Below, piece after piece: positions 1 to 64,000 of a stretch of DNA of 64,000 nucleotides; the first letter of the stretch is position 1, and each line of letters opens with the position of its first letter. This stretch comes from Porcipelethomonas sp. (GTDB taxonomy: Bacteria > Bacillota > Clostridia > Oscillospirales > Ruminococcaceae), in contig JBJEQV010000022.1 of assembly GCA_051881915.1 (NCBI GenBank), forward strand, positions 1,338 through 65,337, in the 5' to 3' direction. Both the position numbers and the translations under genes were made by a program. Below the pieces are notes generated by a model that was not told the origin of the DNA, searched no databases, and worked only from the letters and a program-made list of their open reading frames with translations.

Positions 1-976
1 TAGCACCGCCGTCACCGCCAGCAGCAGCAAGAAGGATAGCATCGCCGAAGCCCCATGTTGATACAAAGTAACCCATTGTATCATCTGTCTGACCAGCTGC
101 ATACCATTCGTCTGTCCACTGGTTAAGATCTGTAACGTAACCGTTGTCTCTCATGTTCTTAGCGAGATCAACGAATGTGTTGCAGAAGTCATCAACTGCA
201 AGAGTGCCGTCCTGAACCCAAGGTGTGGATCTGTTAGCAGCAAATGCCTGCCAGATACCGCCGAGTGTTGTTGTGAGGGCTGTCTTGCCGCCTGAAGCTT
301 CTGAAACTTCCTTAGCTGTAGCCTGGAATGCATCCCAGTCAGAAACCTTAGCCTGCATTTCTTCAGGTGACTTTACGCCGAGGTAAGATTCAGCAAGGTC
401 AGATCTGTAGCACCATGCACCAGGAGCTGCCTGCCATGAAACACCCTTGATTACACCGTTGGAATCCTTACCGATTTCCATTGTGTAGCCATACTGACCA
501 GCGAAATCAGATTCTGAGAAACCAAGATCGCTGAGAGGAGCTGTAGCTGTATCATCGTTGATGTACTTGAGAGCCCAGTCAGCTTCAACCATGAAGATAT
601 CTACATCTTCGCCGCCGAGGAAGTACTGATCATACTGAGCAGATGCTTCACCGCCGCCAACACCGAAGTTTACGAAGTTGATCTGATCTTCTGTGTAACC
701 TGCATCAGGGAGCCAGAAAGAAAGCATAGGATCAACGTCGTTAGCGTTCCAAGCGAGGATTGTCATCTTGTCGCCGCCTGAAGGAAGAGCGATTTCACCA
801 GCAGCGTCGCCGCCTTCTTCGCCGCCTTCTGCCTCTGTTGCCTCTTCCTCAGATGGAGAACTGTCGTTTGTAGCTGTAGATGTTGATGATGAATCTTCAT
901 CACCGCATCCAACGAATGCTGTTGCTGAGATTGCAAGTGTTGCAACCAGAGCTAATGTCTTTTTAAGCTTGTTCAT
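1..976 (-). CDS. Sugar ABC transporter substrate-binding lipoprotein (runs off the left end of the window; absent from the ORF track)
   Basis: Hand translation from ATG at 976 with GGAGG RBS: MNKLKKTLALVATLAISATAFVGC (lipobox), a Ser/Glu-rich linker, then DVDIFMVEADW...GVSWQAAPGAWCYRSDLA, typical of carbohydrate-binding SBPs. Frame open to base 1. Confidence 0.85.
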   Translation of the reverse strand, partial: MNKLKKTLALVATLAISATAFVGCGDEDSSSTSTATNDSSPSEEEATEAEGGEEGGDAAGEIALPSGGDKMTILAWNANDVDPMLSFWLPDAGYTEDQINFVNFGVGGGEASAQYDQYFLGGEDVDIFMVEADWALKYINDDTATAPLSDLGFSESDFAGQYGYTMEIGKDSNGVIKGVSWQAAPGAWCYRSDLAESYLGVKSPEEMQAKVSDWDAFQATAKEVSEASGGKTALTTTLGGIWQAFAANRSTPWVQDGTLAVDDFCNTFVDLAKNMRDNGYVTDLNQWTDEWYAAGQTDDTMGYFVSTWGFGDAILLAAAGGDGGA

Positions 977-1041
977 TGTAAGTTTTCCTCCTTAATGATT
1001 GTATTATATTTTTAAAAAATATAATAAACTTAAAATATGAT

Positions 1042-2064
1042 TTATGGAAACTGTTTTATGTATTTAACAGTATTTCCCTTGATAAGTCTGCCGCCGATTA
1101 TAATTTCACGCTCTGCTTCAGGAATTTCCTCTTTCCTTATCAGCTTTACAAGACTTTCGGCAGCACAGCGCCCGATCTCCACAGTATCCTGATAATATGT
1201 AGTAACATTAGGTGTTATCAGCTGTGTCATCCTTATTCCGTCAAACCCTACAACGGATACGTCATCAGGTATGGACAGACCGGCTTTTTTTGCCGCATTC
1301 ATAGCACCAATGGTGCATACATCATCAGGCAGAATAATACATGTCGGCGGATCGTAAAGCTCAAACATTGCAGCTGTAAGCTTTTCCGAGCCATCTGCAT
1401 CATGATATTTTCCCTGCCTCAGATAATCCGGCTGAACCTGAATCCCGAGATTCTTCATCGTATCTATGTATGAATTCAGGCGGTTTGTTGTAACCTGCGA
1501 ACTCTCACCGTAAATATAGGCAATTTTAGTATGTCCGCAGTTATATACATATTCCACAATTTCTTTCATCCCGAGAGAATTGTCAGATGATACGGAATAC
1601 TGATCCGGCGTCTGAAAATCAATCGAAACGATAGGTATTTCACTTGAAAAGAGCTTTGAGACCTCACTGTCATAAAAATCAACGCAGGCAGCAAGAATAC
1701 CGTCAACCTGTCTGTAACGGCAGTGCTCATAATACGACATTATGCTGTCGCCTATTTTCCCGCATATAAACGTTATATCAAACCCCTGCTTCTCGGCTGT
1801 AACCCTGAAGCTGTCCAGAACCGAAGAAAAAAAACTGTGAGTAAGACCATTATGAGCCTTATCGTCAAGAAGAACTCCGATATTATATGTTCTGTTGGTT
1901 TTCAGTGCCCTGGCCTGTGCATTCGGAAAATAACCAAGCCTTTTTGCGGTTTCACACACCATCTTTTTCGTGGACTCACTTACATCGCTGTGATTATTAA
2001 GTGCCTTGCTGACAGTTGCAACTGACACGCTGCATTCTTCAGCAATGGTTTTTATCGATACCAT
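1042..2064 (-). CDS. LacI-family transcriptional regulator
   Basis: N-terminal HTH SIKTIAEECSVSVATVSKALN, PN..ARAL hinge, C-terminal IPDDVSVVGFD. Confidence 0.95.
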   Translation of the reverse strand: MVSIKTIAEECSVSVATVSKALNNHSDVSESTKKMVCETAKRLGYFPNAQARALKTNRTYNIGVLLDDKAHNGLTHSFFSSVLDSFRVTAEKQGFDITFICGKIGDSIMSYYEHCRYRQVDGILAACVDFYDSEVSKLFSSEIPIVSIDFQTPDQYSVSSDNSLGMKEIVEYVYNCGHTKIAYIYGESSQVTTNRLNSYIDTMKNLGIQVQPDYLRQGKYHDADGSEKLTAAMFELYDPPTCIILPDDVCTIGAMNAAKKAGLSIPDDVSVVGFDGIRMTQLITPNVTTYYQDTVEIGRCAAESLVKLIRKEEIPEAEREIIIGGRLIKGNTVKYIKQFP

Positions 2065-2153
2065 TTTAACAACATTCGCACCTTTCAGATTCCAGTGTTT
2101 TTGCCCTAAAAAGCATATGAAACCATAAAATATTCAAACTCTTTCGTAACATT

Positions 2154-2182
2154 AATATACAATACATACGCAAAAAAGTCAA
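2154..2182 (-). promoter_or_regulatory. Predicted sigma-A promoter for lacI and the SBP gene
   Basis: TTGACT-17 bp-TATATT on the minus strand. Confidence 0.55.
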
Positions 2183-2427
2183 TGATAAATACCAATCCTT
2201 AATACTTTTTTAGCGTTTAATACAAATTTTACCGCTATGTTTTGTGCAAAAGAACGATTTTATCAAATCAATTTCAACATTATTACAAAACGGTAAACTT
2301 ATTATTCATTTACTTTTCACATGATTAATACATTTTTTGTCTGAATTATACATTTATTCCGGGATTGTTATAACAGAATTTATCTTTTTATAAAACTTCC
2401 GGTCTGACACACAGTAACATGAAAATT

Positions 2428-3189
2428 TCAGACTGTAAGATATTCATCAATTTCCGCAAGCTTTTCCTCCGTCATCCCCTCAGCATAAAGCAGTTCATAA
2501 ATATGCTGAAAATACTTTATGCTCGTCCTCAGGTCGATTATATTTCCGGCAAGCCTGCTGTCTATCCCGGGAAGCTTCATAAAATCCCCGGCGGACGCTG
2601 TGTTAATATTAATGATTCCGATTGTGGCTTCAGTCTGCGTTTCTTCCGTAATGTCCTCAGTTTCCTCAGGAACGTAAATCATCTGCTCCTGTGCTGCCAC
2701 TTCTTCAGGCGCATCGGTACAGACCGTCTCCGTTTCAGCTGCTCTCACAAACTCCTCTGTTACATATATATGTTCTCTTATTGACGCAAATGTCTTTTCA
2801 CCTATCCCGTCAACATTCATTATTTCTGTAATATCCGAAAATCCTCCCGTCTCATTCCTGTATCCTATGACCGCATATGCGGTTTTTTCACCGATACCAT
2901 CAAGACGGCATAATTCGTCCTTTCCTGCCCTGTTGATATCCACCATAAGGAACTCTGTTTCCGAAACAGCCACATACTCACAGCTTTCGGTTTCTGGCGA
3001 ATTCTCCGCGTAATTTTCAGAAATATGAATTTCTCCCGGTTTTTCAGCAGCATTTTCGGTATTGCTTATCCATAAAACTCCGTCCGTCTCAAATTCTTCA
3101 GTATCTTTCTGCACAGATGCAATAAGAGAAATAACTGAAGCTGTCACTGCTCCGCCGAAAACAAGATATACCAGTACTTTTCTGTTCAC
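2428..3189 (-). CDS. comEA: ComEA-like helix-hairpin-helix DNA-binding protein (two HhH modules)
   Basis: N-terminal TM segment; VDINRAGKDELCRLDGIGEKTA and ININTASAGDFMKLPGID motifs. Start uncertain; GTG at 3189 chosen because TTGAAA-17-TATACT places transcription start near 3225. Confidence 0.8.
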   Translation of the reverse strand: MNRKVLVYLVFGGAVTASVISLIASVQKDTEEFETDGVLWISNTENAAEKPGEIHISENYAENSPETESCEYVAVSETEFLMVDINRAGKDELCRLDGIGEKTAYAVIGYRNETGGFSDITEIMNVDGIGEKTFASIREHIYVTEEFVRAAETETVCTDAPEEVAAQEQMIYVPEETEDITEETQTEATIGIININTASAGDFMKLPGIDSRLAGNIIDLRTSIKYFQHIYELLYAEGMTEEKLAEIDEYLTV

Positions 3190-3290
3190 TTCTGCACCGC
3201 TTTCGATTTTTTTCGACATATATACACTAAAAGTATACAACAGAAAAAACGATTTTTCAAGTACAGATGAAAATTGTCACATTATATATT

Positions 3291-4724
3291 TTATGAAACA
3301 GTAAATTCAAGTATATTACTGACTCTCACATAAGTCCCTGCATTATCATCCCATGCGCTCAGATATATTTTGTATTTGTCGCCGGTACGGGGCTTTATTA
3401 CATCAATGCTGTTCATATCAAGTACAGTTTCATTTTCAGCATTGCGCTGAAGCACATAAACTCCGTTTTTATAAATCTCCCAGCCAAGTCCGTGGTATCC
3501 CTTCACTTCATCTCTTGAAATACGGCAGTCCTGATCTGATTCAATAGTAAACACTTCATCAGCTTCAGCCGAACTGCTCCTTTTCTCCCTTGATGACATA
3601 TAAGGATAATCCGCACCGTTAACCTTCACATCACAGTTACAGTTTGTAAAGGTCATTCCGCTTTCGTCGCCGACCAGTGCTCCGCAGCAGTCACCATCTG
3701 TTTCGATCATGCCTGACGCCGAAACATTTACTATTTCGTTCATTTTATAGCTGACCCCGCAAAGAATACCTGTAGAATCCTCCCCCTGAACATATGCTTT
3801 GTCAAAGATAAGATCAGACACCTCGAGAATATCCGCATATCCTATAAATCCGACTTCTCTGCCATCTGAAACAATACACATATTGCTTATAGTATGCCCT
3901 CTGCCCTCAATATGAAAGCTGTTGTTATTTGTTTTTCTGCTTCCCATGGAAGCCCATCTGTAACCATTCAGATCAATATCATTTTCAAGATAAATGAAGA
4001 TCTTTTCATCTGCCGAAGTATTTGCATAATAAACAGCCCCTGCAAGCTGCTGAGGAGTCGAAACATAAAAATACGGTGCATTTTCAATTGCCCAGTTTTT
4101 ATCTGCGATTTTCATTATATCCCCTGTGTTCCCTTCACGCTCCCAGTCCGATATGAAGTCTGTCTTATCCGTTTCGTATTCATATCCTGCTGTGCTTCTG
4201 CCCCATGTCTTATTCCACTGGTAAATATCATCCAGCATATATATTCCCTCTGACGTAACAGGGACAGAAACTGTATTTCCATCCTGATCCAGTGAAAAAC
4301 CATTGATCTCATCGACGCTTATTCCTCTGTTATAAAGAACAATAATATTCCTTTCAGGAATCCACCGCAGTTCATTTTCATCATATCCGATTTTCAGCGT
4401 TATATTGCTTACATCCTCATTATACGAAATCTCAAGCGGCACGCCGATAAGTCCGGCTGTTTCGGCTGCATAGCTGTTGACGCCGTATACATCTTCCACT
4501 GTAACCTTATCCCTTATGTTTCCGGAGCAATCAGCAGTAATTTCAGCAAACAGGATTTCCGGCCTGTCCGGATTTCTGATTTCCTGAACCATTGTCTGTG
4601 TACGGACTGTCTCATCGTAAATCACATAATCAGTATCATCATTTATTCTTGCATCTCCATAAGAATTTCCCATAAAAAGTCCCAGAAAAATAATTAACAA
4701 GATAGTTTTCATACAATTCTCCAT
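3291..4724 (-). CDS. Secreted hypothetical protein with a GLUG/beta-helix-like surface domain
   Basis: Signal peptide; VSTPQQLA..IYLENDIDLNGYRWASMG..EGRGHTISN pattern seen in GLUG-repeat surface proteins. Confidence 0.6.
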   Translation of the reverse strand: MENCMKTILLIIFLGLFMGNSYGDARINDDTDYVIYDETVRTQTMVQEIRNPDRPEILFAEITADCSGNIRDKVTVEDVYGVNSYAAETAGLIGVPLEISYNEDVSNITLKIGYDENELRWIPERNIIVLYNRGISVDEINGFSLDQDGNTVSVPVTSEGIYMLDDIYQWNKTWGRSTAGYEYETDKTDFISDWEREGNTGDIMKIADKNWAIENAPYFYVSTPQQLAGAVYYANTSADEKIFIYLENDIDLNGYRWASMGSRKTNNNSFHIEGRGHTISNMCIVSDGREVGFIGYADILEVSDLIFDKAYVQGEDSTGILCGVSYKMNEIVNVSASGMIETDGDCCGALVGDESGMTFTNCNCDVKVNGADYPYMSSREKRSSSAEADEVFTIESDQDCRISRDEVKGYHGLGWEIYKNGVYVLQRNAENETVLDMNSIDVIKPRTGDKYKIYLSAWDDNAGTYVRVSNILEFTVS

Positions 4725-4910
4725 CCCCCTGATCCGAGCACAACGTCAATGAGCGCTGCTCCCCGAGCTGTCAGATAATATTGTAAACTTTTTTATATTA
4801 TATCACATTTTATTAACCGGATCAAACAGTCTTCCCGTTCATTTTTTCGTAATATTCATATTTATACTGTCTCCGCCGGATTTTATTTTGTACACCGGAT
4901 CGGGTAAAAC

Positions 4911-4941
4911 AAAAAGCGTCTGCAATCTCTTGCAAACGCTT
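4911..4941 (-). terminator. Intrinsic terminator after tRNA-Gly
   Basis: AAGCGTCTGCAA/TTGCAAACGCTT stem followed by a T run on the minus strand. Confidence 0.7.
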
Positions 4942-4956
4942 CATTCACAAAATTTA

Positions 4957-5030
<74 letters not shown>

Positions 5031-5158
5031 ATTTCGGTGCTGAATCAAAACCTCAACTCAACGATGTTTATTATATCACAGTCACTTTTAAATGTCAATA
5101 CCTTTTTTGAAATTTTTTCAAAAAAATATTCCGGCTGTAAAAACCGGAATGTTTTATA

Positions 5159-5932
5159 CTATATCTGCCCTTTCACTTTCATAAGCGCACCCTTCTCAAG
5201 CCTTGAAACCTGTGCCTGAGAAATGCCGATCTCATTTGCGACTTCAACCTGAGTTTTCCCCTGAAAAAATCTTCGGTAAAGTATGTCCTTTTCACGGGCA
5301 TGAAGCGCCTTTATAGCTTCTCTGAGGGAAAGTTCATCCAGCCAGCTGTCAACATCATTCTTATCGCCTATCTGGTCCAGAACATAAAGGGTGTCCCCGG
5401 AATCAGAATAAACCGGTTCGTAAAGAGAAACGGGATCGCTTATACTTTCCAGCGCCATTACCACATCGCATCTCTGAGCACCTATGGTCTTTGCGATCTC
5501 CTCAATAGTCGGCTCCTTCTGATTTTCCGCTGTAAGCTGTTCCTTTGCCTGCATAGCCTTGTATGCAAGATCTCTCATTGAACGGCTGACCTTTATGTGA
5601 TTGTAATCTCTGAGGAACCGCCTTAGTTCTCCTGTTATCATAGGAACGCAGTAGGTCGAAAACCTGACCTCCTTTGACAGGTCAAAGTTATTGATAGCCT
5701 TAATAAGCCCGACAACCCCTATCTGGAACAGATCGTCAACATCCTCTCCCCTGTTCGTGAATTTCTGTATAACGCTCAGAACAAGCCTCAGATTGCCGTT
5801 TATAAGCTTATCCTTTGCCTCCTTGCTTCCCGTCTCCTGGTATTCCTTCAGCAGGGCTATTTTTTCGCTTTCCTTTAATACTGTCAGCTTAGATGTATTG
5901 ATTCCCGATATGACAACCTTGTTATATGCCAC
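5159..5932 (-). CDS. sigG: Sporulation sigma factor G
   Basis: NKVVISGINTSKLTVL N-terminus, DDLFQIGVVGLIKA, ISQAQVSRLEK; lies after sigE. Confidence 0.95.
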   Translation of the reverse strand: MAYNKVVISGINTSKLTVLKESEKIALLKEYQETGSKEAKDKLINGNLRLVLSVIQKFTNRGEDVDDLFQIGVVGLIKAINNFDLSKEVRFSTYCVPMITGELRRFLRDYNHIKVSRSMRDLAYKAMQAKEQLTAENQKEPTIEEIAKTIGAQRCDVVMALESISDPVSLYEPVYSDSGDTLYVLDQIGDKNDVDSWLDELSLREAIKALHAREKDILYRRFFQGKTQVEVANEIGISQAQVSRLEKGALMKVKGQI

Positions 5933-5998
5933 GACAAAGCCACCTCACAATATTTTATACCGTAAGTATTGGCTTTTTTCACCTTTTAATACAATGCG

Positions 5999-6703
5999 TC
6001 AGTATTTTTCCATTTCGATTTTAAGCCGCTTTATGATCTTTTTTTCAAGTCTTGATATATATGACTGAGAAATACCTATTATATCCGCAACTTCCTTCTG
6101 CGTTTTTTCCTTTCCGTCCAAAAGCCCGAAACGCATCTGCATGATCTGCTTTTCTCTGCCGCCCAGCGAATCCACAGCTTCCCTGAGCATATCCTTTTCA
6201 GCTTCTGATTCTATTCCTTTGTTTACCACATCGTCATCTGTGCCAAGAACGTCAGAAAGCAACAGCTCATTGCCGTCCCAGTCAACATTGAGCGGCTCAT
6301 CAATAGAAATCTCGTTCCTGTACTGAGATGATTTTCTCAGGAACATAAGGATCTCATTTTCTATGCATCGTGACGCATATGTTGCAAGCTTAATATTTTT
6401 ATCGGGTCTGAATGTTTTAACCGCTTTTATAAGCCCTATTGTGCCTATGGAAACAAGATCCTCGATCCCCGTGCCTGAGGACTCAAATTTTCTTGCAATG
6501 TAGACCACAAGCCTTAAATTATGTACAATAAGCTTTTCTCTTGCCGCTTCGCTGCCGTTATCGAGCGCTGCAAAGGTTTCCGCCTCTTCCTCTTTGGTAA
6601 GGGGCGGCGGAAGCGTATCAGGCCCGTTTATGTAATCCACTCTGTCTCCCTGTGTTTTTTCCAGCAGTTTCATAACCATAGCGCAAATTCTTTTACCTAT
6701 CAT
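5999..6703 (-). CDS. sigE: Sporulation sigma factor E (pro-form)
   Basis: [57 protein letters not shown]; start set at ATG 6703 with GGAG RBS. Confidence 0.95.
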
Positions 6704-6800
6704 AAAAATCTCCATTCTGTTTGTCGGCTGCCAATTAAATTTCCGGGCATGATGATGCCGGGATCTGACCGTCATGATTTTTCATGCGGGCATCCCTTTA

Positions 6801-7631
6801 TCAGACCAGAAGCCCCGGATTAAAAATTGCAGGTGTATCCCCGGAATTTATTCCTATCAGTGCATCAACGCACTTCCTTTTGTCGGATTCATTATCGCAT
6901 ATTATGACTTCATCCGGTGAAAACACCGGTATCAAGCCGGTATTTCCGATAGTTTTGTAAGGAACAAGTCTCATTCCCTCCTCAAGTATCTTTTCAGGCT
7001 CCATATCCGTACTGATATTTTGCTTTATGCTCCCCAGACCCTCTCTGCCGCATATTATTACAGGCTTTCCGCTGAACATATCCACCAGCGAATTGCCTGT
7101 ATCCGCAATTGCTTCCAGAGAAACTATCACACCGTCACACTTTATGATCACCTTATAGCTGTGCGAACGGTCACAGCCTTTATCCATAAAAAAGCGGCAT
7201 ACAGATACTGCTATGTATGCAAGAGCTGTAAATACAACAAGACTCAGCAGAGAAAAATCAATATAAAACCAGCTGTTGTTGAAAGCCATAAAGGATGGAC
7301 GGAAAATTTCATACATAAGCATTACAAATCCGCCGAAAATGAAATTAACTATGTAAAAATAAACCACAAGCTTTGCAGTATGACGTTTATCCTTTATCCC
7401 GAAAGCCATTGCAACTATAACAATTGCTGCTATAAGCTTTATGCCGAGATTTACGATCATACCCGTTTCCGGCAGCAATATTACCAGCGAAAAAAAGCTG
7501 CCTGCAAAAGATGAAAGCACACACCGGCTTGTTTTAACATGTGTATGAGTGATTTTTCCAGTCCCTTTCAAAAGAAAATAATTGACATATATGTTCAGAA
7601 CGATAAGAACGTCCAGATATATGCATTTCAT
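6801..7631 (-). CDS. spoIIGA: Pro-sigmaE processing peptidase SpoIIGA
   Basis: IYLDVL..LN N-terminus, TM segments, aspartic protease motif DTGNSLVD; directly upstream of sigE. Confidence 0.92.
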   Translation of the reverse strand: MKCIYLDVLIVLNIYVNYFLLKGTGKITHTHVKTSRCVLSSFAGSFFSLVILLPETGMIVNLGIKLIAAIVIVAMAFGIKDKRHTAKLVVYFYIVNFIFGGFVMLMYEIFRPSFMAFNNSWFYIDFSLLSLVVFTALAYIAVSVCRFFMDKGCDRSHSYKVIIKCDGVIVSLEAIADTGNSLVDMFSGKPVIICGREGLGSIKQNISTDMEPEKILEEGMRLVPYKTIGNTGLIPVFSPDEVIICDNESDKRKCVDALIGINSGDTPAIFNPGLLV

Positions 7632-7659
7632 TTCATCACCGCCTCCCGGACATATTTAT

Positions 7660-7693
7660 ATTATAAGCCTGTTCACCGGGATTTTTATGTCGC
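7660..7693 (-). promoter_or_regulatory. Candidate Spo0A-activated spoIIG promoter
   Basis: GCGACA-22 bp-TATAAT on the minus strand; plus strand TGTCGC resembles a 0A box. Over-long spacing as in B. subtilis PspoIIG. Confidence 0.5.
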
Positions 7694-7913
7694 TTCATGC
7701 GGGCAGAAAATATCGGAGCTAAAAAAATACGGAGACAACAGGTACGTATCAAAATTATCCTTTGAGCAATGAGTCAGATGCGGCACTGCGTTTTTATGCG
7801 TTGACTTTTCTGAATCTTAGTGGTATATTTGATTCAATGATAAATTATTTACAGGAAAGCAGAACTGATATTTCACAAAATACCAACAGCTTCACATTTT
7901 TCTGCGGAATAAC

Positions 7914-7958
7914 AAAAAATAACCTGAGAAGAAAATCTTCTCAGGTTATACTTTTTTT
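7914..7958 (-). terminator. Intrinsic terminator of the prfA-sua5-coaE-peptidase operon
   Basis: ATAACCTGAGAAGA/TCTTCTCAGGTTAT inverted repeat flanked by A and T tracts. Confidence 0.75.
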
Positions 7959-8005
7959 ACAGGAGACAGCTTTATGAGCCCCCGTACTCAGAATTTATAT
8001 ATAGA

Positions 8006-9415
8006 TTAATTATTGTCGTTTACAAACGCTTCAAACGCCTTATAGGTCATATATACGTCAATTTTTGAAACAGTTTCAAAAGGAGCATGCATTGAAAGCA
8101 CCGGAACGCCTACGTCAATTGTATCCACATTCAGGTTGGCAATATAAGCTGCAACAGTTCCGCCGCCGCCCATATCTACCTTTCCAAGCTCGCCTGTCTG
8201 CCAGATAACATTGTTTTTATCCAGAAGACTGCGGATCTTTCCTACAAACTCTGCCGAAGCGTCGGAAGTACCCGACTTTCCTCTTGCTCCTGTAAACTTG
8301 GTAACAACTACGCCATAGTTAATGAAAGCACAGTTTCTCTTGTCCATAACATCAGGGAATGTAGGGTCAAATGCCGCATTAACGTCAGCAGACATACACT
8401 GTGAATTTGAAAGAACTTCTCTTCCCTCAGCGCCGAACTCTGCCGCAATATCAGCGATAAAATATTTGAGGTAAGCCGACTGAAGACCCGTATTTCCGTC
8501 GCTTCCCGTTTCTTCCTTATCCGTCAGGACTGTCACGGCAGTATATTTCGGATATTCACATTCAGCAGCTGCCATAAGAGCTGTATATGCACATACTCTG
8601 TCATCATGCCCGTAGGAACCGATAAGACTCCTGTCAAAGCCTACATCCTTTGCCTTAAAGGCAGGAACAGCTTCAAGCTCAGCTGAAAGGAAATCGCTTT
8701 CAGTAATGCCATACTTCTCATACAGTATATTCAGTATATTAAGCTTTACAGCCTCGCTGAGATTATCTTCCTTAAACGGACGTGAACCGATAACAATATT
8801 AAGCTCCTCGCCCTTTATTCCCTGCGCAAGATTACGCTTCATCTGATCAGCTGCAAGATGCGGAAGAAGATCGTTTACACAGAAAACAGGATCGTTTTCA
8901 TCCTCGCCTATCCTTACGCTAATCTGTGTTCCGTCAGCCTTTACGATAACACCATGAAGCGCAAGCGGAATCACAGCCCACTGATATTTTTTGATACCGC
9001 CGTAATAATGAGTCTTGAAAAGCGCCATTTCGGTATCCTCATAAACAGGGCACTGCTTCAGATCAAGCCTTGGCGAATCGATATGCGCTGCGCAAAGTCT
9101 CACGCCTTTTCTTATATCCTCTGTGCCGATAACAGCCATAATAACAGCCTTGCCTCTGTTATTTACATAAATTTTATCGCCGGCTTTCAGTCCCATACCG
9201 GGTTTAAATTCCTTAAAGCCTCTCTTTTCAAGCAGCGACACTGTATAGTCAACAGCCTCCCGCTCTGTTTTGGCAAAATTCAAAAATTCCTTATACTTCT
9301 CGCAGAAATCATCGCACCTGCTGATCTCGTCATCTTCCATTTTCAAAACAGCATTTTTTCTTTTAAGCATAAGGAGCTCTTTGAGCTCATTTCCTTTTGT
9401 TTTTTCATTACTCAT
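8006..9415 (-). CDS. M18-family aminopeptidase
   Basis: AHIDSPRLD, YGHDDR, DKEE and LSMHAP zinc-ligand motifs. Confidence 0.9.
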   Translation of the reverse strand: MSNEKTKGNELKELLMLKRKNAVLKMEDDEISRCDDFCEKYKEFLNFAKTEREAVDYTVSLLEKRGFKEFKPGMGLKAGDKIYVNNRGKAVIMAVIGTEDIRKGVRLCAAHIDSPRLDLKQCPVYEDTEMALFKTHYYGGIKKYQWAVIPLALHGVIVKADGTQISVRIGEDENDPVFCVNDLLPHLAADQMKRNLAQGIKGEELNIVIGSRPFKEDNLSEAVKLNILNILYEKYGITESDFLSAELEAVPAFKAKDVGFDRSLIGSYGHDDRVCAYTALMAAAECEYPKYTAVTVLTDKEETGSDGNTGLQSAYLKYFIADIAAEFGAEGREVLSNSQCMSADVNAAFDPTFPDVMDKRNCAFINYGVVVTKFTGARGKSGTSDASAEFVGKIRSLLDKNNVIWQTGELGKVDMGGGGTVAAYIANLNVDTIDVGVPVLSMHAPFETVSKIDVYMTYKAFEAFVNDNN

Positions 9416-9429
9416 ATTTATTCCTCCAC

Positions 9430-10065
9430 TCAGCAATTATATTTATTATTATAATAATCTTTTATTTTATCCGAAACTTCCTTGGCAACATCATAAAGAT
9501 TTTCTTCATCGCTGTTGTTTTTTATTATAAAATCAGAATTATTCCTGAAAAAATCCTCCTGAAGCTGGGAAGACATACGGTTAAGCGCTTCCTCTTCAGT
9601 TATTCCGTCTCTTTTCATTATCCTCAGCTTTCTCAGATCATCTCTTGAAATAACGGAAATAATGAGCTCGCAAAAATCGTCCGCTCTGCTTTCAAAAAGA
9701 GTAGGCGCGTCAAGGAGGATAAGCTTTTTTCCGTCACCCGAAAGCTTTTTGATGGTTTTCAGGATTTCAGATGTAATATATGGATATGTAATGGAGTTGA
9801 GCAGTTCAAGCTTTGATTTATCAGTAAATACAATTGAAGCCAGAAGTCGGCGGTCAAGAGATCCGTCCCCAAGGATCACATCAGCACCGAAAAACTCCTC
9901 TATATCTTTAAGGCACGGTCTTCCGGGCCCCATCACATCTCTTGCGATCATATCAGCATTGATGACCGAAAACCCGTTATTTATAAATACATCGCAAACC
10001 GTTGTTTTACCCGAACCTGTCTGGCCCGTAAGCCCCACGACCATTACCCCGTCAAGACTGTTCAT
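9430..10065 (-). CDS. coaE: Dephospho-CoA kinase
   Basis: VGLTGQTGSGKTT, NADMIAR, LDRRLLA, LDAPTLFE. Confidence 0.93.
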   Translation of the reverse strand: MNSLDGVMVVGLTGQTGSGKTTVCDVFINNGFSVINADMIARDVMGPGRPCLKDIEEFFGADVILGDGSLDRRLLASIVFTDKSKLELLNSITYPYITSEILKTIKKLSGDGKKLILLDAPTLFESRADDFCELIISVISRDDLRKLRIMKRDGITEEEALNRMSSQLQEDFFRNNSDFIIKNNSDEENLYDVAKEVSDKIKDYYNNKYNC

Positions 10066-11078
10066 ACCCTTATCACCTCAAATCCTGCCGCCCTCAGAAG
10101 GCGATTATATACCGCAAGTCCTACTCCGTCCTTTGACGGAGCTCTGACAAGCACCACTTCAGCGTTCATTTCATCAGCTTCTCTGAGCCTTGAAAAGACA
10201 TGATGCGCCTGTTCGCTGCTGCTGCTTCCGTAGGTCATGTACCTGCACGGCAGCTTTTCTGTATCATCACCGTCAAAAACAAGACAGTATGTTTTTTTAC
10301 CGCGGTATTTTTCCGCTGCTTTGCAGAAAGCGTCAAAATCCCCTTCTACCATGATAACCTTTGCCTTCGGAGAATAATGTTTGTATTTCATTCCCGGAGA
10401 AGGCGCAGCTCTGCCTCGCTGAAGATCACTTAGTATCGCTTCGTCAATCAAAACATTATCAGCTGCTTCCTCAAGCATACGCTTTGTGACCGAGCCCGGT
10501 CTTAAAATCCTTACTGTTTTCTCGTCATCAAAGGAAATAACTGTGGATTCCACTCCGAAACGGCTTTCTCCTCCATCGATAACAGCTGGTATTATGCCGT
10601 TCATATCCCGCATGACATGCTGCGCAGAAGTCGGACTCGGATACCCTGACCGGTTAGCAGACGGCGCTGCAATAGGTCCTGCAAGCCGGATGATCTTTCT
10701 CATAATGTCATGAGAAGGCATTCTTATCCCCACAGTTTCAAGTCCCCCGGATGTTTCATCGGGAACAATACTCCTTTTCGGAACTATCATTGTCAGCGGA
10801 CCGGGCCAGAATTTTTCCGCCAGTCTGTAAAACAGGTCAGGAATATGGTGAGCAAGCCTTTGCGCAGTTTCAATATCATATATATGCACAATAAGCGGAT
10901 TATCACACGGACGTCCCTTAGCTGCAAAGATTTTTTTCACTGCCTCAGGGTCAAGCGCATCAGCACCCAGACCATACACAGTTTCCGTTGGTATTCCAAC
11001 GGTTTTTCCCTGTTTAATAAGCTCTGCGGCATATTTGATATCTTCATCAGACGCCGTGAGCAGCACGGTATTTTCCAT
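10062..11078 (-). CDS. sua5: L-threonylcarbamoyladenylate synthase (Sua5 type)
   Basis: PTETVYGLG, KGRPCDNPLIVH, APSANRSG, SPGMKYKHYSP, C-terminal Sua5 domain. Confidence 0.95.
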   Translation of the reverse strand: MENTVLLTASDEDIKYAAELIKQGKTVGIPTETVYGLGADALDPEAVKKIFAAKGRPCDNPLIVHIYDIETAQRLAHHIPDLFYRLAEKFWPGPLTMIVPKRSIVPDETSGGLETVGIRMPSHDIMRKIIRLAGPIAAPSANRSGYPSPTSAQHVMRDMNGIIPAVIDGGESRFGVESTVISFDDEKTVRILRPGSVTKRMLEEAADNVLIDEAILSDLQRGRAAPSPGMKYKHYSPKAKVIMVEGDFDAFCKAAEKYRGKKTYCLVFDGDDTEKLPCRYMTYGSSSSEQAHHVFSRLREADEMNAEVVLVRAPSKDGVGLAVYNRLLRAAGFEVIRV

Positions 11079-11079
11079 T

Positions 11080-12156
11080 TTACTGATTCTGCTGCATAGC
11101 AAGCTTTGCCGCCTGGTCGGCTGTGGCAAGAGCGTCCAGCACTTCCTCCAAATTTCCGTTTAATATTTCCTCAAGCCTGTAAAGCGTAAGACCTATTCTG
11201 TGGTCTGTAAGGCGTCCCTGAGGATAATTATATGTTCTGATTCTTTCGGAACGGTCTCCTGTTCCCACCTGCATTCTTCTCTCGGACGCGATCTTGTCGT
11301 TTTGCTCCGAAACCATTTTTTCATAAAGACGCGAACGCAGGATCTTCATTGCTTTTTCCTTGTTTTTATACTGGCTTCGTTCATCCTGACATTCAACTAC
11401 CATTCCTGTCGGCAGATGAGTGATTCTTACTGCCGATTCCGTTTTATTGATATGCTGTCCGCCTGCGCCGCTTGCCCTGAAAACATCAATTTTCAGATCT
11501 GTGGGATTTATGTCGATTTCGACCTCATCCGCCTCAACAAGCACGGCTACCGTTACAGTTGAAGTATGAATCCTGCCCTGTGATTCCGTTTCCGGCACAC
11601 GCTGAACGCGATGCACTCCGCTTTCGTATTTGAGACGTGAATATGCGCCCTCGCCCTCCACAGAAAAGCTTATTTCCTTATATCCCCCAAGCTCTGTCTG
11701 ATTGGCGCTGAGCACCTCCTGCTTCCAGCCTCGGCTTTCGGCATACATGGTATACATTCTGTAAAGAGAATTTGCAAAAAGCGCCGCTTCTTCGCCTCCT
11801 GCGCCTCCTCTTATTTCAATAATAACATTCTTGTCATCATCAGGATCCTTCGGAAGCAGCAGAATTTTCAGCTCCTCCAGCAGTTTTTCCATCTGTTCCT
11901 TTGAATCTCTGAATTCCAGCTGCACCATTTCCTTGAAATCCTTTTCAAGACCTCCTGCATCCAGCATTTCCTTTGCCTCGCTGAAATTCCTTTCAGCCCC
12001 GAGGTACTCTCTGTATTTCTCAACGATCGGAGTCAGATTCTTGAATTCCTTCATAAGCTCCGTAAACTTCTTCTGATCATCGGCAATTCCCGGCTCCGAA
12101 AGCTTGTTGCTGAGCTCATTATATCTCTGTTCCATCAGCCTTACTTTTTCAATCAT
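11080..12156 (-). CDS. prfA: Peptide chain release factor 1
   Basis: [12 protein letters not shown] (PxT motif), [15 protein letters not shown]. Confidence 0.97.
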
Positions 12157-12189
12157 TTTATTTCCACCTTAAAGCAGCTACATAATATA

Positions 12190-12375
12190 TCATTCCGATA
12201 TACGGATAACTTTTTTTATATTTTTTTCTATTTTATTTCTCGGCACCATAAATTCCCGTGAACATTTAACACATCTGAGCCTGAAGTCCATGCCGGACCT
12301 TTTCACAAGCATTTCGTTTCCTCCGCATGGATGAGGCTTTTTCATAATAAGTATATCATCAGGTCTGACATCCAT
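12190..12375 (-). CDS. DUF951-family small protein
   Basis: MKKPHPCGG..R.GMDFRLRCVKC motif; GGGG RBS. Confidence 0.85.
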   Translation of the reverse strand: MDVRPDDILIMKKPHPCGGNEMLVKRSGMDFRLRCVKCSREFMVPRNKIEKNIKKVIRISE

Positions 12376-12517
12376 TACGAATCCCCTTATTCAATATTTT
12401 CAACTCGTAAAATCGAATCACTTTCTATTATACCCTATTTTTTAAATATAGGCAATATTTTCTTTAAATATTTTCGTTTTTTTATAGAAAAATAATAAAA
12501 AAGCAAAGGAGATTTTT

Positions 12518-12901
12518 ATGTTTTCAAGAATTTCATGTGAATTCGAGATGGTTGAATTTGCAGAAGCCGCATCAAAACGCATAAAAGAAACGGTAAGCGG
12601 CCCAAAAAAGATCCGTATAAGATATAACAGAAACAAATTCAGCGCACTTTCTGACGGAGCAGCTGCCCAAACCCACGGTGAAATGTTCGTTCTGCTTCCG
12701 ACAGCAGTCACAAGCTATAATTATATAACAGGACAGATAACACGTCCGCTGGACAGCTCACAGTACAAAGAACCTGTACTGACCCAATCAGTCATCCTTG
12801 AGATAACGTTTGAAACCGCGCAGTCAGACACAGTAAGACAGATTCTTGTTTCATCAGGCGGATATGATATAAGTCCCTGTAAAAATGCAGATTTAAGGTA
12901 A
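12518..12901 (+). CDS. Hypothetical protein (127 aa)
   Basis: Strong AAGGAG RBS, AT-rich upstream region, downstream hairpin near 12974-12990; no family recognised. Confidence 0.65.
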   Translation: MFSRISCEFEMVEFAEAASKRIKETVSGPKKIRIRYNRNKFSALSDGAAAQTHGEMFVLLPTAVTSYNYITGQITRPLDSSQYKEPVLTQSVILEITFETAQSDTVRQILVSSGGYDISPCKNADLR

Positions 12902-13034
12902 TATAAATTTTCTTTCCTGCATAGTATTTTACAGAAAGCTTTCAGACCATTGACGCACACAGATGTCTGAAAACCTCCCTTTCCGGGAGGCTGTAAAATA
13001 AACAGATTCATAAGAATCGGAAAGGCAAGGAAAA

Positions 13035-13955
13035 ATGAAAAAATACAGACCCGAAGGCAGCCTGATAAACACCGAAGAAAACAGGAGACTTACCGCAACC
13101 TCAGCAGGTCTCTATGAGGCCATGGCTTCGGAAGCAATACTTGAAGGACGTGTTTCCGTATGCGACAGCGGTCACAATTTAATAGTCGATCTTCCGGCAA
13201 TGAAAGGTATCATCCCGCGCATTGAAGGCGCCGCAGGTATTGAAAACGGCTCCACACGGGATATTGCTCTGATCTCAAAGGTCAACAAAGCTGTATGCTT
13301 TAAAGTTATAGCGATCAATAAAAACAGCAGCGGTGAAGAAACAGCAGTTCTTTCAAGGCGGGCTGTGCAGGAGGAGTGCTTTGACAAACACATAAGCAGA
13401 CTTGTATCAGGGGATATTATCCCTGCAAAGGTCACGCATCTTGAACAGTTCGGATGCTTTGTTGATGTAGGATGCGGAATCCCGTCGCTCATTCCCATTG
13501 ATGCAGTATCGGTCTCAAGAATCTCTCACCCCTCCGACCGTTTTTCTCAGGGGCAGGACATAAAGGTTATAGTAAAGGGCATTGAAAACGGAAGAATAAT
13601 GCTCTCTCATAAAGAGCTTCTCGGAACATGGGAGGAAAACGCCGCACTGTTCCGCACAGGAGAAACAGTTTCAGGAATTGTCCGCTCCATTGAGGATTAC
13701 GGTATCTTTATAGAGCTTGCACCAAATCTTGCAGGACTTGCAGAGCCGCGTGCCGATGCCGCCGTAGGACAGCATGCAAGCGTCTACATAAAAGCGATCA
13801 TCCCGGAAAAAATGAAGATCAAACTTATTATAGTTGACACATTCAATGCTGATTACTCAAAAAACGAACTCAATTACTTTGTGAATGATAACCACATCTC
13901 GCACTGGGTCTACACCCCTGACGGTTCCTCAAAACTTATTGAAACAAAATTCTGA
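13035..13955 (+). CDS. S1 RNA-binding domain protein (three S1 repeats)
   Basis: KVTHLEQFGCFVDVG and IVRSIEDYGIFIEL S1 motifs. Confidence 0.85.
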   Translation: MKKYRPEGSLINTEENRRLTATSAGLYEAMASEAILEGRVSVCDSGHNLIVDLPAMKGIIPRIEGAAGIENGSTRDIALISKVNKAVCFKVIAINKNSSGEETAVLSRRAVQEECFDKHISRLVSGDIIPAKVTHLEQFGCFVDVGCGIPSLIPIDAVSVSRISHPSDRFSQGQDIKVIVKGIENGRIMLSHKELLGTWEENAALFRTGETVSGIVRSIEDYGIFIELAPNLAGLAEPRADAAVGQHASVYIKAIIPEKMKIKLIIVDTFNADYSKNELNYFVNDNHISHWVYTPDGSSKLIETKF

Positions 13956-13959
13956 AAAC

Positions 13960-13992
13960 AACAGCCGGAGAAAATTAATTTCTCCGGCTGTT
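13960..13992. terminator. Bidirectional terminator between convergent genes
   Basis: AACAGCCGGAGAAA/TTTCTCCGGCTGTT inverted repeat. Confidence 0.75.
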
Positions 13993-13997
13993 CTGAA

Positions 13998-14333
13998 TTA
14001 TTTATCATTCTTCCGCCTTGTCTTTCGGACTTTACGTTCCGGAAGCTCATCATACATCGTTTCAAACAGCTTTTTCAGAAACTCCCTGCTTTCCACATTC
14101 TGAACAAGCAGCATTTCCTTTGCTCCCTCGTAAGGCTTTTCCATGGGTGCATCCGGCATAAGCTTTTTCGCAGCTTCAACAGGCTTCACAAGAAATCTGT
14201 CATCACATATGCCGCCTGCTATTTTGCCGCGATAGTATATGATATATTCGCCCATCATTGCCCTGTATTCTATTTCGCTCAGCTCAGACAGCTGCTCCAT
14301 GATGTACATCAGATATTCTTTTCCCGAAGCCAT
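13998..14333 (-). CDS. TfoX/Sxy N-terminal domain protein
   Basis: YRAMMGEYIIYYRGKIAGGICDDRFLVK, PYEGAKEM. Confidence 0.85.
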   Translation of the reverse strand: MASGKEYLMYIMEQLSELSEIEYRAMMGEYIIYYRGKIAGGICDDRFLVKPVEAAKKLMPDAPMEKPYEGAKEMLLVQNVESREFLKKLFETMYDELPERKVRKTRRKNDK

Positions 14334-14377
14334 ATTTTCACCTCTGTATGGGATCACAGCACCCTGTGATGATAATC

Positions 14378-16669
14378 TTACATATATTCCACTTTAATTT
14401 CGCCGTCTTCAGCAGTTACGCCGATTCCTGCAATGCTTCCGGAATGCTCGATTATAATATCAGCGATCCTGTCTTCAACCTCTTTGCGGATAACACGTCT
14501 TATATCTCTTGCGCCGTAAGTCTTTCCGAATGATTTCTCAGCAACCGCTTCAAGAGCCTTTTCATCATAATTAAGAATAATGTTCTTTTCGGAAAGCGGT
14601 TCTTTCATTTCATCAAGCATAAGTCCGGCAATTTTAGCAAAATCAGTTTTTTCAAGAGGCCTGAACACAACGACCTCATCAATTCTGCTTAAAAATTCAG
14701 GACGCAGAAATTCTCTGAGAGCTTTCATTGCCTTTTCCTTTGAGATATCCTCAACGGATTTGTTAAAGCCTACTCCCGTTGATTTGTCCATGGAGCCTGC
14801 ATTTGATGTCATGGCAATTATAGTATGTTCAAAATTTACTGTTCTTCCCTGCGCATCATTGATCTTACCCTCATCAAGAATCTGAAGGAGAATATTCATG
14901 ACATCCGGATGTGCCTTTTCAATTTCATCAAACAGAACTACCGAATACGGGTGTCTGCGCACCTTTTCAGTAAGCTGTCCCGCTTCATCGTAGCCCACAT
15001 ATCCCGGAGGAGAACCTATCATTCTTGCAACGGAATGCTTCTCCATATACTCTGTCATGTCAAGTCTGATAAGAGGGTCAGCTGAATCAAAAAGCTCCTG
15101 TGAAAGAACCTTTACAAGCTCTGTTTTTCCCACGCCTGTGGGACCTACAAATATAAAGGATGCCGGACGGATACGCTTTGAAAGCTGAACCCTTGTGCGC
15201 TTTATCGCTCCTGCAAGAAGACTTACAGCCTCATCCTGTCCCACGATATGCTTTTTCAGATTTTCCTCAAGAGAAGAAATCCTTGAAAATTCCGATTCTG
15301 CGATCTTATTGGACGGTATACCGGTCCACAGCTCGATTACCTTCGCTATATCATTTTCCGTTACCTGAACATTGGAAATAACCTTTTCAAGCTCCTCCAT
15401 TTCAGATTTTACACGGATTATATCGCCCTTCACCTCAGCAAGAGCCTTATAGTCCGGCTCGCTCTGCTCTTCGATGGATTTTTCCATATCAGTCAGCACC
15501 TTGAGTTTCTTTGACGCCTTGTCATACTCAGCCAGTTCGGGAGTTCTGATACAGGTGCAGGCACAGCTTTCATCAAGCAGGTCAATGGCCTTATCGGGAA
15601 GAAATCTGTCCTGAATATATCTTTCAGACAAAACAGCGCAGGTTCTGACAAGCTCGTCGCTTATCCTTACTCTGTGGAATGCTTCATAGTATTTCTTTAT
15701 TCCCATAAGCACTTCAACTGTATCATCTATTGTCGGTTCATTTACCGTAACCGGCTGGAATCTTCTTTCGAGTGCTGAATCTTTTTCAATATATTTTCTG
15801 TATTCAGAAAACGTTGTGGCACCGATGACCTGTACCTCGCCCCTTGAAAGCGCGGGCTTGAGAATATTTGCCGCATTCATTGAGCCCTCGGAATCCCCGG
15901 TCCCTACGAGATTATGTACCTCGTCAATAAAGAGAATAATATTCCCCTCTGACTTAACCTCGGAAACAAGCCCCTTTACCCTGCTTTCAAACTGTCCTCT
16001 GAACTGCGTTCCGGCAACAAGAGCGGTAAGGTCAAGAAGATATACTTTTTTGTCAACAAGATTGAAAGGGATATTACCCGATGCGATCCTCTGTGCGATA
16101 CCCTCCGCAATAGCTGTTTTACCGACACCCGGCTCACCGATAAGACACGGATTGTTTTTCTGTCTGCGTGAAAGAATCTGAACAACTCTTGATATTTCCT
16201 TATCCCTGCCTATAATATTGTCAAGCTCGCCGTTCTCGGCTTTTTTGCTCAGATTAGTACAGTAGTTGTCAAGGAATTTAAGCTCCTTCTTTTTCTTGCG
16301 CTTTTCCCTGTCACCTTTGGCGCTGCCCTTTGACTCCTTTCTTTTTTCGGCAGGAGGTTCGTTTTCATCAGAGTTCTTTGCAGAAAAACCTCCGAGATGG
16401 CCGTCAAGAAGATTCTGTATATAAGGAGGAAGCGTTCCGGCACCGCCCATCTCAAAGCTGTCGCCGTCAAAAAGCTCCATCATCTGATCGGACATCTGTT
16501 CCAGATCATCATCCGTAATTCCCAGCTGCTCCATATAATCAGATACCTGCGGAATGTTCATCTCCTTTGCACACATAAGGCAAAGTCCCTCATTTTTCTT
16601 TTCATTGCCATGCATCGAAGTTATAAAAACAACTGCTGGTCTTTTTTTGCATCTGCTGCATAAAACCAT
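14378..16669 (-). CDS. ATP-dependent Clp protease ATP-binding subunit (ClpE/ClpC type)
   Basis: N-terminal CxxC...CxxC; two AAA domains (GEPGVGKT, GPTGVGKT); VGF ClpP-docking motif. Confidence 0.92.
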   Translation of the reverse strand: MVLCSRCKKRPAVVFITSMHGNEKKNEGLCLMCAKEMNIPQVSDYMEQLGITDDDLEQMSDQMMELFDGDSFEMGGAGTLPPYIQNLLDGHLGGFSAKNSDENEPPAEKRKESKGSAKGDREKRKKKKELKFLDNYCTNLSKKAENGELDNIIGRDKEISRVVQILSRRQKNNPCLIGEPGVGKTAIAEGIAQRIASGNIPFNLVDKKVYLLDLTALVAGTQFRGQFESRVKGLVSEVKSEGNIILFIDEVHNLVGTGDSEGSMNAANILKPALSRGEVQVIGATTFSEYRKYIEKDSALERRFQPVTVNEPTIDDTVEVLMGIKKYYEAFHRVRISDELVRTCAVLSERYIQDRFLPDKAIDLLDESCACTCIRTPELAEYDKASKKLKVLTDMEKSIEEQSEPDYKALAEVKGDIIRVKSEMEELEKVISNVQVTENDIAKVIELWTGIPSNKIAESEFSRISSLEENLKKHIVGQDEAVSLLAGAIKRTRVQLSKRIRPASFIFVGPTGVGKTELVKVLSQELFDSADPLIRLDMTEYMEKHSVARMIGSPPGYVGYDEAGQLTEKVRRHPYSVVLFDEIEKAHPDVMNILLQILDEGKINDAQGRTVNFEHTIIAMTSNAGSMDKSTGVGFNKSVEDISKEKAMKALREFLRPEFLSRIDEVVVFRPLEKTDFAKIAGLMLDEMKEPLSEKNIILNYDEKALEAVAEKSFGKTYGARDIRRVIRKEVEDRIADIIIEHSGSIAGIGVTAEDGEIKVEYM

Positions 16670-16726
16670 AAATAATTCACCCTCGCTCCCAAAGGAAGAG
16701 GAGCTCCTTTCATTTTAATTCCCTTG

Positions 16727-17608
16727 TCAGACTTTACTGAAAAAATGTCTGAATATAAATGTTTTGTCAACAGTTTCACAGCTCAGGAATGAACCGTCAT
16801 TTTCTGCCACATCAATCATTATTTTAACAACAACAGCAAAAACAAGCATTGCTGCCGCCGCCTTTATAATTCCCAGAACGCCTCCGAAAAACTTATCGAG
16901 CCTGTCATATCCGTTGAGCAGTCCGAAAGACGATGTTTTAACCGATACAAATCCGATTATCGCCATAAAGATAAAGAAAAATATAAGAAACATGAAGACC
17001 TGAGAAAGCTTTTCTCCCGGCTCTCTTATGAAATTTTCCTCCACAAATCCGGGCATTTTATCGGGGTCGGTAAGGATCAGGCTGAGTGTTTCCTCAAAAA
17101 GCTCCGGATCGCTGCTGATCCTGTCATTGATTTCACCGGTAACATAAGGAGGAAGCTTTATCCCTATCTGATCTCCGAATTTCCCGGCAAATCCGCTTGT
17201 CATAAGTTCGGAAAAGCTGTCATAATCATCAACCGTATCCCCGGCCGCATTATTCGCATAATTATAAAGCCCGCCGATCCCGTCTCCTGATATTATAACA
17301 TCCTTTATCCGGCTTTCATCTACCAGTGCGCCGTATCCCTGATCCTCAATAATCTCCTTTACAGCACCTGACGGGTCGTATTCATCCATTGCCTCCCTGA
17401 CCGCATTAATACTTGTTTCCTTTATAAATTTCTCGTAAACAAATCCTGCTGTATGCCTGCTTATTGCCAATGCCAGCACAACAGATACAACACAGCCGAT
17501 AACCGATACGATTATTTTTGAGAATCCTTTTTTTGCACTCATATAAATGCAGAAAATGATAATTGCCGCTGACAAAATATCATATATCCACCAGAATTGT
17601 TCTCCCAT
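16727..17608 (-). CDS. CvpA-like membrane protein
   Basis: N-terminal D....I...SAKKGF and C-terminal LDKFFGGVLGIIK CvpA signatures around a soluble insert. Confidence 0.7.
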   Translation of the reverse strand: MGEQFWWIYDILSAAIIIFCIYMSAKKGFSKIIVSVIGCVVSVVLALAISRHTAGFVYEKFIKETSINAVREAMDEYDPSGAVKEIIEDQGYGALVDESRIKDVIISGDGIGGLYNYANNAAGDTVDDYDSFSELMTSGFAGKFGDQIGIKLPPYVTGEINDRISSDPELFEETLSLILTDPDKMPGFVEENFIREPGEKLSQVFMFLIFFFIFMAIIGFVSVKTSSFGLLNGYDRLDKFFGGVLGIIKAAAAMLVFAVVVKIMIDVAENDGSFLSCETVDKTFIFRHFFSKV

Positions 17609-17627
17609 CCTTCACACAGCTCCGTTT

Positions 17628-18806
17628 CTACTCATAATCTGTTCTGTCGATCCTGTCATACCCTAAAAGGAAAATATAATCATCAATAAATATGAATTTA
17701 TCATATGATCCTTCAGGACTTATGTTTTTCTCTCCGCCGCCTGTGAAATTATATCTTGTAATGCCATCCTTGTTCAGAACGCATATTTTATCGTCAATGA
17801 TCCTTACGCATCTGACGCTGTTTTCCGGAAACTCTATTACCGACGGCTTCATTTTTTCTCCGTCGATCGACGTGATATAGCTGTGTCTTTTTGACTTGTT
17901 CTCAAACAGCATTACAGCCTTGTCTTCCGAAAAATCCCAGTCGGTAATATTGCTCGGGTATTCATAGGTATATGCCATCTGCCCCTTACTGTCATAATAT
18001 GCGCATTTCGTATCTCCGATTACAAACACATTTTTTTCGCCGTAAAAAACCTTGAGGCAAAAAGTGTCAATATATTCCGAAACCCAGTTGTCTGTTTTTG
18101 AATCAAAAGAAACTGAGGTTATTTTTGAGCAGATAACACCATTGACAGCCTCGCAGGTAGCAATGACGCAGCCTTTCCCGTCGCTGCTGAAATCCAGGTC
18201 TGTAACACGTTCGACACAGTCACGGCTGTAGATTTCATTGCCGGTCTCATCAAAAACAGTGATCCTGCACAAGTAATTGTCAGAATTTGTGACAACAGCC
18301 GCCATTCCGCTTTCGCTTAGCCTTGCAAAGATTATGCTGTTATCGATCTTCTTGGTATATACTGTTTTAGATCTGCTTTCGATCCTGAATTTATTACCTC
18401 CGCTTTCGTAAACAAGCGCCTTTTTGCCTGCTGTCTGAAGCATCGCGTTTGCGTAGGCATGCTGACGTTCATCATACAGATCTCCGTCACTGTCGTATAT
18501 GTAAAGATATGCATCGCTTAAAATTGCAAGACAGTTATTTATTTCGCCGGTCTGATAGTCAATTCCTCCTGAAATGCTCAGAGGAAAATTTCCCTCTGCA
18601 AGATCGCTGCCGTTTGACTTTACGCTTTCAAACCTGCTTCCGATGCCCTCAAGCTTCGGATACCATTCATCACGCTTAGCATAAACAGTAACTGCTACTG
18701 CCGCAAGCAGCAGAAAAGCTGAAAATTTGACCAGTTTCCGGCGCCGGTTACGTCTTTTTCTAAGAAGAACAATATCTATATCCTTTACATTTTTATCCAT
18801 CTGCAT
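17628..18806 (-). CDS. Membrane-anchored beta-propeller-like protein (DUF5711-like)
   Basis: Basic N-terminus, one TM segment, repeated beta-strand blades. Confidence 0.6.
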   Translation of the reverse strand: MQMDKNVKDIDIVLLRKRRNRRRKLVKFSAFLLLAAVAVTVYAKRDEWYPKLEGIGSRFESVKSNGSDLAEGNFPLSISGGIDYQTGEINNCLAILSDAYLYIYDSDGDLYDERQHAYANAMLQTAGKKALVYESGGNKFRIESRSKTVYTKKIDNSIIFARLSESGMAAVVTNSDNYLCRITVFDETGNEIYSRDCVERVTDLDFSSDGKGCVIATCEAVNGVICSKITSVSFDSKTDNWVSEYIDTFCLKVFYGEKNVFVIGDTKCAYYDSKGQMAYTYEYPSNITDWDFSEDKAVMLFENKSKRHSYITSIDGEKMKPSVIEFPENSVRCVRIIDDKICVLNKDGITRYNFTGGGEKNISPEGSYDKFIFIDDYIFLLGYDRIDRTDYE

Positions 18807-18818
18807 CCGCCTTTTATC

Positions 18819-19553
18819 TCAGTAAAAAACTCTGTTAAGATACAGGCCGTGGGCTGCTGCCGTCCGTCCTGCAAGCTGTCTGTTTTTAGCCGCCATTATT
18901 TTTTCAATGTCATCCGCCTTTATGTACCCTTCATTTACGGAAAACAATGTTCCGACTATGATCCTAATCATATTATACAGAAAACCGTTCCCTTTTACAA
19001 GCATTTCAACACGATCCCCATTAATTTCTACGTTGAAATCATAAATTGTTCTTACAGTGTCTTGTTTTTCATTATAATTTGTACAAAAACTTGCAAAATC
19101 ATGAGTACCAACGAATTTAGCCGCCGCATATCTTACAAGCTCCGTATCAAAAGGCCGCCTGTAATGATATGAGAGATCCGTTTCAAACGGATTCTTGCTT
19201 TCGCTGCTGTGAATACGGTAAACATACTCTTTGCCCCTGCAGGAAAACCTTGCATGAAAATCAGCCGGTGCCTCTTCACACGAAAGAATGGAAATATCAT
19301 CAGGAAGAAGACCGTTTACCCCTCTGACAAAATTTTTCGGGGGAATGCTGCTTTCCGTCATGACCGAAAAACAATAATTATTGGCATGGACTCCCGTATC
19401 TGTTCTGGAACATCCGTTTATCACAGCCTTATGATTAAGCACCTTTGAAACATGCTTCTCCACCACTTCCTGCACTGTCAGTGCATTATCCTGACGCTGA
19501 AAGCCGTGATATGCAGTCCCGCGATATGCCATCATAACTTTAAGATTTCTCAT
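18819..19553 (-). CDS. truA: tRNA pseudouridine(38-40) synthase
   Basis: AYRGTAYHGFQRQ, SRTDTGVHA, FHARFS, GFLYNMIR. Confidence 0.96.
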   Translation of the reverse strand: MRNLKVMMAYRGTAYHGFQRQDNALTVQEVVEKHVSKVLNHKAVINGCSRTDTGVHANNYCFSVMTESSIPPKNFVRGVNGLLPDDISILSCEEAPADFHARFSCRGKEYVYRIHSSESKNPFETDLSYHYRRPFDTELVRYAAAKFVGTHDFASFCTNYNEKQDTVRTIYDFNVEINGDRVEMLVKGNGFLYNMIRIIVGTLFSVNEGYIKADDIEKIMAAKNRQLAGRTAAAHGLYLNRVFY

Positions 19554-22242
19554 TTTCACCATCAGCCTCTTCACTGCCGTCACGGTTCTTTTTTACAGAA
19601 ATTTTCTTTTCAAGAAATGCACACGCTGCAAAAAGTCCCAGTGAAACAAAAGTGATAACAAGTCCCGCAGTAAATCCCGGAGGCGTATACTTCATTTCTA
19701 CCGTATGGCTTCCTGCTGAAACGGGAACGCACACAAGCGCATTTTTAAGCGGTGTAACCTCAGTCTCCTTTCCGTCAACAAAAACCTTCCATCCGCCGTC
19801 GTGAGGGATCGAAGTGTAAAGAAATCCATCCTCAGCCGCCTCAACAGTTCCATTGATACGGGTATCGCTGTAATCCGTTACAGAAAGAGCTCCGGCGCTG
19901 AGTTTTTCATATCCTTTCTGAAGGACCTCGTCATTTACCTGATATACATAGACTTTTCCCATTCCGTTGTTTTCTTCTGACATCTCAGCATAAAGCGTTA
20001 CAACATCGCCCGATTTAAAATCGCCCACGGGAAATGTGTTTACATATTTGCCGAGTGAAAAGCTTTTGATCTCAGTGTCTTCCTGTCTGATCTTCAGAGT
20101 GCTGACATTATCAAATTCAAATGAAACATAGACAGGTCCGTCGTCCGGAATTATATAATTATACTTGAAATACCTGGTATTCTCCTCAGGATAGCTGTTG
20201 TCGATCTGGTATCTGTAACTGCCGTAGGAATCCTTTGTAACATTCACGCCCTGATGTCCCACATCCCTGACTTCAATCTCATTATATACACTTTCCTCTA
20301 TTCCGGTCGCTTTTCTGAAAAGCTCCTCCTGATTCCTGAACTGATTTACAGAGCTGCCGTCATAATCAATCAATGAAGGATCAGCCACGAATCCAACCGG
20401 AAGATAGCACGCATTTTCAAAAAGAGTTGACCGGCCTGATTCTGCAAGCGGCTCAAGGTATGTAAGATCGCCCGAATAACCGTCATGTGAAATCAGATAT
20501 TTGATATTCAGAAACATGTTGACAACGGGAGTTGACTGGGTATAATAATATCTGTTTCCTGCTGCTGACGCCTGTATTCCCAGCTTCTGAAGCAGATTTG
20601 TAACATTTACATTTGCAGTCGATGAAAACTGCGATACGCCTCTGAATCCGTAAAGCGGAGGATCGTTTATGGTGTAGTTGGTCATAAGCTCCGTGCGGTA
20701 AAACGATTTATCCCTGTCTTCGGCCACATCAATAAGTGCAGAAACATCCTCATAATTTTTCGGATAGCTTACATAATCTGTTACAGTCACTTTCTCAACG
20801 CCGTAGTAAGCATTGAATGTCATTTCAGCCGTACAGACTGCAAACACAAGAAAGTTCAGAGCTGATTTTTTAATAAGCTTTCTTTCGTAAAGGAACATAA
20901 TCAGTATATAGCACATGCAGACAACAAAGCTTGAAACCACCGCCTTTTCCGGCTGTTCATTATAGGAAACAAGCAATACAGTAAATGTCATAACAAGCAT
21001 TGCAATTATATCAAAGCTCTTGATGTTCTTTGACATGACTGTAAATGCCCTGTAAGCTGATGCAATAAGAATGAATGAAAAAAGGAATGCAAATCTGTAA
21101 GGCAGCATATTCGTGAAATGAAAACCATGCCACATATAATTCAGAACATTCATATTGCAGCTTACAATAATAAAGGCAAGATAAATAACTGTAATGACCT
21201 TTTCCCTGATCTTTATCTCCTTTGCACGGATATAGACGCCAAGCAGTATAACTGCAAACATACCGCAGTAGAAGTTAGGAAGCCCCTCCTTTGCAGTCGG
21301 CTCGTGAAAGCCTATAACATTGGAGATCATGGCAGTCCATTTTTCATAATATTCGATCATTGCAGGGAAAGTATTGTTAGCACTGTTTGTAAGCTGAAGT
21401 GCAAGAAATGCCGGAAGCAGAACAACAGCTCCCAAGCCGATGCCTATTACCGTAGCACCTGCGATCTGAGCCAGACGTCTGAGAGCATGTCTGATACCCT
21501 CCCATTCGCTTATTACGCAGGCTGCAAAGACCATAACTGTAAAGATGCAGGTAAACAGACCTATGTAGAAATTGGACACGAGCGAAAGCGCAAGGGAAAC
21601 AGCATAAAGCTTGAATTTGCCCTCCTTAAAAAGCTTTATTGTTCCGAGAACAACAAGCGGAAGAAGCGCTACCGTGTCAATCCAGATTACGTTCCAGTAA
21701 TACCCCATTATATAGTCGCAGAGTGCATAGAAAAGAGCAAAGCCCGTAATCGAAAAATCATTTCGCTTAAAGACATTTTTAAGGAAAATCGCACAGAAAA
21801 GACCTGCACATCCTATTTTTATTGTAAGGAGAAGAGTGATCGCGTCCCTTGAATTTTCAAGAGGGAAAAGCACCGCCAGAATATTAAGCGGACTTGCGCC
21901 GTAATATGAGAGAAGCGAAACGAAATTCGTTCCCATACCTGTGTTCCACGAAAACAGCAGCGATGAGAAATGCTGCAGCTTATCCTGAAGCTCCCTGAAG
22001 AACGGAAAATACTGATGCCAGAGATCTGTAACAAGGATCTGCTTGTCTCCAAAGGGATGAACTTCAAACTTCCGGAACATTATCCACATTATAAGAAATG
22101 GAATAATGAATGCAAGAAACAGATAAACTCTTGTTTCACCATTTCTGTTGTAAAGCAGAATATTATTTTTGTTCTTCCAGAACGGCTGATAAACAGGTTT
22201 CTGCTTACCGTCTGTTTTCTTTGCCTGTTTTTTATTACCCAT
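19540..22242 (-). CDS. YfhO-family (GT-C) membrane protein
   Basis: DLWHQYFPF, W..GMGTNF, YYGASPLN, LPYRFAF and SIPHDGGWKVFVDG motifs. Confidence 0.88.
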   Translation of the reverse strand: MGNKKQAKKTDGKQKPVYQPFWKNKNNILLYNRNGETRVYLFLAFIIPFLIMWIMFRKFEVHPFGDKQILVTDLWHQYFPFFRELQDKLQHFSSLLFSWNTGMGTNFVSLLSYYGASPLNILAVLFPLENSRDAITLLLTIKIGCAGLFCAIFLKNVFKRNDFSITGFALFYALCDYIMGYYWNVIWIDTVALLPLVVLGTIKLFKEGKFKLYAVSLALSLVSNFYIGLFTCIFTVMVFAACVISEWEGIRHALRRLAQIAGATVIGIGLGAVVLLPAFLALQLTNSANNTFPAMIEYYEKWTAMISNVIGFHEPTAKEGLPNFYCGMFAVILLGVYIRAKEIKIREKVITVIYLAFIIVSCNMNVLNYMWHGFHFTNMLPYRFAFLFSFILIASAYRAFTVMSKNIKSFDIIAMLVMTFTVLLVSYNEQPEKAVVSSFVVCMCYILIMFLYERKLIKKSALNFLVFAVCTAEMTFNAYYGVEKVTVTDYVSYPKNYEDVSALIDVAEDRDKSFYRTELMTNYTINDPPLYGFRGVSQFSSTANVNVTNLLQKLGIQASAAGNRYYYTQSTPVVNMFLNIKYLISHDGYSGDLTYLEPLAESGRSTLFENACYLPVGFVADPSLIDYDGSSVNQFRNQEELFRKATGIEESVYNEIEVRDVGHQGVNVTKDSYGSYRYQIDNSYPEENTRYFKYNYIIPDDGPVYVSFEFDNVSTLKIRQEDTEIKSFSLGKYVNTFPVGDFKSGDVVTLYAEMSEENNGMGKVYVYQVNDEVLQKGYEKLSAGALSVTDYSDTRINGTVEAAEDGFLYTSIPHDGGWKVFVDGKETEVTPLKNALVCVPVSAGSHTVEMKYTPPGFTAGLVITFVSLGLFAACAFLEKKISVKKNRDGSEEADGENEKS

Positions 22243-22257
22243 GAAAAAACACCTTTC

Positions 22258-23061
22258 CTACACTACAATATTTATGCAAATCACAGCAGCCATAAAGAAA
22301 AATGACAAAGCAAGCGCAATAAAATCCGCTGCCGAGCTTTTCAGCTGCCTCATTCTGGTTCTTCCGATACCGCCGCGGTAACAGCGGCACTCCATTGCCG
22401 TTGCAAGCTCTCCGGCGCGTCTGACCGCCGACACAAACAGAGGAATAATAACCGGAACGATCGCTTTCGCCTTATCTTTAAGATTTCCTCCGTCAATATC
22501 AGAGCCCCGGGCTTTCTGAGCAGATACGATCTTGTCCGTTTCCTCTATAAGGGTCGGGATAAATCTGAGCGCAATGGTCATCATCATTGCAAGCTCGTGA
22601 ACCGGAAGCTTTATTTTCTTAAGCGGTCCCAGCAGTCTTTCAATAGCGTCTGTAAGAGAGATCGGCGAAGTCGTATAAGTAAGAAGTGAAGTTCCTGCAA
22701 TAAGCAGAACTATTCGTATGATCATAAACACCGAAGTCTGTATTCCGGAAACTGTCAGTTTTATAAAATGCCATTCAAAAACCGTATCTCCGCCCGTAAT
22801 GAAAAACAGATTGAGTACTGCCGTTATGCACAGAAGCGGCATTATAGGCTTAATACTCTTTGCTATCATTTTCAGAGGAATTTCCGAAAGGACCAGTGCC
22901 ATTGCTGCAAATACTGCTCCTGCTTCAAGCGAGAAATAATCGCTGCCTATAAAAAGCATTGCAATATACAGTCCGGAAATAATTATTTTATATCTCGGAT
23001 CAAGCCTGTGAACAACGCTTTTTCCGGGAAAGTACTGCCCTAAAGTTATATCCTTTATCAT
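22258..23061 (-). CDS. ecfT: ECF transporter transmembrane component T
   Basis: GQYFPG.S.VHRLDPR, IALRFIPTL, AQKARG, AMECRCY. Confidence 0.93.
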   Translation of the reverse strand: MIKDITLGQYFPGKSVVHRLDPRYKIIISGLYIAMLFIGSDYFSLEAGAVFAAMALVLSEIPLKMIAKSIKPIMPLLCITAVLNLFFITGGDTVFEWHFIKLTVSGIQTSVFMIIRIVLLIAGTSLLTYTTSPISLTDAIERLLGPLKKIKLPVHELAMMMTIALRFIPTLIEETDKIVSAQKARGSDIDGGNLKDKAKAIVPVIIPLFVSAVRRAGELATAMECRCYRGGIGRTRMRQLKSSAADFIALALSFFFMAAVICINIVV

Positions 23062-23927
23062 ATTCTGCCGTCCTTTCCAAGGCGGTCAAGTATAAGCTGT
23101 TTTGCATAGCTGACAGTATATACCTCCTCGTCCACATCGGCGCCAAGTCTTTTGAGCTTGTCAAAAACTCTTGTGATCTGAGGAACGGAAAGTCCCATAG
23201 CCGTAAGTTCCTCCGATCTGCTGAAGACTTCCTTTGTTGTTCCGTAGCAGTATACCCCTGCATTGTTCATCACAAGAATTTTCGAGGCGTATCTTGCAAC
23301 ATCCTCCATGCTGTGAGAAACGATCATAACGGTACAACCCATATTTTTATGGTATGCACTTATCTGCTCCAGGACAGAATCACGGCCCCTGGGGTCAAGG
23401 CCTGCGGTAGGCTCGTCCAGGATCAGAACCTCAGGCTCCATTGCCATAACGCCTGCAATAGCAACACGCCTTTTCTGTCCCCCCGATAGTTCAAACGGGG
23501 ATTTTTTAAGTACCTCCTCGTCAAGTCCTACTGCAGCGGCGGTTCTTCTTACTCTGCCGTCGATCTCGTTTTCGCTCAGCCCCATATTTTTCGGACCGAA
23601 CGCAATGTCCTTGTAAACAGTATCCTCAAAAATCTGGTATTCCGGATACTGAAAAACAAGTCCTACTCTGAACCTTACCTGTTTTATACGGCTTTTGTCA
23701 GCCCATATGTCCTCTCCGTCAAGAAATATCTTTCCGGATGTCGGCTTTAAAAGTCCGTTGAAATGCTGGATAAGAGTTGATTTCCCGGAACCGGTATGAC
23801 CGATAACGCCCACAAATTCTCCCTTTTCTATCTCAAGGCTGACATTGTCAACCGCAGTTTTTTCAAAAGGCGTCCCCTGACTGTACACATAAGTCAGACC
23901 TTCGGTTTTCAGCAGTGCCAACGCCAT
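23058..23927 (-). CDS. ecfA2: ECF transporter ATPase A2
   Basis: YSQGTPFE, GHTGSGKST, FQYPEYQ, SPFELSGGQ. Confidence 0.92.
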   Translation of the reverse strand: MALALLKTEGLTYVYSQGTPFEKTAVDNVSLEIEKGEFVGVIGHTGSGKSTLIQHFNGLLKPTSGKIFLDGEDIWADKSRIKQVRFRVGLVFQYPEYQIFEDTVYKDIAFGPKNMGLSENEIDGRVRRTAAAVGLDEEVLKKSPFELSGGQKRRVAIAGVMAMEPEVLILDEPTAGLDPRGRDSVLEQISAYHKNMGCTVMIVSHSMEDVARYASKILVMNNAGVYCYGTTKEVFSRSEELTAMGLSVPQITRVFDKLKRLGADVDEEVYTVSYAKQLILDRLGKDGRI

Positions 23928-23944
23928 CGCTCCTTTCCGCTGAT

Positions 23945-24778
23945 TTATGAAAGCAGCTTCATAAGCGCTTCCACGCATTCATCCTCACTTATTATATGCG
24001 GATCAAGAGAAAGCCCGCTTTTATTGAGCTCATATACAAGCTCAGTCACCTGCGGAACGTCAAGCCCCACAGATTTAAGCAGCTCAACTTTTGAGAATAC
24101 CTCTTTCGGCACATCGTCAAGCAGAACCTTTCCTTTGTCCATTACAACAATTCTTCCGCACTGTGCCGCTTCCTCCATATAATGGGTAATGAGTATAACA
24201 GTAATGCCGTATTCTCTGTTCAGTTCCTTTATAGTTCTCATGACCTCGCTTCTGCCGGACGGATCAAGCATTGCAGTAGGCTCGTCAAGAACAATACATC
24301 TTGGGCGCATTGCAATAATCCCGGCAATAGCGACCCTCTGCTTCTGTCCGCCGGAAAGCTGGTGAGGCGAATGCATACGGTATTCATACATCCCGACAGA
24401 TTTCAGAGCCTGGTCAACCCTCCTTCGTATCTCAGACGGCTCCACGCCTAAATTTTCAAGGGCAAAGGCAATATCCTCCTCAACGATCGTGGCAACGATC
24501 TGATTATCGGGATTCTGGAATACCATTCCCACATTCTGCCGGATCTCAAAGGTCTTGTCCTCATCCTCAGTATCTATCCCGTCAACATAGACCTTCCCGC
24601 CGACGGGGAGCAGAATGGCGTTGAGGTGCTTTGCAAAGGTGGACTTTCCGCAGCCGTTATGACCTAAAACCGCCGTCATTTCTCCCTGTTCAAAGCTGAG
24701 GCTGATGTCATGAAGGATTTCCTCGCCGGCCTCATCATATTTAAAGCACAAATTTACAGCTTCTGCAATTTTACTCAT
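23945..24778 (-). CDS. ecfA1: ECF transporter ATPase A1
   Basis: [26 protein letters not shown]. Confidence 0.92.
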
Positions 24779-25656
24779 CTCTGCCCTTTCTGCCAGATAG
24801 CCGTTGAACCGCATGGCAGACATAATCCGCTTGCTTCAACAGGCAGTCCTATTTCATCAAAAGTAACGTTTCCGCCGAACTGCGGCGTCATAAGATCACC
24901 TAAAATATATCCCATAACAGACGGCGAAAGCCCCGTTGTGTAGCTGTTTATGAGGAAGAAAAGTGGATTATCGCTGAGCACGCCCGTACACAGCTTTACA
25001 AGATCGTAAACACAGTCCTCAAGCTTCCATACCTCACCGCCCGGACCTCTGCCGTAGCTCGGAGGGTCCATTACAACGGCGTCATATTTTCTGCCGCGTC
25101 TTATTTCCCTTGCGATAAACTTTTCGCAGTCGTCAACGATCCATCTGACAGGCTTTTCCGAAAGTCCCGACAAAGCAGCGTTTTCCCTTGCCCATGATAC
25201 CATGCCCTTTGAAGCGTCAACATGACATACGCTGGCTCCTGCTTCCGCACAGGCAAGAGTTGCTCCCCCCGTATAGGCAAAGAGGTTAAGAACGCTTATT
25301 TCCCTGCCCGCATTTCTGATCTTTTCGGACATAAAGTCCCAGTTGACAGCCTGTTCTGGGAAAAGTCCCGTATGCTTGAACCCAGTGGGCTTTATACAGA
25401 ATGTCAGATTTTTATATGACATTTCCCATGATTCCGGAGGCTTTCTGCGAAAACTCCAGCTTCCTCCGCCGCTTGAAGAACGGTGATAATGACCGTCTGC
25501 CTTTTCCCACATCTGAGACCTTTTTGGTCCTTTCCATATAATCTGCGGATCGGGACGTATAAGAAGCGTTCCGTTCCAGGACTCCAGCTTTTCCTGATTT
25601 GTTGTATCTAAAATTTTATATTCTTTCCAGTTATCTGCTATACGCATACACTGCAT
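24775..25656 (-). CDS. Class I SAM-dependent methyltransferase (RlmI/RlmK-like)
   Basis: [26 protein letters not shown]. Confidence 0.85.
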
Positions 25657-25668
25657 TCCTTTACAAAT

Positions 25669-26361
25669 TTATTTTTTCCAGGGACGGATATTTCCGCACC
25701 AGCCCTTTTCTCTCCAGTATACATCATCAGACGGAAAACAGCCTTTTTTATGAAACTTACTCATTATAGAAAAAAAGCACTTTGTTTTTACAGAAGGATT
25801 TACCCTTCCATGACGGTTTTCTATCTTTTTTGCAATTTTGTCAAGCTTTTTACTGATTTTCGCCTTTTTCTTTTCCCCGACACGCTCCCATGAAGTCTCC
25901 ATAACAGCAACGCCGCAGGAATAAATTCTGCCGACTCCCCAGAAAAACATACTGTGCTCAATATCCCTGTTCGCAGACTTCATGCCTGCTCCGGCAGCGG
26001 TTGAAAGTACAACTGCCTGTTTTTTAAACATTTTTTCCTCCGGGCGATGAACCATCCAGCGGTAGCCGTAGTGATCAAGAAAAGCTTTCATCGGACCGCT
26101 GCAGTGAAAAACATATACAGGAGTTGTGAAAATCAGAACATCGGCACTGTCCATGGCTTCTGTTATAGACCTGAGCTTTTCATAATGCGGACAAAGAGTT
26201 TCACTTTTTCCGAAGCAGTTTGTACAGCCGCAGCAGAATTCACCGAAATCACGGGGAAGATAAAATTCCGTAATATCGTCCGAAAGCTTTTTGGCAAGCA
26301 TCTTCCCCATATTATAAGTTGCGCCCTTATGATTCTGACCGTTGATTACAGTAATTTTCAT
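25669..26361 (-). CDS. Flavodoxin-like / NAD(P)H-dependent FMN reductase family protein
   Basis: KITVING, C.GC..C cluster, ADVLIFTTPVY. Confidence 0.8.
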   Translation of the reverse strand: MKITVINGQNHKGATYNMGKMLAKKLSDDITEFYLPRDFGEFCCGCTNCFGKSETLCPHYEKLRSITEAMDSADVLIFTTPVYVFHCSGPMKAFLDHYGYRWMVHRPEEKMFKKQAVVLSTAAGAGMKSANRDIEHSMFFWGVGRIYSCGVAVMETSWERVGEKKKAKISKKLDKIAKKIENRHGRVNPSVKTKCFFSIMSKFHKKGCFPSDDVYWREKGWCGNIRPWKK

Positions 26362-26364
26362 AAA

Positions 26365-27717
26365 TCAGTGACCTGTGCGCTCTTTTATCTTGTCTGCAAT
26401 GGAAACGGCATATTCGTTGATCTGCTTAAAATCCCTGCCCTCAAGCATAACTCTGATGAGAGGCTCCGTGCCGCTTTCCCTTACAAGTATCCTTCCGCTT
26501 TCGCCGAGTTCATTCTCATAATGCTCGATAAGATCGGTGATCTGACTGTCATTTTTCCACACTTCCCTGTCCTTGGGCGTTATCTTTACATTTATCATGA
26601 CCTGAGGGAAGGTTTCCATAACAGACGCAAGCTCAGACATTTTCTTTCCTGATTCCGCAAGGATCTCAAGAACCTTTGCACCCGAAAGCTGTCCGTCACC
26701 GGTATTTGCCTCGTCAAGGAAAATTATATGGCCGCTCTGCTCTCCCCCCAGATTATAGCCGCCTTCAAGCATTTTTTCAAGGACGTATCTGTCCCCGACC
26801 TTTGTAGTCTGCATTTTAACTTCATTTTCTTCTGCAAAATACTTGAATCCCAGATTGCTCATAACGGTAACAACAGCTGTATCCTTTTTCAGCTTTCCCT
26901 GCTCCTTGTAAGCCTTTGCGCATATTGCAATAAGCTTGTCGCCGTCAATAAGCTCACCGTTCTCATCCACTGCAAGGCATCTGTCAGCGTCTCCGTCAAA
27001 GGCAAGACCTGCATGACACTTCTTATCGACCACAAACTGCATAAGCGTATTCATATGAGTCGAACCGCAGTTGTCGTTTATGTTTACGCCGTCCGGATGA
27101 TCGTTTATTATGTATACGCTTGCACCCAGTCCCTCAAAAAGTCTTTTTGCAGTTGCGGACGCACTGCCGTTTGCACAGTCAAGAGCGATCCTGAGCCCTG
27201 TAAGATTACCCTTTATGCATTTCATGATGTATCTGATATAATCGGTCTGAGCGTCTTTATAATATGTGATCTTGCCAAGCTCGCTTCCCGATGCAAGCTT
27301 TATATCCTTAGGTCTGTCAAGGATAAGCTCCTCGATCTCTTCCTCTATTTCATCAGAAAGCTTATAACCCGTTGAAGCAAAGAGCTTGATCCCGTTAAAC
27401 TCAAAGCTGTTGTGAGAAGCTGAGATCATAACTCCCGCATCGGCGCCTTTCATCTGAACAAGAGCAGCAACAGCCGGAGTCGGAACTACTCCGAGTATCT
27501 CAGCATTTGCTCCTACGGAACATATTCCCGCTGCAAGAGCCGATTCCAGAACATCTGAAGAGATTCTTGTGTCCTTTCCGATAAAAATTGTAGGCTTATG
27601 TTTCGTTTTTTTGGTAAGAACCAGAGCCGCCGCTCTGCCTATCTGCATAGCTGTTTCACAGGTAAGCTCCGTTACCGCAACGCCTCTTGCTCCGTCTGTT
27701 CCGAATAATCTTCCCAT
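26365..27717 (-). CDS. glmM: Phosphoglucosamine mutase
   Basis: LFGTDGARG, MISASHN, FDGDADR, GGEQSGH, RESGTEP. Confidence 0.96.
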   Translation of the reverse strand: MGRLFGTDGARGVAVTELTCETAMQIGRAAALVLTKKTKHKPTIFIGKDTRISSDVLESALAAGICSVGANAEILGVVPTPAVAALVQMKGADAGVMISASHNSFEFNGIKLFASTGYKLSDEIEEEIEELILDRPKDIKLASGSELGKITYYKDAQTDYIRYIMKCIKGNLTGLRIALDCANGSASATAKRLFEGLGASVYIINDHPDGVNINDNCGSTHMNTLMQFVVDKKCHAGLAFDGDADRCLAVDENGELIDGDKLIAICAKAYKEQGKLKKDTAVVTVMSNLGFKYFAEENEVKMQTTKVGDRYVLEKMLEGGYNLGGEQSGHIIFLDEANTGDGQLSGAKVLEILAESGKKMSELASVMETFPQVMINVKITPKDREVWKNDSQITDLIEHYENELGESGRILVRESGTEPLIRVMLEGRDFKQINEYAVSIADKIKERTGH

Positions 27718-27754
27718 TTCAGTTATCTCCTTATGTCTTATTTCAAAATTTGTT

Positions 27755-28807
27755 TCAAAGCTTCAGCTGACCGTCATTTTCATTATTCTCATCTGTGGAA
27801 TACCCAAGATGAGCATAGGCAAGCTTCGTGGCAACTCTTCCTCTTGGTGTTCTTGCAAGAAATCCGAGCTGCATCAGAAACGGCTCACACACGTCCTCAA
27901 GAGTAATTGCCTCCTCACCGATCGCCGATGCAAGTGTTTCAAGTCCGGCAGGTCCGCCGTTGTATCCCTTTATAAGCATTTCAAGCATCCTCTTGTCAAG
28001 ACTGTCAAGTCCCAGAGAATCTATTTCAAGCCTGTTGAGGGCAATAGCCGCGATCTCAGCGGTAATGACGCCGTCTCCGATAACCTCCGCGAAATCCCTT
28101 ACCCTCTTTAAAAGTCTGTTTGCGATTCTCGGTGTTCCTCTTGAACGCTTTGCAATTTCAAGTGCGCCGTCAGGATCGCACTTTATTCCCAAAATCCCGG
28201 CGCTTCGTCTGATAATATCGCTGAGCTGCTCGTGGCTGTAAAGCTCAAGACGCTGAACAATCCCGAAGCGGTCCCTGAGCGGTGAAGTAAGCTGTCCTGC
28301 TCTTGTTGTAGCTCCCACAAGAGTAAATTTTTCAAGATCGACTCTTATGGAACGCGCCGAAGGTCCCTTGCCTATCACAATATCAAGCGCATTGTCCTCC
28401 AGTGCCGGGTACAGGATTTCCTCGATCGCACGGGAAAGCCTGTGTATCTCGTCAATGAAAAGCACATCATTTTCCGAAAGATTTGTAAGCAGAGCCGCCA
28501 GATCTCCCGGTTTTTCGATCGCAGGTCCTGTTGTGATCCTCAGATTTGCACCCATTTCATGAGCAATGATTCCGGCAAGAGTTGTTTTTCCAAGTCCCGG
28601 AGGGCCATAAAGCAGAACATGGTCAAGAGGCTCGTTTCTTCTTTTTGCGGCCTCAATATAAACGGACAGGTTTTCCTTGACCTTATCCTGACCGATATAT
28701 TCCTGCAGGGTCTGAGGACGGAGCGAGTATTCTATTTCACTGTCAGTCTCAGTAAACTGCGGAGCAACCGCCCTGCTTTCAAACTCCATATCTCCTGTTT
28801 CTATCAA
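27755..28807 (-). CDS. ruvB: Holliday junction helicase RuvB
   Basis: [34 protein letters not shown]. Confidence 0.97.
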
Positions 28808-28831
28808 TTTCTGTCTCCTTGTTTTAATCGC

Positions 28832-29440
28832 TTATTTAAGATTGCTTCCGATAAGTTTAAGCGCTCTTTTTATGATTTCTCCGGACGGCAGGGAAGGATC
28901 GATTTTTGCAACAGCCTGTGCCGCCTCGGTCTGTGAATACCCGAGAACCATAAGAGCCGACATAGCCTCCGTGCTGCTGTCCCCTGCCGGGATCTCTGCA
29001 TGCTTTACACCGGCAGCAATTTCCGAAACAACGCTCTCCTTTGCGATCTTGTCTTTTAGTTCAAGAACGATACGCTGTGCAAGCTTCGGACCCACGCCTT
29101 TCGTCTTTGTAAAAACCTTGCTCTCCCCCGACGCAACAGTCAGAGCAAACTGCTGTGCATCAATATCAGAAAGAATTGCCAGAGCCGCCTTAGGCCCCAC
29201 CCCCGAAACGGTTATGAGCATCCTGAAGCAGTTCAGCTCCTGCATTGTATAAAATCCGAACAGCTCCACGCTGTCTTCTCTTACATATAAATAGGTATAA
29301 AGACGCTCCTCGCTTCCTGTCTGCCCCAGCTGAGCCGATGTAGAACATGTAGTACGACAGGCATATCCGACACCTGCGCACTCGATCACAGCAAGCTGCA
29401 GTTCTTTATGTATAAGCTTTCCTCTAACACTGTATAACAT
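28832..29440 (-). CDS. ruvA: Holliday junction DNA-binding protein RuvA
   Basis: GVGY, YVRED..LFGF, VSGVGPKAAL, GVGPKLAQRIVLELKDK. Confidence 0.95.
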   Translation of the reverse strand: MLYSVRGKLIHKELQLAVIECAGVGYACRTTCSTSAQLGQTGSEERLYTYLYVREDSVELFGFYTMQELNCFRMLITVSGVGPKAALAILSDIDAQQFALTVASGESKVFTKTKGVGPKLAQRIVLELKDKIAKESVVSEIAAGVKHAEIPAGDSSTEAMSALMVLGYSQTEAAQAVAKIDPSLPSGEIIKRALKLIGSNLK

Positions 29441-29456
29441 TTTATTAATTTCCCTT

Positions 29457-29936
29457 TCAGCGTATTCCTTTGCAGCAGTGTCCGTGGCATATTGCGATCG
29501 CAAGAGCGTCTGCTGCGTCATCCGGCTTCGGAATCTGCTCCAGCTTCAGGATACGCCTTGTCATATCCATTACCTGTTTTTTTTCAGCTTTTCCGTAGCC
29601 CACCACCGCCTGCTTCACCTGAAGCGGCGTATATTCAAAAACCGGAACATTATGCCTTACGGCAGAGAGAACAGTGACTCCTCTGGCCTGCGCAACGTCA
29701 ATAGCGGTCTTCTGATTGTTTGTGAAATAAAGCCGCTCGATCGCCATGCAGTCGGGAGAAAATTTCTCCATTATAAAGTCAAGATCGTCTGCAATGGATT
29801 TAAGACGTTCTGTAAACGGAGTATGCGCCTCAGTCAGAACCGCCCCGTATTCAAGAGGGAAAAAGCTGACACCCGAATAATCAACAACGCCGAAGCCGAC
29901 AATTGCATATCCGGGATCTATTCCAAGTATACGCAA
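29457..29936 (-). CDS. ruvC: Crossover junction endodeoxyribonuclease RuvC
   Basis: ILGIDPG, AQARGV, KQAVVGYGKAEK, DDAADALAIA; TTG start. Confidence 0.96.
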   Translation of the reverse strand: MRILGIDPGYAIVGFGVVDYSGVSFFPLEYGAVLTEAHTPFTERLKSIADDLDFIMEKFSPDCMAIERLYFTNNQKTAIDVAQARGVTVLSAVRHNVPVFEYTPLQVKQAVVGYGKAEKKQVMDMTRRILKLEQIPKPDDAADALAIAICHGHCCKGIR

Positions 29937-30194
29937 AAAAACACCCCTAAAAATACATTTCTCTTATTATAACACAAAATACATATTATTTTCAATAGAT
30001 AAATTACATTTAATAAATATTTTCATCAAAAACAGTATTTTTATTTTTACAGGCAGCTTTTGTCTGTATCACACTCTGTTTCCGGATAAGACAGATCTGA
30101 TTATAAATGAATTTTGTGGGAATACTGATTGATTTTTGTAATAAAAAATTGTATAATAGAAAAGTGCAAAAAATTATCCGAAAGGAAACTCAGT

Positions 30195-31310
30195 ATGGAT
30201 TTAGACAATTTACGAAAAGAGATCAACGAAACCGACAGGATCATACTGTCTGCTTTTGAAAAGCGCATGGCACTTTGCCGTGAGGTCGCACTTTATAAAA
30301 AGAAAAACGGACTGCCTGTTTTCCAGTCAGAGCGTGAACGTGAAATCATAGACAAAGTCAGAAAAGAAAGTCCGGAGCACCTCAAAGACGGAGCCGCCGC
30401 TCTTTTCACCGAAATAATGGACATAAGCAAATGCCTTCAGCAGCAGGAGCTTCTTCGCGGCAGGGATTTCCCGGAACCCTCTTTGCTCAGTATTTCTCAG
30501 GCTGACAGAATTGCATGCCAGGGAGTGAGCGGTTCAAACTCCGAGGCTGCCGCAAGAATGATGTTTTCAAATAACAGCATCACGTTCTATCCCGGCTTTG
30601 AAGATGTTTTCCGTGCAGTAACAAACGGCGAAGTAAAATTCGGAATCCTTCCTATAAACAATTCGACGGCAGGTTCAATTACCCAGAACTATGACCTTAT
30701 GAGGAAATACAGCGTTTTCATCGCAAAGACCATAAAGCTTGAGATCACCCACTGTCTTGCGGCAAAACCGGGACTCTCTCCTGCGGACATCAAAAAAGTA
30801 TATTCACATCCGCAGGCTTTAAGGCAGTGTTCAGAATTCCTCAAAAACAACGGATTTGAACCGGTCGAGTCAATTAATACAGCGGCTGCGGCAAAATATG
30901 TATCCGGATCGGAAGAATACTGCGGAGCAGTATGCTCTGAAAGCTGTGCCGAACTTTACGGACTTGAAATAATTGAAAAAAACATTTCAAACGTTATCCC
31001 GAATTATACCAGATTCATCTGCATAACCAAGGATTTCTGCATCAGCGAGGACGCATGCAAGATCTCTGTAAACTTAAAGCTCCCGAACACCAAGGGAACT
31101 CTTTACAGACTTCTTACAAAGTTTTACATGAACGACCTGAATCTTGAAAAAATAGAAAGCCGCCCTGTTGCGGACGGCAGCTTTGACGTTATGTTTTACC
31201 TGGATTTTGAGGGAAATATCAGCTCCCCTAAAATAAAATCACTTCTTTGTGAGCTTTCTGATGAACTGGAGTATTTCAGATTTCTCGGGAATTACAGCGA
31301 GATCGGCTGA
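30195..31310 (+). CDS. pheA: Chorismate mutase / prephenate dehydratase
   Basis: LDNLRKEINETD chorismate mutase domain, YSHPQALRQC, NYTRF, ACT domain KIESRP. Confidence 0.92.
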   Translation: MDLDNLRKEINETDRIILSAFEKRMALCREVALYKKKNGLPVFQSEREREIIDKVRKESPEHLKDGAAALFTEIMDISKCLQQQELLRGRDFPEPSLLSISQADRIACQGVSGSNSEAAARMMFSNNSITFYPGFEDVFRAVTNGEVKFGILPINNSTAGSITQNYDLMRKYSVFIAKTIKLEITHCLAAKPGLSPADIKKVYSHPQALRQCSEFLKNNGFEPVESINTAAAAKYVSGSEEYCGAVCSESCAELYGLEIIEKNISNVIPNYTRFICITKDFCISEDACKISVNLKLPNTKGTLYRLLTKFYMNDLNLEKIESRPVADGSFDVMFYLDFEGNISSPKIKSLLCELSDELEYFRFLGNYSEIG

Positions 31311-32063
31311 TTATTTTTTCTTGCTGTGCTGAATGTTATAAGTGATCGCTGAAAGTATTTTATGCGGCACAAATCTCAATCCGAAAATACCCAGCTTCAT
31401 ATGAAGGGACGGTATGATCAGAGTTTTTCCCTCAAGGCATTTATCAACAGCGTACTTAGCGGCATACTCGCTGGAGATCGCTTTGACACTGAAGGATACC
31501 CCTGCTCTGCTGTTGAAATTGGTATTGACCGGTCCCGGACAGAAAACGCTTATTCTGACCCGGCTTTTGCAGCGGCGCAGCTCCTCATATATGGCAAGAG
31601 AAAGACGCAGCACATAGTTTTTTGACGCATAATATGAAGACATAAGAGGACCGGTCATAAAACCTGCGCTTGAAGCCACATTCAGGATAGTCCCCCTGTT
31701 TTTCGCTTTGAATTCCCGCAGAAAAAGCTTCGTAAGTATATGAAGCGCCCTTATATTCACATTTATAAGATCCAGCTCGTCTTTAAGATCTGTTTTGTCA
31801 AACTCGCCGAAGATCCCGTAACCTGCATTGTTTACAAGCAGATCAACGCCGCGGTTTCTGCATTTTTCATAAAGCTCAAAGGGTGCATTTTCCTCTGCAA
31901 GATCAAGCACGATTATCTCTGACTTTGTTTTCAGAGTCTTCTGAAGCTCTATGAGCCTGTCTTCATTCCGAGCCGTAAGAATAAGCTCGTACCCTTTTGA
32001 AGAAAGGTATTCTGCAATATCCCGTCCTATTCCGGAGCTTGCTCCTGTGATCAGTGCTTTCAT
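31311..32063 (-). CDS. SDR-family oxidoreductase
   Basis: TGASSGIG, NNAG, YYASK. Confidence 0.92.
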   Translation of the reverse strand: MKALITGASSGIGRDIAEYLSSKGYELILTARNEDRLIELQKTLKTKSEIIVLDLAEENAPFELYEKCRNRGVDLLVNNAGYGIFGEFDKTDLKDELDLINVNIRALHILTKLFLREFKAKNRGTILNVASSAGFMTGPLMSSYYASKNYVLRLSLAIYEELRRCKSRVRISVFCPGPVNTNFNSRAGVSFSVKAISSEYAAKYAVDKCLEGKTLIIPSLHMKLGIFGLRFVPHKILSAITYNIQHSKKK

Positions 32064-32367
32064 TGTCAAATATCTCCGTTCTGCCGTTTTTATTTCATGC
32101 AATCAGATATTATGCTAAAATGGTATAACCTTTATCACGTCATTCTCCGCAGCGGCAGCGGAGTTTTCATTATTATAGCATATATACTGCTGTTTATCCA
32201 GTCTGTTTATTGAAAATTTAATGAAAATTTTTAAAAATCATTAAAAAAGTATGGACTTTGAAAAAATATTATAGTATAATTATATGAGTGGTCTGTAACG
32301 ACGCTTTTTTCTGCTGCTTTTTTAAGGGGCAGATCTACTGACAGTAATTTATACGGAGGTTTAAAAT

Positions 32368-33750
32368 ATGTTCAGAAAAATAAGAAGAATTCTTGCTGGA
32401 ATCATTGCTTCAGCCATGATCCTTACAAGTGCCGGATGCGGTGTGGGTAAAGATACTGCCTATGCCCTTACTGTTGACGGATATCAGGTAAGAGCCGGTA
32501 TATACATATACTATTCATATACGGCACTGAACGAAGCCAAATCAATGGCCAAGGAAATTGATGAGAACATCGATGATACAGACAGAAAGGCTCTTGAAAA
32601 GGTAAAGCTTGAGGGCAAGGATTTTATGACATGGGTACAGGACAAGGCTACTGATACATGCGCAAATCACGTTGCAGTTATAAAGCAGTTTGATGAGCTC
32701 GGGCTCAGTCTTTCAGATGACAAGAAAAAAGAAATCACGGATACCGTTGATGCTGCATGGGAGCAGAACGAAAAAATGTTTGAAGGAAACGGTATCGGAC
32801 GTGAATCGCTCGAAGAGATTATAACAATGTCCTATAAGACAGAAGCAGTTTTCAACGCATACTTTGGTGAAGGCGGAAGCGAAGGCGTTACTGACGATCA
32901 GCTGAAGGAATTCTATACCGATAATCATATGCGTGCAAAGTATATCGCAATGGATCTTCACGACGCTGAAGGCAATGAACTTGATGATGCAGGCAAAAAG
33001 GAACTGAAAGACATGGCAGATGATTTCCTCAAACGCGCAAAAGAAGCCGGACAGGAAAGCCAGCAGGCTATGCTTGATGAGTTCGTTGTAATGCAGGAAG
33101 AATATGACGCTTATGTAGCTGCTCAGGCAGAAGCAGCCGTTGATGATGAGGATGCCGGTTCAGAAACAACGGAAGCTGTAACAGAACCGGAGACCGAAGC
33201 TGAAACCGAAGAAGAAACTGAGGCTGAAACTGAAGCAGATGAAGAAGCTGCTGATGCCGAATCTGATGAAACTTCAGATATCTCCGCAGAAGAGCCGACA
33301 GATGCTCCGGACAGCGAAGATGAAGCTGCTGTTACAACTGCTCCAGATGAGGAGGAGGAAATCGAAACCACTACTACAAGTCCTTATACAAATGAAACTA
33401 TTATCAATGTAGTTACAACCGCCGCAGATGATGAAACCTCAGATGATGAAGAAGAAAAAGAAATAAACTATACTCCTTCCGAAAAGGCGTATAACTGGCT
33501 TCTTGATGCAAAGTACGGCGTTCCGGGAATTGTAGAAAATGATGACACTCTGTATGTTATAGTAAGACTTGATATTGATGAAAGAATCAATGAGGATGAC
33601 CTCTGGTCGGAAAACAATGTAGAAAGCGTAAGAAACACGATGTTTTCCGATGAGTTCCAGGATCTTCTGGACGGCTGGGCTGACGCATGCAGTATTGTAA
33701 GAAACGACAAGGCATACAAGAGATACGACCCGTTTGATATAAAGGAATAA
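32368..33750 (+). CDS. PrsA/SurA-like lipoprotein with an internal acidic linker
   Basis: Lipobox SAGC; ALTVDG SurA-N-like start; parvulin-like termini split by a long E/T/D-rich segment. Confidence 0.55.
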   Translation: MFRKIRRILAGIIASAMILTSAGCGVGKDTAYALTVDGYQVRAGIYIYYSYTALNEAKSMAKEIDENIDDTDRKALEKVKLEGKDFMTWVQDKATDTCANHVAVIKQFDELGLSLSDDKKKEITDTVDAAWEQNEKMFEGNGIGRESLEEIITMSYKTEAVFNAYFGEGGSEGVTDDQLKEFYTDNHMRAKYIAMDLHDAEGNELDDAGKKELKDMADDFLKRAKEAGQESQQAMLDEFVVMQEEYDAYVAAQAEAAVDDEDAGSETTEAVTEPETEAETEEETEAETEADEEAADAESDETSDISAEEPTDAPDSEDEAAVTTAPDEEEEIETTTTSPYTNETIINVVTTAADDETSDDEEEKEINYTPSEKAYNWLLDAKYGVPGIVENDDTLYVIVRLDIDERINEDDLWSENNVESVRNTMFSDEFQDLLDGWADACSIVRNDKAYKRYDPFDIKE

Positions 33751-33768
33751 TAAATTTTAAGCTGTATC

Positions 33769-33802
33769 CGCGGACAGGATTAAATATCCTGTCCGCTTTT
33801 TT
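33769..33802 (+). terminator. Intrinsic terminator
   Basis: GCGGACAGGAT/ATCCTGTCCGC followed by T7. Confidence 0.85.
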
Positions 33803-33876
33803 TGCATAATCCGTAATTTTCTGCAATATAGATTATATATGCTATTCACATAACAAAGTCTGTACGGGGGTGAACC

Positions 33877-36030
33877 ATGTCGGCAAAAATTGCTCTTGCA
33901 GGGAATCCGAACTGTGGGAAAACAACTCTTTTCAATGCGCTTACAGGAAGCCGTCAGCATGTAGGAAACTGGGCAGGAGTTACTGTTGAAAAAAAGAGCG
34001 GAACTATCAGAAACACCTCATTTACGCTCATTGATCTTCCCGGTGTGTACTCACTTGACGCATTCAGCACAGATGAAAAAATAACCGTGGACTATCTGCT
34101 CGGCAGCCGTCCTGACGCACTCATAAACATTATTGACGGCATGCATCTTGAACGCAATCTCTTTCTTACATTAAAGCTTGCCGAGCTTGAGATCCCTATG
34201 ATTGCCGCTGTAAATATGATGGATGAAGTCAATTTATCAGGTATGAAGATCGACTTTGATCTGCTCTATGAAATGACAGGAATACCGTTTATTCCGGTTT
34301 CTGCACGAAGCGGAGAAAATATTGATAAGATCACTGAAAAGCTGAAAGATATCATAAATCGAAAGCCCGGATTTAAAATAAGATACGAAAACAGCATTCA
34401 AAATGCTCTTAACTGCATATACGATACTATTTATGATCCGGTCAGAAAACTGCCTTACGCTTTCTATGCTTCTGAAATACTCTCAGGCAAAAACAGTATA
34501 AGTGAAAAGCTGCATCTGACTGCGGTACAGAACCGGAAAATCAAATTTACGGTCGACAGGCTCAGGTCAGAATACCCGCAAAAAAACACAGAATCGATCG
34601 CTGCCGATGCAGTTTACAGTTATATTGACAAGCTTATCCGTTCAGCCGTCACATTGAAAAAAGCGGACACAAGAGACATGATCTCACACAAAGCCGACAG
34701 GATCCTGCTCGGCAAATTTACTGCTTTCCCGATATTTTTCTGTGTAATGCTGGCTGTATTTTTTATAACGTTCGGTCCTCCGGGCAGCTTTCTTTGCAGT
34801 CTTATGGAAACCTTCATAAACAAAATTACAGCTCCGTCAATACTCGGATTAATGACCGCTGCTGACGCACCCGACTGGACAGTCAGATTAATATCCGAAG
34901 GGATTATCGGAGGGGTAGGCAGTGTTTTAAGATTTCTTCCGCAGATCGCTTTGTTTTTTCTTTTTCTTTCATTTCTTGAAGACAGCGGATACATGGCAAG
35001 AGCCGCGTTTCTTACTGACAAATTCATGCGTAAAACAGGACTTTCGGGAAAATCGTTCATACCTATGCTGATGGGTTTTGGCTGTACGACCACCGCAGTT
35101 ATGTCAGCAAGAACTCAGGAGAATTCCCACGAACGCAAAATGACCATAATGCTGACTCCGTTCATGTCATGCAGTGCAAAGCTGCCTGTTTACGCCCTTT
35201 TTACAGGAGTTTTCTTTCCGGAACACAGCGGATTAGTTATATTTATACTCTACATCACAGGGCTTGTCATTGCAGCGGTCTGGGGACTGATTTTAAGAAA
35301 AACACTTTTTAAAGACAAGTCTTCAGGATTTATAATGGAACTGCCTCCCTATCGGCTTCCTCTTTTATCAAATATACTGAAAGAAACCATTGAAAAGACA
35401 AAAGGATTCGTATTAAAAGCAGGAACACTGATTTTCGCTATGAGTGTCGCGATCTGGCTGTTTCAGAATATTTCATCAGATCTTACATTTGCAGATTCAG
35501 AAGCCGAAAGCATATTTTCACAAATCGGAAAATTCATTTTCCCTGTTTTTGCCCCCCTGGGATTTCCCGACTGGAAAACAGCAGTTTCCCTGCTGTCAGG
35601 AATCGTTGCAAAGGAAGCTGTCATTTCGTCAATGGGAGTTTTGTACGGCTCCGGACTCTATGAAATCCTGCCGCAGATTTTCACGCCTCTTTCAGCTGTT
35701 TCATTTATGCTGTTTGTACTTCTGTATAATCCGTGCATATCGGCAATTGCGGCAATAAAACGTGAAACAGGAAGCGCAAAGTGGGCACTGCTTTCAGCAT
35801 TTATACACCTTGCAACAGCATATACAGTTTCACTGATCGTTTATCGTACCGGAAATTATTTTTTAAATCATCGCTTTGATATGAGTATTCTGGTCGCTCT
35901 GATATGCGGTCTGATAGTATTTTCCGGAATATACCTTTTATTCAGAAATGTACGCAGCCGGATCAATGGCAGCTGCTGCGGAAATTGCATAAAATGTGAA
36001 CATAACTGTCATTCCGGACATCGTCATTAA
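33877..36030 (+). CDS. feoB: Ferrous iron transporter FeoB
   Basis: GNPNCGKTT, VGNWAGVTVE, DLPG, NMMD, EDSGYMARAAF, MELPPY; Cys/His-rich C-terminal tail. Confidence 0.95.
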   Translation: MSAKIALAGNPNCGKTTLFNALTGSRQHVGNWAGVTVEKKSGTIRNTSFTLIDLPGVYSLDAFSTDEKITVDYLLGSRPDALINIIDGMHLERNLFLTLKLAELEIPMIAAVNMMDEVNLSGMKIDFDLLYEMTGIPFIPVSARSGENIDKITEKLKDIINRKPGFKIRYENSIQNALNCIYDTIYDPVRKLPYAFYASEILSGKNSISEKLHLTAVQNRKIKFTVDRLRSEYPQKNTESIAADAVYSYIDKLIRSAVTLKKADTRDMISHKADRILLGKFTAFPIFFCVMLAVFFITFGPPGSFLCSLMETFINKITAPSILGLMTAADAPDWTVRLISEGIIGGVGSVLRFLPQIALFFLFLSFLEDSGYMARAAFLTDKFMRKTGLSGKSFIPMLMGFGCTTTAVMSARTQENSHERKMTIMLTPFMSCSAKLPVYALFTGVFFPEHSGLVIFILYITGLVIAAVWGLILRKTLFKDKSSGFIMELPPYRLPLLSNILKETIEKTKGFVLKAGTLIFAMSVAIWLFQNISSDLTFADSEAESIFSQIGKFIFPVFAPLGFPDWKTAVSLLSGIVAKEAVISSMGVLYGSGLYEILPQIFTPLSAVSFMLFVLLYNPCISAIAAIKRETGSAKWALLSAFIHLATAYTVSLIVYRTGNYFLNHRFDMSILVALICGLIVFSGIYLLFRNVRSRINGSCCGNCIKCEHNCHSGHRH

Positions 36031-36169
36031 TCATTTTTAACATAAAATTTACTGTTTTTTTAATAATATCGTAAAATTATAACAAAAAGCTCTTTACAAA
36101 CAGAATAAAGTAATGTATAATAAAATGTAAGGACTAACCTTAATAAAAATTAACCGGAGGATATATAAA

Positions 36170-37381
36170 ATGGCAAGATTTACTTTACCACGTGACCTTT
36201 ATCACGGCAAAGGTGCACTGGAAAATCTGAAAACTCTCACTGGAAAGAAAGCTATCATCGTTGTAGGCGGCGGCTCTATGAAACGCCACGGATTCCTTGA
36301 CAAAGCCGCAGGTTATCTGAAAGAAGCAGGTATGGAAGTACAGCTCTTTGAAAATGTTGAGCCGGATCCGTCTGTTGAAACAGTAATGAAGGGTGCCGCA
36401 GCAATGAGAGAATTCCAGCCGGACTGGATCGTTGCTATGGGCGGCGGTTCACCTATCGACGCTGCAAAGGCTATGTGGGCTTTCTATGAATACCCCGAAA
36501 CAACATTTGAAGACCTTATCACACCATTCAGCTTTCCTACACTTCGTACAAAGGCTAAATTCTGTGCGATCCCGTCCACATCAGGTACTGCAACAGAGGT
36601 TACAGCATTTGCAGTAATCACCGACTACTCAAAAGGTATCAAGTATCCGCTGGCTGACTTCAATATTACGCCGGACGTAGCCATCGTTGATCCTACACTT
36701 GCAGAAACAATGCCTAAAAAACTTACTGCACACACAGGTATGGATGCAATGACCCATGCAGTGGAAGCATACGTTTCAACTCTTCACTGCAATTATACCG
36801 ATCCGCTTGCGCTGCATGCAATCAAGATGATCCATAACAATCTGAAAAAATCCTATGACGGCGATATGGCCGCAAGAGCAGATATGCATGATGCACAGTG
36901 TCTGGCAGGCATGGCTTTCACAAATGCACTCCTTGGCATCGTTCACTCAATGGCTCATAAAACAGGTGCAGTTTTCAGCGGCGATCATATTATCCACGGC
37001 TGTGCAAATGCTATGTATCTCCCTAAGGTAATCAAGTATAATTCAAAAAATGAAGAGGCAGCAAAGCGTTATGCCGAAATCGCAGAATTCATCGGTCTCA
37101 GCGGCAATACAACAGATGAGCTTGTTGACGCACTCATTGCTGAGCTTCGCTCCATGAACGATCAGCTTGATATTCCTCAGGCAATTAAATTCTATGGTGC
37201 AGGCGGCGTTAAGTCTGAAACAAGCGTAATTGATGAAAAGGAATTTTTAGATAAGCTCCCTGAAATCGCTAAAAACGCTATTGGTGATGCATGCACAGGT
37301 TCAAATCCGCGTCAGCCGGACCAGGAGGAAATGGAAAAACTCCTCAAGGCATGCTATTATGACCTTGAAATTGATTTCTGA
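36170..37381 (+). CDS. Iron-containing alcohol dehydrogenase (NADPH butanol dehydrogenase-like)
   Basis: GGGSPIDAAK, STSGTATE, GMDAMTHAVE, HSMAH, HG. Confidence 0.92.
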   Translation: MARFTLPRDLYHGKGALENLKTLTGKKAIIVVGGGSMKRHGFLDKAAGYLKEAGMEVQLFENVEPDPSVETVMKGAAAMREFQPDWIVAMGGGSPIDAAKAMWAFYEYPETTFEDLITPFSFPTLRTKAKFCAIPSTSGTATEVTAFAVITDYSKGIKYPLADFNITPDVAIVDPTLAETMPKKLTAHTGMDAMTHAVEAYVSTLHCNYTDPLALHAIKMIHNNLKKSYDGDMAARADMHDAQCLAGMAFTNALLGIVHSMAHKTGAVFSGDHIIHGCANAMYLPKVIKYNSKNEEAAKRYAEIAEFIGLSGNTTDELVDALIAELRSMNDQLDIPQAIKFYGAGGVKSETSVIDEKEFLDKLPEIAKNAIGDACTGSNPRQPDQEEMEKLLKACYYDLEIDF

Positions 37382-37400
37382 TTATTTTACATTATAAAAT

Positions 37401-37432
37401 AAAAGTGCTTTTACATGTGTAAAAGCACTTTT
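37401..37432. terminator. Bidirectional terminator between adh and tetR
   Basis: AAAAGTGCTTTTACA/TGTAAAAGCACTTTT inverted repeat. Confidence 0.8.
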
Positions 37433-37433
37433 T

Positions 37434-38042
37434 TTATTCCTTCGGTCCGATCTCATGACTTTTTATGATCATCCTGATCGTACGGTAAAGATACGGCTTC
37501 AGCTTATCCGGCTCAACAGGTTCTCCATAAAGTATAGAAGAATATACCGTTGAGCTTACAAGCTCAACTATCATAAACAGCATAAGCTCCGGATTATCAA
37601 AAGTTACGGGAGCATCCTCGATCATCTTTTCATAAACATACTTAAAATTTATATCGTCACTTTCCGGAGATGTAAGGGCATTTTTAAATATGCCCCAGCT
37701 CAGATTCTTTGAAATAAATCCGAGAAGTTTCGGATTTTTCTGAAACTGATTAATTATATTGTCGATAATAAAAATGATCTTATCTTCAAAATCAAGATTT
37801 TCTTTATCATCCATTGTTTCAACAGCGGATTTGAATATAAGACTTGCCTGATGTGAAATAAGCTTGTTTTTAAGATCGTATTTGTCCTTGAAATAAAGAT
37901 AAAATGTTCCTTTGGCAACACCGGCTTTCTCAACAATTTCTGATATGGATGTTTTGCTGACACCCTTATCCGTGAAAATAGCAAATGCGGTATTAAGCAG
38001 GGATTCTCGCTTTTGTTTTTTGTTCATATCCAGTTTACCCAT
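37434..38042 (-). CDS. TetR/AcrR-family regulator
   Basis: TSISEIVEKAGVAKGTFYLYFKDK HTH. Confidence 0.95.
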   Translation of the reverse strand: MGKLDMNKKQKRESLLNTAFAIFTDKGVSKTSISEIVEKAGVAKGTFYLYFKDKYDLKNKLISHQASLIFKSAVETMDDKENLDFEDKIIFIIDNIINQFQKNPKLLGFISKNLSWGIFKNALTSPESDDINFKYVYEKMIEDAPVTFDNPELMLFMIVELVSSTVYSSILYGEPVEPDKLKPYLYRTIRMIIKSHEIGPKE

Positions 38043-38138
38043 AAAATTTCACCGCCTTAAAACTAATATAAATAAAATCCGTCTTTAAATGTCAATAACA
38101 TTATATTATAATTCACATTTCTTGTCAACTCCACAAAG

Positions 38139-38285
38139 TGACTAATAGTCATTTTATGGAGTTGTTGTCTTATATACACTTTTCACAAAAATATGACTTT
38201 TGGTCATTTTTTATCAAAATAGCCTTGACTTTACGTATAATGCGATTGTATAATATAGTTGCAAATCAAAAATGACTATTAGTCA
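38139..38285. promoter_or_regulatory. Three TGACT-N3-AGTCA palindromes (candidate TetR operators) around divergent promoters
   Basis: 38139-38151 TGACTAATAGTCA, 38194-38206 TGACTTTTGGTCA, 38273-38285 TGACTATTAGTCA; TTGACT-18-TATAAT at 38225-38254. Confidence 0.75.
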
Positions 38286-38312
38286 TATTTTCTTCTGAAA
38301 GGTTGTGATAAC

Positions 38313-40391
38313 TTGATTAAATTCGGAAAATGGGTGGTAAAGCACAAAAGCATTATTCTGATAATCAGTATACTGCTTCTGATACCATCTCTTATTGGAA
38401 TAATAAACACAAGAATCAACTATGATATTCTTTCTTATCTTCCGAAGGATATCGAGACAATGAAGGGTCAGGATGTTCTGCTTGACGAATTCGGAAAAGG
38501 CGGATTCTCGATGGTCATGATCGAAGGAATGTCTGACAAGGACGTAGCCGAGACCAAAAAAAAGATTGAAGAAGTCGATCATGTAGCAGACGTTGTGTGG
38601 TATGATACCATTGCCGACATAAGCATACCAAAAGAAATTCTTCCTGAAGATCTGTACGATTTCTTCAATTCGGATGACTCCACTCTTATGGCGGTTTTTT
38701 TCGATAATACAACGTCCTCCGATGAGACAATGAACGCCATAGAAGAAATGAGAACAATTGCAAAAAAGCAGTGCTTTATAAGCGGAATGTCCGCAGTAGT
38801 TCTGGATATAAAGAACCTTTCCAACAAAGAATCTTTAATGTATGTTGTGATTGCCGTGTTGCTTATTAGCATTGTGCTCATGATCACAATGGATTCATTT
38901 CTTGTTCCGCTATTCTTTATGCTCAGTATAGGAATGGCGATACTGTACAACCTGGGAACAAACTTTTTCAAAGGAGAAATTTCTTTTATAACACAGGCAC
39001 TGACCGCAGTTCTCCAGCTGGGCGTGACCATGGATTATTCCATATTCCTGTGGCACAGCTATGAAGAAAATCAGATTCGCTTTCCCGGAGACAAAAACAG
39101 AGCTATGGCTCATGCCATTTCAAATACTGTCTCCTCCGTTGTAGGAAGTTCGATTACAACGATAGCAGGATTTCTTGCAATGTGCTTTATGAGCTTTACT
39201 CTTGGTCTTGACTTAGGCATAGTAATGGCAAAGGGAGTTGTTTTCGGAGTTATAGGCTGCGTAACAATCCTTCCTTCGTTTATCCTTATATTTGATAAAG
39301 CTATCGAAAAAACAAAGCACAGAGATATTCTTCCCTCAATGAAGCGTCTGTCTTCATTTGTTGTAAAGCGCTCATGGATATTCCTCATAGTTTTTTTCGC
39401 AGTTCTTTTCCCGGCACTTTACGGCTACACACATTATGATGTGTATTACAATCTGGATTCGACACTTCCGGAGGATCTGGACAGCATCGTTGCCAACGCC
39501 AAGCTTTCAGAAGAATTCAACATGAATTCCACCCATATGCTTCTGATTGATTCAAATCTGTCGGCAAAGGACGTTGACAGCATGACGGCTGAAATGAATG
39601 AGGTTGACGGCGTAAGCTTTTCACTGGGATTCAATTCACTGGTAGGACCCTCCATTCCAGAGGAGATAATTCCTGAATCAGTTTCATCAATTCTCAAAAA
39701 TGATAACTGGCAGTTAATCCTCATTGGTTCTGAATACAAAACCGCATCAGACGAAGTAAATAAGCAGATATCAGAGCTCAATGAAATCGCAAAAAAATAC
39801 GATGATGACGGTATGATAATAGGCGAAGCTCCCGCAACAAAAGACCTTATTGAAATAACCGACAAGGATTTCAAAACAGTAAGTGTTGTTTCGATCAGCG
39901 TTATTTTCATCATTATTGCCTGCGTACTCAAATCCGTTTCCCTTCCTGTTATTTTGGTTGCTGTCATTGAACTTGCAATATTCATAAATATGGGAATTCC
40001 TGCTTATACACACACTTCCCTGCCGTTTATCGCGTCGATCGTCATAGGTACGATACAGCTGGGCGCAACCGTTGACTACGCTATCCTGATGACAACAAGG
40101 TATAAAAAAGAAAGACGAAACGGTGCAGACAAAAAGACATCCATAGAAACTGCACTTTCCTCATCGATCAAATCCATTATCGTAAGCGCTCTCGGCTTCT
40201 TTGCAGCAACATTCGGCGTAGGAGTTTACTCAAGCATAGATATGATCTCTTCCCTGTGCAATCTTATGGCAAGAGGAGCTATTATAAGTATGCTGACAGT
40301 AATATTCATACTTCCGTCAATGTTTGTTGTATTTGATAAACTTATCTGTAATACATCCATCGGATTCAGACCCGGTAAAAATCATAAATAA
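38313..40391 (+). CDS. MMPL/RND-family transporter
   Basis: Duplicated halves with LQLGVTMDYSIFL and IQLGATVDYAIL motifs; TTG start. Confidence 0.9.
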   Translation: MIKFGKWVVKHKSIILIISILLLIPSLIGIINTRINYDILSYLPKDIETMKGQDVLLDEFGKGGFSMVMIEGMSDKDVAETKKKIEEVDHVADVVWYDTIADISIPKEILPEDLYDFFNSDDSTLMAVFFDNTTSSDETMNAIEEMRTIAKKQCFISGMSAVVLDIKNLSNKESLMYVVIAVLLISIVLMITMDSFLVPLFFMLSIGMAILYNLGTNFFKGEISFITQALTAVLQLGVTMDYSIFLWHSYEENQIRFPGDKNRAMAHAISNTVSSVVGSSITTIAGFLAMCFMSFTLGLDLGIVMAKGVVFGVIGCVTILPSFILIFDKAIEKTKHRDILPSMKRLSSFVVKRSWIFLIVFFAVLFPALYGYTHYDVYYNLDSTLPEDLDSIVANAKLSEEFNMNSTHMLLIDSNLSAKDVDSMTAEMNEVDGVSFSLGFNSLVGPSIPEEIIPESVSSILKNDNWQLILIGSEYKTASDEVNKQISELNEIAKKYDDDGMIIGEAPATKDLIEITDKDFKTVSVVSISVIFIIIACVLKSVSLPVILVAVIELAIFINMGIPAYTHTSLPFIASIVIGTIQLGATVDYAILMTTRYKKERRNGADKKTSIETALSSSIKSIIVSALGFFAATFGVGVYSSIDMISSLCNLMARGAIISMLTVIFILPSMFVVFDKLICNTSIGFRPGKNHK

Positions 40392-40428
40392 TAATTTCGC
40401 CGTATCTTGCGGCAGACTGGAGATAATT

Positions 40429-42753
40429 ATGAAAAAGTTGAATAAATTTCTTGCAGGAATAATGGCTGTGATGATCGCAGCTGCAAATGCGGGAATCTGC
40501 GTATCAGCTGAAAACAAATCATCAGACAGCGGATCAGACTACAAGGATGAGACAGTTTACATCGTAGCTGATCCGGATGGTTCAGAAAGCAAAATCATTG
40601 TCAGTGACTGGCTGAAAAACAAATCCGGTTCTGACAGTATCAGTGACATTTCTGATCTGGAAGGCATAGAAAATGTCAAAGGGGACGAAACATTTACTCA
40701 GAGCGGCAATAACGTTTCGTGGGCTGCATCAGGTGAAGACATATACTACAAGGGAACAAGCAGCAGACAGCTTCCTGTAAGTGTCAAAGTAACCTATTAT
40801 CTTGACAACAAGGAAATTTCTCCGGATGAGCTTGCCGGAAAAAGCGGAAAGGTCAGGATCAGATATGATTATACGAACAACAGCAAAAAAACGGTAAAAA
40901 TCAACGGCAAAAATCATGAAATATACACCCCTTTCGTAATGGTAAGTGCAGTGATCCTCGACAGTCAGAAGTTCAGCAATGTTGAGGTAACAAACGGAAA
41001 AACGATCTCTGACGGCAACAGGATATTTGCTGCCGGAACTGCACTTCCCGGAGTTTCCGAAAGTCTCGGCATTGACAAAAAGGAAACCGGTATTGAACTT
41101 CCCGAATATTTCGAGATCACAGCCGACGTTGCCGATTTCTCACTCGGCACATCATTCACTGTTGCATACAACGAAATTTTCTCTGAACTTGACTTAAACG
41201 ATACGGACGATATTAAGGAAGTCGGAGATAAACTAAAGGATATCGGCGATTCGGTCAATAAACTGGCAGATGGTTCAAAGGCTCTTTACGACGGTATCGT
41301 CAGGCTCTCTGACGGTTCCGACACCCTTTCAGACGGAATAGACCGCCTCAGTGACGGATCATACCAGCTTTACCTCGGTGCTGGAGAGCTTGCAGACGGC
41401 ACTTCACAGATCACAGACGGAGCGTATACCCTTTATACCGGCATTTCGTCCCTTTCAGACGGTATTGCAGAAGCAAAAAAGGGTTCGTCAGCTCTTGTTT
41501 CGGGCACACAGCAGCTGAAAGAAGGCTTTGACCCGCTTCTTGACGGTGCAAACTCACTTTCCGACGGTGCTTCAGGCTTGCTTGAGGGCACGAAAAAGCT
41601 CCAGAGCGGCGCAGAAACTCTTACAAGCGGCGCCAGACAGCTTCTTGACGGCTCCGGCACTCTTGCCGATTCAACTGCACAGCTTTCAGCCGGTATCACA
41701 AATGCCAAATCCGGATTTGAAGCACTTCATGAGGGAATAAAGTCTGTTGACAATGGTGCCGACCAGCTTATTGACGGCTCCGCTCAGCTTGAAGCAGGCG
41801 CAGGCGCATTATCAGACGGTCTTGAACAGGCAGGCGAAAGTCTTGACACAACTATTGAATACAATAAGCAGGTTCTGGAGGGCCTCAGAGCAGTGTATGC
41901 ACAAATGCCGTCCGACAGCATCGCTGCTATGATTGATACGCTGGAACAGACAATCGCAGGTCAGGAACAGATCTCATCATCTATGAAGGACGGAGGACAG
42001 CTTGGCAGCAGCGCAGATGCACTTGAAGAAGGGGCTGCTTCTCTTGGAGACGGAATCGATGCACTCAAAACAGGCACATCATCTCTCAGCTCAGGAGCTG
42101 ACGAGCTTTCGGCAGGATTAAATACACTTGATGAATCAGCAAAGCTTATAAGTGACGGCGCAGCTGCACTTTACGAATCAATTTCAGTTCTTTGCAGCGG
42201 TGCTGACGATCTTTTTGATGGAACCAATACACTCGCATCTGCAAACAAAAGCATGCAGAGCGGTTCAAAACAGCTGAGAGACGGTATCAAAACAGCTTCA
42301 GACGGAGTTGACGCTGTTTCCGACGGTGTATGTGCACTTGACTCGGGTCTTGATGCTCTTTCAGCAGGAAGCTCGGCGCTGTTAACCGGTTCTGAAACGC
42401 TTTACAGATCAATGCTCACACTTAAAAACGGCTCTGATACTCTGTATGACGGTTCGGGAGAGCTTAAAGATGGCATATCATCTCTCAGCAGCGGCTCAGA
42501 GGAGCTTATTGACGGTGTAAAACAGCTTGAATCCGGTTCAAAGGATCTTAGTGACGGTATGACAAAGTTCAGGAAAGAAGCTGTTGATAAGATAACGGAT
42601 ATTTACGAAAATGATATCAGGGAACTTGTCGATATACTTAGCGAGCTTTCAGATTCCGCAAAGGAGTACAACAACTATTCGGGAATAAACAGCGATATGA
42701 ACGGAAACGTCAAGTTTATTTACACCATTGAGGGCATAGAGTCCGAAGAATAA
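40429..42753 (+). CDS. Secreted YhgE/Pip-like protein with xxxLxxG heptad repeats
   Basis: Signal peptide, KDETVY..D.DG, LPVSVKVTYYLD, and a long L.DG heptad coiled-coil array. Confidence 0.8.
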   Translation: MKKLNKFLAGIMAVMIAAANAGICVSAENKSSDSGSDYKDETVYIVADPDGSESKIIVSDWLKNKSGSDSISDISDLEGIENVKGDETFTQSGNNVSWAASGEDIYYKGTSSRQLPVSVKVTYYLDNKEISPDELAGKSGKVRIRYDYTNNSKKTVKINGKNHEIYTPFVMVSAVILDSQKFSNVEVTNGKTISDGNRIFAAGTALPGVSESLGIDKKETGIELPEYFEITADVADFSLGTSFTVAYNEIFSELDLNDTDDIKEVGDKLKDIGDSVNKLADGSKALYDGIVRLSDGSDTLSDGIDRLSDGSYQLYLGAGELADGTSQITDGAYTLYTGISSLSDGIAEAKKGSSALVSGTQQLKEGFDPLLDGANSLSDGASGLLEGTKKLQSGAETLTSGARQLLDGSGTLADSTAQLSAGITNAKSGFEALHEGIKSVDNGADQLIDGSAQLEAGAGALSDGLEQAGESLDTTIEYNKQVLEGLRAVYAQMPSDSIAAMIDTLEQTIAGQEQISSSMKDGGQLGSSADALEEGAASLGDGIDALKTGTSSLSSGADELSAGLNTLDESAKLISDGAAALYESISVLCSGADDLFDGTNTLASANKSMQSGSKQLRDGIKTASDGVDAVSDGVCALDSGLDALSAGSSALLTGSETLYRSMLTLKNGSDTLYDGSGELKDGISSLSSGSEELIDGVKQLESGSKDLSDGMTKFRKEAVDKITDIYENDIRELVDILSELSDSAKEYNNYSGINSDMNGNVKFIYTIEGIESEE

Positions 42754-42782
42754 CGCTTACATCTAATCCATTATATATCTGA

Positions 42783-42870
42783 AAAAGGGAAGTCTTATAC
42801 ATGGCTTCCCTTTTTCGTACTGTTGGCATTATACAAAAAATCCGGCACCTGCTTTATGCAGACACCGGAC
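42783..42870. terminator. Two hairpins between convergent yhgE-like and amt genes
   Basis: AAAAAGGGAAGTC/GGCTTCCCTTTTT and TCCGG..CTGC/GCAG..CCGGA. Confidence 0.7.
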
Positions 42871-42956
42871 ATTTCAATTACGATATTATATTTTCACTTC
42901 TTTTGAAACCGACTATAACTTTTTATTCCGTGTAAGCTGATCCCGGAAATTAATCT

Positions 42957-44663
42957 TTAGTTATCGTCATCACCCTGAAGGGCGTCAAAACCTGTTTCAC
43001 CGGTTCTGATCTTAACAGCATTTTCAACATCAAAGATAAAGATCTTGCCGTCACCGATATTGCCTGTGTAAAGAGCCTTCTTAGCGGCATTTACAACGTC
43101 CTCAACAGGAACCTTGGAAACAACGACCTCGGCCTTTACCTTCGGACGAAGCTGAACATCTTCACGCTCAACACCTCTGTAATATGTTTTCTGGCCCTTC
43201 TGAGTACCATAACCCATTACATTTGTAATTGTGATACCCTTTACGCCGATCTCATTGAAGGCTGTCTGAAGAGCTTCAAGCTTTTCAGGCTTTAAGATAA
43301 TTGAAAGCTTTGTGATCTTCGGCAATCCGTCAGAAACAGCTTTTGATGTAAGATCTGTAACAGGTACTGCCTTTGCTGCGGGTACAGCAGCAGCTGTTTT
43401 TGCTCCGGAAACAGAATATTTTTCAGGCACAGGCATAAAGTCTGCATAGCTTGAAGGAAGGTTGTGCTCTGTTGCGTCCAGACCGATGATTTCTTCTTCT
43501 CTTGAAGCTCTCAGTCCGATAGTAGCCTTGATTGCAAAGAATGTAATTGTAATTACAACTGCTGTCCATGCGGCAACAGCAACAACACCTGTACACTGCT
43601 TTCCGAGAAGCCCGAGACCGCCGCCGGCGAAAAGACCATCGTATGTATCATTGCCGGGAACTGAAGTTGTAGCAAAAAGACCTACTGCAACAGTACCCCA
43701 GATACCGTTCATCATATGAACTGCAACTGCACCGACCGGATCGTCAATGTGAAGCTTATGGTCAAGAAGCCATACGCCGAAAGGAACAAGCAGACCTGAT
43801 ACGATTCCTACAAAAACAGCGCCTGCTGCGTCAATAACATCGCATCCTGCCGTTATTCCTACAAGACCTGCAAGAGATGCGTTAAGACACATTGAAACAT
43901 CGGGCTTTCCGTATTTGATCCACGTAAATACCATACATGTGACAGTTGCTATTGCAGGAGCAATTGTAGTTGTAACGAAGATAGAACCAAGCTGTCCGAG
44001 GGAAGTTGCGGCAGCGCCGTTGAATCGGTACCATCCGAACCAGAGAATAAAACATCCCAGTGCGCCGAGAGTGAGAGAATGTCCCGGAATTGCACGAACC
44101 TTTATAACCTTGCCCTTGTCATCAGTCTTGAATTTTCCGATACGGGGTCCGAGGATCTTTGCGCCGATAAGAGCTGACACACCGCCTACCATGTGAATAG
44201 CACATGAACCGGCAAAGTCATGGAAGCCCCACTGTGAAAGCCAGCCGTTGCCCCAGATCCAGTGCGCTTCGATAGGATAAATCAAAGCGGAAATAACTCC
44301 TGAATAAACACAATACGAAATGAACTTTGTTCTCTCAGCCATAGCACCGGAAACGATCGTTGCTGTTGTCGCACAGAAAACAAGATTGAATACGAATCCT
44401 GACCAGTCAAAATTCTCATAGTTTGTGATAATATCAAATCCGGGCTTTCCGATCAGACCTGCAACGTCCTCACCGAGCAGAAGTCCGTAGCCAATAAGAA
44501 TAAATACTACTGTACCAATACAAAAATCCATCAGGTTTTTCATTATGATATTGCCGGCATTCTTTGCTCTGGTAAAGCCTGTCTCAACCATTGCAAATCC
44601 ACACTGCATAAAGAATACTAATGCGGCGCCGATAAGAAACCATACGCCATATAGTTCATCCAT
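42957..44663 (-). CDS. amt: Ammonium transporter fused to a C-terminal PII domain
   Basis: FFMQCGFAM.E.G, SGAMAER, HDFAGSCAIH, DDPVGAVAVH; then PII motifs G.GTQKG...YRG...PK and TGNIGDGKIF...KIRTGE. Confidence 0.93.
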   Translation of the reverse strand: MDELYGVWFLIGAALVFFMQCGFAMVETGFTRAKNAGNIIMKNLMDFCIGTVVFILIGYGLLLGEDVAGLIGKPGFDIITNYENFDWSGFVFNLVFCATTATIVSGAMAERTKFISYCVYSGVISALIYPIEAHWIWGNGWLSQWGFHDFAGSCAIHMVGGVSALIGAKILGPRIGKFKTDDKGKVIKVRAIPGHSLTLGALGCFILWFGWYRFNGAAATSLGQLGSIFVTTTIAPAIATVTCMVFTWIKYGKPDVSMCLNASLAGLVGITAGCDVIDAAGAVFVGIVSGLLVPFGVWLLDHKLHIDDPVGAVAVHMMNGIWGTVAVGLFATTSVPGNDTYDGLFAGGGLGLLGKQCTGVVAVAAWTAVVITITFFAIKATIGLRASREEEIIGLDATEHNLPSSYADFMPVPEKYSVSGAKTAAAVPAAKAVPVTDLTSKAVSDGLPKITKLSIILKPEKLEALQTAFNEIGVKGITITNVMGYGTQKGQKTYYRGVEREDVQLRPKVKAEVVVSKVPVEDVVNAAKKALYTGNIGDGKIFIFDVENAVKIRTGETGFDALQGDDDN

Positions 44664-44710
44664 ATAAATCATCCTCCAAATACTTTTTTGACATGCTTGC
44701 CGGCAAATGC

Positions 44711-44808
44711 AAAAAAGGTGCTGAAAAAGACATCCGAATCCGGATCATCTTTCTCAGCACCTTTGCTGTCTATGCATTTAGTATATACCATATCTTTGTA
44801 AATGTCAA
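44711..44808 (-). promoter_or_regulatory. amt promoter with ANTAR-type hairpin and attenuator terminator
   Basis: TTGACA-17-TATACT; AGC-AAAGGT-GCT hexaloop hairpin (44756-44767) overlapping the 5' arm of a long terminator ending in CAGCACCTTTTTT. Confidence 0.75.
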
Positions 44809-45008
44809 TAGATTTATAAGTAAATAAATCCATATATTTTTTATTTTATTTTATAAATTTTGCACAAACTTCATTTTTTTAAGAATATGTGCCGTCAAAC
44901 AAAACTTTATTTAATTTCATGGGCATTTTTCTCAGAAATCCGCCCGTACAATCTGCTTCATAAACCTTTTTGACGGCTTCATCAGTCATCTTTAAAAGCT
45001 CGCCGCTC

Positions 45009-45037
45009 TTTACAAAGCATATAAAATGTTGTATAAT
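45009..45037 (+). promoter_or_regulatory. Predicted sigma-A promoter for the GS-like and ANTAR genes
   Basis: TTTACA-17-TATAAT; short leader with no terminator. Confidence 0.6.
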
Positions 45038-45070
45038 AAATAAATAATATTATGAACGGAGTGTCTGATT

Positions 45071-46360
45071 ATGAACTATTCTCCTAAAGAAATTTTAAGC
45101 TTTGTCGAAGAGAATGATGTTAAATTTATAAGGCTGACTTTCACTGATATTTACGGTAATCTGAAAAATATCGCAATTATGCCTGATGAACTTTCCCGTG
45201 CATTTGAACACGGAATACCGTTTGACGCAACGACCCTTGCAGGATGTCATTCCGATCTTCTTCTTGTTCCGGATATCTCTACCTTATCCGTGCTTCCATG
45301 GAGACCTAAATCGGGACGTGTTATAAGATTTTTCTGCAATATAATCTGTACCGACGGAACTCCTTATAAAGGAGATCTGAGAAACGAGCTCAATTCCTTT
45401 GTATCTGAAATGAAAAGCGAAGGATACAGCTGCGAGATCGGTACAAAATGTGAATTCTATCTTTTCAACACAGATGATGAAGGCGAACCGACAAAAGCGC
45501 CTCACGATCATGCCGGATATCTTGATATTGCACCTCTGGACAAATGTGAAAATGTAAGACGTGAAATATGCCTTTCCCTTGAAGAAATGGGCTTTAACCC
45601 GCAGAGTTCACGTCACACTCACGGTCCCGGTCAGAATGAAATAGATTTCAAAAAAAGCGATCCTCTTACCGCTGCCGACAATATGGTTTATTACAAGACC
45701 GTCGTTAAAAATATCGCTGCTCAGAACGGACTTTTTGCGTCATTTATGCCAAAACCGATCTCAAATCAGTTCGGAAGCGGACTGCATATCGGCATAGCTG
45801 TAAATCATAACGGAGAACCGATCTTCTCCAGATCCTTTGAAGATTATACGGAAGAAGGAAGCAGTTTTATTGCCGGAATACTTAACAGAATAAAGGAAAT
45901 CACATGCTTTTTAAACCCGATCACAAATTCATATAAGCGCCTGGGAGAAAACTTCGCCCCGAAATACGTTAACTGGTCCTATGAAAACCGTTCCCAGCTT
46001 ATCCGCGTTCCGTTTACAACAGGAAATCATCCGAGGATCGAGATCCGCTCTGCTGACGCAGTATGTAACCCTTATATTGTATTCAAGCTTCTTCTGGCAG
46101 CCGGCTTTGAGGGTATCAGAAACAAGCTTACTCTCAGCCGGGAAACCTTCAAGGACGCCGTAAATTCAAATTTTGATGAACTTCCATCAAATCTTGATGA
46201 TGCTATTTCCCTTGCAAAGTCAAGTGATTTTGTCAGAGAAAACCTTTCACCTGAAATTTATGATGCTGTTTTCAGACATCTTACATATACCGTTACAAAA
46301 TACGATATGGCGGAAGATAAGCAGGAATTTGAGGATGAATTCTATTTTAAAATTATTTAA
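45071..46360 (+). CDS. Glutamine synthetase I-family protein with a degenerate active site
   Basis: ENDVKFIRLTFTD, GQNEIDF, FMPKP, GSGLH, NSYKRL, NRSQLIRVP, RIEIR present; several catalytic residues substituted. Confidence 0.85.
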   Translation: MNYSPKEILSFVEENDVKFIRLTFTDIYGNLKNIAIMPDELSRAFEHGIPFDATTLAGCHSDLLLVPDISTLSVLPWRPKSGRVIRFFCNIICTDGTPYKGDLRNELNSFVSEMKSEGYSCEIGTKCEFYLFNTDDEGEPTKAPHDHAGYLDIAPLDKCENVRREICLSLEEMGFNPQSSRHTHGPGQNEIDFKKSDPLTAADNMVYYKTVVKNIAAQNGLFASFMPKPISNQFGSGLHIGIAVNHNGEPIFSRSFEDYTEEGSSFIAGILNRIKEITCFLNPITNSYKRLGENFAPKYVNWSYENRSQLIRVPFTTGNHPRIEIRSADAVCNPYIVFKLLLAAGFEGIRNKLTLSRETFKDAVNSNFDELPSNLDDAISLAKSSDFVRENLSPEIYDAVFRHLTYTVTKYDMAEDKQEFEDEFYFKII

Positions 46361-46375
46361 AGGTTGTGGGATCTT

Positions 46376-46945
46376 ATGAACAAAGTGCTTCTGGCTTCCG
46401 GGTCTGATAAGGGCATAGGGCTGCTTTCCCAGCTTCTGAAATCCTCCGGATTCACACAGATCACAAATACGGCAAGCGGAAACGATGCACGAAGATGTAT
46501 TGACCAGACTGAGTATGACCTTGTTGTGATCAATACTCCTCTTTCCGATGAATTCGGTCATGAACTGTCAATGAAAGTTTCTGAATCTTCAAATTCCGGA
46601 ATTATTCTGATATGCAAGTCAGATATTGCAGACGACGTTTCCGATAAACTAAGCTGCTATGGAGTCTGCGTGATTTCAAAGCCGGTAAACAAGGCAGTGT
46701 TTCACCAGACGCTGAAGCTTGTTTCCGCAACACGTTCGAGAATTCTCGGTCTTCAGAACGAAAACTTCAAGCTTCAGACCAAAATCGAAGAGATCCGTCT
46801 TGTAAACCGTGCCAAATGCGCGCTTATCCAGTATCTTAAATTTTCCGAGCCTCAGGCTCACAGATACATTGAAAAACAGGCTATGGACACGCGTTCCACA
46901 CGAAAGGAGGTCGCACAGCGGATTCTTTCAACGTATGAAACCTGA
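46376..46945 (+). CDS. ANTAR-domain antiterminator with pseudo-receiver domain (AmiR/NasT/NitR-like)
   Basis: Receiver fold with VVINTP (Asn at the phospho-Asp position), coiled coil, ANTAR motif RLVNRAK..LI.....SEPQAHRYIEKQAMD.R. Confidence 0.92.
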   Translation: MNKVLLASGSDKGIGLLSQLLKSSGFTQITNTASGNDARRCIDQTEYDLVVINTPLSDEFGHELSMKVSESSNSGIILICKSDIADDVSDKLSCYGVCVISKPVNKAVFHQTLKLVSATRSRILGLQNENFKLQTKIEEIRLVNRAKCALIQYLKFSEPQAHRYIEKQAMDTRSTRKEVAQRILSTYET

Positions 46946-46959
46946 AATCACTATAAATA

Positions 46960-46997
46960 AAAACAGTCCGTGAAGAAAAACTTCACGGACTGTTTTT
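46960..46997. terminator. Bidirectional terminator
   Basis: AAAACAGTCCGTGAAG/CTTCACGGACTGTTTT inverted repeat. Confidence 0.85.
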
Positions 46998-47089
46998 GGT
47001 AGTCCTGCAATCTGATAAGAACCTACCTGTCCATACTCAAATAATCTGAATATATTCTTTCTGACACAAAGAAAATGTAAATTCAAAAC

Positions 47090-48346
47090 TTACTCATATC
47101 TCAGTGCGTCAATAGGATTGAGATTTGCTGCCTTAACAGATGGTATAAGACCAAAAACGATTCCAACAACCATTGAAAACGCAACCGAAACTGCTATCGC
47201 AAGTCCGCTTACAGCAACAGGAACATCCGCAAATTTTGATATTATCTGTGCAAGTCCTATTCCGGCGCCCACACCGATAAGTCCTCCTATGCTGGTAAGT
47301 ACCGAGGCTTCTGTAAGAAACTGTGCAAGAATCCTTCTTTTCCTTGCTCCGAGTGCCTTTTTCAGTCCGATCTCCCTTGTTCTTTCCGTAACGGAAACAA
47401 GCATTATATTCATAACGCCGATACCGCCTACAAGCAGCGAAATACTTGCGATCCAGATAAGCATTTTATTTGTTGACGAGCTCAGATCCTGCATGGATTT
47501 TGCCTGTTCCAGAAGACTCTCGCTCTTATATTTGACATTGCTCTCACTGTCAGCATAGATCCCTTCATTAAGAATATCTGCTGCTTTTTTTCCGGCAGCA
47601 GTCATGCTGTCAGTATCCTTTGCCCTTGCTGTACAATTCTGCGGCTCATCATACTTGAATGAAACAGGCCATGAACGGGTCGGAATAAAGATCTGTCCGC
47701 TTGAATCGGTTTTATAAGTATAATAATCCTCAATTGAGTTTATAACCGGTTCAAACTTGCTGCTTTTCACCGCAACACCTATTACAGTAAACGGTTCACC
47801 ATTAATATCAATGCATTTCCCTACCGGATCCTCACCCTCAAAAAGGCTTTTTACAGCTGCTGTATCAATAACAGCAGTTTTTCTGTTGTCATTGTAATCC
47901 CTGTCGGAAAATCCCTTGCCCGATTTGATCCTGTATCCCATAACGCTGAAATAATCTTCATCAATACCTAAAACATTACCGCCTGCCAGCTGATTATCCA
48001 GATAAAAAATGGTATCACAGTACTGTCTCTGCCTGTAAAGAGTCACAGCGTCAATCTCATCAAGATTTTCTATCCTTTCCTTAACATCATCTGAAATTAC
48101 AGGAACACCGTAAGGCACCGGCTGATACCCGAAATCAAAGGTACCGTCTCCCTGATAAAGCTGAATATTTACCGTATTGTTTCCCGCACCGATAAGATTG
48201 TTCTTGATCTGTTCGTTTGTTCCCTTAATTGTAGAAACAATTGCAATTATCGCGGCAATACCGATAATAATACCCAGCATTGTTAACAATGAACGTATCT
48301 TATGGGAAAATATCCCTTTAAACGACAATCTGATATTCTCAAACAT
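47090..48346 (-). CDS. MacB/FtsX-type ABC permease
   Basis: RSLLTMLGIIIG, GGIGVMNIMLVSVTERTREIG, PIDALRYE. Confidence 0.93.
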   Translation of the reverse strand: MFENIRLSFKGIFSHKIRSLLTMLGIIIGIAAIIAIVSTIKGTNEQIKNNLIGAGNNTVNIQLYQGDGTFDFGYQPVPYGVPVISDDVKERIENLDEIDAVTLYRQRQYCDTIFYLDNQLAGGNVLGIDEDYFSVMGYRIKSGKGFSDRDYNDNRKTAVIDTAAVKSLFEGEDPVGKCIDINGEPFTVIGVAVKSSKFEPVINSIEDYYTYKTDSSGQIFIPTRSWPVSFKYDEPQNCTARAKDTDSMTAAGKKAADILNEGIYADSESNVKYKSESLLEQAKSMQDLSSSTNKMLIWIASISLLVGGIGVMNIMLVSVTERTREIGLKKALGARKRRILAQFLTEASVLTSIGGLIGVGAGIGLAQIISKFADVPVAVSGLAIAVSVAFSMVVGIVFGLIPSVKAANLNPIDALRYE

Positions 48347-48358
48347 TTTTCTGCCTCC

Positions 48359-49987
48359 TTACCACTGAATCTCATCAGTTTCACGGGTTTTTATGCCCTC
48401 TCTGATGTTTTTTCCGTAAGGGAAGCATATTTTATCATCCTGTGTCAGTCCGCCCTTGATTTCGATCTCACTGCCGTAGATTATCTTTCCTGTCTTTATA
48501 TACTGCTTTTCAAGTCTTCCGTTCTCTCCGGCTTTCATGACATAATATTGTCCGTCTTCTTCCCTTGTATAATGCACCGGTATATAAAAAGTATCGCCAA
48601 GTTCTGTTTTCGGAACAGTAACGCCTACCCAGTCACCCACATTGAATCCTTCGGTCTCTCCCAGCACGCTTGCATTAAAGGTATAAGTGCTGCTGTTGGG
48701 ATTGCTGCCCCAGTTATAATAATCGGTAACAGGAGTCATGTCAATTGATGTGACCTCAGCTTCGGTATATCCGCCTGTTTCATAAGACATCACATTCACA
48801 ACTGATCCGATTGAAATGTCATCAAGATTCAGCTCACCGATATTCACTTTGATATTCAGTCCCTCACTGCCCTGTATTACAACCATGGCAGAGTCTGTAT
48901 TTTCCGGATCTGTGCCGTCGTTTACCGAAGTAACAACACCATCTATACGGCTTACAGCCTGACCGTCTTCTTTTTTAGCAGCTGCCTGACGGTATGCAAT
49001 GTCCGCCGATTTTTTATCAAGCTCCAGTGTTTTAAGCTCCGCCTGCTTATCAGAGATCATTTTTGCAATTTCTGCTTTTGAGTACAGATAATCGTCTGAA
49101 CCCGGAGTTATAAAGCTCTGTTCATATTCCTCCTGTGAATATTCATACGAAAAGTCATCATAGTAATCTTCAGGAATTTCCTCCTGTGCGGCAAAAGCTC
49201 TGAAAACCCCGTATATACTGCCAGAATAGTCAACGCTTACATTTCCTGTGCCGTCAGCCTCAACATTTGCTCCGACTGTCCAGTCCTCAGTCTGCCCGGG
49301 CTGAATCTTCACACCGTTTACTCCCCACATATAGATCAGTGTATTGTTTTCATAAATATCAAAGTCCGCAAACAAGCCGTTTTCAGCCATAAAATTCAGA
49401 AATGAGGCTGAAACAACAGTTTCGCTGCTGCAATTAAAAACATAGGGGTCTTCCTGAGTACCTTTTCCTGATACAGCTGAAGAAGCGTCATCAATGCGCT
49501 TTGCTGTTGAGATCTGGGGCTTTTCAGGCATCGTCGGTTCAGGAGGCTGGGTAGGCTCCGGCATCGGAGGTATAGCCTCGGACGGCTTTAAATTCTGAAG
49601 CCTTGCAATTTCTCTGTTAGCCTGCTTAATATTGTCCTCTGCCACTGCAAGATTATTTTCCTTCTGCCTCAGATCAAGCTCAAGAAGCGTTATGTCGTAC
49701 TTAACAACAGGTGTCCCCTTTTTTACAACGTCCCCTTCTTTAACAAGAATTTCCTCCACAAGCATGGACTCATCCTGCATTATTTTCTGAACATCTCCGG
49801 AACTGACAGTCCCCTCCAGCTGAAGCTCATCACCCCAGTAGCTGTCCGTCATATAACTTACAGGCACTACATCTGCGACAGCCTTATTCTTCTTGCGCGC
49901 ATCATTGATCTTATATCCGCCGAAGGTTCCTCCTGCCGCAACAGCGACACAAGAAACAGCTATGATGATTTTTCCTGTTGTTTTCAT
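48359..49987 (-). CDS. Membrane-fusion (adaptor) subunit 2
   Basis: N-terminal anchor, ILVKEGDVVKKG lipoyl half, SRIDGVV, C-terminal IKTG...EIKGGL; Pro-rich insert. Confidence 0.8.
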   Translation of the reverse strand: MKTTGKIIIAVSCVAVAAGGTFGGYKINDARKKNKAVADVVPVSYMTDSYWGDELQLEGTVSSGDVQKIMQDESMLVEEILVKEGDVVKKGTPVVKYDITLLELDLRQKENNLAVAEDNIKQANREIARLQNLKPSEAIPPMPEPTQPPEPTMPEKPQISTAKRIDDASSAVSGKGTQEDPYVFNCSSETVVSASFLNFMAENGLFADFDIYENNTLIYMWGVNGVKIQPGQTEDWTVGANVEADGTGNVSVDYSGSIYGVFRAFAAQEEIPEDYYDDFSYEYSQEEYEQSFITPGSDDYLYSKAEIAKMISDKQAELKTLELDKKSADIAYRQAAAKKEDGQAVSRIDGVVTSVNDGTDPENTDSAMVVIQGSEGLNIKVNIGELNLDDISIGSVVNVMSYETGGYTEAEVTSIDMTPVTDYYNWGSNPNSSTYTFNASVLGETEGFNVGDWVGVTVPKTELGDTFYIPVHYTREEDGQYYVMKAGENGRLEKQYIKTGKIIYGSEIEIKGGLTQDDKICFPYGKNIREGIKTRETDEIQW

Positions 49988-50670
49988 GCCGTTTCACCTC
50001 CGTTATCGGGAGAGATCTCTCCGTCTCTGATAAGCATTATCCGCTTTGCGTATTCAGCAATTTCGCGCTCATGGGTGATCATTACTATTGTAACACCTTC
50101 ATTATTCAGGCTGCTGAAAATCTCCATAATCTGTTCACCCGATTTGGTATCAAGGGCACCCGTAGGTTCATCTGCAAGAAGCAGTCTTGGCTTATTCACA
50201 ATTGCCCTCGCAATTGCAACTCTCTGCTTCTGACCGCCTGAAAGCTGGGTGGGTTTAAAGTTTATTCTTTCCTCAAGACCAACTTTGATAAGAGCCTGTT
50301 TTGCAAGCTCTCTGCGCTCCTTCTTCTTCAGTCCTGCATACAGAAGAGGAAGCTCCACATTTTCAAGCGCAGACTGACGCGGAAGCAAATTGAAGTTCTG
50401 AAAAACAAATCCGATCTTGCCGTTGCGTATCTCCGACAGTTCCTTGTCGCTGCATCCGGAAATATCCTTCCCGTCAAACATGAAGGTTCCTGATGTCTGT
50501 TTGTCGAGACATCCGATAATATTCATAAGAGTGGATTTTCCGGAACCCGACGGTCCCATTATCGCAACATATTCTCCTTCACTGACCTGAAACTGTATAT
50601 CTTTAAGAACGGGAACGGCGTCCTTTCCCTGCATATAGTCCTTATAAATTCCCTGCATATCAAGAATCAT
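49984..50670 (-). CDS. ABC ATP-binding protein (MacB/LolD type)
   Basis: [27 protein letters not shown]. Confidence 0.95.
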   Translation of the reverse strand: MILDMQGIYKDYMQGKDAVPVLKDIQFQVSEGEYVAIMGPSGSGKSTLMNIIGCLDKQTSGTFMFDGKDISGCSDKELSEIRNGKIGFVFQNFNLLPRQSALENVELPLLYAGLKKKERRELAKQALIKVGLEERINFKPTQLSGGQKQRVAIARAIVNKPRLLLADEPTGALDTKSGEQIMEIFSSLNNEGVTIVMITHEREIAEYAKRIMLIRDGEISPDNGGETA

Positions 50671-52091
50671 TCAGACACCGCCTTTTCATCTTCCGAGATC
50701 ATATCCTCATCGATCATATCCTCATCGATAATTTCTCCGTCGGCATATCCGTCATCCACAAAAACTTCTCCGTCCCCTGCATAAATGTCATCTTCATAAA
50801 CCATACCATCATCGTAGATCATATCGTCATCAAACATCATTGCGTCATCTCCGGCTTCTCCCCCGTCCGGGATATCATCATAATACATATCAGATCCGCC
50901 GTCTTCAAAGTCAATATCATTTATATCAGTTGAAGTCTTCATACCCTCCTCATAATCATCGGCAGGATATGAAATAAGGTCACTGTCTTTAAGACCGGAA
51001 ACGATCTCACTGTCACCGTTCATTTCGTCTCTCTGACCGATCTCGACATATCTTTTTTCAAGTCTTCCATCCTTGTCGGCCGCCCATACATAAGGCTTTT
51101 CGCCGTCAATATCCACCACATAATCATCGTAAAGCCAGATACCGCTCTTATCAGCCACTTCACTTTGTCCGTAATCAATTTCGATCAGAACATGCTGTCC
51201 GAGCATAAGACCGTCTGTGCTCTCGGGGTCAATATAAAAAGCATAATTTGAGGACATTGCTTCTGTATCCCCGTCACCATAATACATATAATTGTTATTT
51301 GCTTCCGGCTCATTTTCGATTTCAGAAACTGTTCCCTTCCATGAAACGGAATCATCTGTCCTTGAAATTATAATAACAGAATCCCCCTGCATTACTGACC
51401 CCATATTCTGCTCATTGATTCTTCCTTTAATGCGAAAATCTCCGTTGTTGACAATTGTCATAATAACGTCAGTGGCATTTTCCTGCATTTCCTCAGTTGT
51501 TTTAATGGCCTTGACAGTTCCGGATATCTCAGCAGTTACAGTCGCATTTTCAATGGAATTTTTCAGCTTTTCAAGAGATATATTTTTCACCTTTATGTCA
51601 TACTGAGTCTTGTCTATATCCGTCTGAAGCGACTGGATCTGTGTCGTATAGGAAACCTGAGCGTCAGCTCCTGCATTTTTCTTTTCAGACTCCAGTTCCT
51701 TTATCTGCCTGTTTGTGGAATCAATTTCATTCTGCATACGCTCGATCTCGACCTGTCCTTCTTCAAGCTCAAGCTTCATTGCTTCCACATCATAGCTGAA
51801 AAGCTCGTCTCCTGCTTCGACAACATCCCCCTCGCTTACCATAACATCCTTGATGATCTTATCGGAATCAACTTTTATCTCCAGTGCCTTCTGAGATTCC
51901 ACAACGCCCGAAAATCTGTTTTCCGATACCAGAAATGCCGCAGTATTACAGTCGGACACAGCTGTAACATAAGCTGTACCGAGACTTTCGTCAACCTTGC
52001 TGCTATTCCATATTATGACGCTTCCTGCAATTATTGCAGTAACCGCCGCAGCTGCAACAGCTCCGGCAATTATTTTTTTCTTTTTTGTCAT
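50667..52091 (-). CDS. Membrane-fusion (adaptor) subunit 1
   Basis: VMVSEGDVVEAGDELF, coiled coil, VTAEISGTV, EIVSGL; acidic C-terminal tail. Confidence 0.8.
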   Translation of the reverse strand: MTKKKKIIAGAVAAAAVTAIIAGSVIIWNSSKVDESLGTAYVTAVSDCNTAAFLVSENRFSGVVESQKALEIKVDSDKIIKDVMVSEGDVVEAGDELFSYDVEAMKLELEEGQVEIERMQNEIDSTNRQIKELESEKKNAGADAQVSYTTQIQSLQTDIDKTQYDIKVKNISLEKLKNSIENATVTAEISGTVKAIKTTEEMQENATDVIMTIVNNGDFRIKGRINEQNMGSVMQGDSVIIISRTDDSVSWKGTVSEIENEPEANNNYMYYGDGDTEAMSSNYAFYIDPESTDGLMLGQHVLIEIDYGQSEVADKSGIWLYDDYVVDIDGEKPYVWAADKDGRLEKRYVEIGQRDEMNGDSEIVSGLKDSDLISYPADDYEEGMKTSTDINDIDFEDGGSDMYYDDIPDGGEAGDDAMMFDDDMIYDDGMVYEDDIYAGDGEVFVDDGYADGEIIDEDMIDEDMISEDEKAVSE

Positions 52092-52271
52092 GTTATTCCT
52101 CCCGAATGTCTTTTGTCTTATTTTTTTACATTTAAGCTATAACTGTATTATATCATTTAATACACCCACTGTCAATACATAGTATAAAAAAGTATTTCAA
52201 TTCATATTTTATGATTTTTGTCTGTACATATACAAAAACAGCAGCCTTAAAAGACTGCTGCCTGATAATAT

Positions 52272-52670
52272 TTATTCTGCCAGAGGTGCCAGCGGTTCGA
52301 TAAAATTTCTTGCGACATAATAGACCGTAACGATACCGATAACCACAAGCCAGAATGCCAGCTTCCTCGGAAGAAGCTTCACCTTTTTCCCGAAAATGTC
52401 CAGCAGCAGTTCAATATAAAGAACTGCCAGCAGAAACAAAAGCAATACAGGAGTAATATTATTGTGTAGGGCTGTTAATATATCCCCCCGCATAAGTGCT
52501 CTTACACATCTCGTATTTCCGCATGCGGGACAATGATATCCTGTTGCAACAAAAAAAATACATTTGGGAAATGTCTCTGATATTTTAAAAATCCATTCCC
52601 TGAATATAAGCAAAAGCACAGCCGCAGCAGGTGCTGCGGCAGCTATTGTGATTTTAAAACTTTTTTTCAT
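52272..52670 (-). CDS. DUF2752-domain membrane protein
   Basis: C.F...TGYHCPACGNTR motif. Confidence 0.85.
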   Translation of the reverse strand: MKKSFKITIAAAAPAAAVLLLIFREWIFKISETFPKCIFFVATGYHCPACGNTRCVRALMRGDILTALHNNITPVLLLFLLAVLYIELLLDIFGKKVKLLPRKLAFWLVVIGIVTVYYVARNFIEPLAPLAE

Positions 52671-52679
52671 GAATTATGA

Positions 52680-53000
52680 TTAGAAATCAAAAGCATCCAG
52701 ACCAAGTTCAGACAGAATTGCACCGCCGACAACTAAGCAAATAACTGCGAATGCAAGTGAAATAATGCTGAGTACGAGACCTGTGATAGCCATGCCCTTG
52801 CCACTGTTCTTCTTGATACCGATTGCACCGAGAATAAGTCCTACAAGGCCGCATGGGAAAGCAAGGTAATAGAAGCAGCATGAAAGGATAATTGAAAGAA
52901 TACCAAGTACCATTGATGCTACACCGAGACCAACGCTCTTCTTAGGCTCCTGAGGAACCATGCCATTGTTCTGAATCTGATTGTTGTTCATCTCATCCAT
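52680..53000 (-). CDS. DUF4190-like membrane protein
   Basis: ASMVLGILS...GKGMAITGLVLS. Confidence 0.75.
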   Translation of the reverse strand: MDEMNNNQIQNNGMVPQEPKKSVGLGVASMVLGILSIILSCCFYYLAFPCGLVGLILGAIGIKKNSGKGMAITGLVLSIISLAFAVICLVVGGAILSELGLDAFDF

Positions 53001-53232
53001 TATATAAATCTCCTTTAATAAATATGTGATTGCACAGTAAAATATACTGCAAGATAATTATACAATATTCGTCGGTTTTTGTCAACTTTTGATTTTTCAA
53101 AAAAATACATTTTTTATTTTTTCTTGTAATTTATACAAAATAAACCTCCTGAATAGTGCACTTTAGCTAATACAGCCCGTATCATTTTACAATATTGAAA
53201 TCTTTCCCGAAAAGTGTTAAAATTATTTTATT

Positions 53233-53359
53233 AAAAGTGCCTTCCTGCTTTGCAGCATCAACAAAAACACGTATGAGATCTGCATGAGAGCATAAAACTC
53301 ACGGGCTGCGTGATCTCAAAAACATTGAAAGCAGATTAATACTGAAATAAAGCATTTTC
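53233..53359 (+). ncRNA. ssrS: Probable 6S RNA (compact)
   Basis: Starts just after TTGAAA-17-TAAAAT with extended -10; rod of nested stems with an A-rich internal bubble; directly upstream of tcdA, as for B. subtilis 6S-1. Confidence 0.55.
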
Positions 53360-53378
53360 AAAAAGGAGCTGACTTAAA

Positions 53379-54119
53379 ATGCAGACTGAATTTTCAAGAA
53401 CCGAGCTGATACTCGGAAATGACGCAATGAAAAAACTTTCATCAGCAAGAGTCGCCGTATTCGGAATAGGCGGAGTAGGCGGATATACGGTGGAAGCCCT
53501 TGCAAGAAGCGGCGTAGGAAACCTGGACATCATAGACGATGACAAGATCTGTATTACAAACATTAACAGACAGATCTATGCTCTGCGCAGCACTCTTGGA
53601 CAATATAAGGTAGACGCCGCAAAGGAGCGTATCCTTGACATCAATCCTGAATGCACAGTAAGGGAATACAAAATGTTCTACACTCCCGAAACCTCATCTC
53701 AGTTTGATTTTTCCGTATATGACTATATTGTTGATGCTATTGATACAGTAACAGGCAAAATAGAAATCGTTGAACAGGCAAACAAATGCGGCACGCCTGT
53801 CATATGCTCCATGGGCGCCGGAAACAAGCTTGATCCGACTGCGTTTGAAGTAACGGACATTTATAAAACATCCGTCTGTCCTCTTGCCAAGGTAATGCGG
53901 TATGAGCTCAGGCGCAGGGGCATAAAAAAGCTTAAAGTCGTTTATTCCAGGGAGACGCCGCTACCCCCTGCCGAAAATTTATCTGCGGAATGTGCTTCTC
54001 TTACCGAAGCCGAACAGCAGTCCGCACACCGAAGACGAATTCCCGGAAGCAACGCTTTTGTACCGTCCGCAGCGGGGCTTATTATTGCGGGCGAAGTCAT
54101 AAAGGACATCATAAAATAA
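53379..54119 (+). CDS. tcdA: tRNA threonylcarbamoyladenosine dehydratase (ThiF family)
   Basis: FSRTELILG, GIGGVG, TNINRQ, DAID, SMGAGNKLDP, CPLAK. Confidence 0.9.
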   Translation: MQTEFSRTELILGNDAMKKLSSARVAVFGIGGVGGYTVEALARSGVGNLDIIDDDKICITNINRQIYALRSTLGQYKVDAAKERILDINPECTVREYKMFYTPETSSQFDFSVYDYIVDAIDTVTGKIEIVEQANKCGTPVICSMGAGNKLDPTAFEVTDIYKTSVCPLAKVMRYELRRRGIKKLKVVYSRETPLPPAENLSAECASLTEAEQQSAHRRRIPGSNAFVPSAAGLIIAGEVIKDIIK

Positions 54120-54337
54120 ACGTCAGAATCAGTCTTCCTCTGAGGTTCGAACGGAGATCTGCCAGTAAAATCCAACGACTTTTGAATTAAAACTATTATT
54201 TTTTCATTTCATACCCAAAAGTAATACCACTCATACCATAACACATATTTTTCCGGAGTAATATGCTATAATAATGCAAAGAAAATTATACCTTTTCATA
54301 AAAATGTTAACTTATACAAATAAAAATTCTGACATTA

Positions 54338-54520
54338 TCAGTTAGGGATACTGCGGTATTGGAACACCTGCAGTATCTGTAAAAGCAATCAGTCTGCCGA
54401 CAAAAAGACATTCTGACTGGCTGACTCTCCATATATGTCTGCCGTGAATATATTAACCTGTGTCCACGGCAGACGCCATTTTTAAATTGTATATCACTGA
54501 CCTGAGGGGGGATATAACAG
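54338..54520 (+). promoter_or_regulatory. Structured long 5' leader of the dockerin gene pair
   Basis: Stems TCAGTTAG/CTGGCTGA, GATACTGC/GCAGTATC and GTCTGCCGTG/CACGGCAGAC downstream of TGcTATAAT (54264-54272). Confidence 0.5.
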
Positions 54521-54603
54521 AATTATATAACGAGCCGAAAGGAGATGGTCTGAAAATCATTAGTATTTTAAATGTAAATCATGAATAATTTTAAATTGAA
54601 AGG

Positions 54604-55344
54604 ATGATCATTATGAAATTAAGAAAATTTATAAGTGTAATTGCATCTATGGCCATTCTGAGTTCACTGCCTGTATGCGGCGGATTTTCTGTGAGTGCTG
54701 AACAGCCTGAAACAAGAGCATATTCTCTTTCCGAGCTTATGGAAATGACAGATGAAGAATTTCTTTCACTGGGAACACCCGAATGGACGTATTCATATTA
54801 CAAATTCATGAATGCCGAATACCTGTACAACACATTAAGCGGATATGAAGGTAGATTTAATATGCCGAATGGAGGGCTGATAGAATTTAAATATCAGGCT
54901 AATCTGACCGAAGATAAAATAGCAGCCCTTCTGGGAGATACAGTTAAATACAGTGTCACAAGCCCAATATATCCGCCGGATTCAGAAGGACCGTATTTTG
55001 ACGAAAACGGCTACCGATTAAATTCCACTCTGACATATTATTTTCCTGATTACACTAATTTAACTGATGAAAACCATATGGATGTTGCCAAAATTTATTA
55101 TTGTCTTTCACAGGTAATGATTTTTTACAGAACATTAACTTCAGGCAGTGATGTTGATTACACAGTCCAGGGTGACGTTAACGTTGATATGACTCTTGAT
55201 GTCTTCGACGCTATTTATATTGCCAAGGATTCAGTGGGACAAATCAGATTCACTGACTTGCAGAAAAAAATCGGCGATATGAACAACGACGGTAATACCG
55301 ACGTCTTCGACGCTATCGCTATCGCTAAAGATACTGTAAAGTAA
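54604..55344 (+). CDS. Secreted dockerin-containing protein of unknown function (paralog 1)
   Basis: Signal peptide ending SVSA; C-terminal GDVNVD..DVFDA...GDMNNDG.TDVFDA dockerin. Start may be 54613. Confidence 0.85.
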   Translation: MIIMKLRKFISVIASMAILSSLPVCGGFSVSAEQPETRAYSLSELMEMTDEEFLSLGTPEWTYSYYKFMNAEYLYNTLSGYEGRFNMPNGGLIEFKYQANLTEDKIAALLGDTVKYSVTSPIYPPDSEGPYFDENGYRLNSTLTYYFPDYTNLTDENHMDVAKIYYCLSQVMIFYRTLTSGSDVDYTVQGDVNVDMTLDVFDAIYIAKDSVGQIRFTDLQKKIGDMNNDGNTDVFDAIAIAKDTVK

Positions 55345-55347
55345 TGC
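55162..55347 (+). repeat. 186-bp exact direct repeat, copy 1 (dockerin-coding)
   Basis: Base-by-base identical to 55954-56139. Confidence 0.93.
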
Positions 55348-55407
55348 TTTCTGTTCTGCCGATTTAGAACAGCAAAGTGACTATACAAAAATATAGGAGG
55401 AATAATT

Positions 55408-56136
55408 ATGAAAAAATTTTTAAGCGTTATAACCGGCGCAATAATGGCAATTTCGGCATTTTCTACTGTAAATATAAGTGCAGAAGATACATCTGAAAAA
55501 CTTGAAGAAAAATACTATACTCTTGAACAGCTCATAGAAATGCCAGATGAAGAATTTCTGGCATTAGGCGGTTCAGTGTATTCATATTACCATCTTGATG
55601 CGGAATTCATGTATCAATATGTAGATAATTTCAAAGCAGGTTACTTTTTTATGCCGCTAAACGGACTGCAATTTTTCGGATATCAGGCAAATATTACCGA
55701 AGATAAAATAGCAGAGCTGCTGGGCGATTCAGTAAAGTACGAAGTAGAAAGTCCGATCTTTCCGTCAATTAACGGAAGCGAAGAAGGCTCCTACCTTGAT
55801 CTTACAAATTATCTGAAATATACTTTCCCTGATTATACCGGAAACACAGACGAAGATATAATGATGCGTGCTAAAATTGCGTACTGCATTACACAGGTTA
55901 TGCATTTTTATACAGAACATTACGGTACAGGTGGAACAGATGAAAAGACTACAACAGTCCAGGGTGACGTTAACGTTGATATGACTCTTGATGTCTTCGA
56001 CGCTATTTATATTGCCAAGGATTCAGTGGGACAAATCAGATTCACTGACTTGCAGAAAAAAATCGGCGATATGAACAACGACGGTAATACCGACGTCTTC
56101 GACGCTATCGCTATCGCTAAAGATACTGTAAAGTAA
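55408..56136 (+). CDS. Secreted dockerin-containing protein of unknown function (paralog 2)
   Basis: Signal peptide; shares DEEFL.LG, YQAN.TEDKIA.LLGD.VKY and FPDYT with paralog 1; identical dockerin. Confidence 0.87.
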   Translation: MKKFLSVITGAIMAISAFSTVNISAEDTSEKLEEKYYTLEQLIEMPDEEFLALGGSVYSYYHLDAEFMYQYVDNFKAGYFFMPLNGLQFFGYQANITEDKIAELLGDSVKYEVESPIFPSINGSEEGSYLDLTNYLKYTFPDYTGNTDEDIMMRAKIAYCITQVMHFYTEHYGTGGTDEKTTTVQGDVNVDMTLDVFDAIYIAKDSVGQIRFTDLQKKIGDMNNDGNTDVFDAIAIAKDTVK

Positions 56137-56139
56137 TGC
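55954..56139 (+). repeat. 186-bp exact direct repeat, copy 2
   Basis: Identical to 55162-55347. Confidence 0.93.
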
Positions 56140-56236
56140 CTTTTACCCTGCTGCTTCCGGGCGGCAGGGTGATTTTATCAGCAGACGCTGACTATTTCAT
56201 ATAAGTTTCAGTTTTTTTATTTAATGTTTCAATAAT

Positions 56237-56279
56237 AAAAACACTTTCTTTACGCCAGGTTATAAGAAAGTGTTTTTTT
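56237..56279 (+). terminator. Intrinsic terminator after the dockerin pair
   Basis: AAAAACACTTTCTT/AAGAAAGTGTTTTT followed by T run. Confidence 0.75.
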
Positions 56280-56298
56280 GTTATATAATAACAATTTT

Positions 56299-56331
56299 AT
56301 TAAGGCTTTTTCAAGGTTTCTGTGATATATT
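56299..56331 (+). promoter_or_regulatory. CiaR/OmpR-type direct repeat and extended -10 (predicted GH44 promoter)
   Basis: ATTAAG-N5-TTCAAG, then 10 bp, then TATATT preceded by TGn; no recognisable -35 element. Confidence 0.65.
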
Positions 56332-56533
56332 ATATTTCAGAGAGAAATAATTAGAAATTATTTCCTGAGGGCAATGCTTGACGATGACATTCGTCCTTAA
56401 AGTATTTAACAGTAAACTTGCTCTTGCTGTAAAATACCTGGAACCAATCACATAGGAATATCTTTTTCAGATCTGTCCTATGTGAAGAAGTTCTGAAACA
56501 ATCATCGTTCAGAAATTTAAGGGAGGATTTAAA

Positions 56534-58822
56534 ATGTATTTACAGCGCAAATTTGCTGGTATTATTGCGGGCATAGTTTCACTTGCCTGTCTTGCACAGC
56601 CCATGGCAGCTGTTACCGCAGAATCAACTGAAAGTTACAGTATGAATGTTTCTGTTAATCTTTCAGGGAAGAAAAAAGAAATAAGCCCGTATATTTATGG
56701 TATCAACCAATACGGAAACGTAAACAACTATAAGAATGTAACTGTCAATGCAGTTCGTCAGGGCGGTAACCGTTACACAGGCTACAACTGGGAAACAAAC
56801 TGGTCAAATGCCGGAGAGGACTGGATAAACAGCTCAGACACAAACATCGGGGATCTTTCAGACGGTGCAGGATATGCAGCAAGAAAGCTTTCGGAGGAAT
56901 GTTCAACATACGATATACCTTATAAAATAACAACACTCCAGATGGCAGGATATGTTGCTGCTGACAATCTTGGAGAGGTTACCGGAGCTGCTCCGTCTGA
57001 CAGATGGAATGAGGTAATTTTCCGAAAAGGTAATGATTACCTGCTTGAACCTGATCTTACAGATAATGCAGTCTATATGGACGAATATGTTAATTATCTT
57101 GTTAAAACTCTGGGTGATTCAACCACTTCAACAGGTATTCAGGGATACAGCCTTGATAATGAACCGTTTTTATGGAATGACACACATCCTTATAATCATC
57201 CTGAAGAATGTACAGCAGATGAGCTCATTGAAAAATCTGTGGAGCTTGCAAAGGTTGTAAAGGAAATTGACCCTAACGCGGAAGTTTTCGGTCCGGCACT
57301 CTGGGGAATACTTCCCTGTATTCAGGCCGGAACATCTACCACCTATACTGATGCAAAGTGGGAAAGCATAAAGAACAATTATGACTGGTATCTGGATTAC
57401 TATCTTGAAAGCATGGCAAATGCAGAAAAGACAGCGGGCACACGTCTTCTTGATGTTGTTGATGTTCATTATTACGCTCAGGACTGCTCCACTGATGACG
57501 GAAAGCTCCAGGCTGCAAGAAGCCTTTATGATGAAAGCTACGTTGAAAACAGCTGGCTTCAGCCATACTACGGAAAGTATTTTCCGCTTCTGCCAAATAT
57601 CCAGAAATCTATTGACAAGTACTATCCGGGAACAAAAATTGCAATTTCCGAATATAACCTTGCTGATATTTCAAACGAAAAAACAACCGGTAAAAATGTA
57701 ATTTCTGCTATTGCAGAAGCAGAAGCACTTGGTGCATTTGCTGAAAATGAAGTTTATTTTGCAACATACTGGGGAACACTTCCTGAATGTCCGTATGTTG
57801 AGTCTGCAATAAATCTGTATACAAACTATGACGGTGAAGGCTCCGCTTTCGGCAGCACACTTGTTGAAGCTGAAACAGAAGACCTTTCCAAATCGGCAGC
57901 CTTTGCAGCTATTGAAGGCAGTGATGATTCAAACGTTGACGTAATCCTTTCTAACAAAAACAAAACTGCTTCAGAAAATGCTGTGATAACAATTGACGGC
58001 TCATCGTCAGATTATAAGAGTGCTGTTGTTTACGCTGTATCCCAGGATCACAGCGACATACGCATCATCAATGTTCAGAATGATTTAAGCGGAAATAAAA
58101 TCAGTGTTGAACTGCCTCCTCTCTCAGTTGCACATGTAGTGATTTCTGACCAGCCCACAGATAAGACAGAATACGTTGCTCCGGATATTACACAAAAGAA
58201 AACTGTTTATAATGTAAGCGACCTTGAAAAATCTGAAGACGGCGCATATTTGATTCCTCTCGGCGACAAGGCAAACCTCAAGGAGATCATATTCGGCGTA
58301 AGCTGCTACTCAACTGAGGGTTCATCATATTACAGCGGCGGCGGCGGACTTTGCTTCTCAGGTCTCGTTCCGGCTGACGGCGGAGAGGCTGTCTGGGGAT
58401 TCAAAACTGTAAACTTCTCAAACGGTCAGAGCGAAATTGTTGTGCCGTTTGATGAATATTTTACCGATGCAAACAAGAATCAGATACAGGCATCTGTTAC
58501 CGATGACGCAGCACAGTGGCAGGCTGACTGGTGGAAATTCTCCGAAAAACAGAAGGATGGTTCAGATGTAGTTGTAAATTATTCCACAGTTACACTTGTT
58601 TATGAATACAATAATGATGAGCCCGATAATCCCGTTGAAAAAATTGCGGGAGATGTAAATGCTGACGGAACTGTCAACGTAAATGACTTTACAATGCTTT
58701 CAAAGTGGCTTCTGAATATTGATGTTGAAATTGATTCTGACCTCTCAGATGTTAATTCCGACGGCAAATATAATATCTTTGATCTGGTTGCTCTGAAAAG
58801 GATCATTATCAGTCAGTCATAA
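56534..58822 (+). CDS. GH44 endoglucanase/xyloglucanase with putative CBM (CBM76-like) and dockerin
   Basis: Signal peptide; ISPYIYG, RQGGNRYTGYNWETNWSNAG, LDNEP (acid/base), DVHYY, ISEY (nucleophile); ~135-aa beta module at ~58200-58610; dockerin GDVNADG...DVNSDG. Confidence 0.92.
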   Translation: MYLQRKFAGIIAGIVSLACLAQPMAAVTAESTESYSMNVSVNLSGKKKEISPYIYGINQYGNVNNYKNVTVNAVRQGGNRYTGYNWETNWSNAGEDWINSSDTNIGDLSDGAGYAARKLSEECSTYDIPYKITTLQMAGYVAADNLGEVTGAAPSDRWNEVIFRKGNDYLLEPDLTDNAVYMDEYVNYLVKTLGDSTTSTGIQGYSLDNEPFLWNDTHPYNHPEECTADELIEKSVELAKVVKEIDPNAEVFGPALWGILPCIQAGTSTTYTDAKWESIKNNYDWYLDYYLESMANAEKTAGTRLLDVVDVHYYAQDCSTDDGKLQAARSLYDESYVENSWLQPYYGKYFPLLPNIQKSIDKYYPGTKIAISEYNLADISNEKTTGKNVISAIAEAEALGAFAENEVYFATYWGTLPECPYVESAINLYTNYDGEGSAFGSTLVEAETEDLSKSAAFAAIEGSDDSNVDVILSNKNKTASENAVITIDGSSSDYKSAVVYAVSQDHSDIRIINVQNDLSGNKISVELPPLSVAHVVISDQPTDKTEYVAPDITQKKTVYNVSDLEKSEDGAYLIPLGDKANLKEIIFGVSCYSTEGSSYYSGGGGLCFSGLVPADGGEAVWGFKTVNFSNGQSEIVVPFDEYFTDANKNQIQASVTDDAAQWQADWWKFSEKQKDGSDVVVNYSTVTLVYEYNNDEPDNPVEKIAGDVNADGTVNVNDFTMLSKWLLNIDVEIDSDLSDVNSDGKYNIFDLVALKRIIISQS

Positions 58823-58846
58823 TATGTAATACCAGAATTATAAACT

Positions 58847-58877
58847 AAAAGCACGTCTGAAACAAGGCGTGCTTTTT
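58847..58877 (+). terminator. Intrinsic terminator after GH44
   Basis: AAAAGCACGTCT/AGGCGTGCTTTTT. Confidence 0.8.
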
Positions 58878-58917
58878 CTTGCGAAATATGCTATAATATA
58901 AAAAAGGATGTGATAAA

Positions 58918-59601
58918 ATGAGAATACTGATAGTTGAAGACGAAAAAGACCTTGCAATGATACTTTCTGAAACACTCACTATGGAAGGATACTATATTGA
59001 CACAGCTTTTGACGGTGAAAGCGGTCTTGACAATGCATTGTCGGGTATTTATGATCTGATAATATTAGACATAATGCTGCCCAAAATGAACGGTATTCAG
59101 GTCCTGTCCGAAATACGCAGAAATAATATCAGTATACCTGTACTTCTGCTGACAGCAAAAGCAGAAATTGAGGATAAAGTAAGCGGTCTTGATAATGGTG
59201 CTGATGACTATCTGACCAAACCTTTTAATACAAAAGAACTTCTTGCAAGAATACGCGCTTTATCAAGACGAAAAGATAAAACTCTTATTGATGATAACAT
59301 TAAATTTGCGGATATCGTACTTAACAGATCAACACATGAAATGCATAAAAACGAACAGAAAATAAAGCTTTCAAAAAAAGAGTATGATATCATTGAGCTT
59401 CTCATTTTAAACTATGGCAAAGTTATTTCAAAAGAAAATCTTGTCATGAAAATATGGGGATACGATACCGATATTGAATACAACTCAATTGAAGTGTATA
59501 TTTCATTTATCAGAAAAAAACTTAATGCTGTAAATTCACAGATCCGTATTTCAACTGAAAGGGGTCTGGGTTACACTATAAAGGAGAATAAAAATGGATA
59601 A
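58918..59601 (+). CDS. OmpR/PhoB-family response regulator (CiaR-like)
   Basis: IVEDE, LDIMLP, LTAK, DDYLTKPF; winged HTH IWGYD...IEVYISFIRKKL...RGLGY. Confidence 0.95.
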   Translation: MRILIVEDEKDLAMILSETLTMEGYYIDTAFDGESGLDNALSGIYDLIILDIMLPKMNGIQVLSEIRRNNISIPVLLLTAKAEIEDKVSGLDNGADDYLTKPFNTKELLARIRALSRRKDKTLIDDNIKFADIVLNRSTHEMHKNEQKIKLSKKEYDIIELLILNYGKVISKENLVMKIWGYDTDIEYNSIEVYISFIRKKLNAVNSQIRISTERGLGYTIKENKNG

Positions 59602-61285
59602 TGAAATAAAACACCTCAGAAAAAAGTTCTTTCTCCTTTCATCAGCAATATCCTTTATTGTTATTTTCATTATGATGTTAACTTTAAATATTTTAATGCA
59701 GCTGTCCTATAAAAATGAACTGAATACTGCAACAGACATGGTTGCACAAACCGCTTATTCAAATGCAGCTGATATCAATTCAGAACTGATTTTACTGGAC
59801 GACACGGAAACAAACGAAAACGGCGATCATATTATACTTCGCAATCCCGGCAAAATAAAAAGTGTTACATTAAACGGTGAAATAAGCTGTACAGATGAAA
59901 ATGCTGAATGGTACTGTGCAGGAGGGGGATTGTTTTTTGAAACTTTTGACAGTCACGGCAACATGAATTATGTACACAAAGAGTATAAATTCAATCGTGA
60001 CAATACTAAAATTACAATTGATTTCACAGATGATTCTAATTTCATGTATGAGGGTAAGCCTGTTCAGACAGATATATCCCAGGTTTCCCAGGAACGTTTT
60101 TATGTTTCGGTTGTGTGGTGGGCGTCATCAAGCACAGTACAGACAATGGGTCCTGATGAGGATGTAACATTACATATCGAGAGTATTGAAATACAATATC
60201 TGGAAAACGTTTCTGCCGCTTCGTTTGAACAGTTCAATGTTATAAACCGTAATTTCAACGATATCTACCCTTCAGGCACTCCGGACACACTAAATAATTA
60301 CAGCTGCTTTTATCTGATTTCAGATAAACATAACAATCTTGTAGAAATAAACTGCGGTAACACACTGAAATCCATTTCTGATGAAAAAGCGCGTGAGATT
60401 ATTCAAAGCAATAAAAACACATATTTTATTGATGACAAAGAATACAGCCGCGCAGTTACAGACACAGATGAATTGAAAATTCATTCATTTATCTGTGACA
60501 CCAAGGCAGAACAGAGCAGTCATCTTTTACTCCTGACATCTGCATTGTCCGGCGGAGGCGTATTTATTTTGGTACTTATCCTGATCTATTTTATTTCAGG
60601 CAAAGCCGTAAAGCCCATATCGGAGAGCTATCAGAAACAGAAGGAATTTATCTCAAATGCAAGTCATGAGCTTAAAACACCGATCACAGTTATTTCTGCG
60701 TCTACTGAGCTTATGGAAAAGAAAAACGGTCCGGACAGGATCACAAAATGCATCTGTGCCCAGACTGAAAAAATGAGCAGACTTGTAAATGAAATGCTGA
60801 CTCTTACAAGACTTTCTGCTTCTGAAAAACTTCTTTGTGATTTCAGGGAATTTGACATAAGCCGGACTTTAAGCAATACTGTTTTATATTTTGAAAGCCG
60901 GCTCTTTGAAGAAAATAAACAGATCCTGACAGACATTGAAAAAAATCTGACCTTCAAGGGAAATGCTGATAAAATCGAAGAACTGGCGGGAATTTTGATT
61001 GACAACGCAATTAAATATTCCGACGAAAAGGCTGAAATCAAATTAAGGCTTTATTCAAATAAAGACAAAATAATACTCAGCTGCGAAAACCCCTGCAAAA
61101 ACTTCAATGCAGACGATATTCCGCATCTTTTCGAACGTTTTTATCGTGCTGACAAATCACATTCAGATGAAAAGGACGGCTTCGGACTGGGACTTTCCAT
61201 TGCAAAGGAAATTGTTGTTCTTCATAAAGGTACAATTAATGCGGAGTATAAAAATAATATCGTAACGTTTAATGTTGTACTTTAA
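59594..61285 (+). CDS. Sensor histidine kinase with a CBM-like extracytoplasmic domain
   Basis: Two TM helices, ASHELKTP H-box, DNAIKYS, FERFYRAD, GFGLGLSIA; overlaps the regulator stop codon. Confidence 0.93.
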   Translation: MDNEIKHLRKKFFLLSSAISFIVIFIMMLTLNILMQLSYKNELNTATDMVAQTAYSNAADINSELILLDDTETNENGDHIILRNPGKIKSVTLNGEISCTDENAEWYCAGGGLFFETFDSHGNMNYVHKEYKFNRDNTKITIDFTDDSNFMYEGKPVQTDISQVSQERFYVSVVWWASSSTVQTMGPDEDVTLHIESIEIQYLENVSAASFEQFNVINRNFNDIYPSGTPDTLNNYSCFYLISDKHNNLVEINCGNTLKSISDEKAREIIQSNKNTYFIDDKEYSRAVTDTDELKIHSFICDTKAEQSSHLLLLTSALSGGGVFILVLILIYFISGKAVKPISESYQKQKEFISNASHELKTPITVISASTELMEKKNGPDRITKCICAQTEKMSRLVNEMLTLTRLSASEKLLCDFREFDISRTLSNTVLYFESRLFEENKQILTDIEKNLTFKGNADKIEELAGILIDNAIKYSDEKAEIKLRLYSNKDKIILSCENPCKNFNADDIPHLFERFYRADKSHSDEKDGFGLGLSIAKEIVVLHKGTINAEYKNNIVTFNVVL

Positions 61286-61460
61286 TATGCTTTTTATTAA
61301 GCTGCCAGTATGCAGAAATAATACTGATTCATTATAAATCATACTGCACGGCAGAAACAAACGCCCTTATTTCAAATAAATATGTAATATTGACAGAATT
61401 TAATAATTATTATATAATCATTAAAGATAATTATTTTAATGATTATACGGAGGAAAAGGT

Positions 61461-63656
61461 ATGGATGAAAATGTAAGTCAATTGAATCCCGATTATGTAA
61501 AATGGCGTAAAGTCCTGCTGCAAATGAATATTGTTATGGCTTTTTCGGTATTTGTACTTGAACTGATCATTTATCTTGTACTGAGATTCTCGGATCTCAT
61601 TTTTGAGTCACAGACAGAATATTTTTTAAGATATCTTATTTTCCCTGCAATAGGAAATGCTGTCGCTATTTTTATCAATGCTTTTATTTTCCTTAAATGT
61701 CCGAAAAACAGTAAAATACAGAATTATTCTCCGATTTTGTCACTTATAATACTCTGTACCGTTGTATCAGCAACACACTATGTTTTTTCAAATACTCTTA
61801 CGATTTTCTGCGTCCCGATTCTGACTTCTATTATTTTCGGGGATAAGATGCTGAGCCTGATATCAACAATATCAAGCTGTATATGTATCATGTTTTCTCT
61901 TATATGGAGATATGTTTCGCGTTACGGATCTGAAGACGTTTATCTTGTCCCTGAGGGTATGATTTCTATCGGCATAATAGTTCTTACCGGATTTCTGGCG
62001 CACATGATCATAACTCTCATGAATGAGCAGAATAAAAAGCTAATAAAAGCAACTATAAGCGCAAAGGACGCACAGCACCAGGCACTCATCGCCAATAATG
62101 CCAAAAGTAATTTCCTTGCAAACATGTCCCACGAAATCAGGACCCCTATTAATGCGGTAATAGGCATGAATGAAATGATACTGCGCGAATCAGACAACGA
62201 AGAAATAAGGGAATACGCTCAGCATGCACATTCAGCCGGCACTTCACTTTTATCAATAATAAATGATGTCCTGGACATTTCCAAAATAGAACTCGGAAAA
62301 ATAGAAATAACAAATTATGAATATGATATTTCTTCTTTAATAAGTGAAAGCTTCAATATGGTTTCCGGAAGAATATATAACAAGAATCTTGATGCCCAGG
62401 TAAATTGTGACCCGACAATCCCGTGCAAGCTTATGGGTGACGAAGCTCATATAAGAGAGATCACCGTAAACTTATTGACCAATGCTGCCAAATACACCGA
62501 TAAAGGCAATATAACTTTTTCAATAGGCGGCGAAACAATTTCAGATGAATTTCACCTAATAATTTCTGTTAAAGATACAGGAATAGGTATCTCTGATGAG
62601 AATCAGAAAAAATTATTTGAGAACTTCCAGCGTTTTGATTTAAAACACAACCGCAATATCGAGGGGACCGGTCTTGGGCTTGCGATCACAAAAAAACTGG
62701 TTGACCTTATGAACGGAAATATAACTGTCCGAAGTGAGCTCGGCAGGGGCTCGGAATTTATCGTTAAAATACCTCAGACAATAGTGGATCCCTCACCTGT
62801 CGGAAAAGTCAGCTGCAATGTCCAGCCGGATCATAAAAAGGATTACTACAAGCAGAAGTTCGAAGCGCCTGACGCACATATTCTTGTGGTTGACGATCTT
62901 GCAATAAATTTAAAGATTGTTATCAATTTACTCAAACAGACAAAAATTAAAATTGATACTGCCGAGAGCGGAAAAAAGTGCCTCGAAATGATAAAAGAGC
63001 AGGAATACAATATTATTTTTATGGATCATATGATGCCTGAAATGGATGGCATTGAAACGCTCCGCGAAATGAAAAATACTGCTGATTCCAAAAATAAACA
63101 TACACCTGTTATAATGCTGACCGCCAACGCACTTTCCGGAGTAAAAGAAAAATATTCAAGCGTCGGGTTCGATGATTATCTTTCAAAGCCTGTTGATGGA
63201 AGCATGCTTGAAGAAATGATCATAAAATACCTGCCTGATGACCTTGTCACTCAGAAGGTATCCGGCGAAAACGAGATATCTCAAAATCATCGGAAAAAGC
63301 TCTCAGATATAACAGATATCCTGCCGCAGATCGATCTGGCACTCGGGCTTAAATACTGTGCTGACAATGAAGAGTTTTATATTGAAATTTTAAGAAATTA
63401 TATCAGCAATAACCGCTGTAACACGCTTGAAAATGCATATAGAACAAATGACTTTGACGAGTACTGCCTGAATATACACTCCCTTAAAAGCACATCATTG
63501 ACGCTCGGATTAACCGAACTCTCAGAAATGGCAGAGCGCTCAGAAAAAGCATTAAAAAGCGGAGATCCGGATTTTGCAAGACAAAACCATACTCCCCTTA
63601 TGAATATGTATAAGGATATTCTTGAAAAGCTTACTGAATTTGCAGACTCTTTATAA
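61461..63656 (+). CDS. Hybrid histidine kinase (multi-TM, HisKA, HATPase, REC, HPt)
   Basis: [24 protein letters not shown]...FMDHMMP...[10 protein letters not shown]. Confidence 0.93.
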
Positions 63657-63657
63657 T

Positions 63658-63699
63658 AAATAAAACCTCACAGCATATTATTGCTGTGAGGTTTATTTT
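63658..63699. terminator. Bidirectional terminator
   Basis: AAACCTCACAGCA/TGCTGTGAGGTTT inverted repeat. Confidence 0.8.
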
Positions 63700-63713
63700 G
63701 CTTTTAAACGTTA

Positions 63714-64000
63714 TCATTGACCGTAAATGATCATTCGCTTTATTACGACATAATCAAAACAGTTGACCACTCCGTCTTTATTTATATCAGCCGCTTCAAA
63801 ATTCTTTTCAGTAAAAACTAATTCACCGAGCAGATATTTACTGAGCAGTGCAGCATCAACAACCCTTATTTCACCGTCGCCGTCAATATCCCCGATTATC
63901 TGTCCGGTTTCCCCGACAGGAACGGCATACAATCCATAAAAAGTCGCTTCAGAACTACTTGCACTCATGTACAAATTCTTGATTTCATCAACGCTTAAAT
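63714..64000 (-). CDS. C-terminal part of a dockerin-containing protein (gene starts beyond the window)
   Basis: Frame open to the window end; GDIDGDGEIRVVDA...ADINKDGVVNCFD dockerin. Confidence 0.85.
   Translation of the reverse strand, partial: LSVDEIKNLYMSASSSEATFYGLYAVPVGETGQIIGDIDGDGEIRVVDAALLSKYLLGELVFTEKNFEAADINKDGVVNCFDYVVIKRMIIYGQ

Follow-up and report, generated by a model that had tools for sequence, protein, structure and literature searches.

The GH44 gene in this stretch of DNA would be controlled by the two-component system encoded directly behind it. The direct repeat in the gene's promoter would bind the phosphorylated neighbouring regulator and activate GH44, and a copy of the enzyme's own appended module, carried by the kinase, would supply the glucan signal. 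We give this reading a probability of about 0.68. A circuit made of a CBM-bearing kinase, an adjacent OmpR-type regulator, the repeat and GH44 had been put forward in the first-pass annotation, and comparative sequence together with predicted structure now supports it by inference, through conservation of the site, its co-occurrence with the regulator clade, paralogue-specific box variants and homology between the kinase insert and the enzyme module. The whole is likely a polysaccharide-sensing histidine kinase circuit. Its parts lie in the window, by which we mean the whole 64,000-nt stretch analysed, as follows (all on the + strand):

56299..56319, +: direct-repeat activator box TTAAG-N6-TCAAG with 11-bp period and conserved 3' flank GTTT (sequence, conservation)
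56323..56331, +: extended -10 TG-a-TATATT, 10 bp past the repeat, with the TG at 56323-56324 (sequence)
56402..56437, +: 5'-leader hairpin with a variable, covarying stem and a near-invariant apical GTAAACTTGCTCTTGC at 56412-56427 (covariation)
56534..58822, +: secreted GH44 endoglucanase/xyloglucanase-family enzyme with beta-sandwich module and dockerin, 762 aa (Pfam PF12891, E 1e-63, and PF00404)
58178..58618, +: module appended to GH44, residues 549-695, a predicted CBM (all-beta model, pLDDT 94.9)
58847..58878, +: intrinsic-terminator-like hairpin and T-run after GH44 (-17.1 kcal/mol for 58845-58885)
58889..58897, +: extended -10 TGCTATAAT of the regulator-kinase pair, no repeat upstream (sequence)
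58918..59601, +: OmpR/PhoB-family response regulator with Asp51 and a CiaR-like recognition helix at 59485-59523 (Pfam PF00072 and PF00486)
59594..61285, +: two-TM sensor histidine kinase with His358 and an extracellular PhoQ-like PDC domain (Pfam HisKA/HATPase_c, hydropathy, model)
59771..60202, +: CBM-like beta-sandwich inserted in the sensor, about residues 60-203 (hhalign, fold matches)

The enzyme has the NEP Glu210 and Glu373, which we take to be its catalytic residues. Receiver and winged-helix domains with a phospho-Asp on one side, and a HisKA/HATPase kinase with two TM segments and a phospho-His on the other, make the adjacent genes an OmpR/PhoB two-component pair; against NCBIfam, the regulator had no match at the cut-off among the best 25 shown. 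Judged by eye, a similar hairpin and T-run stands ahead of the regulator in orthologous loci and TGnTATAAT precedes most orthologous regulators, in agreement with the arrangement in the window, and this supports the earlier proposal that the pair has its own extended -10 after the terminator. With regard to autoregulation, no box was found ahead of the regulator in loci with the enzyme upstream, the exceptions being the enzyme-less L039 and L033 and the divergent L043. Further upstream in the window, 54604-56136 encodes two tandem secreted proteins of 242-246 aa with near-identical C-terminal dockerin-like ends and no confident Pfam family. Downstream, a hybrid histidine kinase (HisKA-HATPase-receiver-Hpt) at 61461-63656 has its own consensus sigma-70 promoter (61390-61418) and is not syntenic in orthologous loci.

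At the GH44 promoter the half-sites ATTAAG (56299-56304) and TTCAAG (56310-56315) are separated by the spacer GCTTT, and 10 bp separate the second from TATATT (56326-56331). The coordinates first given for the repeat and for the TG-extended -10 were all exact on rechecking, and the sequence bears out the claimed 11-bp period and position 10 bp upstream of the -10. Transcription is predicted to start at about 56337-56339; an alternative, weak -35/-10 pair can be found at 56308-56336. The adjacent response regulator is predicted to bind the repeat at 56299..56319.

This geometry invites comparison with streptococcal CiaR. As passages of PMC3091779 describe it, the CiaR consensus is NTTAAG-N5-TTTAAG with the third T, second A and final G invariable, the repeat of CiaR-activated promoters lies 10 bp upstream of the -10, and the recognition helix reads VVEVYVSK[VI]RKKL. 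The window's system resembles CiaRH as presented there in having an OmpR-type regulator, a related helix and an 11-bp-period repeat that ends 10 bp before the -10 (PMC3091779). However, C stands at the third T of the second half-site, with A and G kept, and the helix (S)IEVYISFIRKKL (residues 190-202), compared as SIEVYISFIRKKL, is identical to the CiaR helix VVEVYVSKVRKKL printed in PMC3091779 at 8 of 13 positions. Also unlike CiaRH as described in those passages, the spacer and 3' flank are conserved and the kinase carries a CBM-like insert; and the regulon of the GH44-type box, unlike that of CiaR, appears to be a single enzyme gene. Calling the helix CiaR-like was therefore right as to relationship, with 8 of 13 residues shared, but it is not the conserved streptococcal helix and it is common to four paralogues. 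The name CiaR box did not hold: the second half is TTCAAG rather than TTTAAG, and the canonical TTTAAG-N5-TTTAAG sites of the genome form a separate Cthe_2159/VTC/DUF4956 regulon, so that identity was rejected for the GH44 site. Judged by its sequence, the GH44 repeat is a CiaR-like activator site, not a CiaR box.

To assess how far the repeat stands out, we scanned the 2.24-Mb genome for TYAAG-N6-TYAAG-N10-TAnnnT, which occurs four times, always in promoter-like DNA outside long ORFs. Looser repeat patterns were not enriched (10 observed against 7-17 in shuffles), so the case rests on conservation and not on rarity of the bare motif. A matrix was then made from 18 sites of other genomes with the window's genome held out; the regular expression behind the training sites demanded the AAG cores, the spacing and the TG, and the presence of TG and TA..T in 18/18 of them is by requirement. 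Both elements are also present in 3/3 held-out GH44 sites, and the C of the second half-site (TTCAAG) is found at 17 of 18 orthologous sites. The window site has the top matrix score in its genome (39.4 bits), the next being 17.0 (a paralogous GH5 promoter) and 16.7 (within a gene), and three block-shuffled genomes yielded zero matrix sites of at least 12 bits.

The first-pass annotation had made its proposal depend on the repeat being kept in orthologous promoters, and it is kept: in 9/9 GH44-regulator-kinase loci from two genera, the window included, and ahead of 12 of the 14 genus GH44 genes with upstream DNA (15 genomes have a GH44). Besides the ribosome-binding site, the box is the sole block that aligns across all nine upstream regions, the remainder being unalignable. 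The 12 genus sites score 37-47 bits, and three of them lie outside the training set; the two box-less genes (G007 and G012) encode enzymes of about 50% identity. Three further GH44 promoters, retrieved via an unrelated leader motif, all have the box. The GH44 of L099 is without it, and in that genome the sensor profile matches the enzyme module only. A pattern for the GH44-type box gave 15 matches in 14 of 22 genus genomes and 0 in a reversed control; it was designed with knowledge of 10 of the 15 (nine training sites and the window site). As the genomes and loci compared are related, none of these counts are independent trials. Rows L050 (a duplicate of L033) and L087 and L088 (of L048 and L047) were removed; L049, four short-contig kinase matches and L109 come without upstream DNA, and L051-L056 were set aside, the kinase core being all that matches. 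We conclude that the repeat is more than chance and is a conserved regulatory site.

A scan for the repeat before other CAZyme genes, also suggested earlier, brought up a boxed paralogous GH5. This gene, on C105, is absent from the list of 47 dockerin-like ORFs, and only three of those 47 have even a generic repeat upstream, which indicates a local circuit rather than a cellulosome regulon; a cellulosome-wide regulon was accordingly rejected.

Which regulator reads the box? Four regulators with nearly the same helix are encoded in the genome, on contigs C22, C105, C68 and C45, with 59-66% identity. Adjacency alone is therefore no proof of the regulator's identity, and since the helix is shared, helix similarity alone cannot identify it either. 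The distribution of boxes across the genus is more informative. The box is missing in seven of the eight genomes that have no kinase at least 55% identical to that of the window, and in the eighth, G002, which is 64% complete, GH44 stands at the end of a contig. Only one CiaR-like regulator (83% identical, the next 41%) is encoded in G018 (99% complete), along with one GH44-type box, at GH44; neither a C45 orthologue nor a canonical CiaR box was found in that genome. G004 (99% complete) likewise keeps the GH44 box without a C45 orthologue or canonical box. In G010 the kinase is present, and its variant box with a TAAAG first half, which escapes the pattern, was found by a matrix-type scan. The boxed GH44 and the regulator pair of G015 are on different contigs, showing that adjacency is not constant. 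Taken with the paralogous boxes described next, this comparison makes it very probable that the neighbouring regulator reads the GH44 box.

The paralogous systems have boxes of their own and serve as an internal control. The C105 locus runs box, GH5, regulator, kinase, and its box is ATAAG-AAACCT-TTAAG in 2/2 loci of the clade. L038 also contains a GH5, which adjoins a C22-clade regulator and kinase (by FastTree, with weak support of 0.65 for the regulator's exact sister) and carries a C22-type box. Set against the C105-type GH5s, the L038 GH5 suggests that the box variant tracks the regulator and not the enzyme. In the C68 clade the helix has Asp for Glu and the pair is convergent to a GH11-CBM-dockerin-deacetylase gene; a C68-type box, TCAAT-N6-TCAAT-N10-TAnAAT, precedes the xylanase in 4/4 loci with upstream DNA and occurs in exactly 3 of 22 genus genomes, those with the C68 kinase type. 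The TCAAT-N6-TCAAT box of the GH11 gene lies in L005:8250-8320, equal to G000 C68:41278-41310, minus strand. In other genera (L092-L094) a TCAAG box faces GH11 or GH44 genes divergent from the pair. L043 has TCAAT first half-sites yet a Glu-helix regulator, which weakens a strict code of Glu/G versus Asp/T. In the same locus (L043:1990-2270) GH5 and regulator diverge, each with its own TCAAT-N6-TCAAG box and with an imperfect inverted duplication between them, and the box on the regulator's side suggests autoregulation there.

Several loci depart from this layout. L033 and L039 still have a box ahead of the regulator but lack an enzyme gene in the interval. At L033 (G007 C5:46370-47154) some 750 bp separate box and regulator, with neither an ORF of 100 codons nor a GH44 remnant nor an Rfam match; a non-coding RNA may be transcribed from this box, or the box may be left over from a lost enzyme gene. 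L038 and L034 have sister regulator-kinase pairs and a common rare TCAAG-C-TTT flank with different enzymes (GH5 and GH44), which suggests enzyme cassette exchange within a fixed promoter-regulator frame. At L045:6490-8247 a fragmented GH5 is directly followed by a truncated kinase and the regulator is missing, an apparent deletion of a C105-type locus in G001.

Elsewhere in the genome are three perfect CiaR-type boxes; a Cthe_2159-dockerin gene and a VTC-DUF4956 operon flank two of these. Canonical TTTAAG-N5-TTTAAG-N10-TAnnnT sites lie at G000 C93:7118-7319 (L001) and C60:17062 (L002), with a near-match at C14:14923. Of 22 genus genomes, 19 have the canonical pattern, and its presence agrees with that of a C45-type regulator in 9 of 10 genomes that are at least 90% complete (G016 is the exception). 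The canonical boxes are thus probably the regulon of the CBM-less C45 regulator. The C45 kinase has a long acidic, Pro-rich outer region. In G010 the C45-type regulator match has an internal TAA (L237, G010 C1:291307-291984), and canonical boxes persist. No long ORF is found close downstream of the C60 site on its own strand. Streptococcal CiaR boxes drive small RNAs, and by analogy the C60 box could do the same.

We then considered the sensor. The outer region of the kinase comprises 270 residues, modelled with pLDDT 90 from 20 sequences, and is predicted to be a PhoQ-like PDC domain interrupted by a beta-sandwich. The predicted PDC domain matches 1yax with Z 7.1 and rmsd 3.5 over 97 aligned residues. 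The insert aligns with the module appended to GH44 over 131 columns (hhalign 99.2%, E 3.6e-19), and by this profile comparison the two are homologous. Structural matches of the insert include CBM36 (Z 8.3, rmsd 2.8, 104 aligned), CBM86 (8.3, 2.6, 104) and R. flavefaciens CBM78 (Z 7.7, rmsd 4.1, 128 aligned); with Z of 7.7-8.3 near the search background these are middling, and the sequence homology is the stronger evidence. Foldseek placed R. flavefaciens CBMs first (E 2e-3), at the top CBM78 (4V17/4V18) and the Cel9A module 4D3L, presumably a CBM79. Trp106, Trp175, Trp176 and a GGG motif are invariant in 20/20 sensors, and a WW and two glycines that match the sensors are invariant in 9/9 enzyme modules, so that the predicted models combine the beta-sandwich fold and conserved aromatics usual for CBMs. 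For the enzyme module itself viral jelly rolls head the Foldseek list, and CBMs appear at ranks 13, 39 and 50. A profile of GH44-type modules found no significant match among PDB sequences; a profile that included GH5 modules matched 4V17, a CBM78 (PMC9026390), with E 4e-5.

The GH44-type module is found on GH5 and GH26 enzymes as well. Of the enzyme modules, that of a CBM35-GH26 mannanase-like dockerin protein (L095:7820-10237, minus) comes nearest to the kinase inserts (E 1.6e-20 with the sensor profile), which may hint at where the insert came from. CBM76, on an R. flavefaciens GH44 (AAA95959), is listed as a beta-glucan/xyloglucan binder (PMC10992016), as is CBM78 (PMC10992016, PMC9026390), and CBM76 has been used as a xyloglucan-specific probe (bioRxiv 10.64898/2026.09.16.752152). 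Like CBM76, the window's module stands between GH44 and dockerin in an enzyme of a Ruminococcus relative, a likeness of position (PMC10992016). Of the other 21 genus genomes, 15 have the kinase. Its sensor profile matched 14 of 400 genomes of the family, two of them via enzyme modules only, and 0 of 400 sampled across the order, and no lead in the ESM Atlas reached 0.9; by these searches the kinase family has a narrow range. Where the flank is long enough, most kinases with the insert adjoin a glycanase gene or a box (L035, L037, L041 and L096 do not). As the same insert family occurs in kinases beside xylanases, the ligand cannot be read from the insert. Even so, the homology and the invariant residues make glycan sensing by the insert reasonably probable.

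Three other explanations deserve weight. The repeat might be a repressor site, or a mere upstream element of a constitutive extended -10 promoter: with its TG extension this promoter could work without a -35, and the weak -35/-10 pair offers it another route. But the geometry matches that of CiaR-activated promoters (PMC3091779, in the passages cited), the repeat disappears where no member of the regulator clade was found, its sequence shifts with the clade, and we consider this explanation very improbable. Nor does it seem at all probable, if a little less far-fetched, that the main reader of the box is a different CiaR-like paralogue (C105, or the CBM-less C45), its neighbour being there by coincidence. 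Such a role would fit the close similarity of the four paralogues and their almost identical recognition helices, with which cross-binding to TTAAG and TCAAG half-sites is plausible. It sits badly with G018 and G004, which keep the GH44 box but have neither C45 orthologue nor canonical box, with the lack of any other CiaR-like regulator in G018, and with box variants that differ by clade. Some cross-talk among the paralogues of the window's genome may nevertheless occur.

A further possibility leaves the box and the pair in place and concerns the signal. CiaH- and PhoQ-type kinases have been proposed to sense a small molecule, ion or envelope stress. The PDC domain might do likewise here, the insert being an anchor or a relic. 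The PhoQ-like fold of the host domain is compatible with this, as is the related CBM-less paralogue that probably controls the polyphosphate/Cthe_2159 regulon; moreover, homologous inserts occur at both glucanase and xylanase loci, and ligand binding is a prediction. Against it stand the three Trp and GGG kept in every sensor, whose WW and GG match the enzyme modules, and the glycanase or box beside most insert-bearing kinases with enough flank, and we regard it as unlikely. We therefore retain the circuit in which the neighbouring regulator activates GH44 through the box and the kinase's module copy supplies the glucan signal.

In that circuit, expression from their own extended -10 would keep regulator and kinase at a basal level. 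The insert would bind a polymer or fragment of beta-glucan or xyloglucan type, and this would shift the PDC domain and the membrane helices, upon which His358 would phosphorylate Asp51. A head-to-tail regulator dimer on the two half-sites would then replace the -35 and recruit sigma-A polymerase. The leader hairpin may stabilise the GH44 mRNA or add to its control, and most transcripts would end at the terminator before the regulator. Since the sensor carries a copy of the enzyme's predicted sugar-binding module, the cell would sense the fibre directly.

To characterize the leader hairpin, we aligned 13 copies chosen by loop match: 84% of the cells pair, 11 of 15 pairs show a compensatory change, the covariation score was reached by 0 of 500 shuffles, and slid registers are 34-52% paired. 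A U-G wobble in 10 of the 13 copies suggests a sense-strand RNA. There are two copies of the exact core in the genome, before GH44 and before the boxed GH5 (L004:6526-6569), and nine in 22 genus genomes, always in GH44 or boxed GH5 promoters; a recognisable core is found in 14 of 24 loci scanned and so is not universal. The GH5 leaders of L004 and L040 share an extra element around GTCTTTCGGAAGGGAGG, upstream of the hairpin, and something similar occurs in the non-coding stretch of L033. A metagenome scan for the exact loop returned 83 stretches; among the 80 listed, three are GH44 promoters with the box and the others look like chance or tandem repeats. The 15 Rfam matches within 56100-56600 were weak, falling far short of the gathering score and leaving 56402-56437 uncovered, and a known Rfam cis-element was rejected on this ground. 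No convincing antisense partner for the loop was found in non-coding DNA. Most likely, to go by this pattern of conservation, the hairpin stabilises the transcript or binds a protein via its loop. For the cip-cel operon, PMC10311766 describes stem-loops in untranslated regions with selective RNA processing and stabilisation. The hairpin, like these, is in an untranslated region of a cellulosomal transcript; unlike them, it lies in the 5' leader, and its loop is near-invariant while its stem varies and is often rich in A and U (PMC10311766).

Known fibre-responsive systems offer partial parallels, here compared through passages of the papers cited. In C. thermocellum RsgI/SigI, a membrane protein with an extracellular CBM is proposed to sense biomass and to turn on glycosidase genes (PMC3990059). 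A CBM as outer sensor, as in that Clostridium thermocellum system, is what we propose here, but RsgI is an anti-sigma factor, whereas the window's proteins would use His-Asp phosphotransfer, with a module that is inserted within a PDC domain and is homologous to that on the regulated enzyme (PMC3990059). A HisKA/HATPase kinase and a response regulator are present, with no anti-sigma-I domain or SigI. XydS/R, CuaDSR and Ccel_2453/2452 of R. cellulolyticum are CAZyme-controlling two-component systems (PMC3656788, PMC4780118). As with these Ruminiclostridium cellulolyticum systems, the pair adjoins an accessory CAZyme that it is proposed to induce, and as with CuaDSR a low-level constitutive regulator operon is proposed (PMC3656788, PMC4780118). 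CuaR and Ccel_2452, by contrast, are AraC-type, with soluble sugars proposed to act via a solute-binding protein, and the window's regulator is OmpR-type (PMC3656788, PMC4780118). No binding protein or ABC transporter was found beside the pair within the window.

To our knowledge, the way in which Ruminococcus-type cellulosome producers perceive insoluble plant polymers is poorly defined. A CBM-inserted histidine kinase was not found described in a literature that was largely open-access, subscription journals being mostly outside its scope, nor do the matching passages of a 2024 review (PMC10766802) mention one. We see an even chance that a Ruminococcaceae clade inserted its own glycanase CBM into a CiaH/PhoQ-like sensor and duplicated the result into insulated GH44, GH5 and GH11 circuits of one sensor and one enzyme, with a Glu-to-Asp change in the helix that turned the half-site from AAG to AAT and with the leader hairpin as a second layer. 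The control layer formed by the leader RNA would be one undescribed so far and is part of this same account, for which the odds seem to us balanced. If true, a histidine kinase that carries the module of the enzyme it regulates would be a third design, next to CBM-bearing anti-sigma factors (C. thermocellum) and soluble-sugar two-component systems (R. cellulolyticum), as the sources cited above present them. The circuit has named, testable parts, namely the sensor domain, the three tryptophans, the regulator, the box and the start site. The three paralogous boxes would be a natural specificity series for DNA recognition in the OmpR family and, possibly, orthogonal fibre-inducible switches.
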